Below, piece after piece: positions 1 to 60,126 of a DNA stretch of 60,126 bases. Position numbers and translations under genes: made by a program. The stretch's first letter is position 1, and each line of letters begins with the position of its first letter. Below the pieces are notes generated by a model. The model saw only the letters and a program-made list of their open reading frames with translations, searched no databases and was not told the DNA's origin. The stretch is taken from assembly GCA_036394595.1 (NCBI GenBank), contig DASWEU010000124.1, positions 1 through 60,126 of the forward strand, written 5' to 3'. Source of the stretch: Burkholderiales bacterium (GTDB taxonomy: Bacteria; Pseudomonadota; Gammaproteobacteria; Burkholderiales; SG8-39).

Positions 1-129
1 CCCGCCGCGCCAGCAGCCCCCGCTTCCACTTCACCGGCACCCGCCACCTCCGCGCACGCCCAGGACACGTTGGTGCAGGACGCACAATTGGCTCAGAACG
101 TCGCCGGCGAGGGTCGCAATCATGGGTGA
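1..129 (+). CDS. 3' end of an unidentified CDS entering from the left edge (Pro/Ala-rich C-terminus)
   Basis: Frame 1 is open from base 1 to TGA at 127-129 (PAAPAAPASTSPAPATSAHAQDTLVQDAQLAQNVAGEGRNHG*). GC is high like the core genome. No recognisable domain. Confidence 0.3.
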   Translation, partial: PAAPAAPASTSPAPATSAHAQDTLVQDAQLAQNVAGEGRNHG

Positions 130-187
130 ACAAGCAGTTCCGCGAACGCATCGAGAACGTCCCGCAATTCCTCCCCTTCCTTGACTC

Positions 188-721
188 TTGATATATGGGT
201 GTGATGTGGCCGTCAGGATGACGAAGCAGCAGCATCACCTTGATGCCCGTAGATCGAGTCCAAAGTTGAGAGAGTTTTGGCGACTCAACGCCTTTACGTC
301 GGAAAACATCATCGAGGCGGCTCTTGAGCATGCTGGGGGCTTGATGCCTGACGGAGAGTTCTCCCCCCTCTCCCTTCCCGTTGTGCTCGATCGGGTGGCG
401 CAAGCCATGGATGGGGCTGGCATGCAAACGCGCCTTGGCAAAGGGCGTGAGGACTATCAGGTGTGGGTGGAGATCGATGACATTAACCTTGCCAAGGAGA
501 TTGGCTGGTTCCGCTGGGGCTTCGGCGCGAAGATGAGTTTTCTATTCGCACTTAGGGTTTCTGGCGACCTGTCTTCGCACTGGAAGGATCAGCCGTCTGT
601 GCGGGTTGTGCTGCTGGAAGACGGCGACGGAATGCAGTTGATAGGTAAGCGTCGAGGCAAGTGTGTCTACGCCCCTAGGGAGGTCATTGTTTGGCGTGGC
701 GGTGTGATGGACCCGAAGTAG
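188..721 (+). CDS. hypothetical protein (islet gene A), no recognisable family
   Basis: ORF-track ORF with TTG at 188. In-frame GTG at 206 and ATG at 218 are alternative starts. No motif I can assign. GC is about 57% in hand-counted line 301-360, below the core genes. A short hairpin CCGTCC-CCG-GGACGG follows at 725-739. Confidence 0.5.
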   Translation: MIYGCDVAVRMTKQQHHLDARRSSPKLREFWRLNAFTSENIIEAALEHAGGLMPDGEFSPLSLPVVLDRVAQAMDGAGMQTRLGKGREDYQVWVEIDDINLAKEIGWFRWGFGAKMSFLFALRVSGDLSSHWKDQPSVRVVLLEDGDGMQLIGKRRGKCVYAPREVIVWRGGVMDPK

Positions 722-835
722 CGACCGTCCCCGGGACGGCGAGCGGACAGGGTGTATCGTCAGGCAAAGGAGCCTCGCGCCGAGATAATCAGTATGCCGT
801 CGAGGTTTAAAAAGTAACTTGGCGGGGAGGTCCTG

Positions 836-1390
836 CTGGAAAATCTAGAAGACCAACTTCGAGTAGAGCACCAAGTTCGAGAGGTCTACGCGCGATTCGG
901 GCTGACGATGTATCACGTGCAAGGGGTGGAACGTGAATTGGCGATGCTGCTCTGCACGGAGTTCGGGCCTGGATTGAAGAAGTTGACTCGGAGTGAACTC
1001 CGAAAGATGGTCGAGAGTAACAACCAGAAAACGTTCGGAACACTCGTCAAGAATTTGCGGAAGGTGATTAATGTTCCAGCCGATCTAGAGGCTCGATTGG
1101 GGAAGGCAGTGGATATTCGCAACGATCTTGCGCACGAATATTTTTGGGAGTGGGCTTACGAACTCACTACTTGGGAGGGCCGGGAGAAGATGATCGTGGA
1201 CTTAACAGAGGCCGCTGCGTTCTTGGAAACCTTAGACGAGGATTTGACGAACCTGAATGTAGCGTGGGCTAGACGTCATGGCATCACGGACAAGGGCCTT
1301 CAAAAACACGAACAGGAACTAATCGCCCGATTGAAAGCCAGCGGCGGCCCCAGGAAGTTAGGCGCGAGGCGTGGATCAAGAAAGGGGTAA
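836..1390 (+). CDS. HEPN-motif protein (putative RNase toxin/effector), islet gene B
   Basis: The ORF track gives 908-1390. It contains ..GKAVDIRNDLAHEYF.., an exact R-x4-H HEPN signature of the RNxxAH type, encoded at 1118-1135. The frame is open back to TAA 815-817 and reads as plausible protein (LENLEDQLRVEHQVREVYARFGLT). GGGGAGG at 824-830 lies 5 nt before an in-frame CTG at 836, so the 5' end is uncertain (836 or 908). GC is about 45% in hand-counted line 1021-1080. Confidence 0.6.
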   Translation: MENLEDQLRVEHQVREVYARFGLTMYHVQGVERELAMLLCTEFGPGLKKLTRSELRKMVESNNQKTFGTLVKNLRKVINVPADLEARLGKAVDIRNDLAHEYFWEWAYELTTWEGREKMIVDLTEAAAFLETLDEDLTNLNVAWARRHGITDKGLQKHEQELIARLKASGGPRKLGARRGSRKG

Positions 1391-1407
1391 TACCCCAAAA
1401 ATGGTCT

Positions 1408-2139
1408 ATGGCATTTGAGTGTTGGGCGTCGTGGCTGGGTGACTGCGAAGGTGGCCAGTCCCGAGAGCACTACATCAGCGCAAGCCTGTTCGCGCGTCGC
1501 GTGGAAGCACGAGGTTTCTCGTGGTGTCGCAATGAGTACAAAGCGATCGGGCTGAAAAGCGCAGTAGCGCGCATGCTGTGCAAGAAGCACAACCAAGCGC
1601 TTTCGCCATTCGACGCTGAAGCTGCAAAACTTAAAAACTTCTTAGTAGAAGAATTTTTAGAGAAGCCACAGGCGGATAACGCCATCAGAGTGAACGGCCA
1701 ACTCTTTGAGAGGTGGGCGCTCAAGACAATGATCAATCTCGGATTCGTGGAGGCGCTGGACCTTCAGCAAAGGAGCCAGCTACTGCCGCCGCCGCAAATT
1801 GTGGAGCATTTGTACCAAGGCGTCCGGAGAGGTAGAGGTGCGGGGCTGTACTACGTAGCCAGTTCCGTTGCAACGGAAAAACTCGAACGAGGGTTGTCGT
1901 GGCGCGCGGTCTCGGACGGCAATAACCCGCTCGCGATCGTTGGGATGACATTTATGTTCTTTGGGCTGCACTTCGTGTACATGCTTCCGGAGCGCCGAGC
2001 CGAAAAGAAGATTGCAGTTTGGGGTGAAGTTGATGGGATCAATTATTCAGCGGGAAAGATCACCTACCGTCCGCCCTTTATTCGCTACGCAAGTGGCGAT
2101 GGTGGCGGAACAAAGGTGATTAGATTTGATTGGCGCTGA
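1408..2139 (+). CDS. putative HNH_5-like His-Me-finger nuclease, islet gene C
   Basis: The N-terminus is C5..C13..SREH21YISASLF..C40RN42..LC58KKH61N62QALSPFD. This matches the pattern Cys..Cys..EH(I/V)x(P/S)xxL ... Asn ... (V/L)CxxCNxxLxxxD of HNH_5-type nucleases, with HN in place of CN. The C-terminal ~170 aa has no recognisable family. It starts 17 nt after gene B. GC is about 37% in hand-counted line 1621-1680. Confidence 0.5.
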   Translation: MAFECWASWLGDCEGGQSREHYISASLFARRVEARGFSWCRNEYKAIGLKSAVARMLCKKHNQALSPFDAEAAKLKNFLVEEFLEKPQADNAIRVNGQLFERWALKTMINLGFVEALDLQQRSQLLPPPQIVEHLYQGVRRGRGAGLYYVASSVATEKLERGLSWRAVSDGNNPLAIVGMTFMFFGLHFVYMLPERRAEKKIAVWGEVDGINYSAGKITYRPPFIRYASGDGGGTKVIRFDWR

Positions 2140-2142
2140 GAC

Positions 2143-2169
2143 GTAGCACGCGCGAACGCGAGGTGTTAC
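2143..2169 (+). terminator. imperfect hairpin after islet gene C (possible intrinsic terminator)
   Basis: GTAGCACGCGCG-aa-CGCGAGGTGTTAC starts 4 nt after the stop codon and is followed by GCTTTAAG. The stem has a mismatch and a G-T pair, and the T-tract is weak. Confidence 0.3.
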
Positions 2170-2361
2170 GCTTTAAGTGGCGTGCACAGGGGCGGCGGAC
2201 CTACTCAGTCGGGGTCCCCGTTCTGGTAGGGACTCCCCTTCCCTGCTAAGCGATTTTTCGGGTCTGACGCTGTGGGTAACTTCGCTATTGACCCGACATA
2301 CACATTGCACACCATATTCAATGCCCCTGGGACCTCAACCCGCCGCAAGTTCAAACCCCTG

Positions 2362-2562
2362 TCACTCTCCTTTTCGCCGGTGCCGGCTTGTCTCACTACT
2401 CTCGGTTTCCTGCCTCATTCGCTCGAATTTGATCAAAGAGATCGCCATCATGATGCGCTCCCTGTTCAATTCGTTCGTCGGGTAATCGAGCAAATACTGC
2501 AACTGTTCCTCGGCAGCTGCGAGCTTCGACAGAATCGGACCGCGTTTCGTTTTTTCGTCCAT
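2362..2562 (-). CDS. small hypothetical ORF (66 aa) in the islet tail; coding status doubtful
   Basis: Only an ORF-track ORF (MDEKTKRGPILSKLAAAEEQLQYLLDYPTNELNRERIMMAISLIKFE...). A perfect palindrome GGAAATTTCC at 2578-2587 lies 15 nt upstream of its ATG. No family recognised. Confidence 0.25.
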   Translation of the reverse strand: MDEKTKRGPILSKLAAAEEQLQYLLDYPTNELNRERIMMAISLIKFERMRQETESSETSRHRRKGE

Positions 2563-2697
2563 GCCTTACGAGTTGCAGGAAATTTCCTTTTTCGAGATTA
2601 TCAGTTGCCAAAACGAATCTCTGTCGTTGCACGTTGATTACTTGTAGTCCTTTTGGTCTACAGACGTAGCGTTTGGACTGAACTGTTCGCGCTCCTC

Positions 2698-4374
2698 CTA
2701 GCCACGCGACGCATAGAGCTGCCGGATCGGCTCTCCAAAACGCTGCTCGATCGCCGACCGCTTGATCTTCAGGGTCGGGGTCAGCAGGCCGTTCTCGACC
2801 GTCCAGGGTTCGACGCTGGCCCAGACTGCGCGCGGCGTGGCGTAGGACGGGAACTCCTTGAGCAGCTTCCCGAGGCGAGCCAGCAGGAATTTTCGGGCCG
2901 CCGGGGTATCGAGGGACCCGGCCTCGTGCCCCTTCAGGCCGAGCGCTGCCGCCTCGCGCAGCCAGGACTTGTGGTCCAGAACCGCCAGGGCCGCCAGGAA
3001 CGGCCGGTTCTCGCCGATGACGCAGACCTGCGCGAACAGCGGATCCATGCCGATGGCGAGTTCGAGGTCCGCAGGCGCGATCTTTTCGCCGCTGGAGGTG
3101 ACGATGATGTCCTTGATGCGTCCCTTGATCGAGATGCGGCCATCGTGGATCGCCGCCTGGTCGCCAGTATGCAGCCAGCCGCCCTCGATGGCGCGGGCCG
3201 TATCCTCAGGCCGATTGAGGTAGCCGACCATCACGTTCGGACCTTTCGCCTGCAATTCATCGTTGGCGCCGATTCGCACTTCGACGCCGGGAATCGGCCG
3301 TCCCACGGTCGCCAGGTCGTTATCGCCGGGTCGGTTGCAGCAGATGACCGGCGACGCTTCGGTCATGCCATAGCCTTGCAGGACCTCCATCCCCAGGCCG
3401 TCGAAGCGCCGGGCCACCGCGAGCGGCATGGCCGCGCCGCCGGTGACGGCGAAGCGCAGCCGGCCGCCGAATTGCGAGCGCAGCTTCCAGCCGACGAAAA
3501 GGTCGAGCACCGGCCAGCCCAGCCGCGCCACGAGGTTCTCCTGCAGCTTGGCGTAGATGCGCTCGTAGATGAGCGGCACGGAAACCAGGATGGTCGGGCG
3601 CACCTGGCGCAGGTCCTGCGCCAGGTCCTTCACCGAACGCGCATAGGCGACGCAGGAGCCGGCGGCGATCGGCAGGTAGTAGCCGACGGTGCGTTCGAAG
3701 GTGTGCGACAGCGGCAGGAATGAAAGGAAGAGGTCGCTGCTTCTGACCTCGACGATCTCCAGGATGGCCTGGACATTAGACACCACGTTGCGGTGGTTGA
3801 GCACCACCCCCTTGGGCCGCCCCGTGGTACCCGAGGTGTAGACGATGGCGGCGAGCGAATCCGGGGTGACGGCGGCAGGCGGAGCGTCGACCTCCCCGCC
3901 TTTTTGCAGCCACTCTTCCACCCAAACCGCACTACCCTCCTCCGGCTTTTCGAGGCACAGCACGCGCTTCAGCCCGGGAAATCGCTCGCGCATCGCGGTG
4001 AGCAATGTCCAGCGATGCGCGGATTCCACCAGGAGCAGCGCGGCGCCGCTGTCGCCCAGGATGTAGGCGATGCTTTCCGGATTGTCGATGGCATGCAAGG
4101 GCACCGGAACGAAGCCGAGCGAGAGCGCCGCCTGGTCCATGCAGAGGTGCTCGACGCAGCCGCGCGCGAGGATCGCGATGCGCGAACCGGCGGGCAGCGA
4201 TTCGCGCTGCAGCGCGCGGCGCCAGCGCTCGACGCTGTTGCCGAACTCGGCCCAGCTGTACGCCTGCCAGCGGCCGGCCGCGTGATCGTATTGCCGGTAC
4301 GCCGCGCCGTCCGGGGTGGCGGCGATGCGCTCGCGCAGAAGATCGGGAAGAGTCTTCACCGCGGCACGACGCAA
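2698..4374 (-). CDS. AMP-dependent synthetase/ligase (long-chain-fatty-acid--CoA ligase family)
   Basis: 558-aa ORF with the AMP-binding signature YTSGTTGRPKGV, plus TGD and GEKIAP motifs typical of acyl-CoA synthetases. Confidence 0.9.
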   Translation of the reverse strand: MRRAAVKTLPDLLRERIAATPDGAAYRQYDHAAGRWQAYSWAEFGNSVERWRRALQRESLPAGSRIAILARGCVEHLCMDQAALSLGFVPVPLHAIDNPESIAYILGDSGAALLLVESAHRWTLLTAMRERFPGLKRVLCLEKPEEGSAVWVEEWLQKGGEVDAPPAAVTPDSLAAIVYTSGTTGRPKGVVLNHRNVVSNVQAILEIVEVRSSDLFLSFLPLSHTFERTVGYYLPIAAGSCVAYARSVKDLAQDLRQVRPTILVSVPLIYERIYAKLQENLVARLGWPVLDLFVGWKLRSQFGGRLRFAVTGGAAMPLAVARRFDGLGMEVLQGYGMTEASPVICCNRPGDNDLATVGRPIPGVEVRIGANDELQAKGPNVMVGYLNRPEDTARAIEGGWLHTGDQAAIHDGRISIKGRIKDIIVTSSGEKIAPADLELAIGMDPLFAQVCVIGENRPFLAALAVLDHKSWLREAAALGLKGHEAGSLDTPAARKFLLARLGKLLKEFPSYATPRAVWASVEPWTVENGLLTPTLKIKRSAIEQRFGEPIRQLYASRG

Positions 4375-4382
4375 ATCGGCGG

Positions 4383-4850
4383 CTAGTTCAGGTTTTCCGG
4401 CTTGGGGACGGGCAGCCGGGCGACGGGGATGCCTTCGTCGATCAGCTCGTCGTGCTCGGCCTGGGTGGCCTGGCCGCGGATGGCGCGCGCGGGCGCCTGG
4501 TCGTAGAAGATCTTGCGGGCTTCAGTCGGAAATTCCTTGCCGACGTCCTCGCTCTTGGTGAGGAGCTCGTCAAGCATGCTCGAGTAAAGCATCTGGGCGA
4601 TGGCGAACGGATCCTTGCCTTCCATCGCGGGCGTCTTGGCGGGTGCCTTCGCCACCGGCTTCGGGGCTTCCTGAGGCGGTTGCGTGCCGAAATTGGCGCG
4701 GGTCGCGGACGGCACGCGCTCGACGCTGACCGTACTGCAGGTGGGGCAGGCAAGCAGGCGCCGCTTCTTCTGGGAGGCGAAGTCTTCCGCCGAATTGAAC
4801 CACCCCTCGAAACGGTGGCCGCCGGCGCAGAGCAGGTCGAATACGATCAT
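4383..4850 (-). CDS. DUF1178 family protein
   Basis: MIVFDLLCAGGHRFEGWFNSAEDFASQKKRRLLACPTCS matches the DUF1178 N-terminal zinc-ribbon-like pattern. The start is placed at the ATG at 4850 rather than the ORF-track 4949. Confidence 0.75.
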   Translation of the reverse strand: MIVFDLLCAGGHRFEGWFNSAEDFASQKKRRLLACPTCSTVSVERVPSATRANFGTQPPQEAPKPVAKAPAKTPAMEGKDPFAIAQMLYSSMLDELLTKSEDVGKEFPTEARKIFYDQAPARAIRGQATQAEHDELIDEGIPVARLPVPKPENLN

Positions 4851-4866
4851 CTGCACCGATTCTACA

Positions 4867-5607
4867 ATGGCGGGCATGACCCCCCTCTTCTTCCTGCACG
4901 GCGTCAGCGGCGGCAACAGCGCCTGGGACCGGCAGGTGGCGCATTTCACGAAGCTTGGCTATCGCTGCACGTCCTGGGACCAGCCGGGCTACGGGAAAAA
5001 CCCTGCGGTCGACCCCTACAACCTCGAGAACGTCGCCGCGGCGCTGAGAAAACTCGTTGGCGATGAAAAGGCTGTCCTCGTCGGCCACAGCATGGGCGGG
5101 CTGATCGCGCAGGAGTTCTACGCGCGCTATCCGGAAAGCGTCGCTGCCCTCGCCCTCTGCTTCACCAGCGCCGCCTTCGTCGGCGGCAGCGAGTTCTCCA
5201 ATCAGTTCGTCGAGCAGCGCATCGGTCCGCTCGATCGCGGCGAGACCATGGCCCAGCTTGCGCAGCGGCTGATGCCGGCGGCGCGCGGGCGCATCTCGGA
5301 CGAGAAAGGCTTTGAGCTGGCGGTGCGAATGATGGCGGCGCTATCGCCGGAGACCTACCGCAAGGCGGTCCATCTGTTGACGACCTTCGACCGGCGCGCC
5401 GAGCTGCCGAAAATCGCCGTCCCTACCCTGCTCGTTGCCGGCAGCGACGACACCACCGCTCCGGCGCGGCTGATGGCGCGCATGGCGGAAAAAATTCCCG
5501 GCGCCGAGCTGGTGGTGCTGGACGGCGCCGGGCACCTCGGTCCGATGGACCAGCCCGAGCGCTTCAACGCCGCGCTGGCGGGGTTCCTCGCCCGCCGCAA
5601 GCTATAG
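4867..5607 (+). CDS. alpha/beta hydrolase
   Basis: LFFLHGVSGG near the N-terminus and a GHSMGG nucleophile elbow. The start is placed at ATG 4867 (MAGMTPLFFLHG). The upstream part of the ORF-track ORF overlaps the divergent DUF1178 gene. Confidence 0.85.
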   Translation: MAGMTPLFFLHGVSGGNSAWDRQVAHFTKLGYRCTSWDQPGYGKNPAVDPYNLENVAAALRKLVGDEKAVLVGHSMGGLIAQEFYARYPESVAALALCFTSAAFVGGSEFSNQFVEQRIGPLDRGETMAQLAQRLMPAARGRISDEKGFELAVRMMAALSPETYRKAVHLLTTFDRRAELPKIAVPTLLVAGSDDTTAPARLMARMAEKIPGAELVVLDGAGHLGPMDQPERFNAALAGFLARRKL

Positions 5608-5615
5608 TTAGGCGC

Positions 5616-6914
5616 ATGGGCAGGTATCGCGAAGACCCGCTGGCGATTGCAAGGCTGGTCGAGGACGACCGCGTGCACCGCGACGTCTACACCGACCCGG
5701 AAGTGTTCGCGCTGGAGATGGAGCGGCTGTGGTCACGCTCCTGGATCTACGTCGGCCATGCGAGCCAGGTGCCGCAGGCCGGCGACTTCATCACGCTCGA
5801 CATCGCGGCGAAGCCGGTGCTCATGGTGCGCCAGGCCGACGGCGGCATCCGCCTGATGATGAACCGCTGCGCCCACAAGGGCACCAAGGTGGTGAACGCG
5901 CCCTCGGGCAACGCCGGCAAGACTTTCCGTTGCCCCTACCACGCCTGGACCTACCGCCTCGACGGCTCGCTCGCGATGATTCCATTGAAAGAAGGCTATG
6001 CCGGCACGCGGCTGAACGAAACTGGCTTATCCGAAATAAAAAATCTCTCCATTTACCGTGGATTCGTCTTCGTTCGTCTCTCCGAAAAAGGCATGGGCTT
6101 CAAGGAATTCTTCGGCGACTCGCTCTCCTCCATCGACAATCTCGCCGACCGCTCACCGCAGGGCGAGCTGGAGCTCACCGGCGGCTGCCTGCGCTACCTG
6201 CACAACTGCAACTGGAAGATGTTCGTCGAGAACCTCAACGACACCATGCATCCGATGATCGCCCACGCCTCCTCGGCCGGCACGGCGAAGCGACTGTGGG
6301 AAGGACAGCCGGCGGACAAGCCCAAGCCGATGGCGGTCGAGCAGTTCGTGCCCTTCGTCAATGGCTACCCGTTCTTCGACGAAATGGGCGTCAAGGTCTA
6401 CCCGCACGGCCACGGCTTTTCCGGCGTGCACTTCTCGATCCACTCGGCCTACTCGCCGATCAAGGAGTACGAGGCCGCGATGCGCAAGGCCTACGGCGAG
6501 CAGCGCGCCAAGCAGATCCTCGGCACCGTGCGCCACAACACGGTCTACTTCCCCAGCCTGACCATCAAGGGCGCCATCCAGTCGATCCGCGTGGCGCGGC
6601 CGCTGGCCGCCGACAGGACGCTGATCGAGTCCTGGACCTTTCGCCTGAAGGGCGCGCCCGACAGCCTGCTCGCGCGCACCGTGATGTACAACCGGCTGAT
6701 CAATTCACCCATGTCGGTAGTCGGCCACGACGACCTGCACTGCTACCGCTCCATCCAGGAGGGATTGGCGGCTTCCGGAAATGAATGGGTAAATCTTCAA
6801 AGAAACTTTTCTGAAAAAGAATTGAGCTCACCTGAGTTCGTCGGCAACGGCACCAGCGACGTCTCGATGCGCAACCAATTCCGCGCCTGGCGCGAACTCA
6901 TGTCGGCGGAATGA
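5616..6914 (+). CDS. aromatic ring-hydroxylating dioxygenase, alpha (Rieske) subunit
   Basis: Rieske motif CAHKG...CPYHAWTY, followed by a catalytic domain with conserved His residues (NDTMHPMIAH). Confidence 0.9.
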   Translation: MGRYREDPLAIARLVEDDRVHRDVYTDPEVFALEMERLWSRSWIYVGHASQVPQAGDFITLDIAAKPVLMVRQADGGIRLMMNRCAHKGTKVVNAPSGNAGKTFRCPYHAWTYRLDGSLAMIPLKEGYAGTRLNETGLSEIKNLSIYRGFVFVRLSEKGMGFKEFFGDSLSSIDNLADRSPQGELELTGGCLRYLHNCNWKMFVENLNDTMHPMIAHASSAGTAKRLWEGQPADKPKPMAVEQFVPFVNGYPFFDEMGVKVYPHGHGFSGVHFSIHSAYSPIKEYEAAMRKAYGEQRAKQILGTVRHNTVYFPSLTIKGAIQSIRVARPLAADRTLIESWTFRLKGAPDSLLARTVMYNRLINSPMSVVGHDDLHCYRSIQEGLAASGNEWVNLQRNFSEKELSSPEFVGNGTSDVSMRNQFRAWRELMSAE

Positions 6915-7381
6915 AGCGCGTCACTGAAAAGGACCTGGTGAAGTTCGTGGTGCAGGAGGCGCGCCTTCTCGACGAGAAGCGCTTCGACGAGTGGTATGAC
7001 CTGTTCGCCGACGACGGTTTCTACTGGGTGCCAGCGGTGTACGGCCAAAAAGACGCTCACCTTGAGAACTCGCTTGCCTACGAGGACAAGTTCCTGCTCA
7101 AACTCCGCGTCGAGCGCCTGAAGACTCCGAATGCATTCTCACAGCAGCCGGCAAGCCGCTGTCACCATCTGCTGCAGACTCCCGCAGTCGAAAATCTTCG
7201 TGAAATGAAACTGCGCACGGCATTTATCTACACCGAAACCCGGGGCGACGAATCACAGCGCTACGCCGCAACCGCCTGGCATACGCTGGTCCAGAAGAAA
7301 GGCGCCCTGCGCATCAAGCTCAAGCGCGTGGACCTCCTGAACTGCGATGCCATGCTGCCGTCGATCCAGCTCTTCCCGTGA
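6911..7381 (+). CDS. aromatic ring-hydroxylating dioxygenase, beta subunit (NTF2-like)
   Basis: FVVQEARLLDEKRFDEWYDLFADDGFYWVP is typical of RHO small subunits. It has an ATGA overlap with the alpha subunit stop. Confidence 0.85.
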   Translation: MKRVTEKDLVKFVVQEARLLDEKRFDEWYDLFADDGFYWVPAVYGQKDAHLENSLAYEDKFLLKLRVERLKTPNAFSQQPASRCHHLLQTPAVENLREMKLRTAFIYTETRGDESQRYAATAWHTLVQKKGALRIKLKRVDLLNCDAMLPSIQLFP

Positions 7382-8094
7382 GCGTCGCGCTCGTCACCGG
7401 CGGCAGCGCGGGCATCGGGCTGGCGGTTGTGAAAAGCCTGCTCGAGCGCGGCGATGAAGTCATTTCGCTCGACATTCAACCGGCCGGGGTTTCTCACCAG
7501 AACCTTCACCACATGAAGGTCGATCTGACGAAACCGGATGAAACAGAAAAAGCTTCTGCGAACCTGAAAAGCAAAAAAATCACCACCGTAATTCATAACG
7601 CCGGCGTCATCCGCCCTGCCCTGCTCCCCGATGTGAAGCTCGAGGACTTCGACGCGCTGGTGAACCTGCACCTCAAGGCGGCGATCACGCTGGTGCAGGC
7701 GGCGCTGCCGGCGATGAAGGCCGAAGGCTACGGCCGCGTGGTGCTGGTGTCCTCGCGCGCCGTGCTGGGATTGCCGACGCGCACCTCGTACTCGGCGACC
7801 AAGGCCGGCATGCTCGGCATGGCGCGCACCTGGGCGCTGGAGCTCGCGCCCTTGGGCATCACGGTCAACGTGGTGGCGCCCGGGCCGGTGCGCACGGCGA
7901 ATTTCCACAGCGTGATCCCCGAGGGCAGCGCGCAGGTCGAGAAGGTCGCGCAGGCCATCCCCGTGAAACGGCTGGGCGAGCCGGAGGATGCGGCACGCGC
8001 CGTGATGTTCTTCGCCGCGCGCGACGCGGGCTTCATCACCGGCCAAGTGCTCTATGTCTGCGGCGGCACCAGCGTCGGCACGCTGACGCTGTAA
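7378..8094 (+). CDS. SDR family oxidoreductase
   Basis: VTGGSAGIGLA dinucleotide-binding motif and YSATKAG catalytic motif. The GTG start overlaps the preceding stop (GTGA). Confidence 0.9.
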   Translation: MSVALVTGGSAGIGLAVVKSLLERGDEVISLDIQPAGVSHQNLHHMKVDLTKPDETEKASANLKSKKITTVIHNAGVIRPALLPDVKLEDFDALVNLHLKAAITLVQAALPAMKAEGYGRVVLVSSRAVLGLPTRTSYSATKAGMLGMARTWALELAPLGITVNVVAPGPVRTANFHSVIPEGSAQVEKVAQAIPVKRLGEPEDAARAVMFFAARDAGFITGQVLYVCGGTSVGTLTL

Positions 8095-8116
8095 TCGGAA
8101 CGCTGACGCTTAGGGC

Positions 8117-10249
<2,133 letters not shown>

Positions 10250-10268
10250 GTCACTAGAATACCAAGCA

Positions 10269-11174
10269 ATGGAACCCTGGTCTTTCGATTCGCAGGTCGA
10301 TCCGCAGGCGTTCGCCGCGCTCGGCTACGCGCTCAGCTCCGCCGGCATCGCCAAGCGCCAGCGCGAGTACCGCGAGGGCTGGTGGGCGCACGCCGAGCGC
10401 AGCAAGGCCTTCATCATGAACGCGGCGATACGCGCGCGCGGCCGCAAGCTGGCGGTGTTGCTGGGCGCGGGCAAGGCCTACGACCTGCCGCTCGCCGAGC
10501 TGGCGAAAGGCTTCGAGCGCATCGTGCTGGTCGACATCGACGCCGACGCGCTCGCCGCGACCATCGCCGCCGCCGTGCCCGAGGCGGCGCTGCGCCGCAA
10601 GTTCGAACCTTGCGCGATGGATCTCACCGGCGTTTGCGCTCGCCTGGCGCGCGAAATTCAATCGTCGAACTCCTATGAAGAGCTTTGCGCTTCCTACCGG
10701 CTGGCGAGCCCTCCCCGTCTCGTCCCCGGCGCGGAGCGCGCGGACCTGCTGGTCTCCGCGCTGGTGCTGACGCAGCTTGCGCTGCCGGCAAAGCTGCTGG
10801 CGCGCGACGTATACGAAAAAAAGCATGGCCCGGTCGGCCGCGGCCCGGAACCGGCCTGGGTGAAGGCCTTCGACCAGCTCGACTTGCGCATGCAGCAGGA
10901 TCACATCGACGCGCTGAACGGTCAGGCGGAGCTTGCGGTCCTGACCTCGGAAGTCATGCACCACATCACCCGCTTTGTCCCAGGCGGCGCCGATCGGCTG
11001 ACGGGCGAATCATGGTCGCTGATCGGCGCGGCGACGCTCGATGAGCGCGTATCGGCGTCACAGGAAATCGTGGCGAGCAGCAGTTGGGGCTGGCCGCGGA
11101 TCCGGGCGAACGCGCAGGGGCCGGGCGCGAGGATGGACGTCGGGGCGGTCGCGCTGCGCGCGCGCAGCGGCTAG
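10269..11174 (+). CDS. hypothetical protein with Rossmann/class-I-methyltransferase-like motifs
   Basis: 301-aa ORF with core-like GC. It contains AVLLGAGKAYDLPL...IVLVDIDADAL...ADLLVSALVLTQL, which resemble MTase motifs I/II/IV. No family recognised with certainty. Confidence 0.55.
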   Translation: MEPWSFDSQVDPQAFAALGYALSSAGIAKRQREYREGWWAHAERSKAFIMNAAIRARGRKLAVLLGAGKAYDLPLAELAKGFERIVLVDIDADALAATIAAAVPEAALRRKFEPCAMDLTGVCARLAREIQSSNSYEELCASYRLASPPRLVPGAERADLLVSALVLTQLALPAKLLARDVYEKKHGPVGRGPEPAWVKAFDQLDLRMQQDHIDALNGQAELAVLTSEVMHHITRFVPGGADRLTGESWSLIGAATLDERVSASQEIVASSSWGWPRIRANAQGPGARMDVGAVALRARSG

Positions 11175-11184
11175 ATCAGGATCT

Positions 11185-11271
11185 TGGTGCCCGGGGCAGG
11201 ATTTGAACCTGCACGGCCTTGCGGCCTGGGGATTTTAAGTCCCCTGTGTCTACCAGTTTCACCACCCAGGC
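11185..11271 (-). tRNA. tRNA-Leu (anticodon TAA)
   Basis: The reverse complement is GCCTGGGTGGTGAAACTGGTAGACACAGGGGACTTAAAATCCCC..long variable arm..GCAGGTTCAAATCCTGCCCCGGGCACCA. The acceptor stem pairs (one G-T) and CCA is encoded. Confidence 0.9.
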
Positions 11272-11303
11272 GGGCGGCTTACCTTAGCACTTCGCGGGAA
11301 TGC

Positions 11304-11377
11304 TGGAGGCGGGAGTCGGAATCGAACCGGCATTGACGGATTTGCAATCCGCTGCATAACCATTCTGCCATCCCGCC
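11304..11377 (-). tRNA. tRNA-Cys (anticodon GCA)
   Basis: The reverse complement is GGCGGGATGGCAGAATGGTTATGCAGCGGATTGCAAATCCGTCAATGCCGGTTCGATTCCGACTCCCGCCTCCA, a 74-nt cloverleaf with CCA encoded. Confidence 0.9.
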
Positions 11378-11433
11378 AGGGACGGGCCCTAAATGAAAAG
11401 GGAAGGCCTTGCGGACCTTCCCTTCGAGAATGC

Positions 11434-11509
11434 TGGAGCGGGAGACGAGTCTCGAACTCGCGACCTTAACGTTGGCAACGTTACGCTCTACCAACTGAGC
11501 TACTCCCGC
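11434..11509 (-). tRNA. tRNA-Gly (anticodon GCC)
   Basis: The reverse complement is GCGGGAGTAGCTCAGTTGGTAGAGCGTAACGTTGCCAACGTTAAGGTCGCGAGTTCGAGACTCGTCTCCCGCTCCA, close to the canonical bacterial tRNA-Gly(GCC). Confidence 0.9.
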
Positions 11510-11528
11510 GTACGCCCAAGGGGCCGGA

Positions 11529-12095
11529 TTATAAGGCATGCGGCAGCGCCTTGCGGAGGTAGTAAAGCATCGACGCGACCGTCAGCACCGCAGCGACATT
11601 GATCAACACGGTGCCGAGCCATTGGCAGTCGACCAGCCCGAAAAGCGAATCGTGAAATAGCAGCAAGGGGATGGCGACCAGCTGGCTCACGGTCTTCAGC
11701 TTGCCGACCAAGGCCACCGCCACGCTGCGCGATTGCCCCACCTTCGCCATCCACTCGCGCAGCGCCGAGATGGCGATTTCGCGCCCGACGATGATGAAGG
11801 CGACCACTGCCTCGACGCGCTCGAGCTGCAGCAGTACCAGCAGCGCGCCGGCCACGATCAGCTTGTCGGCCACCGGGTCGAGGAAGGCGCCAAACGCCGA
11901 CATCTGGTTCAGGCGCCGCGCGAGATAGCCGTCGAGCCAGTCGGTGACCGCGGCGAGGATGAATACCGTGGTGGCGAACAGGTTCTTCTCGTGCAGCCCG
12001 AGCCATTCGTACGGCACGTAGTAGACGCCGATGATCAGCGGGATCAGCACGATGCGCGACAGCGTGACGAGATTCGGGACGTTGAGCGGCGTCAC
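11529..12095 (-). CDS. pgsA: CDP-diacylglycerol--glycerol-3-phosphate 3-phosphatidyltransferase
   Basis: CDP-alcohol phosphatidyltransferase motif DWLDGYLARRLNQMSAFGAFLDPVADK. The GTG start overlaps the uvrC stop (GTGA). It sits in the position between uvrC and the tRNA array. Confidence 0.9.
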   Translation of the reverse strand: MTPLNVPNLVTLSRIVLIPLIIGVYYVPYEWLGLHEKNLFATTVFILAAVTDWLDGYLARRLNQMSAFGAFLDPVADKLIVAGALLVLLQLERVEAVVAFIIVGREIAISALREWMAKVGQSRSVAVALVGKLKTVSQLVAIPLLLFHDSLFGLVDCQWLGTVLINVAAVLTVASMLYYLRKALPHAL

Positions 12096-13864
12096 GCGGC
12101 CTCGTGCAGGTGGCGGTAGATGCGCTCGGCGAGCGGCCGGCTGATGCCGGCGACGCGCGCGATCTCGTCGATCGCGGCGGCCTGCACCTCGCGCAGGCCG
12201 CCGAAGTGCTCGATCAGCGCCTGGCGGCGCTTGGCGCCGATGCCGGGAATTTCGGTCAGCATCGAAGTAGTGCGCGTCTTGCCGCGGCGTGCGCGGTGGC
12301 CGACGAGGGCGAAGCGGTGCGCTTCGTCTCGGATCGCCTGGATCAGGTGCAGCCCCATGTGGGTGGGTTCCAGGCGCAACACGCGCGATTCCGACTCGAT
12401 CACCAGCTCTTCCAGCCCGGGCTTGCGCTCCGGGCCCTTGGCAACACCGACCACCATCGCCTGGTGCAGGCCCAGTTCGACGAGGGCGGCACGCGCCGCG
12501 CTCACCTGCCCCTTGCCGCCGTCGATCAGGATCAGGTCGGGGATTTTCCCGGCCTCTGCGCTGATGCGCTCGTAGCGACGCGAGAGTACCTGGCGCATCG
12601 CCGCGTAGTCGTCGCCGGGCGTGATGTCGCGGATGTTGAAGCGGCGATATTCGCTTTTCTGCATCTGCTGGCGATCATAGACCACGCAGGAGGCGACCGC
12701 CGCCTCGCCCATGGTGTGGCTGATGTCGAAGCACTCGATGCGGCCGGCGCCCTCGGGCAGGCCGAGGGCGTCGCGCAGCGCCGCCAGGCGCGCGTCCTGC
12801 GTGGCGCGATCGCGCACGCGCTGCCCGATCGCCAGCCGGGCGTTCTTTTCCGCCATGTCCACCCAGACGCGCTTTTGGCCTTGCGCGGGCTGAATGGCTT
12901 TCTGATTTTCCAGTTCGATAGCCTCATTGGTATAGACAACGGGCGGCATCGGTTGATCGACGTAGTGCTGCTCGAGGAACGCGCTGATCACCTCCCCCGC
13001 CGCCGCGCCGTCGGCGTTGGCCGGAAAGAAGCTGCGGTCGCCGACATGGCGCCCGCCGCGGATCATCACCAGGTTGACGCAGGCGATGCCGTCCTCGATG
13101 GCGCAGGCGACGACGTCGGCCTCGACGCCGCGCTCCGACTCGACGTACTGGCGCGCCTGCACGCGGGAGAGCGCGCGCACCTGGTCGCGGTAGGCGGCGG
13201 CCTCTTCATAGCGTTCGGCTTCGGACGAGGCCTGCATCTTCAGATGCAGCTTTTTCACCACGTCGTCCTCGTGGCCCTCCAGGAACAAGATGGCGTGGGC
13301 GACATCCTCGGCATAGTGCTCGGCCGTGATCTTTCCGGTGCAGGGCGCGGTGCAGCGCTCGATCTGGTGCAGCAGGCAGGGGCGCGAGCGGTTCTCGTAG
13401 ACCGTGTCCTCGCAGGTGCGCAGGCGGAATACGCGCTGCAGCAGTTGGATGCTCTCGCGCACCGCATGCGCGTCGGGAAACGGCCCGAAGTAGCGGTCGC
13501 GGGCTTCCTTGGCGCCGCGGTGGAATGTCAGGCGCGGAAAGCGGTGCCCGGTCACGGCCAGGTAGGGATAGGACTTGTCGTCGCGGAACAGGATGTTGTA
13601 GCGTGGCGCGAGGCTCTTGATGTAGTTGTTCTCGAGCAGCAGCGCCTCGGCCTCCGAGCGCGTCGCGGTGACCTCCACCGAGGCCACCTGGCCGAGCATC
13701 ATGCGGATGCGCGGGCTCTGGCCGGTCTTCTGGAAGTAGGACGAGACGCGCTTCTTCAGGTCGCGCGCCTTGCCGACGTACAGCGCGGCGCCGTCCGCGG
13801 CCAGCATGCGGTACACCCCCGGCAGGCCGGGCAGCCCGGCGACGAAGGCCTTGGGATCAAACAC
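12092..13864 (-). CDS. uvrC: excinuclease ABC subunit C
   Basis: GIY-YIG N-terminus (GVYRMLAADGAALYVGKARDLKKRVSSYF) and a C-terminal (HhH)2 domain. The start is placed at GTG 13864 (MFDPKAFVAGLPG, which parallels the E. coli N-terminus). The ORF-track ATG at 14002 would overlap efp by 93 nt. Confidence 0.85.
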   Translation of the reverse strand: MFDPKAFVAGLPGLPGVYRMLAADGAALYVGKARDLKKRVSSYFQKTGQSPRIRMMLGQVASVEVTATRSEAEALLLENNYIKSLAPRYNILFRDDKSYPYLAVTGHRFPRLTFHRGAKEARDRYFGPFPDAHAVRESIQLLQRVFRLRTCEDTVYENRSRPCLLHQIERCTAPCTGKITAEHYAEDVAHAILFLEGHEDDVVKKLHLKMQASSEAERYEEAAAYRDQVRALSRVQARQYVESERGVEADVVACAIEDGIACVNLVMIRGGRHVGDRSFFPANADGAAAGEVISAFLEQHYVDQPMPPVVYTNEAIELENQKAIQPAQGQKRVWVDMAEKNARLAIGQRVRDRATQDARLAALRDALGLPEGAGRIECFDISHTMGEAAVASCVVYDRQQMQKSEYRRFNIRDITPGDDYAAMRQVLSRRYERISAEAGKIPDLILIDGGKGQVSAARAALVELGLHQAMVVGVAKGPERKPGLEELVIESESRVLRLEPTHMGLHLIQAIRDEAHRFALVGHRARRGKTRTTSMLTEIPGIGAKRRQALIEHFGGLREVQAAAIDEIARVAGISRPLAERIYRHLHEAA

Positions 13865-13873
13865 GATTAATCC

Positions 13874-13881
13874 ATTATAAT
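13874..13881. promoter_or_regulatory. palindromic ATTATAAT (-10-like on both strands) in the 45-bp uvrC/efp divergent spacer
   Basis: ATTATAAT reads as TATAAT on both strands. It is embedded in the only AT-rich patch (GATTAATCCATTATAATTC) between the two divergent starts. No good -35 was seen. Confidence 0.35.
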
Positions 13882-13909
13882 TCGCGCCCTTTTCCGAGCG
13901 GCGAAGTTC

Positions 13910-14476
13910 ATGGCCAAAGTCGAAGCAGTTGGAATCCGTCCCGGCCAACTCCTGGAGTGGGACAAGCGCGTCTGGCGCGTGCTCAAGTCCTACCACGTGC
14001 ACGTCGGCGGCCGCGGCGGCGCCTTCATGCAGGTCGAGATGAAGGACATCGAGACCGGCACCAAGACCAACCAGCGCTTCCGCACCGAGGACAAGGTCGA
14101 GCGCGCCTACGTCGACCCGCGCGACATGCAGTACCTGTACCAGGACGGCGATTCCTACGTTTTCATGGACAAGGAGAACTTCGAGCAGCTGTCGCTGCCG
14201 GGGGACTTCCTCGAGGGTCAGTCGGGCTACCTGCTGCCCAACACCGACGTGCTGATCAACTTCTACAACGGCCGTGCCATCGGCGTCGAGCTGCCCCCCA
14301 ACGTGGTCCTGACCGTGGCCGACACCGAGCCCGGCATCAAGAATTCAACCGCCACCAACTCCTTCAAGCCGGCGCTGATGGAAACGGGCCTCACGGTGCA
14401 GGTGCCGCCCTTCATCAACAAGGGCGAGAAGATCAAGATCGACACCGCCGAAGGCACGTACATGGAGCGCGCGTAG
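13910..14476 (+). CDS. efp: elongation factor P (Arg at the tip of the modified loop)
   Basis: Full-length EF-P pattern (IRPGQ..., GGRGGAFMQVEMKD, three-domain length of 188 aa). The loop residue is R35 (codon 14012-14014) instead of Lys. Confidence 0.9.
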   Translation: MAKVEAVGIRPGQLLEWDKRVWRVLKSYHVHVGGRGGAFMQVEMKDIETGTKTNQRFRTEDKVERAYVDPRDMQYLYQDGDSYVFMDKENFEQLSLPGDFLEGQSGYLLPNTDVLINFYNGRAIGVELPPNVVLTVADTEPGIKNSTATNSFKPALMETGLTVQVPPFINKGEKIKIDTAEGTYMERA

Positions 14477-14598
14477 CAGCCTTCGCGCGTTCCTCTTGCT
14501 GCGCTGCGGATCCCCTTCTCTTGCCGTGCAGGTGGGCGTAAGCTGAATCGCCGGTCCTTTTCCGGTATCCGTTCGATTCCTCTGGGGAGGGGAATTCC

Positions 14599-14991
14599 AT
14601 GAAATCTCAAGCCAAGTTGGCAGTTGCGGTCGTTTCTGCGTTCGCTCTCGGTGGCGCCGTGGTGGAAGGCCTGCATGCGCAGGCGAAAGCCAAGCCCGCG
14701 GTCTACGCGGTCACGGAAATCGATGTGAAGAACATGGACGCGTACATGAAGGAATACGCGCCCAAGGCGCAGGCGCTGATCAAGAAGTCCGGTGGGCGGC
14801 TGGTCGCTGCCAGCTCGAGCCCCAGCACGATCGAGGGCAAAGCGCCCGCGCCGCGGGTCGCCATCCAGATCTGGAAGGACATGGACCAGTACAAGGCCTA
14901 TCGGAATTCGGCAGAACTCAAGGACGTCCGCGCCATCGGCAACAAGTACGCAAGCTTCCGCACCTTCGCCGTCGAGGCGCTACCGCAGTAG
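14599..14991 (+). CDS. DUF1330 domain protein with N-terminal signal peptide
   Basis: Signal-like MKSQAKLAVAVVSAFALGGAVVEGLHAQA, followed by a DUF1330-like body (YAVTEIDVKNMDAYMKEYAPKAQALIKKSGGR..IQIWKDMDQYKAY). Confidence 0.7.
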   Translation: MKSQAKLAVAVVSAFALGGAVVEGLHAQAKAKPAVYAVTEIDVKNMDAYMKEYAPKAQALIKKSGGRLVAASSSPSTIEGKAPAPRVAIQIWKDMDQYKAYRNSAELKDVRAIGNKYASFRTFAVEALPQ

Positions 14992-15016
14992 CGCGCTTCA
15001 CGCGCAATCGCATCGA

Positions 15017-15043
15017 GGCCGCCTGCGGGCGGCCTTTCTGTTT
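15017..15043 (+). terminator. rho-independent terminator after the DUF1330 gene
   Basis: GGCCGCC-TGCG-GGCGGCC followed by TTTCTGTTT. It overlaps the convergent nagZ stop codon. Confidence 0.7.
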
Positions 15044-16064
15044 ACGCCAGCATTGCCATCGCTTCGAGCGCTTCACGATAGGCCACGCTCTTGCGCAGAT
15101 CGCGGCCGCCCTGCTTTCTCATGCGGTCCAGCCTTTCGGGTTTCACCAGAGAAATTTCTTTCAAAGACCGAAGCAGCAAGTCCTGGCCCTTCGGGTCATT
15201 GCAAAGCAGGACCATGTCGCAGCCGGCGTCCAGCGCCGCCCGCGCCCGCTCCGGTATTCCGCCCGCCGTCCCCGCCCCCTTCATCGACAGGTCGTCGCTG
15301 AAGATCAGCCCGCCGAAGCCGAGTTTGCCGCGCAGGACTTCCTGCAGCCAGAACTTCGAGTAGCCCGACGGCTCCGGGTCGACTTCGCTATAGACGACGT
15401 GGGCCGGCATCACCCCGGCCAGCCCCGCCTCGATCGCCGCGCGATACGGAAGGATGTCCTTTCTCGCAATGTCGTTGAACGATCGCTTGTCGAGCGGCAG
15501 TTCCGCGTGCGAGTCCGCGGCGGCAAACCCATGCCCCGGGAAATGCTTGCCCACGGCCGCCATGCCTGCGGCGGCGAAGCCCTTGACCAGCGCGGCGCCG
15601 AGCGCGCCGACCGCGATTGGGTCGAAGTGCAGCGCGCGATCGCCGATCACCTCGCTCGCGCCGAAATCGAGATCCAGCACCGGCGCGAAGCTGAAATCGA
15701 CACCGCTCGCGCCGAGCTCCGCGCCGATGATGTAGCCGGCGGATTGCGCCAGCTCCAGCGCCAGCTTCCGGTCGCGGTCCCAATAACGACCCAGCAGGCG
15801 CATCGGCGGGATTGCAGTGAAGCCGTCCCGGAAGCGCTGCACCCTGCCCCCTTCGTGGTCGACGCAGATCGGAAGCTCAGGTTCACGTATTTTCTTGATT
15901 TGATCGGTAAGGAATTGAAGTTGCTCTATATTCTCGTAGTTACGCGAGAATAAAATGACCGCTCCGGCCGCCTGCTGACCGAGGCGCTCGCGGTCCTCGT
16001 CGGTGAGCGCGGTACCCAGCACGTCGACCACGGCCGGGCCCGGCGCCAGCCTTACTTTTCGCAT
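15042..16064 (-). CDS. nagZ: beta-N-acetylhexosaminidase
   Basis: GH3 NagZ pattern (VDHEGGRVQRF, KHFPGHG, IFSDDLSM). The start is placed at ATG 16064 ([10 protein letters not shown]) and overlaps the acpS end by 13 nt. Confidence 0.85.
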   Translation of the reverse strand: MRKVRLAPGPAVVDVLGTALTDEDRERLGQQAAGAVILFSRNYENIEQLQFLTDQIKKIREPELPICVDHEGGRVQRFRDGFTAIPPMRLLGRYWDRDRKLALELAQSAGYIIGAELGASGVDFSFAPVLDLDFGASEVIGDRALHFDPIAVGALGAALVKGFAAAGMAAVGKHFPGHGFAAADSHAELPLDKRSFNDIARKDILPYRAAIEAGLAGVMPAHVVYSEVDPEPSGYSKFWLQEVLRGKLGFGGLIFSDDLSMKGAGTAGGIPERARAALDAGCDMVLLCNDPKGQDLLLRSLKEISLVKPERLDRMRKQGGRDLRKSVAYREALEAMAMLA

Positions 16065-16435
16065 TCCAGGATGACGGTGGCGAAGGCGATGCCGCGCTCG
16101 TCGGAGAGGGACAAGTGGCTGCTGGAGATTTTTCTCTTCCTCATCAGCTGTTTCAGCTTTCCAGTGAAATTCAGGACCGGTTTCCCCGACGGCAGATTGG
16201 TGACCCACACCCCGTGCCAGTTCGCCGGCGCGCGGATGCCGGTGCCAAGCGCCTTGGTGAAGGCTTCCTTCGCGGCGAAGCGCTTGGCCAAGTAATTGGC
16301 TTTCAGTTTGTGTTTCTCGAAACGCTGTAATTCAGGCGGGCAAAGGATTCTTCGGGCAAACCGGTCGCCGAACCGCGCCAGCGCTTTTTCGATCCGCCCT
16401 ACTTCGACCACGTCGGTGCCCACGCCGTAAATCAC
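16052..16435 (-). CDS. acpS: holo-[acyl-carrier-protein] synthase
   Basis: [15 protein letters not shown]-terminus and [14 protein letters not shown] motif. The GTG start overlaps the pdxJ stop. Confidence 0.9.
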
Positions 16436-17178
16436 CGCGCGGCGTCCGTGATCAGGCGCTTCATCTCCCGCACCGCCTCGCGCATGCCGACGAACAGTGC
16501 GCGCGACACGATGGCGTGGCCGATGTGCAGCTCCCTTACCCCCGGCAGGCGGGCGACCGGCTCGACGTTGAAGTAGTTGAGGGCGTGCCCGGCGTTGAAG
16601 CGCATGCCGAGCGCGCGGATCCTCTCGCCGGCTTTCTGAATTTTTCTTAATTGAGAAACGACCGCAGGGCTTTCGGCTTCCCTGCCCTTGGCGTGAAAGG
16701 CATGCGCGTAGGGACCCGTATGCACTTCGCAGACCGCTGCGCCAATGCGCTTCGCCGCCTCTACCTGCCGGCTATCGGCGTCGATGAACACGGACACGAC
16801 GATGCCGGCATCTCGAAGTTTCTCCACGGTTTTCTTCAAATTCTTTTCCTTAGAAGAAACATCAAGGCCTCCCTCTGTCGTCACCTCGTGCCGTCCTTCC
16901 GGCACCAGCATCGCCATCTCGGGGCGGATGCGTCGCGCGATCGCCACCATCTCGGCGGTCGCCGCCATTTCGAGGTTGAGCTTGATGTGCGTGAGCTCCC
17001 GCAGCCGCGCCACGTCGCGGTCCTGGATGTGGCGCCGGTCCTCGCGCAGGTGCACGGTGATGCCGTCGGCGCCGCCGAGGTGCGCCTCGACCGCGGCCCA
17101 GACCGGATCGGGCTCGTAGGTGCGGCGCGCCTGGCGCACCGTCGCCACGTGGTCCACGTTGACGCCCAGTTCGATCAT
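16432..17178 (-). CDS. pdxJ: pyridoxine 5'-phosphate synthase
   Basis: [27 protein letters not shown] and HIGHAIV motifs. Confidence 0.92.
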
Positions 17179-17185
17179 GTCCGGC

Positions 17186-17896
17186 TCAAAGCTCGTTCAG
17201 CTCCATCAAAACCGATCTTGTGTGCAGCACCTGCCCGTGCAGGCGCTGCGCGATGAGGGTGCGCATCAGCAGCCTCGCCTCGTCGCGCGTCTGCGGCCTG
17301 GTGTAGTCGTCGGCGGCCATGTCCAGCAGCGTCCGGCCGCTGACCGCCAGCTCGCCGTTGCGCGAAGCGACCGGCCCGCGATCCGGCTCGTAGCCGTAGC
17401 GCCGGTCAGGCTCGACCGGCGCCCCCGAAGACGCGTCGCGCTCGAGCAGGGGAGCATACCCGAGCTCGGCCAGCATGCGCCGCTCGAAGGTACGCAGTAC
17501 CGGCGAGTGGTCTTCCTTCGCCGACAGGCGCGCCAGCGCCTCGCCGTAGAAGTCGAACAACCCTTCATGCGCGTCCTCGCGCGGCAGCAGCCGCAGCAGC
17601 AGCTCGTTCAGGTAGAAGCCGCACATCAGCCCTCGCCCGGCGAGCGGATTGAGCGCCCCCGACCATTCGGCGCCTGCCAGCGTGCGCAGCTCCGCCGCGC
17701 CGCTCCAGGACAAGCGCAGCGGGTGGAAGGCGAGCAGCACGCCGCGCATGGCGGAGCGCGGCCGGCGCGCGCCGCGCGCCAGCAGCGATACGCGTCCGAC
17801 GCGGCGCGTGAACGCCTCGACGATCAGGCTGGATTCCTTGTAAGCGTAGGTATGCAGCACATACCCTGCCTCGTGGTCCGCACGCTGTCTACGCAT
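17186..17896 (-). CDS. recO: DNA repair protein RecO
   Basis: [22 protein letters not shown]-terminal OB-fold pattern, with the conserved position between era and pdxJ. Confidence 0.85.
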
Positions 17897-17908
17897 GCCA
17901 CCTACTCC

Positions 17909-18793
17909 TTATTCATAACCCAACTGCTTCAGTACGCGCGCATCGTCGGTCCAGGAGCGGCGCACCTTTACCCATACGCCGAGGTAGACCTTGCCGTGGA
18001 ACAGGCGCTCCATGTCCTTGCGCGCGGCGGTGGCCATGCGCTTGAGCCGGTCGCCGCGCGCGCCGAGCACGATGCCGCGCTGGCTGTCGCGCTCGACCAG
18101 GATAGTGGCTTCGATGCGCCGCAGGCGGCCCTCCTCCTTGAAACTGTCGATCACCACCTCGCAGCGGTAGGGCAGCTCTTGCCCCATCTCGTTGAACAGT
18201 TTCTCGCGCAGCGCCTCGGCGGCAAGGAAGCGCTCGTCGCGGTCGGTGAGCTGGTCGGGCGGGTACGCCGCGGGACCCTCGGGCAGCGCCTCGCGCACCG
18301 CGCGCAGGAGCTGCGGCAGATTGCGCCCCGTGTGCGCGCTCACCGGCACCAGCGCCGCGAACTCGCGCGCCCGGGACAGGCGCTCGAGAAAAGGAATCAG
18401 GCGCCCGCTGTTCTTCAGCAGGTCGATCTTGTTGACCACGGCGATCACCGTCTGCCCGGCCGGAATGCGTTCAAGCGCCTCCTGGTCCTCAGGGGTAAAG
18501 CGCGAGGCCTCGACCACGAACAGCACCACGTCGACGTCGCGCGCCGCTTCCGTGAATCGGCGCTTCAGCGCGCGCTGCAGCACCGATTGCTGGCGCGGCG
18601 GGTTGCCGGGCGAATCGACGAACAGGTACTGGCAGTCCGGCCGCGTCAGGATGCCGGTGATCAGGTGGCGCGTGGTCTGCGGCTTGTTCGAGACGATCGA
18701 CAGCTTCTCGCCCACCAGGCGGTTGAGCAAGCTCGATTTGCCGGTGTTGGGGCGGCCGAGCAGGCCGACCGTGCCGCAGCGGTGCGTGCTCAT
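17909..18793 (-). CDS. era: GTPase Era
   Basis: G1 motif GRPNTGKSSLLN, DSPG, NKID, and a C-terminal KH domain. The start is placed at ATG 18793, forming an ATGA overlap with the rnc stop. Confidence 0.9.
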   Translation of the reverse strand: MSTHRCGTVGLLGRPNTGKSSLLNRLVGEKLSIVSNKPQTTRHLITGILTRPDCQYLFVDSPGNPPRQQSVLQRALKRRFTEAARDVDVVLFVVEASRFTPEDQEALERIPAGQTVIAVVNKIDLLKNSGRLIPFLERLSRAREFAALVPVSAHTGRNLPQLLRAVREALPEGPAAYPPDQLTDRDERFLAAEALREKLFNEMGQELPYRCEVVIDSFKEEGRLRRIEATILVERDSQRGIVLGARGDRLKRMATAARKDMERLFHGKVYLGVWVKVRRSWTDDARVLKQLGYE

Positions 18794-19446
18794 GCCTTCG
18801 GCAACTGCAGAAGCATGGCCGCGGCGGCCTGCTGCTCGGCGCGCTGGCGCGAAGAGCCGCTGCCGCTCGCCGCGAGCGACAGCTCTTCCACCCGGCACTC
18901 CACTTCGAAAGTGCGCTCGTGCGCGGCGCCGCGGCTCGCCAGGACGCGGTAGCGCGGCACGCTGCGAAAGCGCGCCTGCACCAGCTCCTGCAGGCGGGTC
19001 TTGGCGTCGCGCGCCTCGCCGTCCGGGTCGAGGCCGTCGAGCGTGGTTTGCAGCGCCGCGAGGACCACGCCGCGCGCCGCCTCGTAGCCGCCATCGAGAA
19101 ACACGGCGCCGAACAAGGCCTCGAGCGCGTCCGCCAGCATCGACGGCTGCGGGCGCACCGCGCCCAGCAGCAGCCGCTCGCCGATGCCGAGCGCGCCGGC
19201 CGCCTCGGCGAGCGAGCCTTCACGCACCAGCATGGCGCGCAGTTGCGACAGCTTGCCTTCGTCCAGGTGCGGAAAACGCGTATACAACTCGCCGGCCACC
19301 ACGCAGCCGAGCACGCCGTCGCCGAGAAATTCGAGTCGCTGGTAGTCGCCGCCGCCGCGGCTGCCGTGGGTCAGGGCCTGCTCGAGGAGCCGGGGGTCGG
19401 CGAAGCGGTGGCCGAGCCGCCGCTCAAAGTCCTCGGGCCGGGGCAA
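18790..19446 (-). CDS. rnc: ribonuclease III
   Basis: RNase III signature ERLEFLGDGVLG and a C-terminal dsRBD. Confidence 0.92.
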   Translation of the reverse strand: MPRPEDFERRLGHRFADPRLLEQALTHGSRGGGDYQRLEFLGDGVLGCVVAGELYTRFPHLDEGKLSQLRAMLVREGSLAEAAGALGIGERLLLGAVRPQPSMLADALEALFGAVFLDGGYEAARGVVLAALQTTLDGLDPDGEARDAKTRLQELVQARFRSVPRYRVLASRGAAHERTFEVECRVEELSLAASGSGSSRQRAEQQAAAAMLLQLPKA

Positions 19447-19452
19447 AGCGGG

Positions 19453-19806
19453 TTACGGTCTCGACGTCGCCGAGTAATCGATGTACAGGCCGACGCCCGA
19501 GAACAGCGGCACTTCCTTGCGGTAGGCGAAGGAGATCACGATTTCCGTTCCTGATTTGGTGATCTCGAGGTCCTGTGGCTTGACCGAGGTGATGTCGTCG
19601 ATGATGGTGCGCGCCTCGAACGCTTTGCGGATGTCCGCCACCGATGCGCCCTGCTTCTCGCGCGCGATGGAGTCGATGCCGTTCTTGGCAGTGCGGAACT
19701 CCATGAACGAGGGAATCAGCTTCATGCCGAACAGCGCCAGGATGATGACCACGAACAGAGCCGCGATCAGGCCCATTACGCCGATGCCGCGTTGCCGGTT
19801 TTGCAT
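19453..19806 (-). CDS. DUF4845 domain membrane protein
   Basis: MQNRQRGIGVMGLIAALFVVIILALFGMKLIPSFMEF is a typical DUF4845 N-terminus. It sits in the conserved lepB-rnc spacer position. The start is placed at ATG 19806. Confidence 0.7.
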   Translation of the reverse strand: MQNRQRGIGVMGLIAALFVVIILALFGMKLIPSFMEFRTAKNGIDSIAREKQGASVADIRKAFEARTIIDDITSVKPQDLEITKSGTEIVISFAYRKEVPLFSGVGLYIDYSATSRP

Positions 19807-19829
19807 GGTTTTCTCCTCCAGCGTCCTGT

Positions 19830-20614
19830 TCATCGGAACGAACCGAAGCGGCCGAGCTCGTTAAAGTTCAGCCAGATGAAGAAGGCCTTGCCCACGATGT
19901 TCGCGTCGGGCACGAAGCCCCACACCCGGCTGTCGCTCGAATTGTCTCGGTTGTCGCCCATCATGAAGTAATGGCCCGGCGGCACCGTGCACACCAAGCC
20001 GCTGGTATTGTAGGCGCAATTGCCCGAGTACGGAAACGAACGCGACGGCGTCAGGGCCGCCGGCGCGTCGTCTTCGAGCAATATTTCATGCTCGACGCCC
20101 GCCAGCGTCTCGATATAGCGCCGCGAAAACTGCATGCGTTCGCGCGACAGGTAGTCGTCAATCTGGCGAGTGGCGATTGGCGTCCCGTTCACCACCAGGC
20201 GTTTGTTGCGGTACTCGATGCGATCGCCCGGCAGCCCCACCACCCGCTTGATGTAGTCGAGCGAGGGGTCCTCGGGAAAGCGGAACACCATCACGTCGCC
20301 GCGCCTCGGGCTGCCCAGCTCGAGCACCTTGCGGTTGAGTACCGGCAGGCGGATGCCGTAGGTGAATTTGTTGACCAGGATGAAATCGCCTACCAGCAGC
20401 GTCGGCACCATCGAGCTCGACGGGATCTTGAACGGCTCGACCAGGAAGGAGCGCAGCAGGAACACGATCAGGATCACCGGGAAAAAGCTGATCGAGTACT
20501 CGACCCACCAGGGCTGCTTTGCATCCCCGGCCCTGATTTTTCGCAAAAACAGCTTGTCCAGCAGCCAGGCCAGGCCCGTGACCACCAGCAGCAGCAACAG
20601 GAAGGCGGCGAAAT

Positions 20615-20618
<4 letters not shown>
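19830..20618 (-). CDS. lepB: signal peptidase I
   Basis: [10 protein letters not shown] (catalytic Ser box), [11 protein letters not shown] and a Lys box. There is no ATG after the lepA stop. The start is placed at TTG 20618, overlapping the lepA TGA (TTGA) and giving [13 protein letters not shown]. Confidence 0.85.
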
Positions 20619-22414
<1,796 letters not shown>

Positions 22415-22448
22415 ATAAAGAAGGAGGGTGCCCCTCGGGGCACCCTCC
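22415..22448 (-). terminator. strong hairpin plus T-rich tail directly abutting the lepA ATG (terminator/attenuator-like)
   Basis: On the minus strand: GGAGGGTGCCCC-GA-GGGGCACCCTCC (22448-22423), then TTCTTTAT (22422-22415), then the lepA ATG. Confidence 0.55.
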
Positions 22449-22462
22449 TCTGGGCCGCTATT

Positions 22463-22669
22463 TTATCGCAGGCGCCTGACCGCTTCCGGTGTCAATCGGT
22501 GGCGGCAGAGTTCGCTGCCGCCGGCATCCAGCAGCACGGGGATGTGCTCGCCGTAGCGCGCCTCCAGTCCGGGGTCGGATTCGACGTCGATTTCCTCGAA
22601 ATCGACGCCCTGGGAGCGCAGCGCCGAGGCCATCTCCTCGCAAAGGTGGCACCAGGGGCGGCCGAGCAG
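22463..22669 (-). CDS. glutaredoxin-like (DUF836-type, CxxC) small protein; start codon unresolved
   Basis: Not in the ORF track. The minus-strand frame reads ..IKARLLGRPWCHLCEEMASALRSQGVDFEEIDVESDPGLEARYGEHIPVLLDAGGSELCRHRLTPEAVRRLR* (stop 22465-22463). No ATG/GTG/TTG lies between the upstream in-frame TGA and the CxxC motif. CTG at 22669 and ATA at 22681 are the only candidates. Confidence 0.5.
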   Translation of the reverse strand: MLGRPWCHLCEEMASALRSQGVDFEEIDVESDPGLEARYGEHIPVLLDAGGSELCRHRLTPEAVRRLR

Positions 22670-22670
22670 C

Positions 22671-24086
22671 CTAGCCTTTATCGGTGAATCCCGACACGGT
22701 GACGAAAGCGAGGCCGTCGCCGCGCTTCACCTGCAGGGTGATGACCGCGTTCTTCTCCAGCCCGGCGAGCAGGCGGTTGAACTGCTCCACCGTCCTTAGC
22801 TCGGTCTGCTGTCCCTTCTGCACCACCATCAGGATCACGTCGCCCTTGCGCACTTCGACGCGCGCATCGGGCCGCACGTCGGTCACCACCAGCCCGCCCG
22901 ACACTTTCAGGTCCTTCTTCTGCTCGGCCGAAATCTCGGTGACGACGATGCCGAGGCGGTTGGCCGCCACCGGCGCCGGCTTCGCGGCGCGTGGCGTCTC
23001 GCGCGCGGCGACGCGGTCTTCGGGCCGCTCTTCCAGGGTGATGGTCATGCTGTTCTTGGCCGCCTTGCGCCAGACCTCCATGCCGGCCTGGGTGCCCGGC
23101 CGTGCCGAGGCCACTAGGCGCAGCAGATCGTTGACGGCGTCCACTGGCCGGCCGTTGAACGACAGGATGATGTCGCTCGCCTCGACTCCGGCGCGCTCGG
23201 CGGGGCTTGCCTTTTCCACCGAGGTGACCAGCGCGCCGCGCGGCCGGTCGAGCCCAAACGAGGTGGCGAGGTCGCGCGTCACGTCCTGGATCAGCACGCC
23301 GATACGGCCGCGCGCCACGCGGCCGCGGTCGCGCAGCTGCTTCTGCACGTCGAGCGCCACGTCGATCGGGATGGCGAAGGACAGGCCCATGAAGCCGCCG
23401 GTGCGGCTGTAGATCTGCGAGTTGATGCCCACCACCTCGCCGCGCATGTTGAACAGCGGCCCGCCCGAGTTGCCCGGGTTGATGGCGACGTCGGTCTGGA
23501 TGAAGGGGACGAAGTTCTCCTGCGGCAGCGAACGCCCTTTGGCGCTGACGATGCCGGCGGTGACGCTGTTTTCGTAGCCGAACGGCGCGCCGATCGCCAC
23601 CACCCACTCGCCCACCTTGAGGCGCATCGGATCGCCGAACTTGACCGAAGGCAGGCTGCTGCCGTCGATCTTGAGCAGCGCCACGTCGGTCAGCTTGTCG
23701 GCGCCGATCACCTTGGCCTTGTACTCGCGCTTGTCGGTGAAGCGCACCACGATCTCCTCGGCCTCGTCCACCACGTGGGCGTTGGTGAGGATGTAGCCGT
23801 CGCCGCTGATGATGAAGCCCGAGCCGACCGAGCGGCTTTCGGGGCGCTGGCCCGGCCCGGGCAGCTGCCGCGGAATGAAGCGGCGGAAGAATTCCTGCGC
23901 TTCCTCGTCGTCCATGCCCGGCACCATCTGCGTGCGGCGCACGCTTCTGGTGGCGCTGATATTGACCACCGCAGCGCCCTGCTCATCGACCAGGCGCGTG
24001 AAATCGGGCAACTCGCGCGCCTGCGCTACGGCGGTCGAACAGAACGCCGCAATGCACAGGGCGCCAAGGAATCTTGCGAATTGCAT
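22671..24086 (-). CDS. degP: DegP/MucD-family periplasmic serine endoprotease (Do)
   Basis: Signal peptide, catalytic TNAHVV / D / GNSGGPL triad motifs, and two PDZ-length C-terminal domains. Confidence 0.92.
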   Translation of the reverse strand: MQFARFLGALCIAAFCSTAVAQARELPDFTRLVDEQGAAVVNISATRSVRRTQMVPGMDDEEAQEFFRRFIPRQLPGPGQRPESRSVGSGFIISGDGYILTNAHVVDEAEEIVVRFTDKREYKAKVIGADKLTDVALLKIDGSSLPSVKFGDPMRLKVGEWVVAIGAPFGYENSVTAGIVSAKGRSLPQENFVPFIQTDVAINPGNSGGPLFNMRGEVVGINSQIYSRTGGFMGLSFAIPIDVALDVQKQLRDRGRVARGRIGVLIQDVTRDLATSFGLDRPRGALVTSVEKASPAERAGVEASDIILSFNGRPVDAVNDLLRLVASARPGTQAGMEVWRKAAKNSMTITLEERPEDRVAARETPRAAKPAPVAANRLGIVVTEISAEQKKDLKVSGGLVVTDVRPDARVEVRKGDVILMVVQKGQQTELRTVEQFNRLLAGLEKNAVITLQVKRGDGLAFVTVSGFTDKG

Positions 24087-24105
24087 GGGTTTCTCCAGGT
24101 TTTTC

Positions 24106-25071
24106 CTACTGCGGCCGGCGGTACTCGACGGCGTTGGCGATGCGTTGCACGCTGGCGGCCGGGGCTTCGCCCACGACCGTCACGCGGAAATTCTCGATCA
24201 AGCGCGAGTAGACATGCAACGCGCCGCTGCCCGACGCGCCGGCGCCGAGAGACTGGCGCGCCTCGGCGGGCTCGATGAACACCGACACTGCCGCCAGCCC
24301 ATCGGAATACACCAGCTGCCCGACCGGCTTGGCGTCGCCCATGCGGCGGCGCAACTCGACCACCTTGCGGAATCCCGGCAGCTCCGCGCTCAGGCTCCAG
24401 CCGTCGAGGCGCGCCGGAGAGGCCTCAGCGTCCTCGATGCGCCATTTGGTCGCGGCGTGGCGCGCGCGCACCATTTCGCGCGTCACGCCGCCGATGGCGA
24501 GCTGCGTGAAGGTGAATTGCTCGATGCGCTGGCCGGCCGCGTCCACCGTCACCGCCTTGAGCAGCATGCCGGACTTGGCGTCGGCGTACAGCCGGTAGCC
24601 GTAGCGCAGGTTGTCGCGCGGCGACAGCAGCACCGCGCGGCAGTCATAGCCGGCGATGCGGCTGGTCTCGCCCAGCACGATGTTGTAGTGGCGCGCCAGT
24701 GCGCCGACGCGCTCGGGCAGCAGCGCCGGAAAGCTGCGATCGGAAGTGCGCCGCTCGATCTTCACCACCCGGCTCTCGGGCAAGTAGCAGCGCACCACAT
24801 CGCGCGTGCGCACCAGCTCGCGCGGCACGCCGTCGAGCACCTCGACGCGCTCGATATCGCCGTCCGGGTCGACGAAGCGCGTGATGCGCGAAGTCTCGCT
24901 GCGCGCGCCATGCTGGTAGACGAAGGTGCCGCGATAAGACAGCTTTTGCGTCGCGTCGTGGATGCGGCGCATCAGCGCCAGCGCGTCTTCGGACTGTGCC
25001 TGCGCCGCCGCCGCCCAGACGGCGGCACACAGCACTACGGCGCGCGCCGGCGCGAGCGCCTCAGCGCTCAC
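24106..25071 (-). CDS. rseB: sigma-E regulatory protein RseB/MucB
   Basis: Signal peptide and MucB/RseB pattern (YRGTFVYQHG..., RYGYRLYADAKSGMLLK). Position is between rseA and degP. Confidence 0.85.
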   Translation of the reverse strand: MSAEALAPARAVVLCAAVWAAAAQAQSEDALALMRRIHDATQKLSYRGTFVYQHGARSETSRITRFVDPDGDIERVEVLDGVPRELVRTRDVVRCYLPESRVVKIERRTSDRSFPALLPERVGALARHYNIVLGETSRIAGYDCRAVLLSPRDNLRYGYRLYADAKSGMLLKAVTVDAAGQRIEQFTFTQLAIGGVTREMVRARHAATKWRIEDAEASPARLDGWSLSAELPGFRKVVELRRRMGDAKPVGQLVYSDGLAAVSVFIEPAEARQSLGAGASGSGALHVYSRLIENFRVTVVGEAPAASVQRIANAVEYRRPQ

Positions 25072-25558
25072 TGGCGACCGAGCGGACGTAAGGCGCCATG
25101 CCCTGCAGCGATACGCGCGGCGAGTAGGCCTGGTGCGCGAGTAGGTAGTCGTTGGCCTCGGGCGGGATCGGAACTGCCGCGGCTATCGCCTCCGGCACGG
25201 GCACCGACTCGACTTTGGCCTGCGGGGCCATCGCCGGTTCGCGCAACGGGCCGAAGGCCACCCAGCCGACCAGCGCCACGGCCGCCAGGCTCGCCGCGAC
25301 GGCCATCGGGAACCAGGCGCGCGGCGACGGCGCGATGCGCCCGGGAGCGAGCACCGTGGGCTCCTGAGCGATGCGTGAAGCGATGCGCTCGGCGAAGTCC
25401 GCCGGCATCGGGCGGGCGCCGCGCAGAGCGTCGCCGATCAGGTGGTAGACGCACCAGGTGTCGGCGGCTTCGCCCGGCCGGCAAGCTTGCGCGATCAATT
25501 CACCGGCGGAGCTGGCCTCGAGCTCGCCGTCCACCAGCTGAGAAATTCTCGTCTTCAT
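25061..25558 (-). CDS. rseA: anti-sigma-E factor RseA/MucA family
   Basis: N-terminal anti-sigma-E domain pattern MKTRISQLVDGELE...WCVYHLIGDALRG with a central TM segment. It lies immediately downstream of rpoE. Confidence 0.8.
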   Translation of the reverse strand: MKTRISQLVDGELEASSAGELIAQACRPGEAADTWCVYHLIGDALRGARPMPADFAERIASRIAQEPTVLAPGRIAPSPRAWFPMAVAASLAAVALVGWVAFGPLREPAMAPQAKVESVPVPEAIAAAVPIPPEANDYLLAHQAYSPRVSLQGMAPYVRSVASER

Positions 25559-25562
25559 GCGC

Positions 25563-26162
25563 CTACCACCTCTTGTCCTTCTGCGTGTCCAGCAACGGCC
25601 TCAGCTGCTCCGAGATCGCCTCGCGCGCGCGGTAAATGCGCGAGCGCACGGTGCCGATCGGGCAACCCATGGCCTGCGCGATGTCCTCGTAGCTCATGCC
25701 CTCGAGCTCGCGCATCTGGATGGCGCGCCGCAACTCTTCGGGCAGCTTCTCGATCGTGGCGTTGACGGTGCGCGCGATCTCGTTCGAGAGCAGGACGCTC
25801 TCGGGGGTGTTGATATCGCGCAATTGCTCGCCTTCATCGAAGCCTTCCGCCTCTTCGGCCTCCACCTCGGTCGAGGTCGGCGCCCGCCGACCCAGGGCCA
25901 CGAGGTGATTCTTGGCCGTGTTGATGCCGATCCGGTACAGCCAGGTGTAGAACGCGCTGTCGCCGCGAAACGCCGGCAATGCCCGGTACGCCTTGACGAA
26001 CGCTTCCTGCGCCACGTCCTCGACTTCCGCCGGATCGCGGATGAAGCGCGACAGCAGCCGTCCCAGCTTACGCTGATACTTCTGCACCAGCAGGCCAAAT
26101 GCCTGCTTGTCGCCGCGCTGCGCCCGCTCGACCAGCTGCCGGTCGATTTCGCGGTCAGACAC
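25563..26162 (-). CDS. rpoE: RNA polymerase sigma factor RpoE (sigma-24/AlgU)
   Basis: ECF sigma regions 2 and 4 (AFGLLVQKYQRKL, DVAQEAFVKAYRAL, FYTWLYRI, ELEGMSYEDIAQAMGCPIGTVRSRIYRARE). GTG start. Confidence 0.93.
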   Translation of the reverse strand: MSDREIDRQLVERAQRGDKQAFGLLVQKYQRKLGRLLSRFIRDPAEVEDVAQEAFVKAYRALPAFRGDSAFYTWLYRIGINTAKNHLVALGRRAPTSTEVEAEEAEGFDEGEQLRDINTPESVLLSNEIARTVNATIEKLPEELRRAIQMRELEGMSYEDIAQAMGCPIGTVRSRIYRAREAISEQLRPLLDTQKDKRW

Positions 26163-26179
26163 CTAACCGCCTATGTGCC

Positions 26180-26206
26180 ACAGACACCCGCCCTTGGAAA
26201 TAGTTC
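26180..26206 (-). promoter_or_regulatory. sigma-E/AlgU-type promoter upstream of rpoE
   Basis: The minus strand reads GAACTA-N16-TCTGT, about 18 nt upstream of the rpoE GTG. The published sigma-E/AlgU consensus is GAACTT-N16/17-TCTGA. Confidence 0.5.
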
Positions 26207-26227
26207 GAGGCCCGGTAGGGCCATTGC

Positions 26228-26677
26228 TCAGTTTGACAGTTGCACGCCCGCCACGGGCGGCACCCTACCCCACAGCGCCCAAAGCCTCAGCCGCCGGAAC
26301 CCGTCCGGGTCCAGCATGTCGGCGGTGACCAGCAGGGTACGGCGGGAGGGGCGCCGCAGGGGCAGCATGACCGCCAGCCGGCCGACATAGCGCCGGCCCG
26401 CCGCCTCGGCGGCAAATTGCCGCCCGTCGGCCGACTCCAACTCCAGGCCTCCGGGGGTAATGGCGATCTTGCGGACCGAGCCGGCGGCGCGCAGCAGCGC
26501 CCGGCTGCGGGCGGAGGCCACCCCCAGGCCGACGAGCGCAGTGGCGAGCAGCCCGCCCGCCACGCCTGGCAGCGCAAGCGCCGCGCAGACCGCCGCCGCC
26601 GCATGCGCGCCGACGATCAGCGCGGCCAGCCGACGCGAGGGACGCAGGTCGAGTTGCAGGCGCGGCGTGCCGTTCAA
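26228..26677 (-). CDS. YgfX/CptA-like (DUF1434) inner-membrane protein
   Basis: LDLRPSRRLAALIVGAHAAAAV.. (two TM helices) and a C-terminal ADMLDPDGFRRLRLW parallel E. coli YgfX (SDLRVSWRAQWLSLLIHGLVAAV ... ADSMDEAEWRDLRRIL). ATGA overlap with the fabF stop. Confidence 0.55.
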   Translation of the reverse strand: MNGTPRLQLDLRPSRRLAALIVGAHAAAAVCAALALPGVAGGLLATALVGLGVASARSRALLRAAGSVRKIAITPGGLELESADGRQFAAEAAGRRYVGRLAVMLPLRRPSRRTLLVTADMLDPDGFRRLRLWALWGRVPPVAGVQLSN

Positions 26678-27912
26678 GTGCGCGCCAGCACCAGCGAACC
26701 GTTGGTGCCGCCGAAGCCGAAGGAGTTCGACAGCGCGACGCGGATCGGCATCTTGCGCGCGTTGTTCGGCACGTAATCGAGGTCGCAGTCCGGGTCGGGC
26801 GTGCGCAGGTTGATGGTGGGCGGCGACACCTGGTCGCGGATGGCGAGCGCGCTGAACACCGCCTCGACGCCGCCGGCGGCGCCCAGCAGGTGACCGGTCA
26901 TCGACTTGGTCGAGTTTACCGCCACCTTCGACGCATGCGCACCGAGCAGCTTCTTGATCGCCTTGGTTTCGGCGACATCGCCCAGCGGCGTGGAAGTGCC
27001 GTGCGCGTTGATGTAGTTGACCGCAGTGCCTTCAAGGCCGGAATCCCTTAGGGCGTTGCGCATGGCGCGGTAGCCGCCATCGCCGTCTTCGGGCGGTGCG
27101 GTCATGTGGTGGGCATCGGCCGACGCGCCATAGCCCGCGAGCTCGCAGTAAATGCGCGCGCCGCGCGCCCTGGCGTGCTCCAACTCCTCGAGCACCATCG
27201 CGCCGGCACCCTCGCCCAGCACGAATCCATCCCGATCCTTGTCCCAGGGCCGGCTGGCGGTGGCCGGGTCGTCGTTGCGCGTGGACAGGGCCCGCGCCGA
27301 CGCGAAGCCGCCCATCGCGAGCTCGGTGATCACCGCCTCGGCGCCGCCGGCGATCATGACGTCGGCGTCGCCGTAGCGGATGGTCCTCGACGCCTCGCCG
27401 ATGCAGTGCGTCGAGGTGGTGCAAGCGGTGACCATCGCCAGGTTGGGGCCCTTCGCGCCGAGCTCGATCGACAGCAGGCCGGCGATCATGTTGATGATGG
27501 TGCCGGGGATGAAGAACGGCGAGATGCGCCGCGGGCCGTTCTTGTGCAGCTCGGCGTCCATCGCCTCGATCAGCGGCAAACCGCCGATGCCCGAGCCGAA
27601 ATTGACGCCGATGCGCTCGGCGTTCTCCGGCGTTACCTGCAAACCGCAGTCGCGCCAGGCCTGCAGCCCGGTGGCGACGCCGTAATGGATGAAGGTGTCC
27701 ATGCGCCGCGCTTCTTTCGGCGACATGTAGGGCGAGACGTCGAAGCCCTTCACCTCGCCGGCGATCTGGCAGGAGAGGCGCGACGGGTCGAAGTGCGTGA
27801 CGCGGGCGATACCGGGGGTGCCGGCCAGCGCGTTCGCCCAGGCCTGCTCGACCGTATTGCCGATCGGGCAGACGATACCGAGCCCGGTGACGACGACTCT
27901 GCGGCGGGTCAC
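26674..27912 (-). CDS. fabF: beta-ketoacyl-ACP synthase II
   Basis: RRVVVTGLG N-terminus, active-site ACTTSTH, and HGTSTP / GHLLGAAG motifs. Confidence 0.95.
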   Translation of the reverse strand: MTRRRVVVTGLGIVCPIGNTVEQAWANALAGTPGIARVTHFDPSRLSCQIAGEVKGFDVSPYMSPKEARRMDTFIHYGVATGLQAWRDCGLQVTPENAERIGVNFGSGIGGLPLIEAMDAELHKNGPRRISPFFIPGTIINMIAGLLSIELGAKGPNLAMVTACTTSTHCIGEASRTIRYGDADVMIAGGAEAVITELAMGGFASARALSTRNDDPATASRPWDKDRDGFVLGEGAGAMVLEELEHARARGARIYCELAGYGASADAHHMTAPPEDGDGGYRAMRNALRDSGLEGTAVNYINAHGTSTPLGDVAETKAIKKLLGAHASKVAVNSTKSMTGHLLGAAGGVEAVFSALAIRDQVSPPTINLRTPDPDCDLDYVPNNARKMPIRVALSNSFGFGGTNGSLVLART

Positions 27913-27923
27913 GCGGTTTCCGC

Positions 27924-28163
27924 TTAGGACTTGGCGTGCGCCTTGATGTAGTCGATCGCCTTCTGGACGGTGTCGATCTTCTCGGCTTCCTCGTCGGGGA
28001 TTTCGGTCTCGAACTCCTCCTCGAGGGCCATCACCAGCTCGACGGTGTCGAGCGAATCCGCGCCCAGGTCGTCGACGAACGACGACTCGGCCTTGATCTC
28101 AGCCTCGTTCACGCCGAGTTGTTCGGCGATGATCTTCTTGACGCGTTGTTCTACGTTCTCCAT
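27924..28163 (-). CDS. acpP: acyl carrier protein
   Basis: [18 protein letters not shown]...[20 protein letters not shown] with the phosphopantetheine Ser motif DSLD. The start is placed at ATG 28163. Confidence 0.95.
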
Positions 28164-28206
28164 CCGCTGCTCCTTGGCGTGAGGTGGGGCCGAAAGGGAG
28201 CGTATT

Positions 28207-28908
28207 TTACGACATATACATGCCGCCGTTGACGTGCAGCACCGTGCCCGTGACATAGTCCGCGCCCGGCGATGCCAGGTAGGCGACCGCGGCGGCCACG
28301 TCCTGCGGGGCGCCGAGCCGCCCGAGCGGAATATGCGCGAGCAGCGCCTGCCGCTGCTCCTCGGAAAGCGCGCGCGTCATGTCCGTGTCGATGAATCCCG
28401 GCGCGACGCAATTGACCGTGATGTTGCGGCTGCCGATCTCCTGCGCCAGCGACTTGGTCATGCCGACGATGCCAGCCTTGGCCGCGGCGTAATTTGCCTG
28501 GCCGGGATTGCCCGAGGCGCCGACCACCGAAGTGATGTTGATGATGCGTCCCCAGCGCGCCTTCATCATGCCGCGCAGCACGGCGCGCGACAGGCGGAAT
28601 ACGGCGCGCAGGTTGGTCTGCATCACCTCGTCCCATTCCGCGTCCTTCATGCGCAGCGCCAGGTTGTCGCGCGTGATACCGGCGTTGTTGACCAGGATGG
28701 CGATGTCTCCGATTTCCTTGAGCAAGTTGTCGCAAGCGGCGTCATCCCGCACATCGAGAATTTTCCCGGTGGCAGGGACCTTATGCGCCCCTTCCGCGGT
28801 CGTCGCCGTCCCCACCACCTTGGCGCCCTGCTTCGCCAGTTCGGCGGCGATGGCGTGGCCGATGCCGCGCGAAGCGCCGGTGACGAGTGCGACTTTGCCT
28901 TCAAGCAT
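28207..28908 (-). CDS. fabG: 3-oxoacyl-ACP reductase
   Basis: [23 protein letters not shown] and a C-terminal HVNGGMYM. It is about 10 aa shorter than E. coli FabG in the segment after the first beta-alpha-beta unit. Confidence 0.92.
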
Positions 28909-29830
28909 GGCCGATCTCCATCAGCGCCTGCTCGAGCAGGGCGCGGTCGGCGAGCGCGTACGACGACACGTCTTTCGCGATGCGCTTGGTCAGCCCGGCA
29001 AGCACCTTGCCGGGACCGCATTCCACAATATGCGTCGCCCCACCGGCGATCATCGCCTGGATCGACTCCACCCAGCGCACCGGGGACGCCGCCTGGCGCA
29101 CCAACGCATCCTTGATTTTCGCCGGATCGGATTCGATCTTGACGTCGACATTGTTGATCAGGTTCACCGTCGGTTTATTAAATTCCATTTTCTGCAAAAA
29201 AACCGACAATTTTTCCCCTGCCGGTCTCATCAACGAGGAATGGAACGGCGCACTCACCGGCAGCGGCATGGCGCGCCTGGCGCCGCGCGCCTTGCATATC
29301 TCGATGGCGCGCGCCACCGCCTGCGCCTCGCCGGCGATCACGACCTGGCCGGGCGAATTGAAGTTCACCGCCTGCACTTCGCCACCCGCCTCGGCGCAGG
29401 CCGCCTTCGCCGCTTCGTCGTCGAGTCCGAGAATCGCCGCCATCGCGCCCTTGCCTTCGGGCACCGCTTCCTGCATCGCCTGCGCCCGGAAGCGCACCAG
29501 CGGCAGGCAATCCTTGAAGCCAAGCGCCCCAGCGACCGTGAGCGCGGTGTACTCGCCCAGGCTGTGGCCGGCGACAACCGCGGGCCTGCGACCGCCGAGC
29601 GCGACCCAAGCTCGATACGCGGCATAGCCTGCCGTCACCATAGCGGGCTGGGTATTCACCGTGAGATTGAGTTGCTCTGCCGGCCCTTCATCCAACACGC
29701 GGAGAAAATCCGCGCCGAGAACGCCAGAGGCTTCTCGTCGAACAGCATCCAGCTCGGGAAGACCGTCATAGCCTTTCAGCATGCCGACGGCCTGCGAGCC
29801 CTGTCCCGGAAAGATCATGGCCAATTTCAT
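28901..29830 (-). CDS. fabD: malonyl CoA-ACP transacylase
   Basis: FPGQGSQ and GHSLGEY active-site motifs. Confidence 0.93.
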
Positions 29831-30786
29831 AGCGTCGCGAGGGTCGAGCCCCAGGTGAAGCCGCCGCCGACGCCTTGCATGAGGATGCGATGGCCGCTCC
29901 TGATGGTTCCCTTTCGGATGAATTCATCCAGCGCCAGCGGCACCGACGCGGCGGACGTGTTGCCGTGGTGGTCGACCGTGACCACCAGTTTCTCCAGCGG
30001 CATCTTGAGCTTGCGCGCCGTCGCCTCGAGGATGCGCACGTTGGCCTGGTGGGGAATGAGCCAGTCGACGTCGTCGAGCGTCATGCCGGCCGCGGCCACG
30101 GTTTCGCGCGCCGACTCCTCCAGCACGCGCACGGCGTACTTGAACACGCCCTGCCCGTTCATCTGCAGGAAAGGCGAGCCGAGGATGCGGCCGCGCGACA
30201 CGTTGCCCGGCACGGACAGCAGGCCGGCCTGGCTGCCGTCGGCGTGCAGCCGGCTGGCGTGGATTCCCGGCTTGTCGCCGGCCACCAGCACCGCGGCGCC
30301 GGCGCCGTCGCCGAACAGCACGCAGGTGCCGCGATCATTCCAGTCGAGGATGCGGGAAAAGACTTCCGCGCCGACAACGAGAGCACGCTTCGAATTTCCA
30401 CTCTTTACAAAATTATCTGCAACAGCAAGGCCATAAACGAAACCGCTGCATACGGCCTGCACGTCGAAGGCGGCACAGCCTTTCACGCCGAGCTTCGCCT
30501 GCAACAGGGTGGCGGTGCTGGGAAACACCATGTCCGGCGTCGAGGTGGCGACGATGATGAGATCGATGTCCGCCGCCGCGACGCCGGCGGCGGCGAGCGC
30601 CGCGCGGCTCGCGGCGAGCGCGAGGTCGCTCGAGCCCTGCGACTCGTCGGCGATGTGGCGGCTGACGATGCCGGTCCGCTCGCGGATCCAGGCGTCGCTG
30701 GTCTCGAGACGCTGCGCGAACTCGTTATTGGTCATGACCCGCGGCGGCAGGAAGCTGCCGGTGCCGGCAATGCGCGACCAGATCAT
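29827..30786 (-). CDS. fabH: beta-ketoacyl-ACP synthase III
   Basis: [12 protein letters not shown]-terminus, [11 protein letters not shown] (active-site Cys), and HQAN / GNTSAAS motifs. The start is placed at ATG 30786 (ATGA overlap with the plsX stop). Confidence 0.92.
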
Positions 30787-31799
30787 AGGACCGGCACGTC
30801 CTGCTGCGCCATGCGCGCCTCGATGCGCTGCGGGACGTTGTTGCGTACTTCGTCCACTGCGCGTTCCAGCGCCTGCCCGAAGGCAAATACATCCGCCGAG
30901 CCATGGCTCTTGATGACGATGCCCTTCAGCCCCAGCAGGCTGGCGCCGTTGTACTGGCCCGGATCCATGCGCTTGCGCAGCGCATTGAACACCGGCGTGG
31001 CGAGCAGCGCCGCGAACATGCGCCACGGGTTGCGCCTGAATTCCTCGCGCAGGAACGCAATGATCATCTTGGCCAAGCCCTCGGAAGCCTTCAGCACCGA
31101 GTTGCCGACGAACCCGTCGCACACCACCACGTCGGTGGTGCCCTTGAAAATGTCGTCGCCTTCGACGTTGCCGTGAAAGTTGAGCCCGCTCGCGCGCAGC
31201 AGTTCCGCGGCGTGCTTCACGGTCTCGTTGCCCTTGACGTCCTCGACGCCGATGTTGAGCAGTCCGACCGTGGGGCGCTCCTTGTGGTCCACCGCCGCCA
31301 CCAGCATCGCCCCCATCACGCCGAACTGCATCAGCTGCTCAGCGGTGCAATCGACGTTGGCGCCGAGGTCGAGCACGTAGGTATAGCCGCCGCGCATGTT
31401 CGGCAGCACGGTCGCAATGGCCGGCCGGTCGATGCCAGGCAGGGTCTTCAGCACGAAGCGCGAAATTGCCATCAGCGCGCCGGTGTTGCCGGCGCTGACG
31501 CAGGCGTGCGCCGCGCCGCTCTTCACCAGGTTCACCGCCACGCGCATCGACGAATCCTTCTTGAAGCGCAGCGCCTGCACCGGCGATTCGTCCATGCCCA
31601 CCACCTCGGTCGCAGCGTGCACCCGCAGGCGCGGCCCCGGGGAAGCGCCGCGCGCCGCCAGCTCCGCTTCGAGTGCGTCGCCGGTTCCCACCAGCACGAG
31701 ATCGACGTCCGGCCGGCGCGCCTGAAACTCGAGCGCTGCCGGCACCGTCACATGGGGACCGTGATCGCCCCCCATGCAATCGACGGCTACGGTGATCAG
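30783..31799 (-). CDS. plsX: phosphate acyltransferase PlsX
   Basis: [12 protein letters not shown] motif and a full-length PlsX body. The first ATG (31775) lies inside the conserved D-x-MGGD motif. The conserved first beta-strand LITVAVD is encoded upstream with only CTG (31799) or ATC (31796) available as starts. Confidence 0.88.
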
Positions 31800-31804
31800 C
31801 GGGG

Positions 31805-31984
31805 CTACTCGTCGCGGCTCTTGACGACCTTCTTGCCGCGGTAGAAGCCCGTCGGGCTGACGTGGTGGCGCAGGTGCGTCTCGCCGGTGGTCGGCTCGAC
31901 GGCGAGCGTCGGGGCGCTCAGGCGGTCGTGCATGCGGCGCATGTCGCGCCGCGACGGCGATTTCTTGTTCTGGTGTACGGCCAT
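31805..31984 (-). CDS. rpmF: 50S ribosomal protein L32
   Basis: Not in the ORF track (59 aa). The hand translation is [59 protein letters not shown], a canonical L32 in the yceD-rpmF-plsX position. Confidence 0.92.
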
Positions 31985-32003
31985 GGTGTTGCTCCTTTCG
32001 ATG

Positions 32004-32498
32004 TCAATGTCTGTTGCGCATCAGCCCGCGCAATTTCGCGAACGGCAGCGATTTTGCACTCTCGCCCGCCGCCGCGCCCCCGGCGCAGCTCGCATGCCGC
32101 GGCGCAAACGGCACGGCGAGGATCAATTCATCCTCGACCAGATCGCGTACCGGCATGTCGGCCGATGCCACCACCCGGTCCGGCACGTCCACCTCCACCG
32201 GCTCCGCGTCGATCTCGGCCTGCGATGCCGCGAGCACCAGCGTTTCCTCCGAGCCCACGTCGTACGCCAGGGGCTCGAGACAACGCTGGCAGCGCAACAG
32301 CACGATTCCCCGCACGCGGATTATCAGGCCGGGGCGCCCGCGAGCATCGCGCGCGCCTTCGATTTCGTAGGCAACTTCGCCCGCGTCCGAGGCCAGCATG
32401 TCACGCAGGCGCGGAAAGCCGCTTAACGGCAAAACCCCTCGCTGCTTCGCTCCAGCCGCTGCGAATTCGGCAGCATCGATGACCGGCTGGTGCGACAT
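32004..32498 (-). CDS. yceD: YceD family (DUF177) protein
   Basis: CQRCLEP...DELILAVP pattern and position upstream of rpmF. The start is placed at ATG 32498 (MSHQPVID). Confidence 0.85.
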
Positions 32499-32546
32499 AG
32501 GCGGCCGGATGATATCATTACCGAAAATCCTCGTCAAAACAAAGTG

Positions 32547-33128
32547 ATGGAACAGCCCAAGCGCCTGGTTCTGGCCTCGACCTCGCCTTATCGGAAGGCG
32601 CTGCTCGAGCGCCTCGGGCTGCGTTTCGACCTCGCCGCGCCGGGCGTGGACGAAACCGCTCTGCCCGGCGAAGCCCCCGAGCAGACCGCATTGCGCCTGT
32701 CGGTGCTCAAGGCAAGGGCCGCGCGCGTCGGCGACGCACTGGTCATCGGCGCCGACCAGGTGGCGTCGCTCGATGGCCGGCCGCTCGGCAAGCCCGGCAA
32801 TCACGACAACGCCGTGCGCCAGTTGCGCGCCCTGAGCGGCAGGACGGCGGAGTTCCACACCGCGCTGTCGGTGCTCGATTCGGCGAGCGGCGAGCTCCAT
32901 TCGCGTGTCGTCTCCTGCCGCGTGACGTTTCGCGACCTCGACGCGCGTACGATCGAGACTTATCTGCGTCGCGAGCAGCCCTACGACTGTGCGGGCAGCG
33001 CCAAGGCCGAAGGCCTGGGCATTGCGCTGATCGCGCGCATCGATACCGACGACCCGACTTCGCTCATCGGCCTGCCGCTGATCGCGCTCTCCGAGATGCT
33101 GGCGCGCGCCGGGCTGCGCGTACTTTGA
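32547..33128 (+). CDS. maf: Maf-like nucleoside triphosphate pyrophosphatase
   Basis: LVLASTSPYRKALLERLGL, IGADQV and YDCAGS/KAEGLG motifs. The start is placed at ATG 32547. Confidence 0.88.
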   Translation: MEQPKRLVLASTSPYRKALLERLGLRFDLAAPGVDETALPGEAPEQTALRLSVLKARAARVGDALVIGADQVASLDGRPLGKPGNHDNAVRQLRALSGRTAEFHTALSVLDSASGELHSRVVSCRVTFRDLDARTIETYLRREQPYDCAGSAKAEGLGIALIARIDTDDPTSLIGLPLIALSEMLARAGLRVL

Positions 33129-33802
33129 TCCTTTACACCATCCCCACTTCGCTGGGCGGTCCGGCGTCGGAGGCTCTGCCCGAGCCCGCGATTCGCATCG
33201 TCAAATCGCTGCAAGACTTTGCCGTCGAAAACGCGAAGAGCGCCCGATCATTCCTGGGAGAACTGGGAATGCCGGTGCGCGAATTGAATATTTTCGAAAT
33301 TGAAAAGACGCGGGACCTTCTCGCCCCGCTGCGCGCTGGCCGGCCGCTCGGACTTTTGTCGGAGGCAGGCTGCCCGGCAATCGCCGATCCCGGCGCGGCG
33401 CTGATCGAAGCAGCGCACCGCGAAGGCTTCCGCGTCGTGCCGCTGGTCGGCCCTTCCTCGATCCTGCTGGCGCTGATGGCCTCCGGGCTGGAAGGTCAAC
33501 GATTCGCCTTCCGTGGTTATTTACCTCGGGAAGACCTGGAGCGAGTCAACAACATCCGGGAACTCGAGAAGCGCTCGAGAAAAGAAAACGAAACCCAGAT
33601 CTTCATCGAGACGCCCTACCGCAACGACGCACTGTTCCAGGCGCTGCTCGGAACCTGCGCCGCCAGCACGCGGCTGTGCATTGCCGCCGACCTCAGCTTG
33701 CCGACAGAAACTATTTCTTCAAAAACGATAAGCCAGTGGCGCCAGCGGCCAATCGCGCCGGGCAAGCGCCCTACCGTATTCCTGCTGCTGGCGAGTACCT
33801 GA
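33125..33802 (+). CDS. SAM-dependent methyltransferase, tetrapyrrole-methylase (RsmI-like) fold
   Basis: LGLLSEAGCPAIADPGAALI and VPLVGPSSILLALMASGL match the TP_methylase/RsmI pattern. The TTG start overlaps the maf stop (TTGA). Confidence 0.75.
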   Translation: MILYTIPTSLGGPASEALPEPAIRIVKSLQDFAVENAKSARSFLGELGMPVRELNIFEIEKTRDLLAPLRAGRPLGLLSEAGCPAIADPGAALIEAAHREGFRVVPLVGPSSILLALMASGLEGQRFAFRGYLPREDLERVNNIRELEKRSRKENETQIFIETPYRNDALFQALLGTCAASTRLCIAADLSLPTETISSKTISQWRQRPIAPGKRPTVFLLLAST

Positions 33803-34724
33803 GGGCGATTTCGACGAGCGCGGTCGCCGCGCCGGCGCCGAAGCGCCGCGCGAATTTCTCGGCAATGCCTTCCTTCATCGTGAAGTCGACGATGTCCTCG
33901 GCCTTGACCACGTCGCGCGCCACCGATTCCAGGCTGCCGAGGCCGTCGGTCAGCCCCAGCTCGATGCTGGCCTGTCCAGTCCAGATCAGGCCGCTGAAGG
34001 TGTCCGCCGTTTCCTTGAGACGCTTGCCGCGCCCCTCGCGCACCACGGCGATGAACTGCTGGTGGATATCTTTCACCAGGGCCCGCGCGTGCTCCACGTC
34101 CTTATCGTTAACGGGCGAAAATGGGTCGAGCATGCCTTTGTTCTCGCCGGCGGTGATCAGGCGCCGGTCGACGCCGAGCTTCTCCATCAGGCCGCTGAAG
34201 CCGAAACCGTTCATCAGTACCCCGACCGACCCCACCACGCTCGACTTGCTGACGTAGATGCGATCGGCGCCGACGGCGACGAAGTAGCCGCCCGAGGCGC
34301 AGATGTCTTCGACCACGGCGTAGAGCGGGATGTCCGGGTACTTCTTGCGCAGGCGGCGCATCTCGTCATAGATGGTCTGCGACTGCACCGGGCTGCCGCC
34401 GGGCGAGTTGATGCGCAGGATCACGCCCTGCGTGTTCTTGTCCTTGAAGGCCGCCTGCAGCGCGGCGTTGACTTTCTCCGCGCTGGCGTCCGCCCCCGGC
34501 GCGATGATGCCGTTCAGCTCCACCATGGCGGTGTGCTTCTTGCCGCCGGCGAGGTCGGTGCGCCCCTTCCAGTCGATCGCCATCAGCAGCACGAAGCTGA
34601 TGTAGGCGAAGGTCAGCAGCTTGAAAAAGATGCCCCACAGCCGCGCGCGCCGCTGCTCCTTGAGCGCTGCGGTAGCGAGCTTGGTCACCAGCTCGCGCTC
34701 CCATTGGCCGTCGTTTTCAGTCAT
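33771..34724 (-). CDS. sppA: signal peptide peptidase SppA, 36K type (S49)
   Basis: N-terminal TM segment, INSPGGS, and ASGGYFVA (catalytic Ser region). Confidence 0.88.
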   Translation of the reverse strand: MTENDGQWERELVTKLATAALKEQRRARLWGIFFKLLTFAYISFVLLMAIDWKGRTDLAGGKKHTAMVELNGIIAPGADASAEKVNAALQAAFKDKNTQGVILRINSPGGSPVQSQTIYDEMRRLRKKYPDIPLYAVVEDICASGGYFVAVGADRIYVSKSSVVGSVGVLMNGFGFSGLMEKLGVDRRLITAGENKGMLDPFSPVNDKDVEHARALVKDIHQQFIAVVREGRGKRLKETADTFSGLIWTGQASIELGLTDGLGSLESVARDVVKAEDIVDFTMKEGIAEKFARRFGAGAATALVEIALRYSPAAGIR

Positions 34725-35073
34725 CTTGGAATCCCGTGAAGTAGACCATGCCGTTCTGCTCCTCGACGCGCAGCTTTACCAGGGGGGTACCGTCGCACGG
34801 CCCGCCGAGGCAGCGGCCGCTCGCGGCTTCATAGGTGGCGCCGTGGGTCGAGCATAGCAAATCGCGCCGGTCGGAATCGAAGAAAACGCCGTCCTGCCAG
34901 TCGAGCTCCATCGCCACGTGGGCGCAGCGGTTCAGGTAGCCGTGTGCCGCCCCGTTCTTTCGGATGAGAAATGCAGGCGCTTCCTCGCCGAAATACTCGA
35001 CTTGGAAGCGCACGCCACCGCCCGCCTCGACCAGCGCCGTCGACGGGCAGATCAGGCGTTTGCTCTCAGCCAT
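34717..35073 (-). CDS. Rieske (2Fe-2S) domain protein
   Basis: CAHVAMELD ... CSTHGATY is a CxH...CxxH Rieske motif. The start is placed at ATG 35073 (MAESKRLICP). Confidence 0.8.
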   Translation of the reverse strand: MAESKRLICPSTALVEAGGGVRFQVEYFGEEAPAFLIRKNGAAHGYLNRCAHVAMELDWQDGVFFDSDRRDLLCSTHGATYEAASGRCLGGPCDGTPLVKLRVEEQNGMVYFTGFQDD

Positions 35074-35699
35074 TCGCTCAATTGTTTCACCGTTGATACA
35101 CAAGCCAGTGACGTGCAGCCACGCAACGCCTCCTCCTCATGCGCGCCGTAGGACACCGCAATGGCGTCCACCTCCGCCGCGCGCGCCATCTCGAGATCGT
35201 GTGTCGTGTCGCCGATCATTAGAATCTGCGCGCGCTCGACGGCGAGCTCTTCCATCAACTCGAGCAGCATGGCCGGGTGCGGCTTGGGCTGCGTCTCGTC
35301 GGCGCAGCGGCTGGCGGTGAAGAAGCCGCCGGTGCCGGTATAAGCCAGCGCCCGATCCAGCCCACGCCGGCTTTTGCCGGTGGCGATGGCCAGCAGGCGG
35401 TCCTTTTTCATCTCAGTGAGGATTTCCCTGATGCCGGAAAAAACCTTCATCGAGTCTTCCCGCTGCAGGAAGTGCCGGCGATAGAGCGCGACGAACTCCT
35501 GGTAGCGCTCGCCGGGCAGGTCGGGCACCGCGAGCTGTAGCGAGTCGCGCAAGCCGAGGCCGATGACGTGGCTCGCCTTTTCCGCCGACGGCACTGCCAG
35601 GCCCATGGCGCGGCTCGCCTCCTGGATGCATTCGACGATGGCCGCCGGCGAATCGATGATGGTGCCGTCCCAGTCGAAAACCAGCAAGCGGTACTTCAT
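35052..35699 (-). CDS. HAD-family hydrolase (phosphoglycolate phosphatase-like)
   Basis: VFDWDGTIIDS (DxDGT motif I), ATGKSR, and GDTTHD motif IV. Confidence 0.85.
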   Translation of the reverse strand: MKYRLLVFDWDGTIIDSPAAIVECIQEASRAMGLAVPSAEKASHVIGLGLRDSLQLAVPDLPGERYQEFVALYRRHFLQREDSMKVFSGIREILTEMKKDRLLAIATGKSRRGLDRALAYTGTGGFFTASRCADETQPKPHPAMLLELMEELAVERAQILMIGDTTHDLEMARAAEVDAIAVSYGAHEEEALRGCTSLACVSTVKQLSEWLRANA

Positions 35700-36625
35700 T
35701 TGATTTGATTTTTGATAAAACTGCTTACATCAACCGGAAGCGGCGACTCCAGCCGCAGGCGCTCCCGGGTCAGCGGATGAGCAAAGGCAAGCCGCCTGGC
35801 ATGCAGGAACAATCGCTTCACGCCCTGCTTCGCCAGCAGCTTGTTGAGCGCGAAGTCGCCGTACTTGTCGTCGCCCAGAACCGGATGCCCGGCATGCGCC
35901 AGGTGCACCCGGATCTGGTGGGTGCGGCCGGTGAGAAGACGGACTTCCAGCAGGTCGAATTGATCGCCTCTCTTGAGAAGAGTGATTCTGGTAACGGCGG
36001 CTTTTCCATCCGCCTGCACACTGACGCGGCGCTCGCCGCTGGCGGTGACATGCTTGTGCAAAGACTCCCGGATCTCGAAATTCGGCTTCCCGACATTGCC
36101 CTTTACGACGGCGTTATAAACCTTCTCCACCTCTCCGTCGCGCAGCATGCGATGCAACTCGACCAGCGAGCTCCTTTTCTTGGCGATCATCAGCAGGCCC
36201 GAAGTGTCGCGGTCGAGGCGATGCGCGAGCTCCAGCACCTTCGCCAGCGGGCGTGCGGCGCGCAACGATTCGATCACCCCGAAGCTCACGCCGCTACCGC
36301 CGTGCACGGCCACCCCGGCGGGCTTGTCGATGACCAGCAGGGCGGCGTCCTCGAACGCGATGGGGAACTCGAGCGGTTTTGCCGGACGGTGGTGCGTCTC
36401 GGATATCCGTACCGGCGGCACCCGGACCCGGTCGCCCATTTTCAGGCGGTAATCGGGCTTGACCCGCCCGCTGTTGACCCGGACTTCGCCGCTTCTCAGC
36501 ACCCGGTAGACGTGGCTTTTCGGCACGCCTTTCAGGCGCCTCAGGAGGAAGTTGTCGATGCGCTGCGCGACCGCCTCCTCGCCCACTTCGAGCCAGGTCG
36601 CCCTCGCCTTGCTTAAGTCATTCAT
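35696..36625 (-). CDS. rluC: 23S rRNA pseudouridine synthase RluC family
   Basis: S4 domain N-terminus, catalytic HRLDRDTSGLL, and TGRTHQIRVH. It is divergent from rne, as in many proteobacteria. Confidence 0.88.
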   Translation of the reverse strand: MNDLSKARATWLEVGEEAVAQRIDNFLLRRLKGVPKSHVYRVLRSGEVRVNSGRVKPDYRLKMGDRVRVPPVRISETHHRPAKPLEFPIAFEDAALLVIDKPAGVAVHGGSGVSFGVIESLRAARPLAKVLELAHRLDRDTSGLLMIAKKRSSLVELHRMLRDGEVEKVYNAVVKGNVGKPNFEIRESLHKHVTASGERRVSVQADGKAAVTRITLLKRGDQFDLLEVRLLTGRTHQIRVHLAHAGHPVLGDDKYGDFALNKLLAKQGVKRLFLHARRLAFAHPLTRERLRLESPLPVDVSSFIKNQIK

Positions 36626-36905
36626 TTTCCGTATGATCTCCCGGTCGCTTTGAGTTGCGAGGCACAGGGAGATGCGGCGCGGTTACCCACCGGTGACCCA
36701 TTGCCGCTACCTGCAACCCGCCTCCTGTCCGGCCACAGCCGGGCCTGAAGCGCTGGTTAATTTCGCTCACCGGAAGTAGCGATCCTCAGGTAAAAGTGCG
36801 CGCATCGGGATTCGGCTTCTTATTGTTCATTCAATGAATAGTCAACCCCTAGGAGAATACTGACCCATTCGGAAGTGGCCTCCTGCGCGCGCAGGAGAAT
36901 AAAAA
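36626..36905 (+). promoter_or_regulatory. rne 5' leader with an SD-sequestering perfect hairpin and a duplicated AGGAGAATA element
   Basis: The 18-nt perfect palindrome CTCCTGCGCGCGCAGGAG (36880-36897) contains the SD AGGAG 8 nt before the GTG start. A second identical AGGAGAATA at 36851-36859 can pair with the same CTCCT. TTCATT-C-AATGAA inverted repeat lies just upstream. Confidence 0.55.
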
Positions 36906-39653
36906 GTGAAGCGCATGTTATTCAACGCCACCCAGCAGGAAGAACTGCGGGTCGCGATAGTGGACGGGCAGAAGCTGGTTGACCTGGACATCGAGTCCGC
37001 CGCCAGGGAACAACGCAAGAGCAATATCTACAAGGGCGTCATCACCCGCATCGAGCCCAGCCTCGAGGCCGCCTTCATCGATTACGGCGAGGAGCGGCAC
37101 GGGTTCCTACCGTTCAAGGAAGTCTCCCGCAGCTACTTCAAGCCCGACATCGACGCCGGCCACGCCCGCATCCAGGACGCGCTGCGCGAAGGCCAGGAGC
37201 TGGTGGTCCAGGTGGAGAAGGACGAGCGCGGCACCAAGGGCGCGGCGCTCACCACCTTCCTCAGCCTCGCCGGCCGCTACTTGGTCCTGATGCCGAACAA
37301 TCCCCGCGGCGGCGGCGTTTCGCGCCGCGTCGAGGGCGAAGACCGCAACGAGCTGCGCGACGCCATCGACCAGTTGCAGGTGCCCGAAGGCATGAGCGTC
37401 ATCGCGCGCACCGCCGCCATCGGCCGCTCGGTCGAGGAGCTGCAGTGGGACCTGAACTACCTGATGCAGCTGTGGCAGGCGATCGACGGCGCCGCCCGCG
37501 ACAGCGAGAAGAAGCCCTTCCTCATCTACCTCGAGTCGAGCCTGGTGATCCGCGCCATCCGCGACTACTTCCAGCCCGACATCGGCGAGATCCTGATCGA
37601 CACCGAGGAGATCTGCGAGCAGGCGAAGGCGTTCATGCAGACGGTGATGCCGGCCAATGTCGGCATCGTCAAGCTCTACCGCGACGACGTGCCGCTGTTC
37701 TCGCGCTTCCAGATCGAGCACCAGATCGAGAGCGCCTACTCGCGGCAGGTCAATCTGCCCTCGGGCGGCGCCATCGTCATCGACCATACCGAGGCGCTGG
37801 TGGCCATCGACGTCAACTCGGCGCGCGCCACCAAGGGCGGCGACATCGAGGAGACCGCGTTACGCACCAATCTGGAGGCGGCCGAGGAAGTGGCGCGCCA
37901 GCTGCGGCTGCGCGACCTCGGCGGCCTGATCGTCATCGACTTCATCGACATGGAATCGCAGCGCAACCAGCGCGACGTCGAGAACCGCCTGCGCGACTCG
38001 CTGCGCTACGACCGCGCGCGCGTGCAGATCGGCAAGATCTCGCGCTTCGGCCTGATGGAGCTGTCGCGCCAGCGGCTGCAGCCTTCGCTGGAAGAGACGG
38101 CGCACATCAGCTGCCCGCGCTGCAGCGGCACCGGCTTCATCCGCGGCACCGAGTCGACCGCCCTGCACGTCCTGCGCATCATCCAGGAAGAGGCGATGAA
38201 GGAAAACACCGGCGCGGTGCACGTGCAGGTACCGGTGGACGTATCGTCCTTCCTGCTCAATGAAAAGCGCGCCGAGATCCAGAAGCTCGAGTCGCGCCTC
38301 AAGGTCAACATCGTGCTGGTGCCCAATCCGCACCTCGAGACGCCGCACTACAAGGTGCAGCGCCTCAAGCACGACGAGTTGAACGCGATGGAGCACGTGC
38401 CCTCGAGCTACGAGATGGTCGAGCGCCCCGAGGAACCCAAGGCGCCCGGCGCCGAGGCCGAGGAGAAGCGCGAGCGCCAGGAGGCGGTGGTCAAGGCGAT
38501 CACGCCGAGCGAGCCCGCCCCCATCATGCCGGAGGCACCGCCCCGGCCGCCGCGTACTCCGGAATTTCAGCCTCCATCTCAGCCTCAGCAGTCCCAGCCC
38601 CGACCGCAACCCGCCGCGACGGCCGAAGCGCCCAAAGGCTTCCTGTCGCGCCTCTTTGGCGGTCTATTCAGCCAACCGGAGCAAAGCGCGCCGGTGGCAG
38701 CGCAAGCTGCGGCGGTCGAAAGGGCCCAGGCCCAGCGCCAGAGCCAGCGTGACGGACGCCGCGACGGACGCGATGGACGCGGTGGCCGTGATGGACGCGA
38801 TGGACGCGGCGGCCGTGATGGACGCGGCGGCCGCGATGGTCGTGACCATCGCCGCGATGGACGCGATGGACGCGGTGGCCGCGACGGCCCGCGCGACGAC
38901 CAGCGCGGCAACAACCCGCAGGGACGCCTCGAGCAGCGACGCGGCGGACCGCAGCGGGACGGCGAGCGCCGCCCCGACCAGCGCCCACCCCGGCAACCGC
39001 ATCAGGGCCAGCCGCAAGGACAGCCGGGACAGCCGCAAGCTCCCGCACCGGGTCAGCCGCAAGGCCAGCCCCGTGTGCAGGCGCAGGGACAACCGCAAGG
39101 CGGCCGCCCGCCCCAGCAGCAGGGCCAGCAAGGCCCTCGCCCGGAGCGCGACGGCGACGAACAAAGGCGCGGTGGTCGCAATCGCCACCGGCGTGACCGG
39201 CAGCGCGAGCGCGGCGACGCGCAACCGTCCGTGTCCGCGGAGACTTCGCACGCCCGGGAAGCCCAACTGCAGCGCGAGGAAGCCCTGCGGCTTGTACGCG
39301 AGGAATCAGCCCAGGGCAGCACACCGCATGCGCATGCGCCAGCCGAAGCGCCCGCCCCGCGCCACGCGGAGCCCCAGTTCGAGGCGCCCGCGCGCAGCGA
39401 AGAGCGCCAGCTCGAGGTTCCAGCGCATGTCGAGGAACGCCAAGCGCCTCCGCCGGCACCTGCGCCTAAGGTCGATCCCCGCGAAGTGCTGGCCGATTCG
39501 GGCCTGGTGATGATTGAGACGGACCGCGCCAAGGCGCCGGCAGCCCCGGCGGCGACCGATGAGCCGCAGCAGCTCGGCCGTCCCCGCCACGAGCGGCCCA
39601 AGCCGGCGGCACCGCAGGACGAGCCGCTCGAGCAGGTCGAGACTAGGAAGTAG
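36906..39653 (+). CDS. rne: ribonuclease E
   Basis: [21 protein letters not shown], the S1/5'-sensor/DNase I-like catalytic N-terminal half, the CPRCSGTG Zn-link, and a long low-complexity Arg/Gly/Pro/Gln-rich C-terminal scaffold. GTG start. Confidence 0.95.
38751..38889 (+). repeat. in-frame tandem 9/18-nt repeats encoding (DGR/DGRGGR)n inside the rne C-terminal half
   Basis: GACGGACGC / GATGGACGCGGYGGCCGT units are repeated and translate as [47 protein letters not shown]. Confidence 0.8.
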
Positions 39654-39676
39654 CCCGGTGCAGACAAGGAGCAGCT

Positions 39677-41695
39677 TCATTCCGACGCGATTTCGACGCC
39701 GAATACGCGCTTCTTGAGCTCGGCGAGCTGGTCGCGCGCCTTCGCCGCATCCTCGAATTCCAGGTTGCGCGCGTGGCCCAGCATCTTCTTTTCCAGGGCC
39801 TTCATCTCGCGCGCAATCTGCTTCTCGCTCATCGCTTCGTAGCGCGCCTCTTCCTGCGCCGCCTGGGCCGCGCTCGCGTCGTAAACGCCGTCGATCATGT
39901 CCTTGATGCGCTTGACGATGCCCAACGGCGTAATGGAGTTCTTCTTGTTGTACAGAATCTGCCGATTGCGCCGGCGTTCGGTCTCGGCAATCGCCCGGTT
40001 GATCGATCCGGTCATCGTGTCGGCATAGAGGATGGCGGTGCCGTTGATGTGCCGGGCGGCGCGCCCCATCGTCTGGATCAGGGATCGCTCCGACCTGAGG
40101 AAGCCTTCCTTGTCGGCATCCAGGATCGCCACCAACGATACTTCCGGCAGATCGAGCCCCTCGCGCAGCAGGTTGATGCCCACCAGCACGTCGAATTCGC
40201 CCAGCCGCAGGTCGCGGATGATTTCCACGCGCTCCACCGTCTCCACCTCGGAGTGCAGGTAGCGCACTTTTACGCCGTGCCCCGCGAGGTAATCTGTCAG
40301 CTCTTCGGCCATCCGCTTGGTCAGGGTGGTGACGAGGACGCGCTCCTTCTTTTTCACTCTCAAATTGATTTCGGACAGAAGATCGTCCACCTGCGTCGAT
40401 GCAGGGCGCACGATCACCTGCGGGTCGATCAGGCCGGTCGGCCGCACCACCTGCTCCACCACCTGGGCCGATTTCTCGCGCTCGTAGTCCGCCGGCGTCG
40501 CCGAAACGAACGTCGTCTGCCGCACCACCGCCTCGAACTCGTCGAAGCGCAGCGGCCGGTTGTCGAGCGCCGAGGGCAGGCGGAAACCGTACTCGACCAG
40601 GTTTTCCTTGCGCGAGCGGTCGCCCTTGTACATGCCGCCGAGCTGCGGGATGGTGACATGGCTCTCGTCGACGATCATCAGCGCATCCGGCGGCAGGTAG
40701 TCGATCAGCGTCGGCGGCGGTTCGCCCGCCTTGCGCCCCGACAGGTGCCGCGAGTAGTTCTCGATCCCCTTGCAGAAGCCCAGTTCGGCCAGCATCTCGA
40801 GGTCGAAGCGCGTGCGCTGCTCGATGCGCTGCGCCTCCACCAGGCGTCCCGCCTTCTGGAAGAACTCGATGCGCTCGCGCAGCTCCCCCTTGATCGCCTC
40901 GATGGCGCGCAGCGTGGTTTCGCGCGGCGTCACATAGTGGCTCGACGGGTAGACGGTGAAGCGCGCCATCGGGTGCAGCACGCGCCCGGTCAGCGGGTCG
41001 AAGATCTCGATCTTTTCCAGTCTGTCTTCGTCCAGCGCGATGCGTACGGCATGCTCGGCGTGCTCTGCCGGAAAGACGTCGATGACGTCGCCGCGCACGC
41101 GGAAGGTGCCGCGGCGGAAATCGAGCTCGTTGCGCTCGTACTGCATCGCCACCAGGCGCGCCAGCACGTCGCGCTGCGCCATCTTTTCGCCCTGGCGCAG
41201 GTGCAGGATCATGCCGTGGTACTCGGACGGGTCGCCGATGCCGTAGATCGCCGACACCGTCGCCACGATCACCACGTCGCGCCGCTCCATCAGCGACTTG
41301 GTGGCCGACAGGCGCATCTGCTCGATGTGCTCGTTGATCGACGAGTCCTTCTCGATGAACAAATCCCGCGCCGGGACATAGGCCTCGGGCTGGTAGTAGT
41401 CGTAGTAGGAGACGAAGTACTCGACCGCGTTTTCCGGCAGGAACTCGCGGAACTCGGCATACAGCTGGGCGGCGAGCGTCTTGTTCGGCGCGAACACCAG
41501 CGCCGGCCGACCGAGGCGCGCGATGGCGTTTGCCATGGTGTAGGTCTTGCCTGACCCGGTGACGCCGAGCAGCGTCTGGAAGGCGAGGCCGTCGAGCATG
41601 CCCTCGACCAGCTTGTCGATCGCCTCCGGCTGGTCGCCGGCCGGCGCGAACAGCTGGTTGAGCCGGAACGGGCTGTTGGGAAACGTGACGACCAC
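39677..41695 (-). CDS. uvrB: excinuclease ABC subunit B
   Basis: [17 protein letters not shown], Walker [13 protein letters not shown], and a C-terminal UVR domain. The start is placed at GTG 41695, giving 672 aa (E. coli UvrB is 673 aa). The ORF-track start at 41749 would overlap the divergent aminotransferase. Confidence 0.9.
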
Positions 41696-41734
41696 GGGTA
41701 GAATCTCGCTCGAGAAACCGGAAAGTTTAACAGG

Positions 41735-42937
41735 ATGAACGCGCCACACTCCCTCTCCCCGCTCGCCGCGGTCGCCATGGCGCCGAAGGACCCGATCCTC
41801 GGCGTCACCGAGTCGTTCGTCGCCGACCAGAACCCGAGCAAGGTCAACCTCGGCGTCGGCGTCTATTACGACGACAACGGCAAGGTACCGCTGCTCGGGT
41901 GCGTACGCCGCGCGGAAGACGTGCGGGTAAAAAGCGGAGCGCCAAAGTCCTACCTGCCGATCGACGGCATTGCGGCCTACGACCGCGCGGTACAGGAACT
42001 TGTATTTTCAAAAGTATCAAAGAACATCGTCACCGTTCAGGCACTGGGTGGCACCGGCGGCCTGAAGATCGGCGCCGACTTCCTCAAGCAGATCAGCCCC
42101 GCTGCGACGGTCTGGATCAGCGAGCCGAGCTGGGAGAACCACCGCGCGCTGTTCGAAGGCGCCGGTTTCCCGGTCAAGGAATATGCGTACTACGACCCGA
42201 AGACGCACGGCCTGAATTTCGACGGCATGATCGGCGTGCTGAACAAGCTGCCCGCGGGCGCCATCGTGGTGCTGCATTCGTGCTGCCACAACCCGACCGG
42301 GGTTGACCTCAGCAGGGAAAACTGGCAATCCGTGCTCGAGGTCGTGCGTGCGCGCGGCCTGATTCCTTTTCTCGATCTCGCCTACCAGGGCTTCGCCGAC
42401 GGCACCGATGCCGACGCCTATGCGCCGCGCCTGTTCGCGGAAGCGACGCAACCCGTTTTCCTCTCGAGCTCCTTCTCCAAGTCCTTCTCGCTCTACGGCG
42501 AGCGCGTCGGCGCCTTCAGCCTGGTCGCCGGCAGCGCCGACGAGGCCGCGCGCGCCCTGTCGCACCTCAAGCGCGTGGCGCGCACCAACTACTCCAACCC
42601 GCCGACGCACGGGGCGGACATCGTCGCCCGCGTCCTCGCCTCTCCTGAGCTGCGCAAGCTGTGGGAGCAGGAACTCGCCGGCATGCGCGACCGCATCAAA
42701 GCCATGCGCAAGGCGCTGGTGGACGGCGTCCAGCGCCGCGTGCCGGGCTTCGATTTTTCTTTCGTCATGAAGCAGCGCGGCATGTTCTCCTACTCCGGCC
42801 TGACGCGGGAGCAGGTGCTGCGCCTGCGCAGCGACTATGCGATCTACACCATCGAGACCGGCCGCATCTGCGTCGCGGCGCTCACCAGCAAGAACATCGA
42901 TTACGTCGCCGACGCCATTGCCAAGGTCATTCAGTAG
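41735..42937 (+). CDS. aspartate/aromatic-amino-acid aminotransferase (class I, AspC/TyrB family)
   Basis: [22 protein letters not shown] and [14 protein letters not shown] (PLP Lys motif). An alternative start lies at ATG 41777. Confidence 0.9.
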
Positions 42938-42971
42938 CTTTTACGGGTAAAATCCCGCCCTTCGCTCCAGA

Positions 42972-43047
42972 TCCCCGATAGCTCAGTTGGTAGAGCGACG
43001 GACTGTTAATCCGCAGGTCGTAGGTTCGAGCCCTACTCGGGGAGCCA
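42972..43047 (+). tRNA. tRNA-Asn (anticodon GTT)
   Basis: TCCCCGATAGCTCAGTTGGTAGAGCGACGGACTGTTAATCCGCAGGTCGTAGGTTCGAGCCCTACTCGGGGAGCCA, a 76-nt cloverleaf with CCA encoded. Confidence 0.9.
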
Positions 43048-43054
43048 CTTACCG

Positions 43055-43768
43055 ATGCTGAACCTGTTCCGTCCGTTCCTTTCCCGGCTGCGCGACAAAT
43101 GGCGCGAGGTGCCGGTCAACGAAGGTCGCGTCTTTTCACGCGACCTGCTGGCGATGGACCAGGCGACCTTGATCCGCACCTGGCAGGACAACGATGCCTC
43201 GCCCGAGCGCCGCTGGTACCGCGAGCGCTACGCGCCGCAGGTCAAGGACAAGGACGTGCTCGACCTCGGCTGCGGCTTCAGCGTCGACGGCATTCACTTT
43301 CTGCGCAGCGGCGCGCGCGTCACCTTCGCCGACATCGTCGAGGACAACCTCGCCGCGACGCGGCGCGTGGCGGAGCATTTCAAGCTGCCGGCCGAGTACT
43401 ACTTCATCGACGACATCAAGCGCTTCAGGCTGCCGCACCGCTACGATTTCATTTTCGCCATCGGCAGCCTGCACAACGCGCCGTTCGACCTGGCGCGCAA
43501 GGAGGTGGCCGCGGTCGCCGCATTCCTGCGCCCGGGCGGCCTGTTCCTGCTGTTCACCTATCCGAAAGAGCGCTACGACCTCAGCGGCGCGCGCAATTTC
43601 CGCGAGTTCGGGCAGAAGACCGACGGCGAGCGCACGCCCTGGTGCGAGTGGTACGACGACGAGAAAATCCGCCAGCTCTTCGGCCCCGGCTTCGACCTGC
43701 GCTGGTCGAAGATCTTCGGCCGCGGCGACCAGCCCGACTTCAATTGGTTCGAAGTTGCCAAGCGCTGA
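43055..43768 (+). CDS. class I SAM-dependent methyltransferase
   Basis: Motif I VLDLGCGFSVDG, motif II VTFADI, and post-I/IV-like DFIFAIGSLHN. The ATG lies only 7 nt after the tRNA-Asn CCA end. An internal ATG (MDQATL) is an alternative start. Confidence 0.8.
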   Translation: MLNLFRPFLSRLRDKWREVPVNEGRVFSRDLLAMDQATLIRTWQDNDASPERRWYRERYAPQVKDKDVLDLGCGFSVDGIHFLRSGARVTFADIVEDNLAATRRVAEHFKLPAEYYFIDDIKRFRLPHRYDFIFAIGSLHNAPFDLARKEVAAVAAFLRPGGLFLLFTYPKERYDLSGARNFREFGQKTDGERTPWCEWYDDEKIRQLFGPGFDLRWSKIFGRGDQPDFNWFEVAKR

Positions 43769-43805
43769 AAAGGAAACGCCCCGGGAGCTTACGCGCCTGG
43801 GGCGT
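43766..43805 (-). terminator. rho-independent terminator (minus-strand sense), possibly bidirectional
   Basis: A 10-bp stem ACGCCCCGGG/CCTGGGGCGT (43776-43785 / 43796-43805, one G-T pair). On the minus strand it is followed by TTCCTTTTCA. It lies between the convergent methyltransferase gene and the small ORF / M48 peptidase unit. Confidence 0.65.
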
Positions 43806-43829
43806 CTCGGGTAAGGCAGTGCCGGCTGT

Positions 43830-43904
43830 TTAGCGGGCGCCGCTCCTGACCTGATGAGTTGATCCGGAGTAATGCCCGCCGGTCCTGCCTTGGTGGTCTC
43901 TCAC
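43830..43904 (-). CDS. 24-codon ORF behind an extended perfect Shine-Dalgarno; coding status uncertain
   Basis: The minus strand reads GAAAGGAGGTGATCCAGTG. The 15 nt AAGGAGGTGATCCAG are the exact complement of the conserved 16S rRNA 3' end. It then encodes MRDHQGRTGGHYSGSTHQVRSGAR* (GTG 43904, TAA 43832-43830), followed by the terminator. It uses AGA and AGG codons, which look unusual for this GC content. Confidence 0.3.
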   Translation of the reverse strand: MRDHQGRTGGHYSGSTHQVRSGAR

Positions 43905-43955
43905 TGGATCACCTCCTTTCAAAGTTGGGGACTTGAAATATATCAAATCATGGGC

Positions 43956-44738
43956 TTAGCGTAAAAGCCCCTCCGGCACCCCCTGGGGGAAGCGCTTGGC
44001 GATCTCCTGCTGCACCCTGGCCGCGCGGTTCTCCGGCGCGGGATGGGTGGAGAGGATTTCGGGCTGGCGCTTGCCCTTCGAGGCGTTGGCCAGCACCTCC
44101 ATCACGCCAAGCATTGCCCTCGGATCGTAGCCCGCCTCCGAAATGATGCGGATGCCAAGCGCGTCGGACTGCAGCTCGTCCTCGCGTCCGTACTTCATGT
44201 TGATCATCCCGCCCACCAGCTGGCCGACCTGCACGCTGGTGTAGTCGCCGCTGCCCACGGCAACCGCGCCGATCAGGCCCTGCGTCAGCTGCTCCTTGGC
44301 GATGCGCGCCGAAGCATGGCGCGCGATGACGTGCCCGATTTCGTGGCCGAGCACCGCGGCAACCTCTGCTTCGCTGCGCAGCAGGCGCAGCAGGCCTTCG
44401 GTGATGAAGATCGGGCCACCAGGGAGCGCGAAGGCGTTGACCGTGCGCGGATCGGCCAGGAGGTGAAAGCTGAATTTGTACGGGCTCTTCGCCACCGTAC
44501 TTTCGCGCACCAGGCGTTCGCCGATGGTCCGCACCGTCGCGCGCGCTTTTTCGTTGCGCGACAGTCCGCCCATGCGTGCCGCCATCTCGGGCGCCGTGCG
44601 GTAGCCGAGCGCGATCTCCTGCTCGGGCTTGAGCGCGACGTGCTGCTTCTCGCCGGTGAGCGGATTCTCGCTGGTCGAGGTGCAGTAGCTGACGATCGCC
44701 CCGAGGGCGACGATCAGCGCAATCGCGAGGCGCCCCAC
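43956..44738 (-). CDS. M48 family metallopeptidase
   Basis: HEIGH zinc motif (LGHEIGHVIARH), a downstream E, and an N-terminal hydrophobic segment. The start is placed at GTG 44738, 2 nt after the upstream stop. The ORF-track ATG at 44828 would overlap the upstream gene by 88 nt. Confidence 0.85.
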   Translation of the reverse strand: MGRLAIALIVALGAIVSYCTSTSENPLTGEKQHVALKPEQEIALGYRTAPEMAARMGGLSRNEKARATVRTIGERLVRESTVAKSPYKFSFHLLADPRTVNAFALPGGPIFITEGLLRLLRSEAEVAAVLGHEIGHVIARHASARIAKEQLTQGLIGAVAVGSGDYTSVQVGQLVGGMINMKYGREDELQSDALGIRIISEAGYDPRAMLGVMEVLANASKGKRQPEILSTHPAPENRAARVQQEIAKRFPQGVPEGLLR

Positions 44739-44740
44739 GC

Positions 44741-45598
44741 CTAGTCCAGCACACCCTGCAGGCGCTCGGGCGCCACACGCACGCTGACGCCGGCCCGCTC
44801 CTCCTGCAGGGTCATGGCAACGCGGCAATCGCGCTCGGCCCAGCCCCGCTGCATGGACTCGTTGAACTCCGCAAGCACGGCTTCGGCGATTCTCATTGGC
44901 ACTTTTTGCTGTCTTGCGAGTTCGAGGGCAAGCGTTAGATCCTTGTGAGCAAGTCGAAGCGTAAAGGCAGCCGGATCGTACTTGCCGGGCAGGAAATGCT
45001 CGGGCAGCCGGTCGAAGGTGCGCTTGCGCCCGGAAGCGCCCTGGCGGATGGCCTTGAAAAGCGCGAGCGGCTCCACGCCCGCCTTTACCCCGAGCGTCAT
45101 GACCTCGGCCAGCGCCGTCTGGATGGCGAAGCTGGCGCAGTTATGGGCAAGTTTTGCGATCGTTCCCGCGCCAATGGGACCGACGTAAAAGGGTTGGTCT
45201 CCGATCTGCTTCAAAAGAAATTTGTATTTCCTGAAAAGCGCCGGGTCCCCGCCAATCCAGATGGCCAGCTTGCCGCTCTCGGCGCCCTTGGGCCCCCCGC
45301 TCACGGGTGCATCGAGAAAACCGTGGATTTTCGCTTGAATGCGACGCACAACGTCCGGCGAGTTGGTGGACGTGTCGAACCACACTGCGCCGGGAGCAAC
45401 ACTTTTCGATATCGATTCGACTTCGGCCGGACCGGGAAGCGACGTAAAAAGCACTTCGACCCCCTGCAAAGCTTCGCCTGCGGATTTGCAGTTGCCCTTG
45501 CCGTTGAGATCGAAGCTCTGCAGCGCATGACCGGCAGACTCGAGGCGTGCCGCCATGTGGCGGCCCATGGCGCCCAGGCCGATGAAACCGATCTTCAT
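44741..45598 (-). CDS. NAD(P)-dependent oxidoreductase, 3-hydroxyisobutyrate dehydrogenase family
   Basis: MKIGFIGLGAMGRHMA Rossmann motif and the DAPVSGG motif. The start is placed at ATG 45598 (ATGA overlap with the upstream stop). Confidence 0.88.
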   Translation of the reverse strand: MKIGFIGLGAMGRHMAARLESAGHALQSFDLNGKGNCKSAGEALQGVEVLFTSLPGPAEVESISKSVAPGAVWFDTSTNSPDVVRRIQAKIHGFLDAPVSGGPKGAESGKLAIWIGGDPALFRKYKFLLKQIGDQPFYVGPIGAGTIAKLAHNCASFAIQTALAEVMTLGVKAGVEPLALFKAIRQGASGRKRTFDRLPEHFLPGKYDPAAFTLRLAHKDLTLALELARQQKVPMRIAEAVLAEFNESMQRGWAERDCRVAMTLQEERAGVSVRVAPERLQGVLD

Positions 45599-45915
45599 AG
45601 CTTGCGCTCGGCGAATACCTGCTTCGCGACCAGGGCGGCGGTGCCGGCGCGCGGCCAGCCGACGTAGAACGCGAGGTGGGTGATCAGCTCGATGATCTCG
45701 TCCTTGGTGACGCCGTTGTCGAGCGCGCGCCACAAGTGGCCGCGCAATTGCTCTGGCGCGTCCTGCGTCACGAGGGAGGACAGCGTGACCAGGCTGCGAT
45801 CGCGCTTGACGAGCCCCTTGCGCTCCCAGACGTCGCCGAAAACGACTTTGTCGGTCAGCTCGCCGAGCTTGGGGAAAACGTCGCGCACCTGGCCGATGGT
45901 AGATGGAGCGGGCAT
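45595..45915 (-). CDS. carboxymuconolactone decarboxylase (AhpD-like) family protein
   Basis: 106 aa; GLVKRDRSLVTLSSLV...ELITHLAFYVGWP is typical of the CMD family. Confidence 0.8.
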   Translation of the reverse strand: MPAPSTIGQVRDVFPKLGELTDKVVFGDVWERKGLVKRDRSLVTLSSLVTQDAPEQLRGHLWRALDNGVTKDEIIELITHLAFYVGWPRAGTAALVAKQVFAERKL

Positions 45916-45953
45916 TTCGAACCTCCGGAGTGTTAGAGCGGGAAAACTCTATC

Positions 45954-47183
45954 ATGGCGAAAATGGAGCGCGGCGAACCGGAATCTTTCTATGCCTGCGT
46001 GCGCCTCGGCGCGGCGCTCGCCGCCATGACCATCGGCGGCGCGGGCATGTACGCCATGGCAGTGGCGCTCGGTCCGGTGCAGGCCGAATTCGGCAGCGAC
46101 CGCGGCGGCGCCTCCCTGCCCTATACGCTCACCATGCTCGGCTTCGGCTTCGGCGGCATCCTGATGGGGAGGATCGCCGACCGGTTCGGCGTGTCCGTGC
46201 CGGTGATGATCGGCGCCTTTGGCCTCGGCGTCGGCTTTATCGTCGCCGGGAACTCCCAGAACCTGACGCAGTTCGCGCTGGCGCACGGCTTCTTCATCGG
46301 CCTGCTTGGCTGCGCAACCACCTTCGCGCCGCTGGTCGCCGACACTTCGCTGTGGTTCAACAAGCACCGCGGCATCGCGGTGGCGATCTGCGCCAGCGGC
46401 AACTACCTCGGCGGCGCGGTGTGGCCGCCGATCCTGCAGTACTTCTTCGACACCGCCGGCTGGCGCTCGACGTATATCGGGATCGGGATCTTCTCGACAG
46501 CGAGCCTGTTGTTGCTGTCGTTCTTCATGCGCAAGCGACCGCCGGCGCTGGAAGGGTCTGTAGTTACAGAAAGGAGAACTAGTCAGGAAAACCTTCTCGG
46601 TCTTTCCTCCAATTCGTTGATGGTCCTCCTGTGCGTTGCCGGTGTCGGCTGCTGCGTGGCGATGTCGATGCCGCAGGTTCACATCGTCGCCTACTGCGGC
46701 GACCTCGGCTACGGCGCGGCGCGCGGCGCCGAGATGCTGTCGCTGATGCTCGCCTTCGGCATCGTCAGCCGCCTGCTCTCGGGCTGGATCTCCGACCACA
46801 TCGGCGGGTTGCGCACCTTGCTCCTCGGCTCCGCTCTGCAGGGCATCGCGCTGCTGCTGTTCCTGCCCTTCGACGGGCTCACTTCGCTTTACATCGTCGC
46901 GGCGATGTTCGGCCTGTTCCAGGGTGGCATCGTGCCGGCCTATGCGCTGATCGTGCGTGAATACTTCAATCCGCGGGAGGCCGGGGCGCGCGTCGGCATC
47001 GTTCTGATGGCGACTCTGATCGGCATGGCGCTCGGCGGCTGGATGTCGGGCGCGATCTTCGACTTGACGGGTTCTTACCGCGCTGCCTTCATCAACGGCA
47101 TCGCCTTCAACCTGCTCAACCTGACGATTGCGCTGTGGCTTTTGAGGCGAGCATTTATCCGCAAAGCACTATTTCCGACCTAG
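45954..47183 (+). CDS. MFS transporter
   Basis: About 12 predicted hydrophobic segments, with GRIADRFG (motif A-like). The start is placed at ATG 45954. Confidence 0.85.
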   Translation: MAKMERGEPESFYACVRLGAALAAMTIGGAGMYAMAVALGPVQAEFGSDRGGASLPYTLTMLGFGFGGILMGRIADRFGVSVPVMIGAFGLGVGFIVAGNSQNLTQFALAHGFFIGLLGCATTFAPLVADTSLWFNKHRGIAVAICASGNYLGGAVWPPILQYFFDTAGWRSTYIGIGIFSTASLLLLSFFMRKRPPALEGSVVTERRTSQENLLGLSSNSLMVLLCVAGVGCCVAMSMPQVHIVAYCGDLGYGAARGAEMLSLMLAFGIVSRLLSGWISDHIGGLRTLLLGSALQGIALLLFLPFDGLTSLYIVAAMFGLFQGGIVPAYALIVREYFNPREAGARVGIVLMATLIGMALGGWMSGAIFDLTGSYRAAFINGIAFNLLNLTIALWLLRRAFIRKALFPT

Positions 47184-47888
47184 GGCTTCCTTTTTCCAAA
47201 GCTCCCAGGGCCGCTCCAGCGTACCGGCGTTCGCCGCCGTCGAGCGGCGTCCCTCTTCGTCGCTGAGAAACTCGATCGGCCCCTCGAGCTGGCCGGCCTG
47301 AATCTGCAGGCGGGCATTCATCTCGGTGTAGATGGCGCGAAATACCGCCTCGGGAATGCTGCCTCCCACCACGGTCATGCCGTGGCCCCGCATCAAGACA
47401 CAAGTACACGTGCCCAATGACTTCGCCAGCGCTTGGCCCAGGGGCCGGTCGCGCACCAGCAAATCGTTTTGTTCCCGGGTTTTTCTGATATCGAAAACCG
47501 GAACACCGGACCAGAGAAACGAGCCCATGTGATAGACCGGCCTGAGCTTGGTGCGCGTGATGCCGAACGGGATCGACGAGGGCGAGTGGCTGTGCACCAC
47601 CGCCATGACCTCGGGCCGCGCGCGGTAGATCTCGCCGTGGATGTAGCGCTCGATGAAGCCCTTGCGCTTGTCGCCGGGCAGCGCCTCGCTGTCGGCATCC
47701 CACTCCATCAGGTCGGCCACCGTCACCAGCGCCGGCGCGACGGCGCGCGACATGATGAAGCGGTCGGAGCGCTCGTCGCTGCGCGCGCTGACATGCCCGT
47801 AGCCGTCGAGCACTTCGTGGCGCGCGAGGACGCGGCTGGCGGCGACCAGGTCCTGCCGCAGTCCCTTGCTGGCGGAGATCTTTTTCAT
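47169..47888 (-). CDS. class II aldolase/adducin family protein
   Basis: GYGHVSAR, VVHSHSP and MRGHGMTVVG motifs. The start is placed at ATG 47888 (ATGA overlap with the upstream stop). Confidence 0.88.
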   Translation of the reverse strand: MKKISASKGLRQDLVAASRVLARHEVLDGYGHVSARSDERSDRFIMSRAVAPALVTVADLMEWDADSEALPGDKRKGFIERYIHGEIYRARPEVMAVVHSHSPSSIPFGITRTKLRPVYHMGSFLWSGVPVFDIRKTREQNDLLVRDRPLGQALAKSLGTCTCVLMRGHGMTVVGGSIPEAVFRAIYTEMNARLQIQAGQLEGPIEFLSDEEGRRSTAANAGTLERPWELWKKEALGRK

Positions 47889-49090
47889 CGGTGTCGCAAC
47901 TCCCTCAAGCGCGGCATGAACACGAGCATCGCAATCGTCGCCCCCGCCGAAGCTGCCGCCACCGCCAGCGAGGCGCTGCGCACCCCCACCAGGTCGGCCA
48001 GCGGCCCGGCTAGCAGCGCGCCAAGCGAGATGAACGCAGGATAAAGCATCGACAGGCTGACAATGCGGCCGCGCATCGCCTCGGGCGCGCACATCTGAAG
48101 CATGGCGAGATTGCTCGCCGTATGCGCCATCTCGGCGGCGCCGCCGACAAAGCCACACAGCATCGCGATGCCGACGGTGGGACTGGCGGCGACGCCGGCC
48201 ACCGCCAGCGCCATGACCAGCGCCCATCCGGCCTGGAGCAGGCCCTGCCGTTCGGCGCGCGCAAGCGCATTCGCCACCAATCCGCCAACGGTGCCACCGA
48301 GGCCCACGCTGGTCAGCAACAAGCCCAGCACCTCGGGTCCGGCGGCGAAGACGTCCTTGGTATAGATCGGGAACAGCGTTCCCCACACTGGCACCAGCAG
48401 AAAATAGGGCAGCACGCCGATGGCCAGCAGCGCCCGCGTCGTCGGATCGCCTGCTGCGTGGCGTAATCCTTCGACCATCTCGGTGACTGCGGAGCGCCCG
48501 GCGATCGCCGGCCGCCGCGGCGGAAAAGTCACCATCAGGACCGCGATGCCCGACGCCGCATAGAGAATCCCCTGGACGAAGAATGTGCCGGCGGCGCCGA
48601 CTCCCGCGATGAGGTAGCCCGCGAACACCGGGCCGAACACCCGCATCAGCGAGAAGCCCATGGTGTTGAGCGCCACTGCGTTGACCGCAATCTCGCGCGG
48701 CACCAGCTCGAAGCCCGCAGTCATGCGCGCCGGCCGGTCGAGGACGTTGGAGGCGCCCATCAGGAAGGTGAAGGCGAACAGCATCCACGTGCCGACGATC
48801 TCGAGCGCCAGCGCGGCGCCGAAGGCGAGCGACACTGCGGCGGCGAGCCCCTGGCTAATCTGCAACAGCCGCTTTCGATCGTAGCGGTCGGCCGCCACGC
48901 CGGAGAGCGGCGTCAGCAGGAGGATGGGGATGGCGCGCACGCCGAGCACTGCGCCGAGCAGCGCGCCCGAGCCGGTGATCTCGTAGACCACCCAGCCCAT
49001 CGCCGCCTGCTGGATCCACTGGCTCGACCAGGAGCACAGCGAGCTCGCCCATAGCCTGCGGAAGTCGCGGTGCGCGAGCGGCGATGCCAG
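47885..49090 (-). CDS. MFS transporter (MFS_3/EntS-like); probable CTG start
   Basis: The ORF-track ORF starts at ATG 49000. The family-typical N-terminus (..HRDFRRLWASSLCSWSSQWIQQAA..) is encoded in frame upstream, with no ATG/GTG/TTG. CTG at 49090 directly abuts the upstream TGA (49093-49091). Confidence 0.8.
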   Translation of the reverse strand: MASPLAHRDFRRLWASSLCSWSSQWIQQAAMGWVVYEITGSGALLGAVLGVRAIPILLLTPLSGVAADRYDRKRLLQISQGLAAAVSLAFGAALALEIVGTWMLFAFTFLMGASNVLDRPARMTAGFELVPREIAVNAVALNTMGFSLMRVFGPVFAGYLIAGVGAAGTFFVQGILYAASGIAVLMVTFPPRRPAIAGRSAVTEMVEGLRHAAGDPTTRALLAIGVLPYFLLVPVWGTLFPIYTKDVFAAGPEVLGLLLTSVGLGGTVGGLVANALARAERQGLLQAGWALVMALAVAGVAASPTVGIAMLCGFVGGAAEMAHTASNLAMLQMCAPEAMRGRIVSLSMLYPAFISLGALLAGPLADLVGVRSASLAVAAASAGATIAMLVFMPRLRELRHR

Positions 49091-50857
49091 TCAGCGCCTC
49101 GCGGGCGATGCCGCTCCGCTCATGTTGGCGTCGTAGCCCGGCAGGACTCGCACGTCCACGACGCAGACCTTCCCGGATTTGACCGACTGAATTGCCTTTT
49201 GCAGTACCGGAAGAAGATCTTCTGAATTTACAACAGGACCAAATCCTTCCGCACCCTGTGCGCGCGCCATCATTGCCAAGTCGATATCCGGCTCGTCAAT
49301 ACGCTGGCCGATCCACTTGTTCTCGACCGGCCGCGCGCGCTCCTTCGCCACCCGCTCCTGGTGCATCTCGTCGTTGAAGAAGGAGCGGTTGTTGGCGACG
49401 AGGATCAGGCAAGGCATGCGGTAATGCGTCGCCGTCCACAGCGCCGTGACGCCCATCAGGAAATCGCCGTCGCCGAGGATGCCTGCGGCAATTCGCTTTT
49501 CTCCTTTTAGCGCCAGCGCGGTGCCGACCACCAGCCCCGGTCCCGCTCCGACGCCGCCGCCGCCGTCCGCGCCGAGGTAATCGAGCGGATGCCGGAAATG
49601 CCGGTACGCGCCATTCCAGCCGAGCGGCAGCCGCGCGAGACAGATGTCGAGTCCCGCGGTGGCTTCGTTGAAGGCCTCGGCGAGAGCGCGAATGGAGAGG
49701 ACGTCGTCTTTTTTCCAGGCAGGATCATTTTTCGGAGAAACCGGACCCATTCTCAATTTCACCGATTCCAGAAGCAGCGGCAGAACAGGATCCGGCTCGC
49801 ACATCAGGTACAGGTCCGCCGGCGGCAGCCCCTGGTAGTCCATGCTCCAGCCGCGATGCGAGTGGGCGTCCGGCGATACGAGGATGACCTTCGCGCCGAC
49901 CGGCGTTTCGCCCCAGGCCTGCTTCAGCGTGCCAGCCGTATCGATCCAGTCGAGCGACAGCACGACGTCGGCCTCGCGCAGCGCCTTCTTCCCTTCTTCG
50001 CCCAGGAACGTCGCCGGCGACGCAGCGTGCAAGGGATGATCGGTGGGGAATGCGGCGCCCGCCTTCAGGTCCGTGAGGACCTTGGCATTGAGCTTCTCGG
50101 CCAGTGCGACGCGATTCTTCCAGTCGCCTACAGAACGCGAACTGCGCCCGGCCAGAATGACCGGGGTCTTCGCCGCGGACAGAATGTTGGCCGCCTTTTG
50201 AAGAGTATCTTTCGCTGGAACAACAGAAGGCGGGGCACGAAACCGCAATACGTCGGGAAGCACCGGCAGCGGCCCGATCTTGGCTTCCTGCAGAGCCGCG
50301 TCGAGGTTGACGTACGTCGGCCCGCGCGGGGCAGTGTCGGCGATCTGCACGGCGCGCAGCAGCGCCTCGTAGGCCGCCGGCACCGAGGCTGGCTGGTTGT
50401 CCCACTTGGTGTAGTCGCGCACCAGCGCGCCTTGGTCCGAAGCGGTGTGCAGCCAGTCGATCCAGGGCCGGCGCTTGGCGGCATCCCAGGGGCCGGTGGC
50501 GCCGAGTATCAGCATCGGCATGCGGTCGCACCAGGCGTTGAAGATGGCCATCGTGCCGTGCATCAGGCCGACGTTGGAGTGCAGCACCACGCCCATCATG
50601 CGGCCGGCGGCGCGCGCGTAGCCGTGCGCGATCGCCACCGCCGATTCCTCGTGCAGGCAAAGCAGCATCTGCGGCCGGTCGTTGCCGAGGTAATTGACGA
50701 TGCTGTCGTGCAGGCCGCGATAGCTTGCGCCCGGGTTCAGCGCGAGATACGGGATGTCGAGCGCGCGCAGCATGGCAGCGACCGCGTCACTGCCATAAAG
50801 ATTTTCATTATTTAAAACAGAAGAAACGGGTACGTCGCGGAGAAACTCAGTCGCCAC
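49091..50857 (-). CDS. thiamine diphosphate-dependent enzyme (acetolactate synthase large subunit-like)
   Basis: Three-domain length (588 aa) with the ThDP motif GDGDFLM...NN. Confidence 0.88.
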   Translation of the reverse strand: MATEFLRDVPVSSVLNNENLYGSDAVAAMLRALDIPYLALNPGASYRGLHDSIVNYLGNDRPQMLLCLHEESAVAIAHGYARAAGRMMGVVLHSNVGLMHGTMAIFNAWCDRMPMLILGATGPWDAAKRRPWIDWLHTASDQGALVRDYTKWDNQPASVPAAYEALLRAVQIADTAPRGPTYVNLDAALQEAKIGPLPVLPDVLRFRAPPSVVPAKDTLQKAANILSAAKTPVILAGRSSRSVGDWKNRVALAEKLNAKVLTDLKAGAAFPTDHPLHAASPATFLGEEGKKALREADVVLSLDWIDTAGTLKQAWGETPVGAKVILVSPDAHSHRGWSMDYQGLPPADLYLMCEPDPVLPLLLESVKLRMGPVSPKNDPAWKKDDVLSIRALAEAFNEATAGLDICLARLPLGWNGAYRHFRHPLDYLGADGGGGVGAGPGLVVGTALALKGEKRIAAGILGDGDFLMGVTALWTATHYRMPCLILVANNRSFFNDEMHQERVAKERARPVENKWIGQRIDEPDIDLAMMARAQGAEGFGPVVNSEDLLPVLQKAIQSVKSGKVCVVDVRVLPGYDANMSGAASPARR

Positions 50858-51824
50858 GGATGCCTGCCTCCTTGATCAACTTGCCCCACTTCGCGTGGTC
50901 GTCGCGAATGAAGCGCGCGAAGTCGGCCGGCGAATTGGTCACCAGCTCGATGCCCTGCGGGCCGAGCCTGGCTTTCAGTTCGGTGCCACCGAGAATCCTG
51001 GCCACCTCCGCGTGAATTTTCGCGACGATATCCTGCGGCGTTTTCGCCGGCACGAATAATCCCAGCCACGGGTCGAGCGCATAGCCCGGGACGGTCTCCG
51101 CGATGGCCGGCACGCCGCCGAGGTTGGCGAAGCGCTCGGGCGCGCTGCTGGCGAGCAGGCGGAGCTTGCCCTCCTTCGTGTGCGGCAGCAGGGTATTCGC
51201 CGCGCCGATCCAGACCTGGATGCGCCCCGGCAGCAGGTCGGCGATCGCCGGCGCCGCGCCTTTGTAGGGCACGTGATTCATCTTGATCCCGCCCAGCACC
51301 TGCAACAGCGTCGCGCCCAGGTGCTGCGGGCTGCCATTGCCGGAGGAGCCGAAGTTCAACTCGCCCGGCTTCGACTTGGCGTAGGCGATCAGCTCGGCCA
51401 CCGAGTTCGCCGGCACATCGGGATGCACCACCAGCAGGAACTGGATGCGCGCGACTTCCGTGACGGGTTGCAGGTCGTTCAGCGGATCGAAGGGTTGCTT
51501 GCCGAGATGGGGATTGACCGAAAACACGTTGTCCGGCGCCAGCAGCCAGGTGTAGCCGTCCGGCACGCTCTTCGCCACCAGGTCGGCGCCGATGTTCTGG
51601 CTGCCGCCGGTGCGGTTTTCCACCACCGCCGGCTGGTTCCAGCTGCCCTGCAGGCCCTGCGCAATGGCGCGGGCGATGGTGTCGGGCGAGCCCCCCGGCG
51701 TCAGCGGCACGATGATGCGGATCGGCCGCTCGGGAAAGCCTTGCGCCGCGCATGCCGTCGAAATGGCAAAAAACGCCGCGCCCGCAAGCCACCCGCCCAT
51801 GGTTTCCCCTCCGTATTGCTGCAA
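50847..51824 (-). CDS. Bug-family (TctC-like) tripartite tricarboxylate transporter substrate-binding protein
   Basis: Signal peptide followed by FPERPIRIIVPLTPGGSPD, typical of Bug proteins. An alternative start lies at ATG 51800. Confidence 0.85.
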   Translation of the reverse strand: MQQYGGETMGGWLAGAAFFAISTACAAQGFPERPIRIIVPLTPGGSPDTIARAIAQGLQGSWNQPAVVENRTGGSQNIGADLVAKSVPDGYTWLLAPDNVFSVNPHLGKQPFDPLNDLQPVTEVARIQFLLVVHPDVPANSVAELIAYAKSKPGELNFGSSGNGSPQHLGATLLQVLGGIKMNHVPYKGAAPAIADLLPGRIQVWIGAANTLLPHTKEGKLRLLASSAPERFANLGGVPAIAETVPGYALDPWLGLFVPAKTPQDIVAKIHAEVARILGGTELKARLGPQGIELVTNSPADFARFIRDDHAKWGKLIKEAGIRGD

Positions 51825-51832
51825 CGCGCAGT

Positions 51833-52726
51833 TTACCTCGGCTGAGCAGCCAGGCTCACCTTATCCAGGGCCGCTCTCAATCCCCTGGCCAGTTTTTGCG
51901 CGTCGTCGTTCGCCCAGTAGTGCATGAAGAAAAGCCGCGGCTGTTCCTCGAGCATGTGGCTGTGCAGCGCGGTTACTTCGATGCCGTTGTCGCGCAGCGT
52001 CCGTAGCACGGGATTCACCTCCGTCGCCACGAGCACAAAATCGCCGGTGATGGCAGCCTTGCCTCCACCCGTCGGCTGGAAGTTGATGACGATTCCAGAA
52101 CCAGCCGCAATTGGCACCGCCATTCCACCGTCCGTGATGGATTCGGCGCGCGCGATGTTGAATTGATAGACGCCGCCGTTTGCCGACCCCTTCGCGCTTA
52201 GGGTGCGCTCGATAGCGCCGGTGTCGAGGTCGATCGGCGGCGGCGAGCCGGCGGACGCCGGAACGGCCATCGGCGTATTGCTTGCCGCCAGTGCTTCGCG
52301 AAGTGCCGTCGCCAGCTTTACCGGATCGCCGTGCCCGGAGAAATGCATGTACATGGTGGCTGGCGACGAGCGCAAAAGATGGTTATGCACGGCGGTGATC
52401 TCGATCCCGCCGTCGATCAGCTTCCTCATCACCGGATTCACCTCCTCGTGCAGGAGCACAAGGTCCCCCATCACCATGCCCTCGCTGCCCATTCTCTGGA
52501 ACGCGAGGTACGAACCCAACGCAAGCGATGGCCTGATCGACACGCCGTCGAGCGTCACTTTGAGATCGCTACGGCCGAGGCCGACGCGATACACGCCCCC
52601 GGGCATTTCGCTACCCGATCGTCCAAGCGCCTTTGCGACCGGGTCCCACGTGCCTTGGGCAAAGGCCACGGGACACAAGCCGACAGCCAAGGGCAAGACA
52701 AACATGCTGAATATTGCGGATTTCAT
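51833..52726 (-). CDS. secreted DUF1259 (LppY/LpqO-like) two-repeat protein
   Basis: Signal peptide and two internal repeats each ending in a xTAxH(N/S)H motif (ITAVHNHLL, VTALHSHML). The family assignment is from memory of the motif, so confidence is moderate. Confidence 0.5.
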   Translation of the reverse strand: MKSAIFSMFVLPLAVGLCPVAFAQGTWDPVAKALGRSGSEMPGGVYRVGLGRSDLKVTLDGVSIRPSLALGSYLAFQRMGSEGMVMGDLVLLHEEVNPVMRKLIDGGIEITAVHNHLLRSSPATMYMHFSGHGDPVKLATALREALAASNTPMAVPASAGSPPPIDLDTGAIERTLSAKGSANGGVYQFNIARAESITDGGMAVPIAAGSGIVINFQPTGGGKAAITGDFVLVATEVNPVLRTLRDNGIEVTALHSHMLEEQPRLFFMHYWANDDAQKLARGLRAALDKVSLAAQPR

Positions 52727-52810
52727 TGACTGATCTCCTTTTGTTTCCCCTGTAGCTCCCCGAAGATTCCTTCGACCGGTGCCCTAACGTTAGGTTTCCA
52801 ATTTCTAAGG

Positions 52811-53986
52811 TCAGGAACGGGCTTCGACCCGCCGGAAGGCGACGAACAACGCCAGGTCGTAAGCGATCTTCAGGACTCCGCAGGCCACCAGCGGCGTGGC
52901 CATGGCGCCAGCGGCAAACATCACCCCGGTTAGCGACGGGCTCAGGGCCGACGCCAGGCTCCTAGGCACCGCGGTAAAGCTCGCCGCCGCAGGGCGCTCG
53001 GCCGGCGTGACTACCGACATGACGAAGGCGCTGCGCGCCGGGACGTCCATCTGCGAGAGCGCGCTGCGTACGAAAAGCAGAACCAGCGTCAGCTCGAGAC
53101 TTGTCGTGAACGCGGCAGCGATCAGGCACAAGTTGGCGGGGATGTGCGTGAATACCATGGTGTTAATTAGGCCGACACGCCGCGCCAGCACCGGCGCGAG
53201 GAGCTGCGATACCGCGCTCAGAGAGCCGGTCCAGAAGAAGAACGCGCCTGCAGCGGTGAGCGAGAGGTCGAAGCGGTCGAACAGCCACAGCGCAAGCAGC
53301 GAGTTGATCACCAGCCCGCCGGCGAACGAGTCCACGCTGAACAAGGCGGCGAGCCTCCAGACCATGGCGCGCGACGGCCCGAGCGGCGCGGGCGCGGGAT
53401 CGCCCTCCTCGCGCACCTCGGGCAGGCGGCGGTACAGCAGCCAGGCGGCGACGCCGATCAGGGCATAGACCAAAAACATGCCGCGCAGGGCCTGCAGCAA
53501 GGGGACGCCGTCCGGCCCGTCGAGCCATTCCGGAATTCCTGCCGCGAGCGCGCCGAAAGCGCCAGAAGCCGAGCCGGTGAAGCTATAGCGGCCGAAGGCG
53601 GTGGCGCGGTGCTCGGCGGAGATCGCCGAGGCGAGCACCGAGTGCTCCAGCGGCAGAAATGCGCTCGAGTCGCCGCCGCTCGGATTGAGCGGTCCGAGGA
53701 AGGCCACCACCAGCAGCGGCCAGAGCGATTCGAAGGCGGCGAATCCGACGCCAGTTGCCGCCATCAGCACCGCCATGGCCAGGAGCATGCGCCGCAGCGA
53801 GTGCCGGTGGCCCCAGCGGCCCACGGCCAGCGTTGCCAGCGCAGAGCCGAGCAGCGTCGCGGTGCTGAGGACGCCGACTTCGACCTGGCTCAGCCCGAGA
53901 GCCAGCAGGTAAGCCGGCAGCACGACGGCGACAAAGCCGTCGGCAAAGGCGCGCAGGCCCCGCGCGGTGAGCAGCGTGCCGATCAT
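52811..53986 (-). CDS. MFS transporter
   Basis: Multiple TM segments. The start is placed at ATG 53986 (MIGTLLTARGLRAF), forming an ATGA overlap with the upstream stop. The longer ORF-track version overlaps the upstream gene. Confidence 0.82.
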   Translation of the reverse strand: MIGTLLTARGLRAFADGFVAVVLPAYLLALGLSQVEVGVLSTATLLGSALATLAVGRWGHRHSLRRMLLAMAVLMAATGVGFAAFESLWPLLVVAFLGPLNPSGGDSSAFLPLEHSVLASAISAEHRATAFGRYSFTGSASGAFGALAAGIPEWLDGPDGVPLLQALRGMFLVYALIGVAAWLLYRRLPEVREEGDPAPAPLGPSRAMVWRLAALFSVDSFAGGLVINSLLALWLFDRFDLSLTAAGAFFFWTGSLSAVSQLLAPVLARRVGLINTMVFTHIPANLCLIAAAFTTSLELTLVLLFVRSALSQMDVPARSAFVMSVVTPAERPAAASFTAVPRSLASALSPSLTGVMFAAGAMATPLVACGVLKIAYDLALFVAFRRVEARS

Positions 53987-54603
53987 TTCGCGGAACCGAA
54001 GGAGAAGTCGTCGAACGCCGTCACGCTGTCCGCCTTGGTCCAAAGCCCCACCGCCCCTGGCCCGGCAATGCGCGCATCCTCGAGATCGATGTAGGTCTTG
54101 CCGTTGAGGGCGACGCGAACGCGCTTGCCCGAGAATTCGACGCGCAGCGTGTGCCAAGTCTTCGGCGGCACGGGTACGTCGACGTACTTGATCGTGATCC
54201 GCCGTCCGCCTTGCGTGTAGTAAAGCGAAACGTTGTTCTCGAGCGCGTTGGCCCTGGCGACGTAGTAGTTGTCGCCGTCCTTCCAGCGCCACACCACGCC
54301 GCCGGCCTGGTCTTCGCTGCCCGCCAGCGCCTTGAACTTCACCTCGACGAAGCCGTTCTCAATCGCCGTGCCGCGCCGCACGCACCAAGGAAAGCTGCCG
54401 ACCCCGCTTTGGCGCAGCACATTCGGCTTGCTCGGCGCGGACTCGTCCTGCGCCACAGCCCAGCGCGCAGCTCCGCGCCCGGTGACGCCTTCCTGCCAGG
54501 CAAGCGGCAGCGAGCCGGGGACATCGGTGTCGAAACTGACGGTCTCGGCAGTGGCTGCCGTTGCGGCAAAGACGGTCACCGCGGCCATGCATACCTGCTT
54601 CAC
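53983..54603 (-). CDS. secreted concanavalin-A-like lectin/glucanase fold protein (DUF1080-like)
   Basis: Signal peptide MKQVCMAAVTVFAATAATA and a beta-rich body with GFVEVKFKAL, WHTLRVEF and GAVGLWTK..FDDF, typical of DUF1080/LamG-like proteins. Confidence 0.5.
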   Translation of the reverse strand: MKQVCMAAVTVFAATAATAETVSFDTDVPGSLPLAWQEGVTGRGAARWAVAQDESAPSKPNVLRQSGVGSFPWCVRRGTAIENGFVEVKFKALAGSEDQAGGVVWRWKDGDNYYVARANALENNVSLYYTQGGRRITIKYVDVPVPPKTWHTLRVEFSGKRVRVALNGKTYIDLEDARIAGPGAVGLWTKADSVTAFDDFSFGSAK

Positions 54604-54779
54604 GTGAGCTCCTTCCCGGCCAGTCGCCGGAGTCAGAGCAGAACTTGGACGCGGAGCGTCTCGGATACGGGGAGTCTGCCGGCACCCCCGCCTGCAACGG
54701 CCCTCAGTTTATTTCTTCGCTTCCGGGAATGCAACCAGGCGTTACACTCGCGCCTTCCCGAAATTCGAGGAGCTCGACG

Positions 54780-55328
54780 ATGAACGTACTTGGCGTTTCC
54801 GGCAGCCTGCGCAAGGCTTCCTTCAACACCGCGGCGCTGCGCGCCTGCGCCGAGCTGATGCCGGCGGGCATGACGCTCAGCATTGCCGAGATCGGCGACC
54901 TGCCGCTCTTCAACCAGGATGTGCTCGACGCCGGGATGCCGGCACCGGTCAAGCGCTTCCGCGACGCGCTTACCGCCGCCGACGGACTGCTGATCGCCAG
55001 CCCGGAATACAACTTCTCCGTGACACCGGCGCTCAAGAACGCCATCGACTGGGCCTCGCGCCCGCCCAACCAGGCCTTCCAGGACAAGCCGATCGCCATC
55101 TTCTCGGCCTCGATGGGGCCGATGGGCGGCGCGCGAGTTCAATACGACCTGCGCCGCATCCTCGGCCAGCTGTGGGGCCACGTGCTGCCGCGTCCCGAGG
55201 TATTCATCGGCACGGCTCAGGGCAAGTTCGACGCGCAAGGCAAGATCACCGACGAGGCGACCCGCAAGTTCCTCACCGAACTCATGGTCGGCCTGCGGGA
55301 CTGGATTACACGGATGAAGAAGAAGTAG
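54780..55328 (+). CDS. NADPH-dependent FMN reductase
   Basis: LGVSGSLRKASFNTAAL and SPEYNFSVTPALKNAIDW motifs. The start is placed at ATG 54780. Confidence 0.88.
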   Translation: MNVLGVSGSLRKASFNTAALRACAELMPAGMTLSIAEIGDLPLFNQDVLDAGMPAPVKRFRDALTAADGLLIASPEYNFSVTPALKNAIDWASRPPNQAFQDKPIAIFSASMGPMGGARVQYDLRRILGQLWGHVLPRPEVFIGTAQGKFDAQGKITDEATRKFLTELMVGLRDWITRMKKK

Positions 55329-56046
55329 CCAGCGCGAAATATAAATCGGAAAGATCCGGGCGCCGCGCCAGGCTCGCCGTCGAGTCGCTCAGCGCAACAC
55401 GGCCTTTGATCATGACGTAGGCGCGGCTGGCAAAGCCGAGCGCGATGTCGAGCTTCTGCTCGACCATCAGCATGGTGAGTCCCGCTTCCCTCAGTTTTTC
55501 GAGGGAATTCCGTATTTCCGCCACCACGAGCGGCGCGAGGCCGAGGAACGGCTCGTCCAGCAGCAGCAGGCGCGGCGCGCTCATCAGCGCGCGCCCGATG
55601 GCCAGCATCTGCTGCTCGCCCCCCGATAGCGTGCCGGCCGGCTGGCGGCGGCGCTCGGCCAGGCGCGGAAACAAGCTGAAGACGAACGCGTAGCGCTCCT
55701 GCAGGTCGCCCCGCAGCCGGATGGCGCCGAGGCGCAGATTGTCCTCGACGCTGAACGGCGCGAACATCAGTCGGCCTTCCGGTACCAGGGCGATGCCTCG
55801 CGAGACTATTTGATGGCTTTTCAAACTGCAAAGATTTTTATCTTGAAAGGCAATTTCGCCCCCCCGTTGCGCAATCGTCCCGGTTATCGCGGCCAGCAGC
55901 GTTGACTTGCCGGCGCCGTTCGGCCCGAGCAGCGTCACGGTCTCGCCCTTCTCCACTTCGAGGCACACCCCGCGCAGCACCGGCGCGCCGCCGTAGCCAG
56001 CGGTCAGGTCAGCGAGCCGCAGCATGTTCGCTCCCGAGGTAGGCAT
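55306..56046 (-). CDS. livF: branched-chain amino acid ABC transporter ATP-binding protein
   Basis: Walker A GPNGAGKST, signature LSGGEQQML and Walker B LLLLDEP. The start is at 56046 or ATG 56025. Confidence 0.9.
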   Translation of the reverse strand: MPTSGANMLRLADLTAGYGGAPVLRGVCLEVEKGETVTLLGPNGAGKSTLLAAITGTIAQRGGEIAFQDKNLCSLKSHQIVSRGIALVPEGRLMFAPFSVEDNLRLGAIRLRGDLQERYAFVFSLFPRLAERRRQPAGTLSGGEQQMLAIGRALMSAPRLLLLDEPFLGLAPLVVAEIRNSLEKLREAGLTMLMVEQKLDIALGFASRAYVMIKGRVALSDSTASLARRPDLSDLYFALATSSSSV

Positions 56047-56782
56047 CCGTCACCGCACGGTTGGCGCGGATCTCGGCCGGCAGGCCGTCGGCAATCTTGG
56101 CGCCGAAATTCAGCACCACCACGCGGTGCGCTAGCGGCAGCAGGAAATGCATGTCGTGCTCGATCAGCAGCACGGCGATGCCGCGATCCGCGATGCCGCG
56201 GATGATCCCGGCCAGGCGCGCGAGCTCGTCCGGCGTCAGGCCCGCTGCCGGCTCGTCCAGCAGCAGCAGGCGCGGCTCGCCGGCGAGCGCGCGCGCGATC
56301 TCCAGCAGGCGGCCCTGGCCGAAGGACAGCGTGGTGACGTCGGCGTCGCCAAGATCTCCGAGGCCGACGAACCTGACGAGCGCTTCGGCCTTCTGGCGCA
56401 TGGCCGTTTCTTCCTTAAAAGAACTCTCTGCAAGTAAATTCCAAAGACGGGAACGAAAACGCGCATGGGCCCCCACCATCACGTTATCGATCACTGGCAT
56501 GCCGGCGAAGGGGCGGTTGTGCTGGAAGGTGCGCATCACGCCGCGCGCAGCGATCTGGTGCGGCGCGAGGCCGAACAACGATTCGCCGGCGAACCGCGCC
56601 TCCCCGGCGTCGGCAGCGTAGGTGCCGGCGATGACGTTGAAGGTGGTGCTTTTGCCCGCGCCGTTGGGGCCGATCATGCCGAGGATCTCGCCCTCGCCCA
56701 CCTCGAAGTCGAGCTGCGTCACGGCAGTCAAGCCGCCGAAGCGTTTGCAGAGACCGTTGACTTGAAGAATCGTTTTATTCAT
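56009..56782 (-). CDS. livG: branched-chain amino acid ABC transporter ATP-binding protein
   Basis: Walker A GPNGAGKST, signature LSFGQGRLLEIARAL and Walker B LLLLDEPAAG. Confidence 0.9.
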   Translation of the reverse strand: MNKTILQVNGLCKRFGGLTAVTQLDFEVGEGEILGMIGPNGAGKSTTFNVIAGTYAADAGEARFAGESLFGLAPHQIAARGVMRTFQHNRPFAGMPVIDNVMVGAHARFRSRLWNLLAESSFKEETAMRQKAEALVRFVGLGDLGDADVTTLSFGQGRLLEIARALAGEPRLLLLDEPAAGLTPDELARLAGIIRGIADRGIAVLLIEHDMHFLLPLAHRVVVLNFGAKIADGLPAEIRANRAVTDAYLGSEHAAAR

Positions 56783-57705
56783 GAAAATTTCTTTTTCATG
56801 AAATCAACGGCGCCGATCAGTCCTTTCGGCGCCACCAGAATCGCACCGAGCACCAGCAGGCCGAAAACCAGCACGTGGTGGTGGCCGACGAGCGGCGAGA
56901 GAAAGAACGGCAGCAGGAACAGCAGCACCGCACCGATCACCGCGCCGGCGTGGCGCCCGGAGCCGCCGACGATCACCATGAACAGGATGAGGAAGGCGTT
57001 TTCCAGCCCGAAGATCGGCGGATTGACCGTATTGTCGACGAAGGCGTAAGCCATCCCGGCCACTCCGGCGAGCGCGCTGGTGAGCGTGAAGACGATGACC
57101 TTGGTGCGCGCCACGTTGATGCCCATCGCCGCCGCCGCCTCCGGGTTGTCGCGCACCGCACGGCACGCGCGCCCGAACCAGGAGCGATCCAGCTTCAGAA
57201 GAATGAAAAGTGTCATCAATAAAACAAAAACAATAACGGCCGTATACCAGGGGCCGGTGATGTGCACGCCAAAGATGTCCGGCAGCCGGTAATTCGCCAG
57301 ACCACCAGTGCCACCCGTTACCGCACCGCCTTCGTTCAGCACCACGACGAACAGCTGCGCCAGAGCGAGGGTGGCGAGCGCGAGGTAGAAGCCCTCGAGG
57401 CGAGTCGAGGGAATGGCGACCGCGAGCGCCACCAGCACGCACAAGGCGACGCCGAGCACGATTGCCAGCGGCAGAGGCAGATGGAACTGGAACAGGAAGA
57501 TTACGATCGAGTAAGCGCCGACGCCATAGAAGGCGAAATGCGAAAACGAGACCTGGCCGCCGATACCGAAGAGGAAGTTGTATCCCAGCGCGAGCGTGAC
57601 CCACAGCAGCATCTTGCGGTAGACGTCGTTGTAGTAATTGCCGAGCAGGAACGGCAGACCGGCGAGAAGGACGAACACGCCCAGCCAGCGAAGCGTATTT
57701 TTCAT
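56779..57705 (-). CDS. livM: branched-chain amino acid ABC transporter permease
   Basis: LivM-type permease pattern (GQVSFSHFAFYGVGAY), ATGA-coupled to livG. Confidence 0.88.
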   Translation of the reverse strand: MKNTLRWLGVFVLLAGLPFLLGNYYNDVYRKMLLWVTLALGYNFLFGIGGQVSFSHFAFYGVGAYSIVIFLFQFHLPLPLAIVLGVALCVLVALAVAIPSTRLEGFYLALATLALAQLFVVVLNEGGAVTGGTGGLANYRLPDIFGVHITGPWYTAVIVFVLLMTLFILLKLDRSWFGRACRAVRDNPEAAAAMGINVARTKVIVFTLTSALAGVAGMAYAFVDNTVNPPIFGLENAFLILFMVIVGGSGRHAGAVIGAVLLFLLPFFLSPLVGHHHVLVFGLLVLGAILVAPKGLIGAVDFMKKKFS

Positions 57706-58574
57706 TTGGAGCGCAGTAATCCGGTGGGGCGCACGAGCAGGAAAAGCATCAGGAGCAGCAGCGGCACGCCCTGCGTGTAGCCCGAGGCGATCGGCGCATA
57801 GCGCGTGGTGAACTGCTCGGCGAAAGCGAGCAGCAGCCCGCCAAGCAGCGCGCCCTCGACCCGCCCGACGCCGCCGATCACCAGGGCGGTGAAGCCCTGG
57901 ATGGCGAGCGGCACACCCATCTGGTAGTGCGCCGAGACGTTCGGCGCCACCAGCAGCCCGCCCAGGCCGGCCATCGCTGCGCCGCCGGCGAACGACAGCG
58001 AAGTGACACGCGACAGGTTGATGCCCATCAGCGCCGCCGCCTTGCGGTTCAGGGATACCGCCTCGAAGCTTCTGCCCCAGAGCGTTTTTTCAAAAAAGAA
58101 CCAGGCCCCGACAAATACCAGCACGGTGACGGCGATGATGAAGAAGCTCTGGTAGGAGCCGGCGACCAGGCCGAACTCCAGCCGGCCGAAGCCGAAGGGA
58201 AACGGCACCGGCAGCGGATCGGGCGGAAAACTGACCGAAATGATCTCGCGTGTGATCACCAGCACGCCGAGCAGCGCAAGGACGGGCGCGAGCAGCGGAG
58301 CGCCCTTCTCCACCAATGGCCGCACGGCGACGCGCTCGGTAACCCAGCCGACAAGCAGCATGAAAGCGATGACAACAGCCATGCCGAGCGGGTAGGGAAA
58401 TTCGTATTTGGTAAGAAATACGTACCCCCCGAAAGCGCTCACCATCGCCCACTCGCCCACCGCGAAGTTGATGATCCCGGTCGGGCGGATCATCAGGAGG
58501 TAGGCGAGCGCGATCAGGCCATAGATGCAGCCCGAGGCCGTCGCGCTGACGGCCAGCTCGAGAAAGTCCTGCAA
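57702..58574 (-). CDS. livH: branched-chain amino acid ABC transporter permease
   Basis: LivH-type permease pattern (GIINFAVGEWAMV), 4-nt overlap with livM. Confidence 0.88.
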   Translation of the reverse strand: MQDFLELAVSATASGCIYGLIALAYLLMIRPTGIINFAVGEWAMVSAFGGYVFLTKYEFPYPLGMAVVIAFMLLVGWVTERVAVRPLVEKGAPLLAPVLALLGVLVITREIISVSFPPDPLPVPFPFGFGRLEFGLVAGSYQSFFIIAVTVLVFVGAWFFFEKTLWGRSFEAVSLNRKAAALMGINLSRVTSLSFAGGAAMAGLGGLLVAPNVSAHYQMGVPLAIQGFTALVIGGVGRVEGALLGGLLLAFAEQFTTRYAPIASGYTQGVPLLLLMLFLLVRPTGLLRSK

Positions 58575-58599
58575 GCGCGTGCCAGTATCGCCTTACTTC

Positions 58600-59724
58600 C
58601 TATTTCTGGCCGACGTAAAGCACCCGCCCCTGGCGATCGTTCTCGTAGACCCGCACCACCATGCCGTTCGGATCAAAGCCGGCGCGCTTGCCCTCGGGGA
58701 AGCTGTACCTCATCCCCTTCGCGCCCATCACTCCGGCGTAGTTGGTCTTCTGCATCGCCTCGCGGATCTTCTCCTTGTCGGTCGAGCCGGCGCGGCGGAT
58801 GGCATCGACGATCAGGTGGATGCCGTCGTAGCCGTAGCCGTGCAGGTTCTGCGAATCCTTGCCGATGGCCTTCTTGTAGGCCGCGACGAAGGCCTTCACT
58901 TCGGGTTTGTCCGGGTCGTAGGCGTCGACGAAAGTGATGCCGTCGATCAGGCCCTTGGCCACCGTCTCGTAGATCGGCACCGAGAGGTTGTAGGACGAAT
59001 GAATCGGAAACTTGAGCCCCAGTTCCTTGTAGGCGCGGAAGATCAGCACGTTCTCCGCCGTCAGCACGCCGGCGAGGAACATCGCCTCCGGATTGGCGGC
59101 GCGGATCTTCTGCAGCTGCGGCGTCGCGGTGGTGGCGCCGCGGGCCACGACCTCCTCGGCCACGATCTGGATGTTCGCCTTTTCCAGCGCGCCCCTGAAG
59201 GCCTTGGCGATGGCCGAGCCGAGGTCGGAGTTGTCTGTGATCAGCGCCACGCGCTTGAAGTTCTTCGACCTGGCGTGCGCCAACAGCGTCGCGCCCTGCG
59301 TCGAGCCGAGCGGGCCGGTCTGCCAGAAGTACGGGTTGTTGAGCTGCGTCGTCAGGTAGTCCGCCGAATTCATCGGCGTCATCTGCGGCGTCTTCGCCTC
59401 CATGGTCACCGTCTGCTGCTGTTGCGTGGCCGGGCTGAGCGAGACGCTGAGAATGAACACCGCGCCCTGGTCGACCAGCTTGCGCGCCAGCGCCGCCGAG
59501 ATGTCCGGGCGCGACTGGTCGTCCTCGATCAGCAGCTCGATCTTGCGGCCCAGCACGCCGCCCTGGCGGTTGATCTCGTCGGCGCCGAAGATCACGCCCT
59601 CGGTGGCCGGCTCCGAATACGGCTTGGACACGCCGACGCGGTCCGTGATGACGCCGATCTTGATCGTGTCCTGCGCGAAAACGCTACCGACAAAAAACAA
59701 CCACAGAAATCCCAGAATTCTCAT
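58600..59724 (-). CDS. ABC transporter substrate-binding protein (Leu/Ile/Val-binding family, type I PBP)
   Basis: Signal peptide followed by IKIGVITDRVG...GADEINRQGGVLGRKIELLIEDDQS, typical of LivK/LivJ-like binding proteins. Confidence 0.88.
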   Translation of the reverse strand: MRILGFLWLFFVGSVFAQDTIKIGVITDRVGVSKPYSEPATEGVIFGADEINRQGGVLGRKIELLIEDDQSRPDISAALARKLVDQGAVFILSVSLSPATQQQQTVTMEAKTPQMTPMNSADYLTTQLNNPYFWQTGPLGSTQGATLLAHARSKNFKRVALITDNSDLGSAIAKAFRGALEKANIQIVAEEVVARGATTATPQLQKIRAANPEAMFLAGVLTAENVLIFRAYKELGLKFPIHSSYNLSVPIYETVAKGLIDGITFVDAYDPDKPEVKAFVAAYKKAIGKDSQNLHGYGYDGIHLIVDAIRRAGSTDKEKIREAMQKTNYAGVMGAKGMRYSFPEGKRAGFDPNGMVVRVYENDRQGRVLYVGQK

Positions 59725-59734
59725 CTCCCCCTCC

Positions 59735-60126
59735 TCAGTTCATCAGACGTTGTTTGTCCATCCATCCTACACAAAGCTCGACCGCCTGCTTCAGCAGCTC
59801 GGGCTGGCCCTGGTAATAGTGTGTGGCGCCCTTGATCACCCGCATGGTCTTGTCCTTGCTGGCCGCCGCAGCGTGGATGATGCCGGTGTGCGATTGGGGC
59901 ACCGCGTCGTCGGCGGAATTCTCGATTGACAGCATCGGCACCGAGACATCGCGGGCGCAGCGCGGCCCGTCGGCATTGGAATCGTCCGGCGACCACTGCG
60001 ACAGCCAGGCGCGCAACGTGGAGAAGCGCGCCAGGCCAATGGGGCCGGTGTTGGCCGTCTCCGGCGCGCCGACGAAAGTCCAGCGCGGCTTGCGGTCGTT
60101 GGGCTCGAGCGTGGGGTCCATGAAGC
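59735..60126 (-). CDS. alpha/beta hydrolase-like protein, C-terminal part (continues beyond the right edge)
   Basis: The frame is open to the window end. The C-terminal segment (VPMLSIENSADDAVP..IKGATHYY) resembles the acid/His end of alpha/beta hydrolases. The N-terminus is not in the window. Confidence 0.5.
   Translation of the reverse strand, partial: FMDPTLEPNDRKPRWTFVGAPETANTGPIGLARFSTLRAWLSQWSPDDSNADGPRCARDVSVPMLSIENSADDAVPQSHTGIIHAAAASKDKTMRVIKGATHYYQGQPELLKQAVELCVGWMDKQRLMN

Follow-up and report, generated by a model that had tools for sequence, protein, structure and literature searches.

A compositionally foreign islet with an HEPN-like gene and a member of a large uncharacterised family, possibly assembled from independent single-gene cassettes

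Between a membrane-protein gene and an acyl-CoA ligase gene, at the left end of a 60,126-nt window (the whole stretch of DNA analysed), lies a small islet with three co-oriented genes, referred to here as ORFs A, B and C. A preliminary description proposed that all three, or at least B and C, make up one defence or toxin module with HEPN and HNH nucleases as effectors. The question raised by this locus is whether its genes belong to a single system or are separate genes sharing one site.

The islet (positions 130–2697, no strand assigned) has a GC content of 54.2%, whereas the remaining window sequence (2698–60126) has 65.9%; no other 1-kb bin of the window is as low in GC as the three that cover the islet. 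The GC3 values of ORFs A, B, C and a further small ORF, D, are 66.7, 60.0, 61.1 and 67.2%, far below those of four neighbouring core genes (85.5–86.8%). The GC of four 60-nt lines, counted by hand beforehand, is exact on recount (56.7, 45.0, 36.7 and 68.3%). By its GC and GC3 the islet is foreign, as had been claimed, and this composition points to horizontal acquisition.

Bounding the islet on the right is the gene of the AMP-binding acyl-CoA ligase (2698–4374, minus strand, stop codon 2698–2700). On the left is the 5′ end of another minus-strand core gene (1–40, GTG start at 40–38), which encodes a hydrophobic membrane-protein N-terminus and is divergent from A. The slot had been taken for a convergent one, with a plus-strand gene ending at 129. 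The sole extension of the left flank, an identical contig reaching 147 nt further left, contradicts this: the plus frame ending at 129 has upstream stop codons, whereas the minus frame is open and hydrophobic, has a GC3 of 0.84 and starts at window position 40. Judged by this extension, the slot is not convergent.

No signature of mobility accompanies the islet, be it an integrase, IS element, tRNA target, direct repeat or attC site. In agreement with the preliminary description, the nearest tRNA is 11.2 kb away, and there is neither an integrase or transposase domain nor a meaningful flanking repeat; searches within the islet for attC-like sites, terminal repeats, IS elements and Rfam families returned none. 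Among 80 genome loci with ligase homologues there is no orthologous slot, the best ligase being 55% identical and not syntenic, and none of the 80 carries the window's other flank genes. The other contigs containing the islet are 100% identical copies. As these represent one strain's sequence only, it is from composition alone that we infer a recent insertion.

The reading frames lie where they had been placed, with A at 188–721, the B frame open from 818 to its stop at 1390, and C at 1408–2139; 17 nt separate B from C. Less straightforward is the start of ORF B (836–1390, plus strand), which belongs to an unannotated HEPN-like family as one of its short, solo members. Directly before its open frame is an in-frame mini-ORF (794–817, plus strand; MPSRFKK, then a stop, as read from the sequence), and between that stop (815–817) and position 908 the frame has no ATG, GTG or TTG. 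Starting at ATG 908, the first canonical codon, would cost the protein family-invariant residues of helix 1. The start proposed earlier, at about 836, does fall in the open frame, but the codon there is CTG, not a canonical start. Likewise legible in the sequence is a Shine–Dalgarno-like GGAGG (826–830, plus strand) 5 nt before this codon, and translation of B most likely begins at CTG 836.

Lacking a canonical start, and lacking the C-terminal domain found in the long proteins that are its closest homologues, B could be inactive. The islet as a whole might then be the decaying remnant of a former mobile element, in which B has lost its start, is truncated relative to its ~285-aa homologues and is preceded by the in-frame stop, A and D survive as degenerate leftovers, and no part still functions. 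Such decay would fit the ATG at 794 with TAA following in frame at 815, the lack of ATG, GTG or TTG upstream of helix 1, the length of the closest homologues (281–295 aa, with the extra domain), the single homologue of A, the lack of any for D, and the absence of mobility genes. We nevertheless regard it as unlikely. Solo proteins of 149–182 aa occur commonly in the B family, which makes the short form a normal architecture; the GGAGG is strong and lies 5 nt before the in-frame CTG; and A, B and C are uninterrupted, of full family length and intact in their invariant residues.

The exact R-x4-H motif noted earlier in B is present, as RNDLAH (codons 1118–1135, plus strand). The hallmark of HEPN proteins is a conserved Rx4–6H in which the arginine is followed by a polar residue, N, D or H (PMC3710099); RNDLAH fits this, with N in that position. 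Close homologues of B number 16, and across 21 family members at 25–45% identity the motif never varies at R, N, L or H. HEPN domains have an all-alpha, four-helix up-down core that carries the motif at the end of helix 3; the AF2 model of B is built of long α-helices, and its motif falls within helix 88–115. Members of the family give sub-threshold matches to HEPN models in Pfam (HEPN_RiboL-PSP, 4.7e-4; HEPN_Apea, 0.023; HepT-like, 0.032; DUF4145, 0.052), NCBIfam (HepT, 0.11) and PADLOC (Cas13-ApeA, 0.01; CARF_HEPN, 0.021), and none of the HEPN matches reaches a curated threshold. With the B model, Foldseek reached E ≤ 0.001 for no PDB entry, and its top matches include no HEPN structure; PDB sequence-profile searches with the B alignment produced noise. 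Searches of B itself in Pfam, NCBIfam, PADLOC and PHROGs had one significant match (2.7e-8), to the functionally uncharacterised family phrog_12893. Neither phage sequences, queried with B by tblastn, nor viral contigs, scanned with its alignment, yielded a match.

Taken together, the conserved motif and the helical model suggest that B is probably an HEPN-type RNase, the activity being ascribed to it by analogy. In such a scheme B would be a solo HEPN-like dimer, in which two R-N-x-x-x-H motifs form a metal-independent RNase site, and this site may make it an effector of growth arrest or abortive infection, like other small HEPN proteins. A precedent is Esos, a validated single-gene HEPN-like defence from a V. 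cholerae integron cassette (bioRxiv 10.1101/2024.07.02.601686). B resembles HepT of HepT–MntA, and Esos as described, in its small size, its all-helical model and its invariant R-N-x-x-x-H, and the sub-threshold matches of its family are to HEPN models of the HepT, ApeA and RiboL-PSP kinds. Unlike HepT, B has no MNT antitoxin partner and no match at a curated cut-off. The closest relatives of B also differ from small solo HEPN proteins: they have a further domain at the C-terminus, which gives weak FRG1/FGF-like (β-trefoil) matches, and their genes adjoin that of a 1143-aa NERD protein.

The short homologues of B (149–182 aa) are encoded by solo genes, and for them the defence or mobile-element setting that had been expected is confirmed. 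Directly after QatABCD is a homologue from Vibrio; one from Emticicia follows an ATPase/RloB pair near KwaB; and those from Tenderia and Sinorhizobium lie between IS elements. Another Vibrio homologue forms an integron cassette by itself, as Esos does, flanked by attC-like repeats of ~125 nt and surrounded by Abi, TA and REase cassettes. The islet resembles such defence islands and integron arrays in being small, foreign and furnished with nuclease-like genes without mobility genes, and in the company kept by the B family (Qat, Kiwa, ATPase/RloB, Abi, TA and REase genes). It departs from them in having no attC, integrase or known defence gene in or beside it, and in the mostly housekeeping neighbours of the C family.

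ORF C (1408–2139, plus strand) encodes a 243-aa member of a large uncharacterised family of ~250-aa proteins. At E ≤ 1e-3 and clustered at 50% identity, the family comprises 2,940 clusters, most of the matches being full length; members are found in mycobacteriophages and, across four phyla-level groups, on plasmids. Despite a size of no fewer than 2,900 such clusters, relatives were found in none of Pfam, NCBIfam, PADLOC and the PDB, and C itself has no significant match in PHROGs. At the N-terminus of C is a Cys/His-rich module (1420–1614, plus strand; C5, C13, E20-H21, W39, C58, H61-N62 and D69) that is predicted to bind zinc. Ten residues, including C5, C13, C58, H61, N62 and D69, are invariant across 94 family sequences, in which E20 and H21 are at least 90% conserved.

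This module had been read as HNH_5-like, and C as a His-Me finger nuclease. The Cys/EH/HN pattern itself holds: C5/C13/E20-H21/C58/H61-N62 is present and family-conserved, so that C has, at motif level, the His plus Asn/His/Asp with a Cys-rich zinc site of these enzymes. The nuclease assignment drew no support from profiles or folds. No HNH family in Pfam was matched by C of the window (E ≤ 1), by 94 full-length members (E ≤ 0.01) or by 35 N-domains (E ≤ 10); NCBIfam, PADLOC and PDB sequence profiles likewise gave no HNH match, the PDB profiles with the C alignment yielding noise; and Foldseek against the PDB returned nothing at E ≤ 0.001 and no His-Me structure. Against BFVD, Foldseek gave one match, to an uncharacterised phage protein. 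One C alignment was too divergent for pattern scanning, and the scans of C were made with another.

In the AF2 model of C (pLDDT 78, pTM 0.82), a hairpin (31–34 and 45–48) is followed by helices bearing C58, H61 and N62. The His-Me finger is a ββα-metal fold whose catalytic His ends strand 1 and whose metal ligand is on the helix (PMC5714182). Shared with it are the pattern of C (C-x7-C ... E-H ... C-x2-H-N ... D) and the predicted β-hairpin and subsequent helices around the motif. The conserved E20-H21, by contrast, is upstream of the hairpin, not at the end of strand 1, in a region modelled with a pLDDT below 50. The N-terminal module most likely binds zinc via C5, C13, C58 and H61; these residues, together with E20, H21, N62 and D69, may form a metal-dependent nuclease site, and the β-rich C-terminal half could serve in target recognition. 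A PD-(D/E)xK site at D69/E101/K106 was considered and rejected, E101 and K106 being on a predicted helix.

The genomic setting of the C family differs from that of the B family. For C, a consistent defence-island setting is not borne out: in 81 metagenomic and viral loci the neighbours are mostly housekeeping genes, no recurrent neighbour family was found, and the tightly co-oriented upstream neighbours (15 of 58) are unrelated to one another. No papers naming accession numbers of B or C homologues were found. Solitary, patchy and without a conserved partner, C might be a free-standing homing-type selfish endonuclease inserted between conserved genes, with A, B and D as unrelated passengers. 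In the mycobacteriophages Mao1, Sejanus and Mask, a protein with a C-type N-domain is encoded between terminase and portal, and the terminase–portal gap is a typical site of free-standing phage homing-endonuclease genes, a likeness of C to His-Me/HNH enzymes in location. Yet no nuclease fold or profile was found in C, and three of the first C contexts are restriction–modification (RM), Mrr, PIN or NYN neighbourhoods, which also fit defence; a homing origin of C seems to us distinctly improbable.

What bears most directly on a joint system is whether the families travel together, and in the loci examined they do not. HMMs of the A and B families have no match in 88 C-family loci, although more than 600 nt of upstream sequence, where a B-like gene would sit, is available in 51 of the 81 loci scanned; the C-family HMM has none in seven B contexts, an eighth having been inspected by annotation only. 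Across the 8 independent B contexts and the 88 C-family loci, no B–C, A–B or A–C pair was seen, A has one homologue, and PADLOC matched none of A–D. The earlier proposal of A–B–C, or B and C, as one module thus finds no support here.

In one version of that proposal, B and C, and perhaps A, would constitute a single defence or toxin module not described before, such as a pair of RNase and DNase effectors that are co-regulated or mutually restrained. The co-orientation of A, B and C, the 17-nt gap, the shared foreign composition and the retention by B and C of every family-invariant residue speak for it. So does a likeness of the A C-terminus to the C-terminal domain of long B-family proteins, which would allow A and B to be a split two-domain protein; it is a post hoc and statistically marginal likeness (hhalign score 21.4, reached by 2 of 200 column shuffles). 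Weighing against such a module, besides the separation of the families, is the occurrence of both as proven solo units, in an integron cassette or as single genes amid housekeeping genes, and we think it improbable.

Instead, we give about an even chance to the islet being a small patchwork, acquired horizontally, of single-gene cassettes that are each mobile on their own, and not three genes that co-evolved as a system. This reading follows from the foreign GC and GC3, the lack of B–C linkage, the solo or cassette status of the homologues and the precedent of Esos. Counting against the patchwork are the operon-like arrangement of B and C, the absence of attC, IS element, integrase or direct repeats from the islet itself, and the want of an enzymatic fold for C and of a thresholded HEPN match or HEPN structure for B. 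Adjacent unrelated defence genes can, moreover, cooperate without conserved linkage. A more speculative reading, which we consider rather doubtful, takes C-family proteins for widespread solo Zn-dependent nucleases with a new fold arrangement, acting as single-gene anti-phage or selfish elements; here C would have newly joined the HEPN RNase B (with its CTG start), and possibly a split-off sensor-like domain, A, in a young composite module.

At this locus, tight adjacency in a foreign islet is not evidence of a system. If B and C are active, two unannotated families would join the pool of small single-gene conflict effectors. The HEPN-like family of B already has members next to known defence systems and one that is an integron cassette. 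The more valuable lead is C, whose dark family is very large, has a conserved Cys/His site and is named by no curated library; with thousands of clusters on plasmids, phages and chromosomes, the family merits a structure and an activity assay.

ORFs A and D are orphans of unknown role. A (218–721, plus strand) encodes 167 aa if translated from ATG 218 and 177 aa if from TTG 188, and has no match in Pfam, NCBIfam, PADLOC or PHROGs. Its one homologue is conserved from residue 20, so that a 125-aa model from ATG 344 is too short. D (2362–2562, minus strand, ATG start; 66 aa, 51.7% GC) lies inside the islet; no homologues were found, nor significant matches in Pfam, NCBIfam, PADLOC or PHROGs, and tblastn of A and D against plasmids gave no match. 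Although missing from the preliminary description, D is called by gene finders in other assemblies.

Between window positions 130 and 2697 lies an islet of foreign composition, with a GC content of 54.2% against 65.9% in the remainder of the window; among all 61 bins of 1 kb, those of the islet (0.58, 0.54 and 0.57 GC) are the lowest, and GC3 is 60–67% in its ORFs versus 85.5–86.8% in the four next genes. The four manual GC counts of the preliminary description were exact on recomputation, and its ORFs A, B and C are present on the plus strand in the same orientation, with 17 nt between B (836–1390) and C (1408–2139). A fourth ORF, D (2362–2562, minus strand, 66 aa, 51.7% GC), yielded no homologues. 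Scans bore out the reported lack of a tRNA, integrase, transposase or flanking repeat at the islet: the closest tRNA is at 11.2 kb, an Rfam search of positions 1–5000 gave no match, no integrase or transposase domains were found in the islet, and no convincing direct or inverted repeats bracket it. Decayed remnants of a mobile element are an unlikely explanation of the islet.

The site of the islet had been described as a convergent slot, and it is not one. Three further assemblies contain sequence with 100% identity to the window along as much as 10.7 kb, and one of them (contig L100) reaches leftwards by another 147 nt. In that contig the plus frame ending at window position 129 has upstream stop codons, and the minus frame is open and hydrophobic (GRAVY 0.96), with a GC3 of 0.84 and a GTG start at window position 40. 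The interrupted plus frame and this minus-strand membrane-protein ORF thus place the islet between the 5′ end of that gene and the 3′ end of the acyl-CoA ligase gene (2698–4374), also on the minus strand. On its immediate left the islet is flanked by core-like sequence. The window and L102, another contig with the locus, part from L100 left of approximately position 6 (window 1–15; L100:1–152; L102:1–12), in a comparison of contigs that end within ~150 nt left of window position 1. The closest ligase homologue in the genome collection is non-syntenic, at 55% identity. Also on record is a contig of 578,726 nt with the same proteins as the locus. To the right of the islet, the core genes at 4383–10400 make up a neighbourhood for the catabolism of aromatic compounds (DUF1178, alpha/beta hydrolase, Rieske dioxygenase alpha and beta subunits, short-chain dehydrogenase, FAA hydrolase, 3-HAO and esterase), and a tRNA Leu-Cys-Gly cluster lies at 11.2–11.5 kb.

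The best-supported reading of the islet, which we consider about as likely to be right as wrong, is a mosaic of independently mobile single-gene cassettes; a ‘system’ of A, B and C is not supported. HMMs of the three families were run across all fetched loci. Those of the A and B families had zero matches in 88 C-family loci (among the 81 metagenomic and viral ones scanned, 51 have more than 600 nt of upstream sequence), and the C-family HMM had none in seven B contexts; an eighth, L193, was inspected by annotation only. Among the loci examined, the B and C families occur together only in the window’s islet, and such co-occurrence lends no support to the proposal that A–B–C, or B and C, form one module. 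A young composite of B and C, perhaps with A, would fit their close spacing and shared orientation, and is improbable given this pattern.

Sixteen relatives of B were recovered by word-indexed homology search, the majority 281–295 aa long and from Acidobacteria-type metagenomes. These long forms combine a B-like N-terminal domain of ~165 aa with a C-terminal domain of ~110 aa that is missing from B and has weak FRG1/FGF-like (β-trefoil) matches. Shorter solo relatives (149–182 aa) are plasmid-borne. On V. alginolyticus plasmid NZ_CP054704 (L193:5793–6594) the B-family gene forms an integron cassette by itself, bordered by attC/VCR-like repeats of ~125 nt, in an array that also carries Abi, RelE/RelB, PIN and restriction-endonuclease cassettes. 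Solo relatives in plasmid and cassette contexts indicate that the short architecture is normal and able to work as a stand-alone unit. Elsewhere, genes of these short relatives are flanked by transposases in Candidatus Tenderia and Sinorhizobium, lie immediately downstream of QatABCD in Vibrio, and follow an ATPase/RloB pair close to KwaB in Emticicia.

The HEPN motif noted earlier in B (RNDLAH, 1118–1135) agrees with the published definition, Rx4-6H with a polar residue following the Arg and an acidic residue upstream (PMC3710099). In 21 B-family sequences sharing 25–45% identity, four positions of R-N-x-L-x-H (R, N, L and H) and an acidic residue in helix 1 never vary. The AF2 model of B is all-helical (pLDDT 76). 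Profile matches of B or its family are sub-threshold, with best E-values of 4.7e-4 for HEPN_RiboL-PSP, 0.023 for HEPN_Apea, 0.032 for HepT-like and 0.052 for DUF4145 (Pfam), 0.11 for HepT (NCBIfam), and 0.01 for Cas13-ApeA and 0.021 for CARF_HEPN (PADLOC); they are consistent but weak, and unrelated helical families score similarly. B matches the unannotated phrog_12893 at 2.7e-8, and searches of PDB with the model (Foldseek) and with sequence profiles returned nothing. B probably belongs to a new HEPN-like family and probably acts as a solo RNase effector of the HEPN type, similar in kind to Esos, a validated single-gene HEPN-like cassette (bioRxiv 10.1101/2024.07.02.601686).

The B frame is open from 818 and lacks ATG, GTG or TTG before 908; positions 875–907 (REVYA-FGL) encode residues that are invariant or almost so across the family, and the source record holds a truncated 150-aa model (region affected, 836–937). 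A GGAGG at 826–830 precedes two in-frame CTG codons, 833 and 836, the latter 5 nt downstream of it. B would either initiate at CTG or have lost its start. Just upstream in the same frame is a mini-ORF (ATG 794, MPSRFKK, TAA 815–817), which could encode a leader peptide followed by reinitiation, or be the trace of a nonsense mutation within what was once an N-terminal extension.

The single homologue of ORF A, 46% identical, is on a contig of 1.3 kb, where the adjacent gene has a faint RepSA match. As the homologue aligns from residue 20, A starts at ATG 218 or TTG 188 rather than at ATG 344, the start in some gene calls. The C-terminus of A (581–685, 35 residues) is weakly similar to the C-terminal domain present in the long forms of the B family, with an hhalign score of 21.4 that 2 of 200 column shuffles reached; since the similarity was first spotted by eye, we treat it as a lead only. 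A and B may represent a split two-domain protein.

C (243 aa) is listed in the source record as a 188-aa model without the first 55 codons (1408–1572), and so without the conserved C5, C13 and E20-H21. A word-indexed search found only six relatives; exhaustive profile search found 2,940 clusters at 50% identity (E≤1e-3), 2,283 of them at E≤1e-10, and the best 150 matches are mostly full-length (~250 aa). In 94 aligned members C5, A7, C13, W39, L57, C58, H61, N62, D69 and K106 are invariant, and conservation reaches 90% or more at W6, G11, S18, E20, H21, G36, L65, E101, W103 and further positions. The HNH_5-like residue arrangement (C-x7-C...EH...C-x2-HN...D) stood; profile or fold support for it did not emerge. 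Pfam, NCBIfam and PADLOC were negative for all 94 members, as were Pfam on 35 isolated N-domains (E≤10) and PDB sequence profiles. Foldseek with the AF2 model (pLDDT 78, pTM 0.82; residues 1–22 below pLDDT 50) returned no PDB structure at E≤0.001 and a single neighbour in BFVD, an uncharacterised phage protein. With curated libraries and PDB negative, what points to HNH_5 is thus the residue pattern. In the predicted model C58-x2-H61 lies at the start of the helix following a hairpin, and the spacing of C5, C13 and C58-x2-H61 looks like a treble-clef zinc site, in our own reading rather than as a tool result; the conserved E-H lies before the hairpin and not where strand 1 ends, in a low-confidence part of the model. 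C is an uncharacterised solo protein, probably zinc-binding and possibly nucleolytic. As the marker of a very large unannotated family, it merits structural study and an assay.

In the first three contexts, C homologues adjoin a type I RM system; Mrr_cat, PIN and a resolvase; and an NYN-domain protein, in keeping with a defence role; over 81 metagenomic and viral loci a consistent defence-island setting was not supported. No recurrent neighbour family was found in 80 metagenomic loci and one viral locus, and a Pfam census of 149 neighbouring ORFs gave mainly housekeeping enzymes and few mobile-element domains. Upstream neighbours are co-oriented and within 60 nt in only 15 of 58 cases, and these 15 are mutually unrelated. 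Plasmid-borne C-family genes sit among transposases and TA systems, and mycobacteriophages Mao1, Sejanus and Mask encode a protein with a C-type N-domain between terminase and portal (Mao1 gene 3, L105:1727–2920, a 397-aa hypothetical protein with an SEC-C zinc motif and the C-family N-terminal domain). C is a solitary gene, moving on its own. Its solitary occurrence would also suit a homing-type selfish endonuclease, an identity that the negative fold searches do not favour and that we rate slightly more doubtful than the composite or remnant explanations of the islet.

In two acidobacterial lineages a long B gene (~285 aa) lies directly downstream of a gene for a 1143-aa NERD-domain protein (L008:4558–8864; L012:2281–6709). 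The long B proteins here pair a HEPN-like domain with the domain showing weak FRG1/FGF-like matches, and the NERD and long B genes may form an undescribed two-gene module. The flanks of the pair differ, with SLFN_AlbA_2 and kinase genes in one case and SMC_N/AAA_23 genes in the other.
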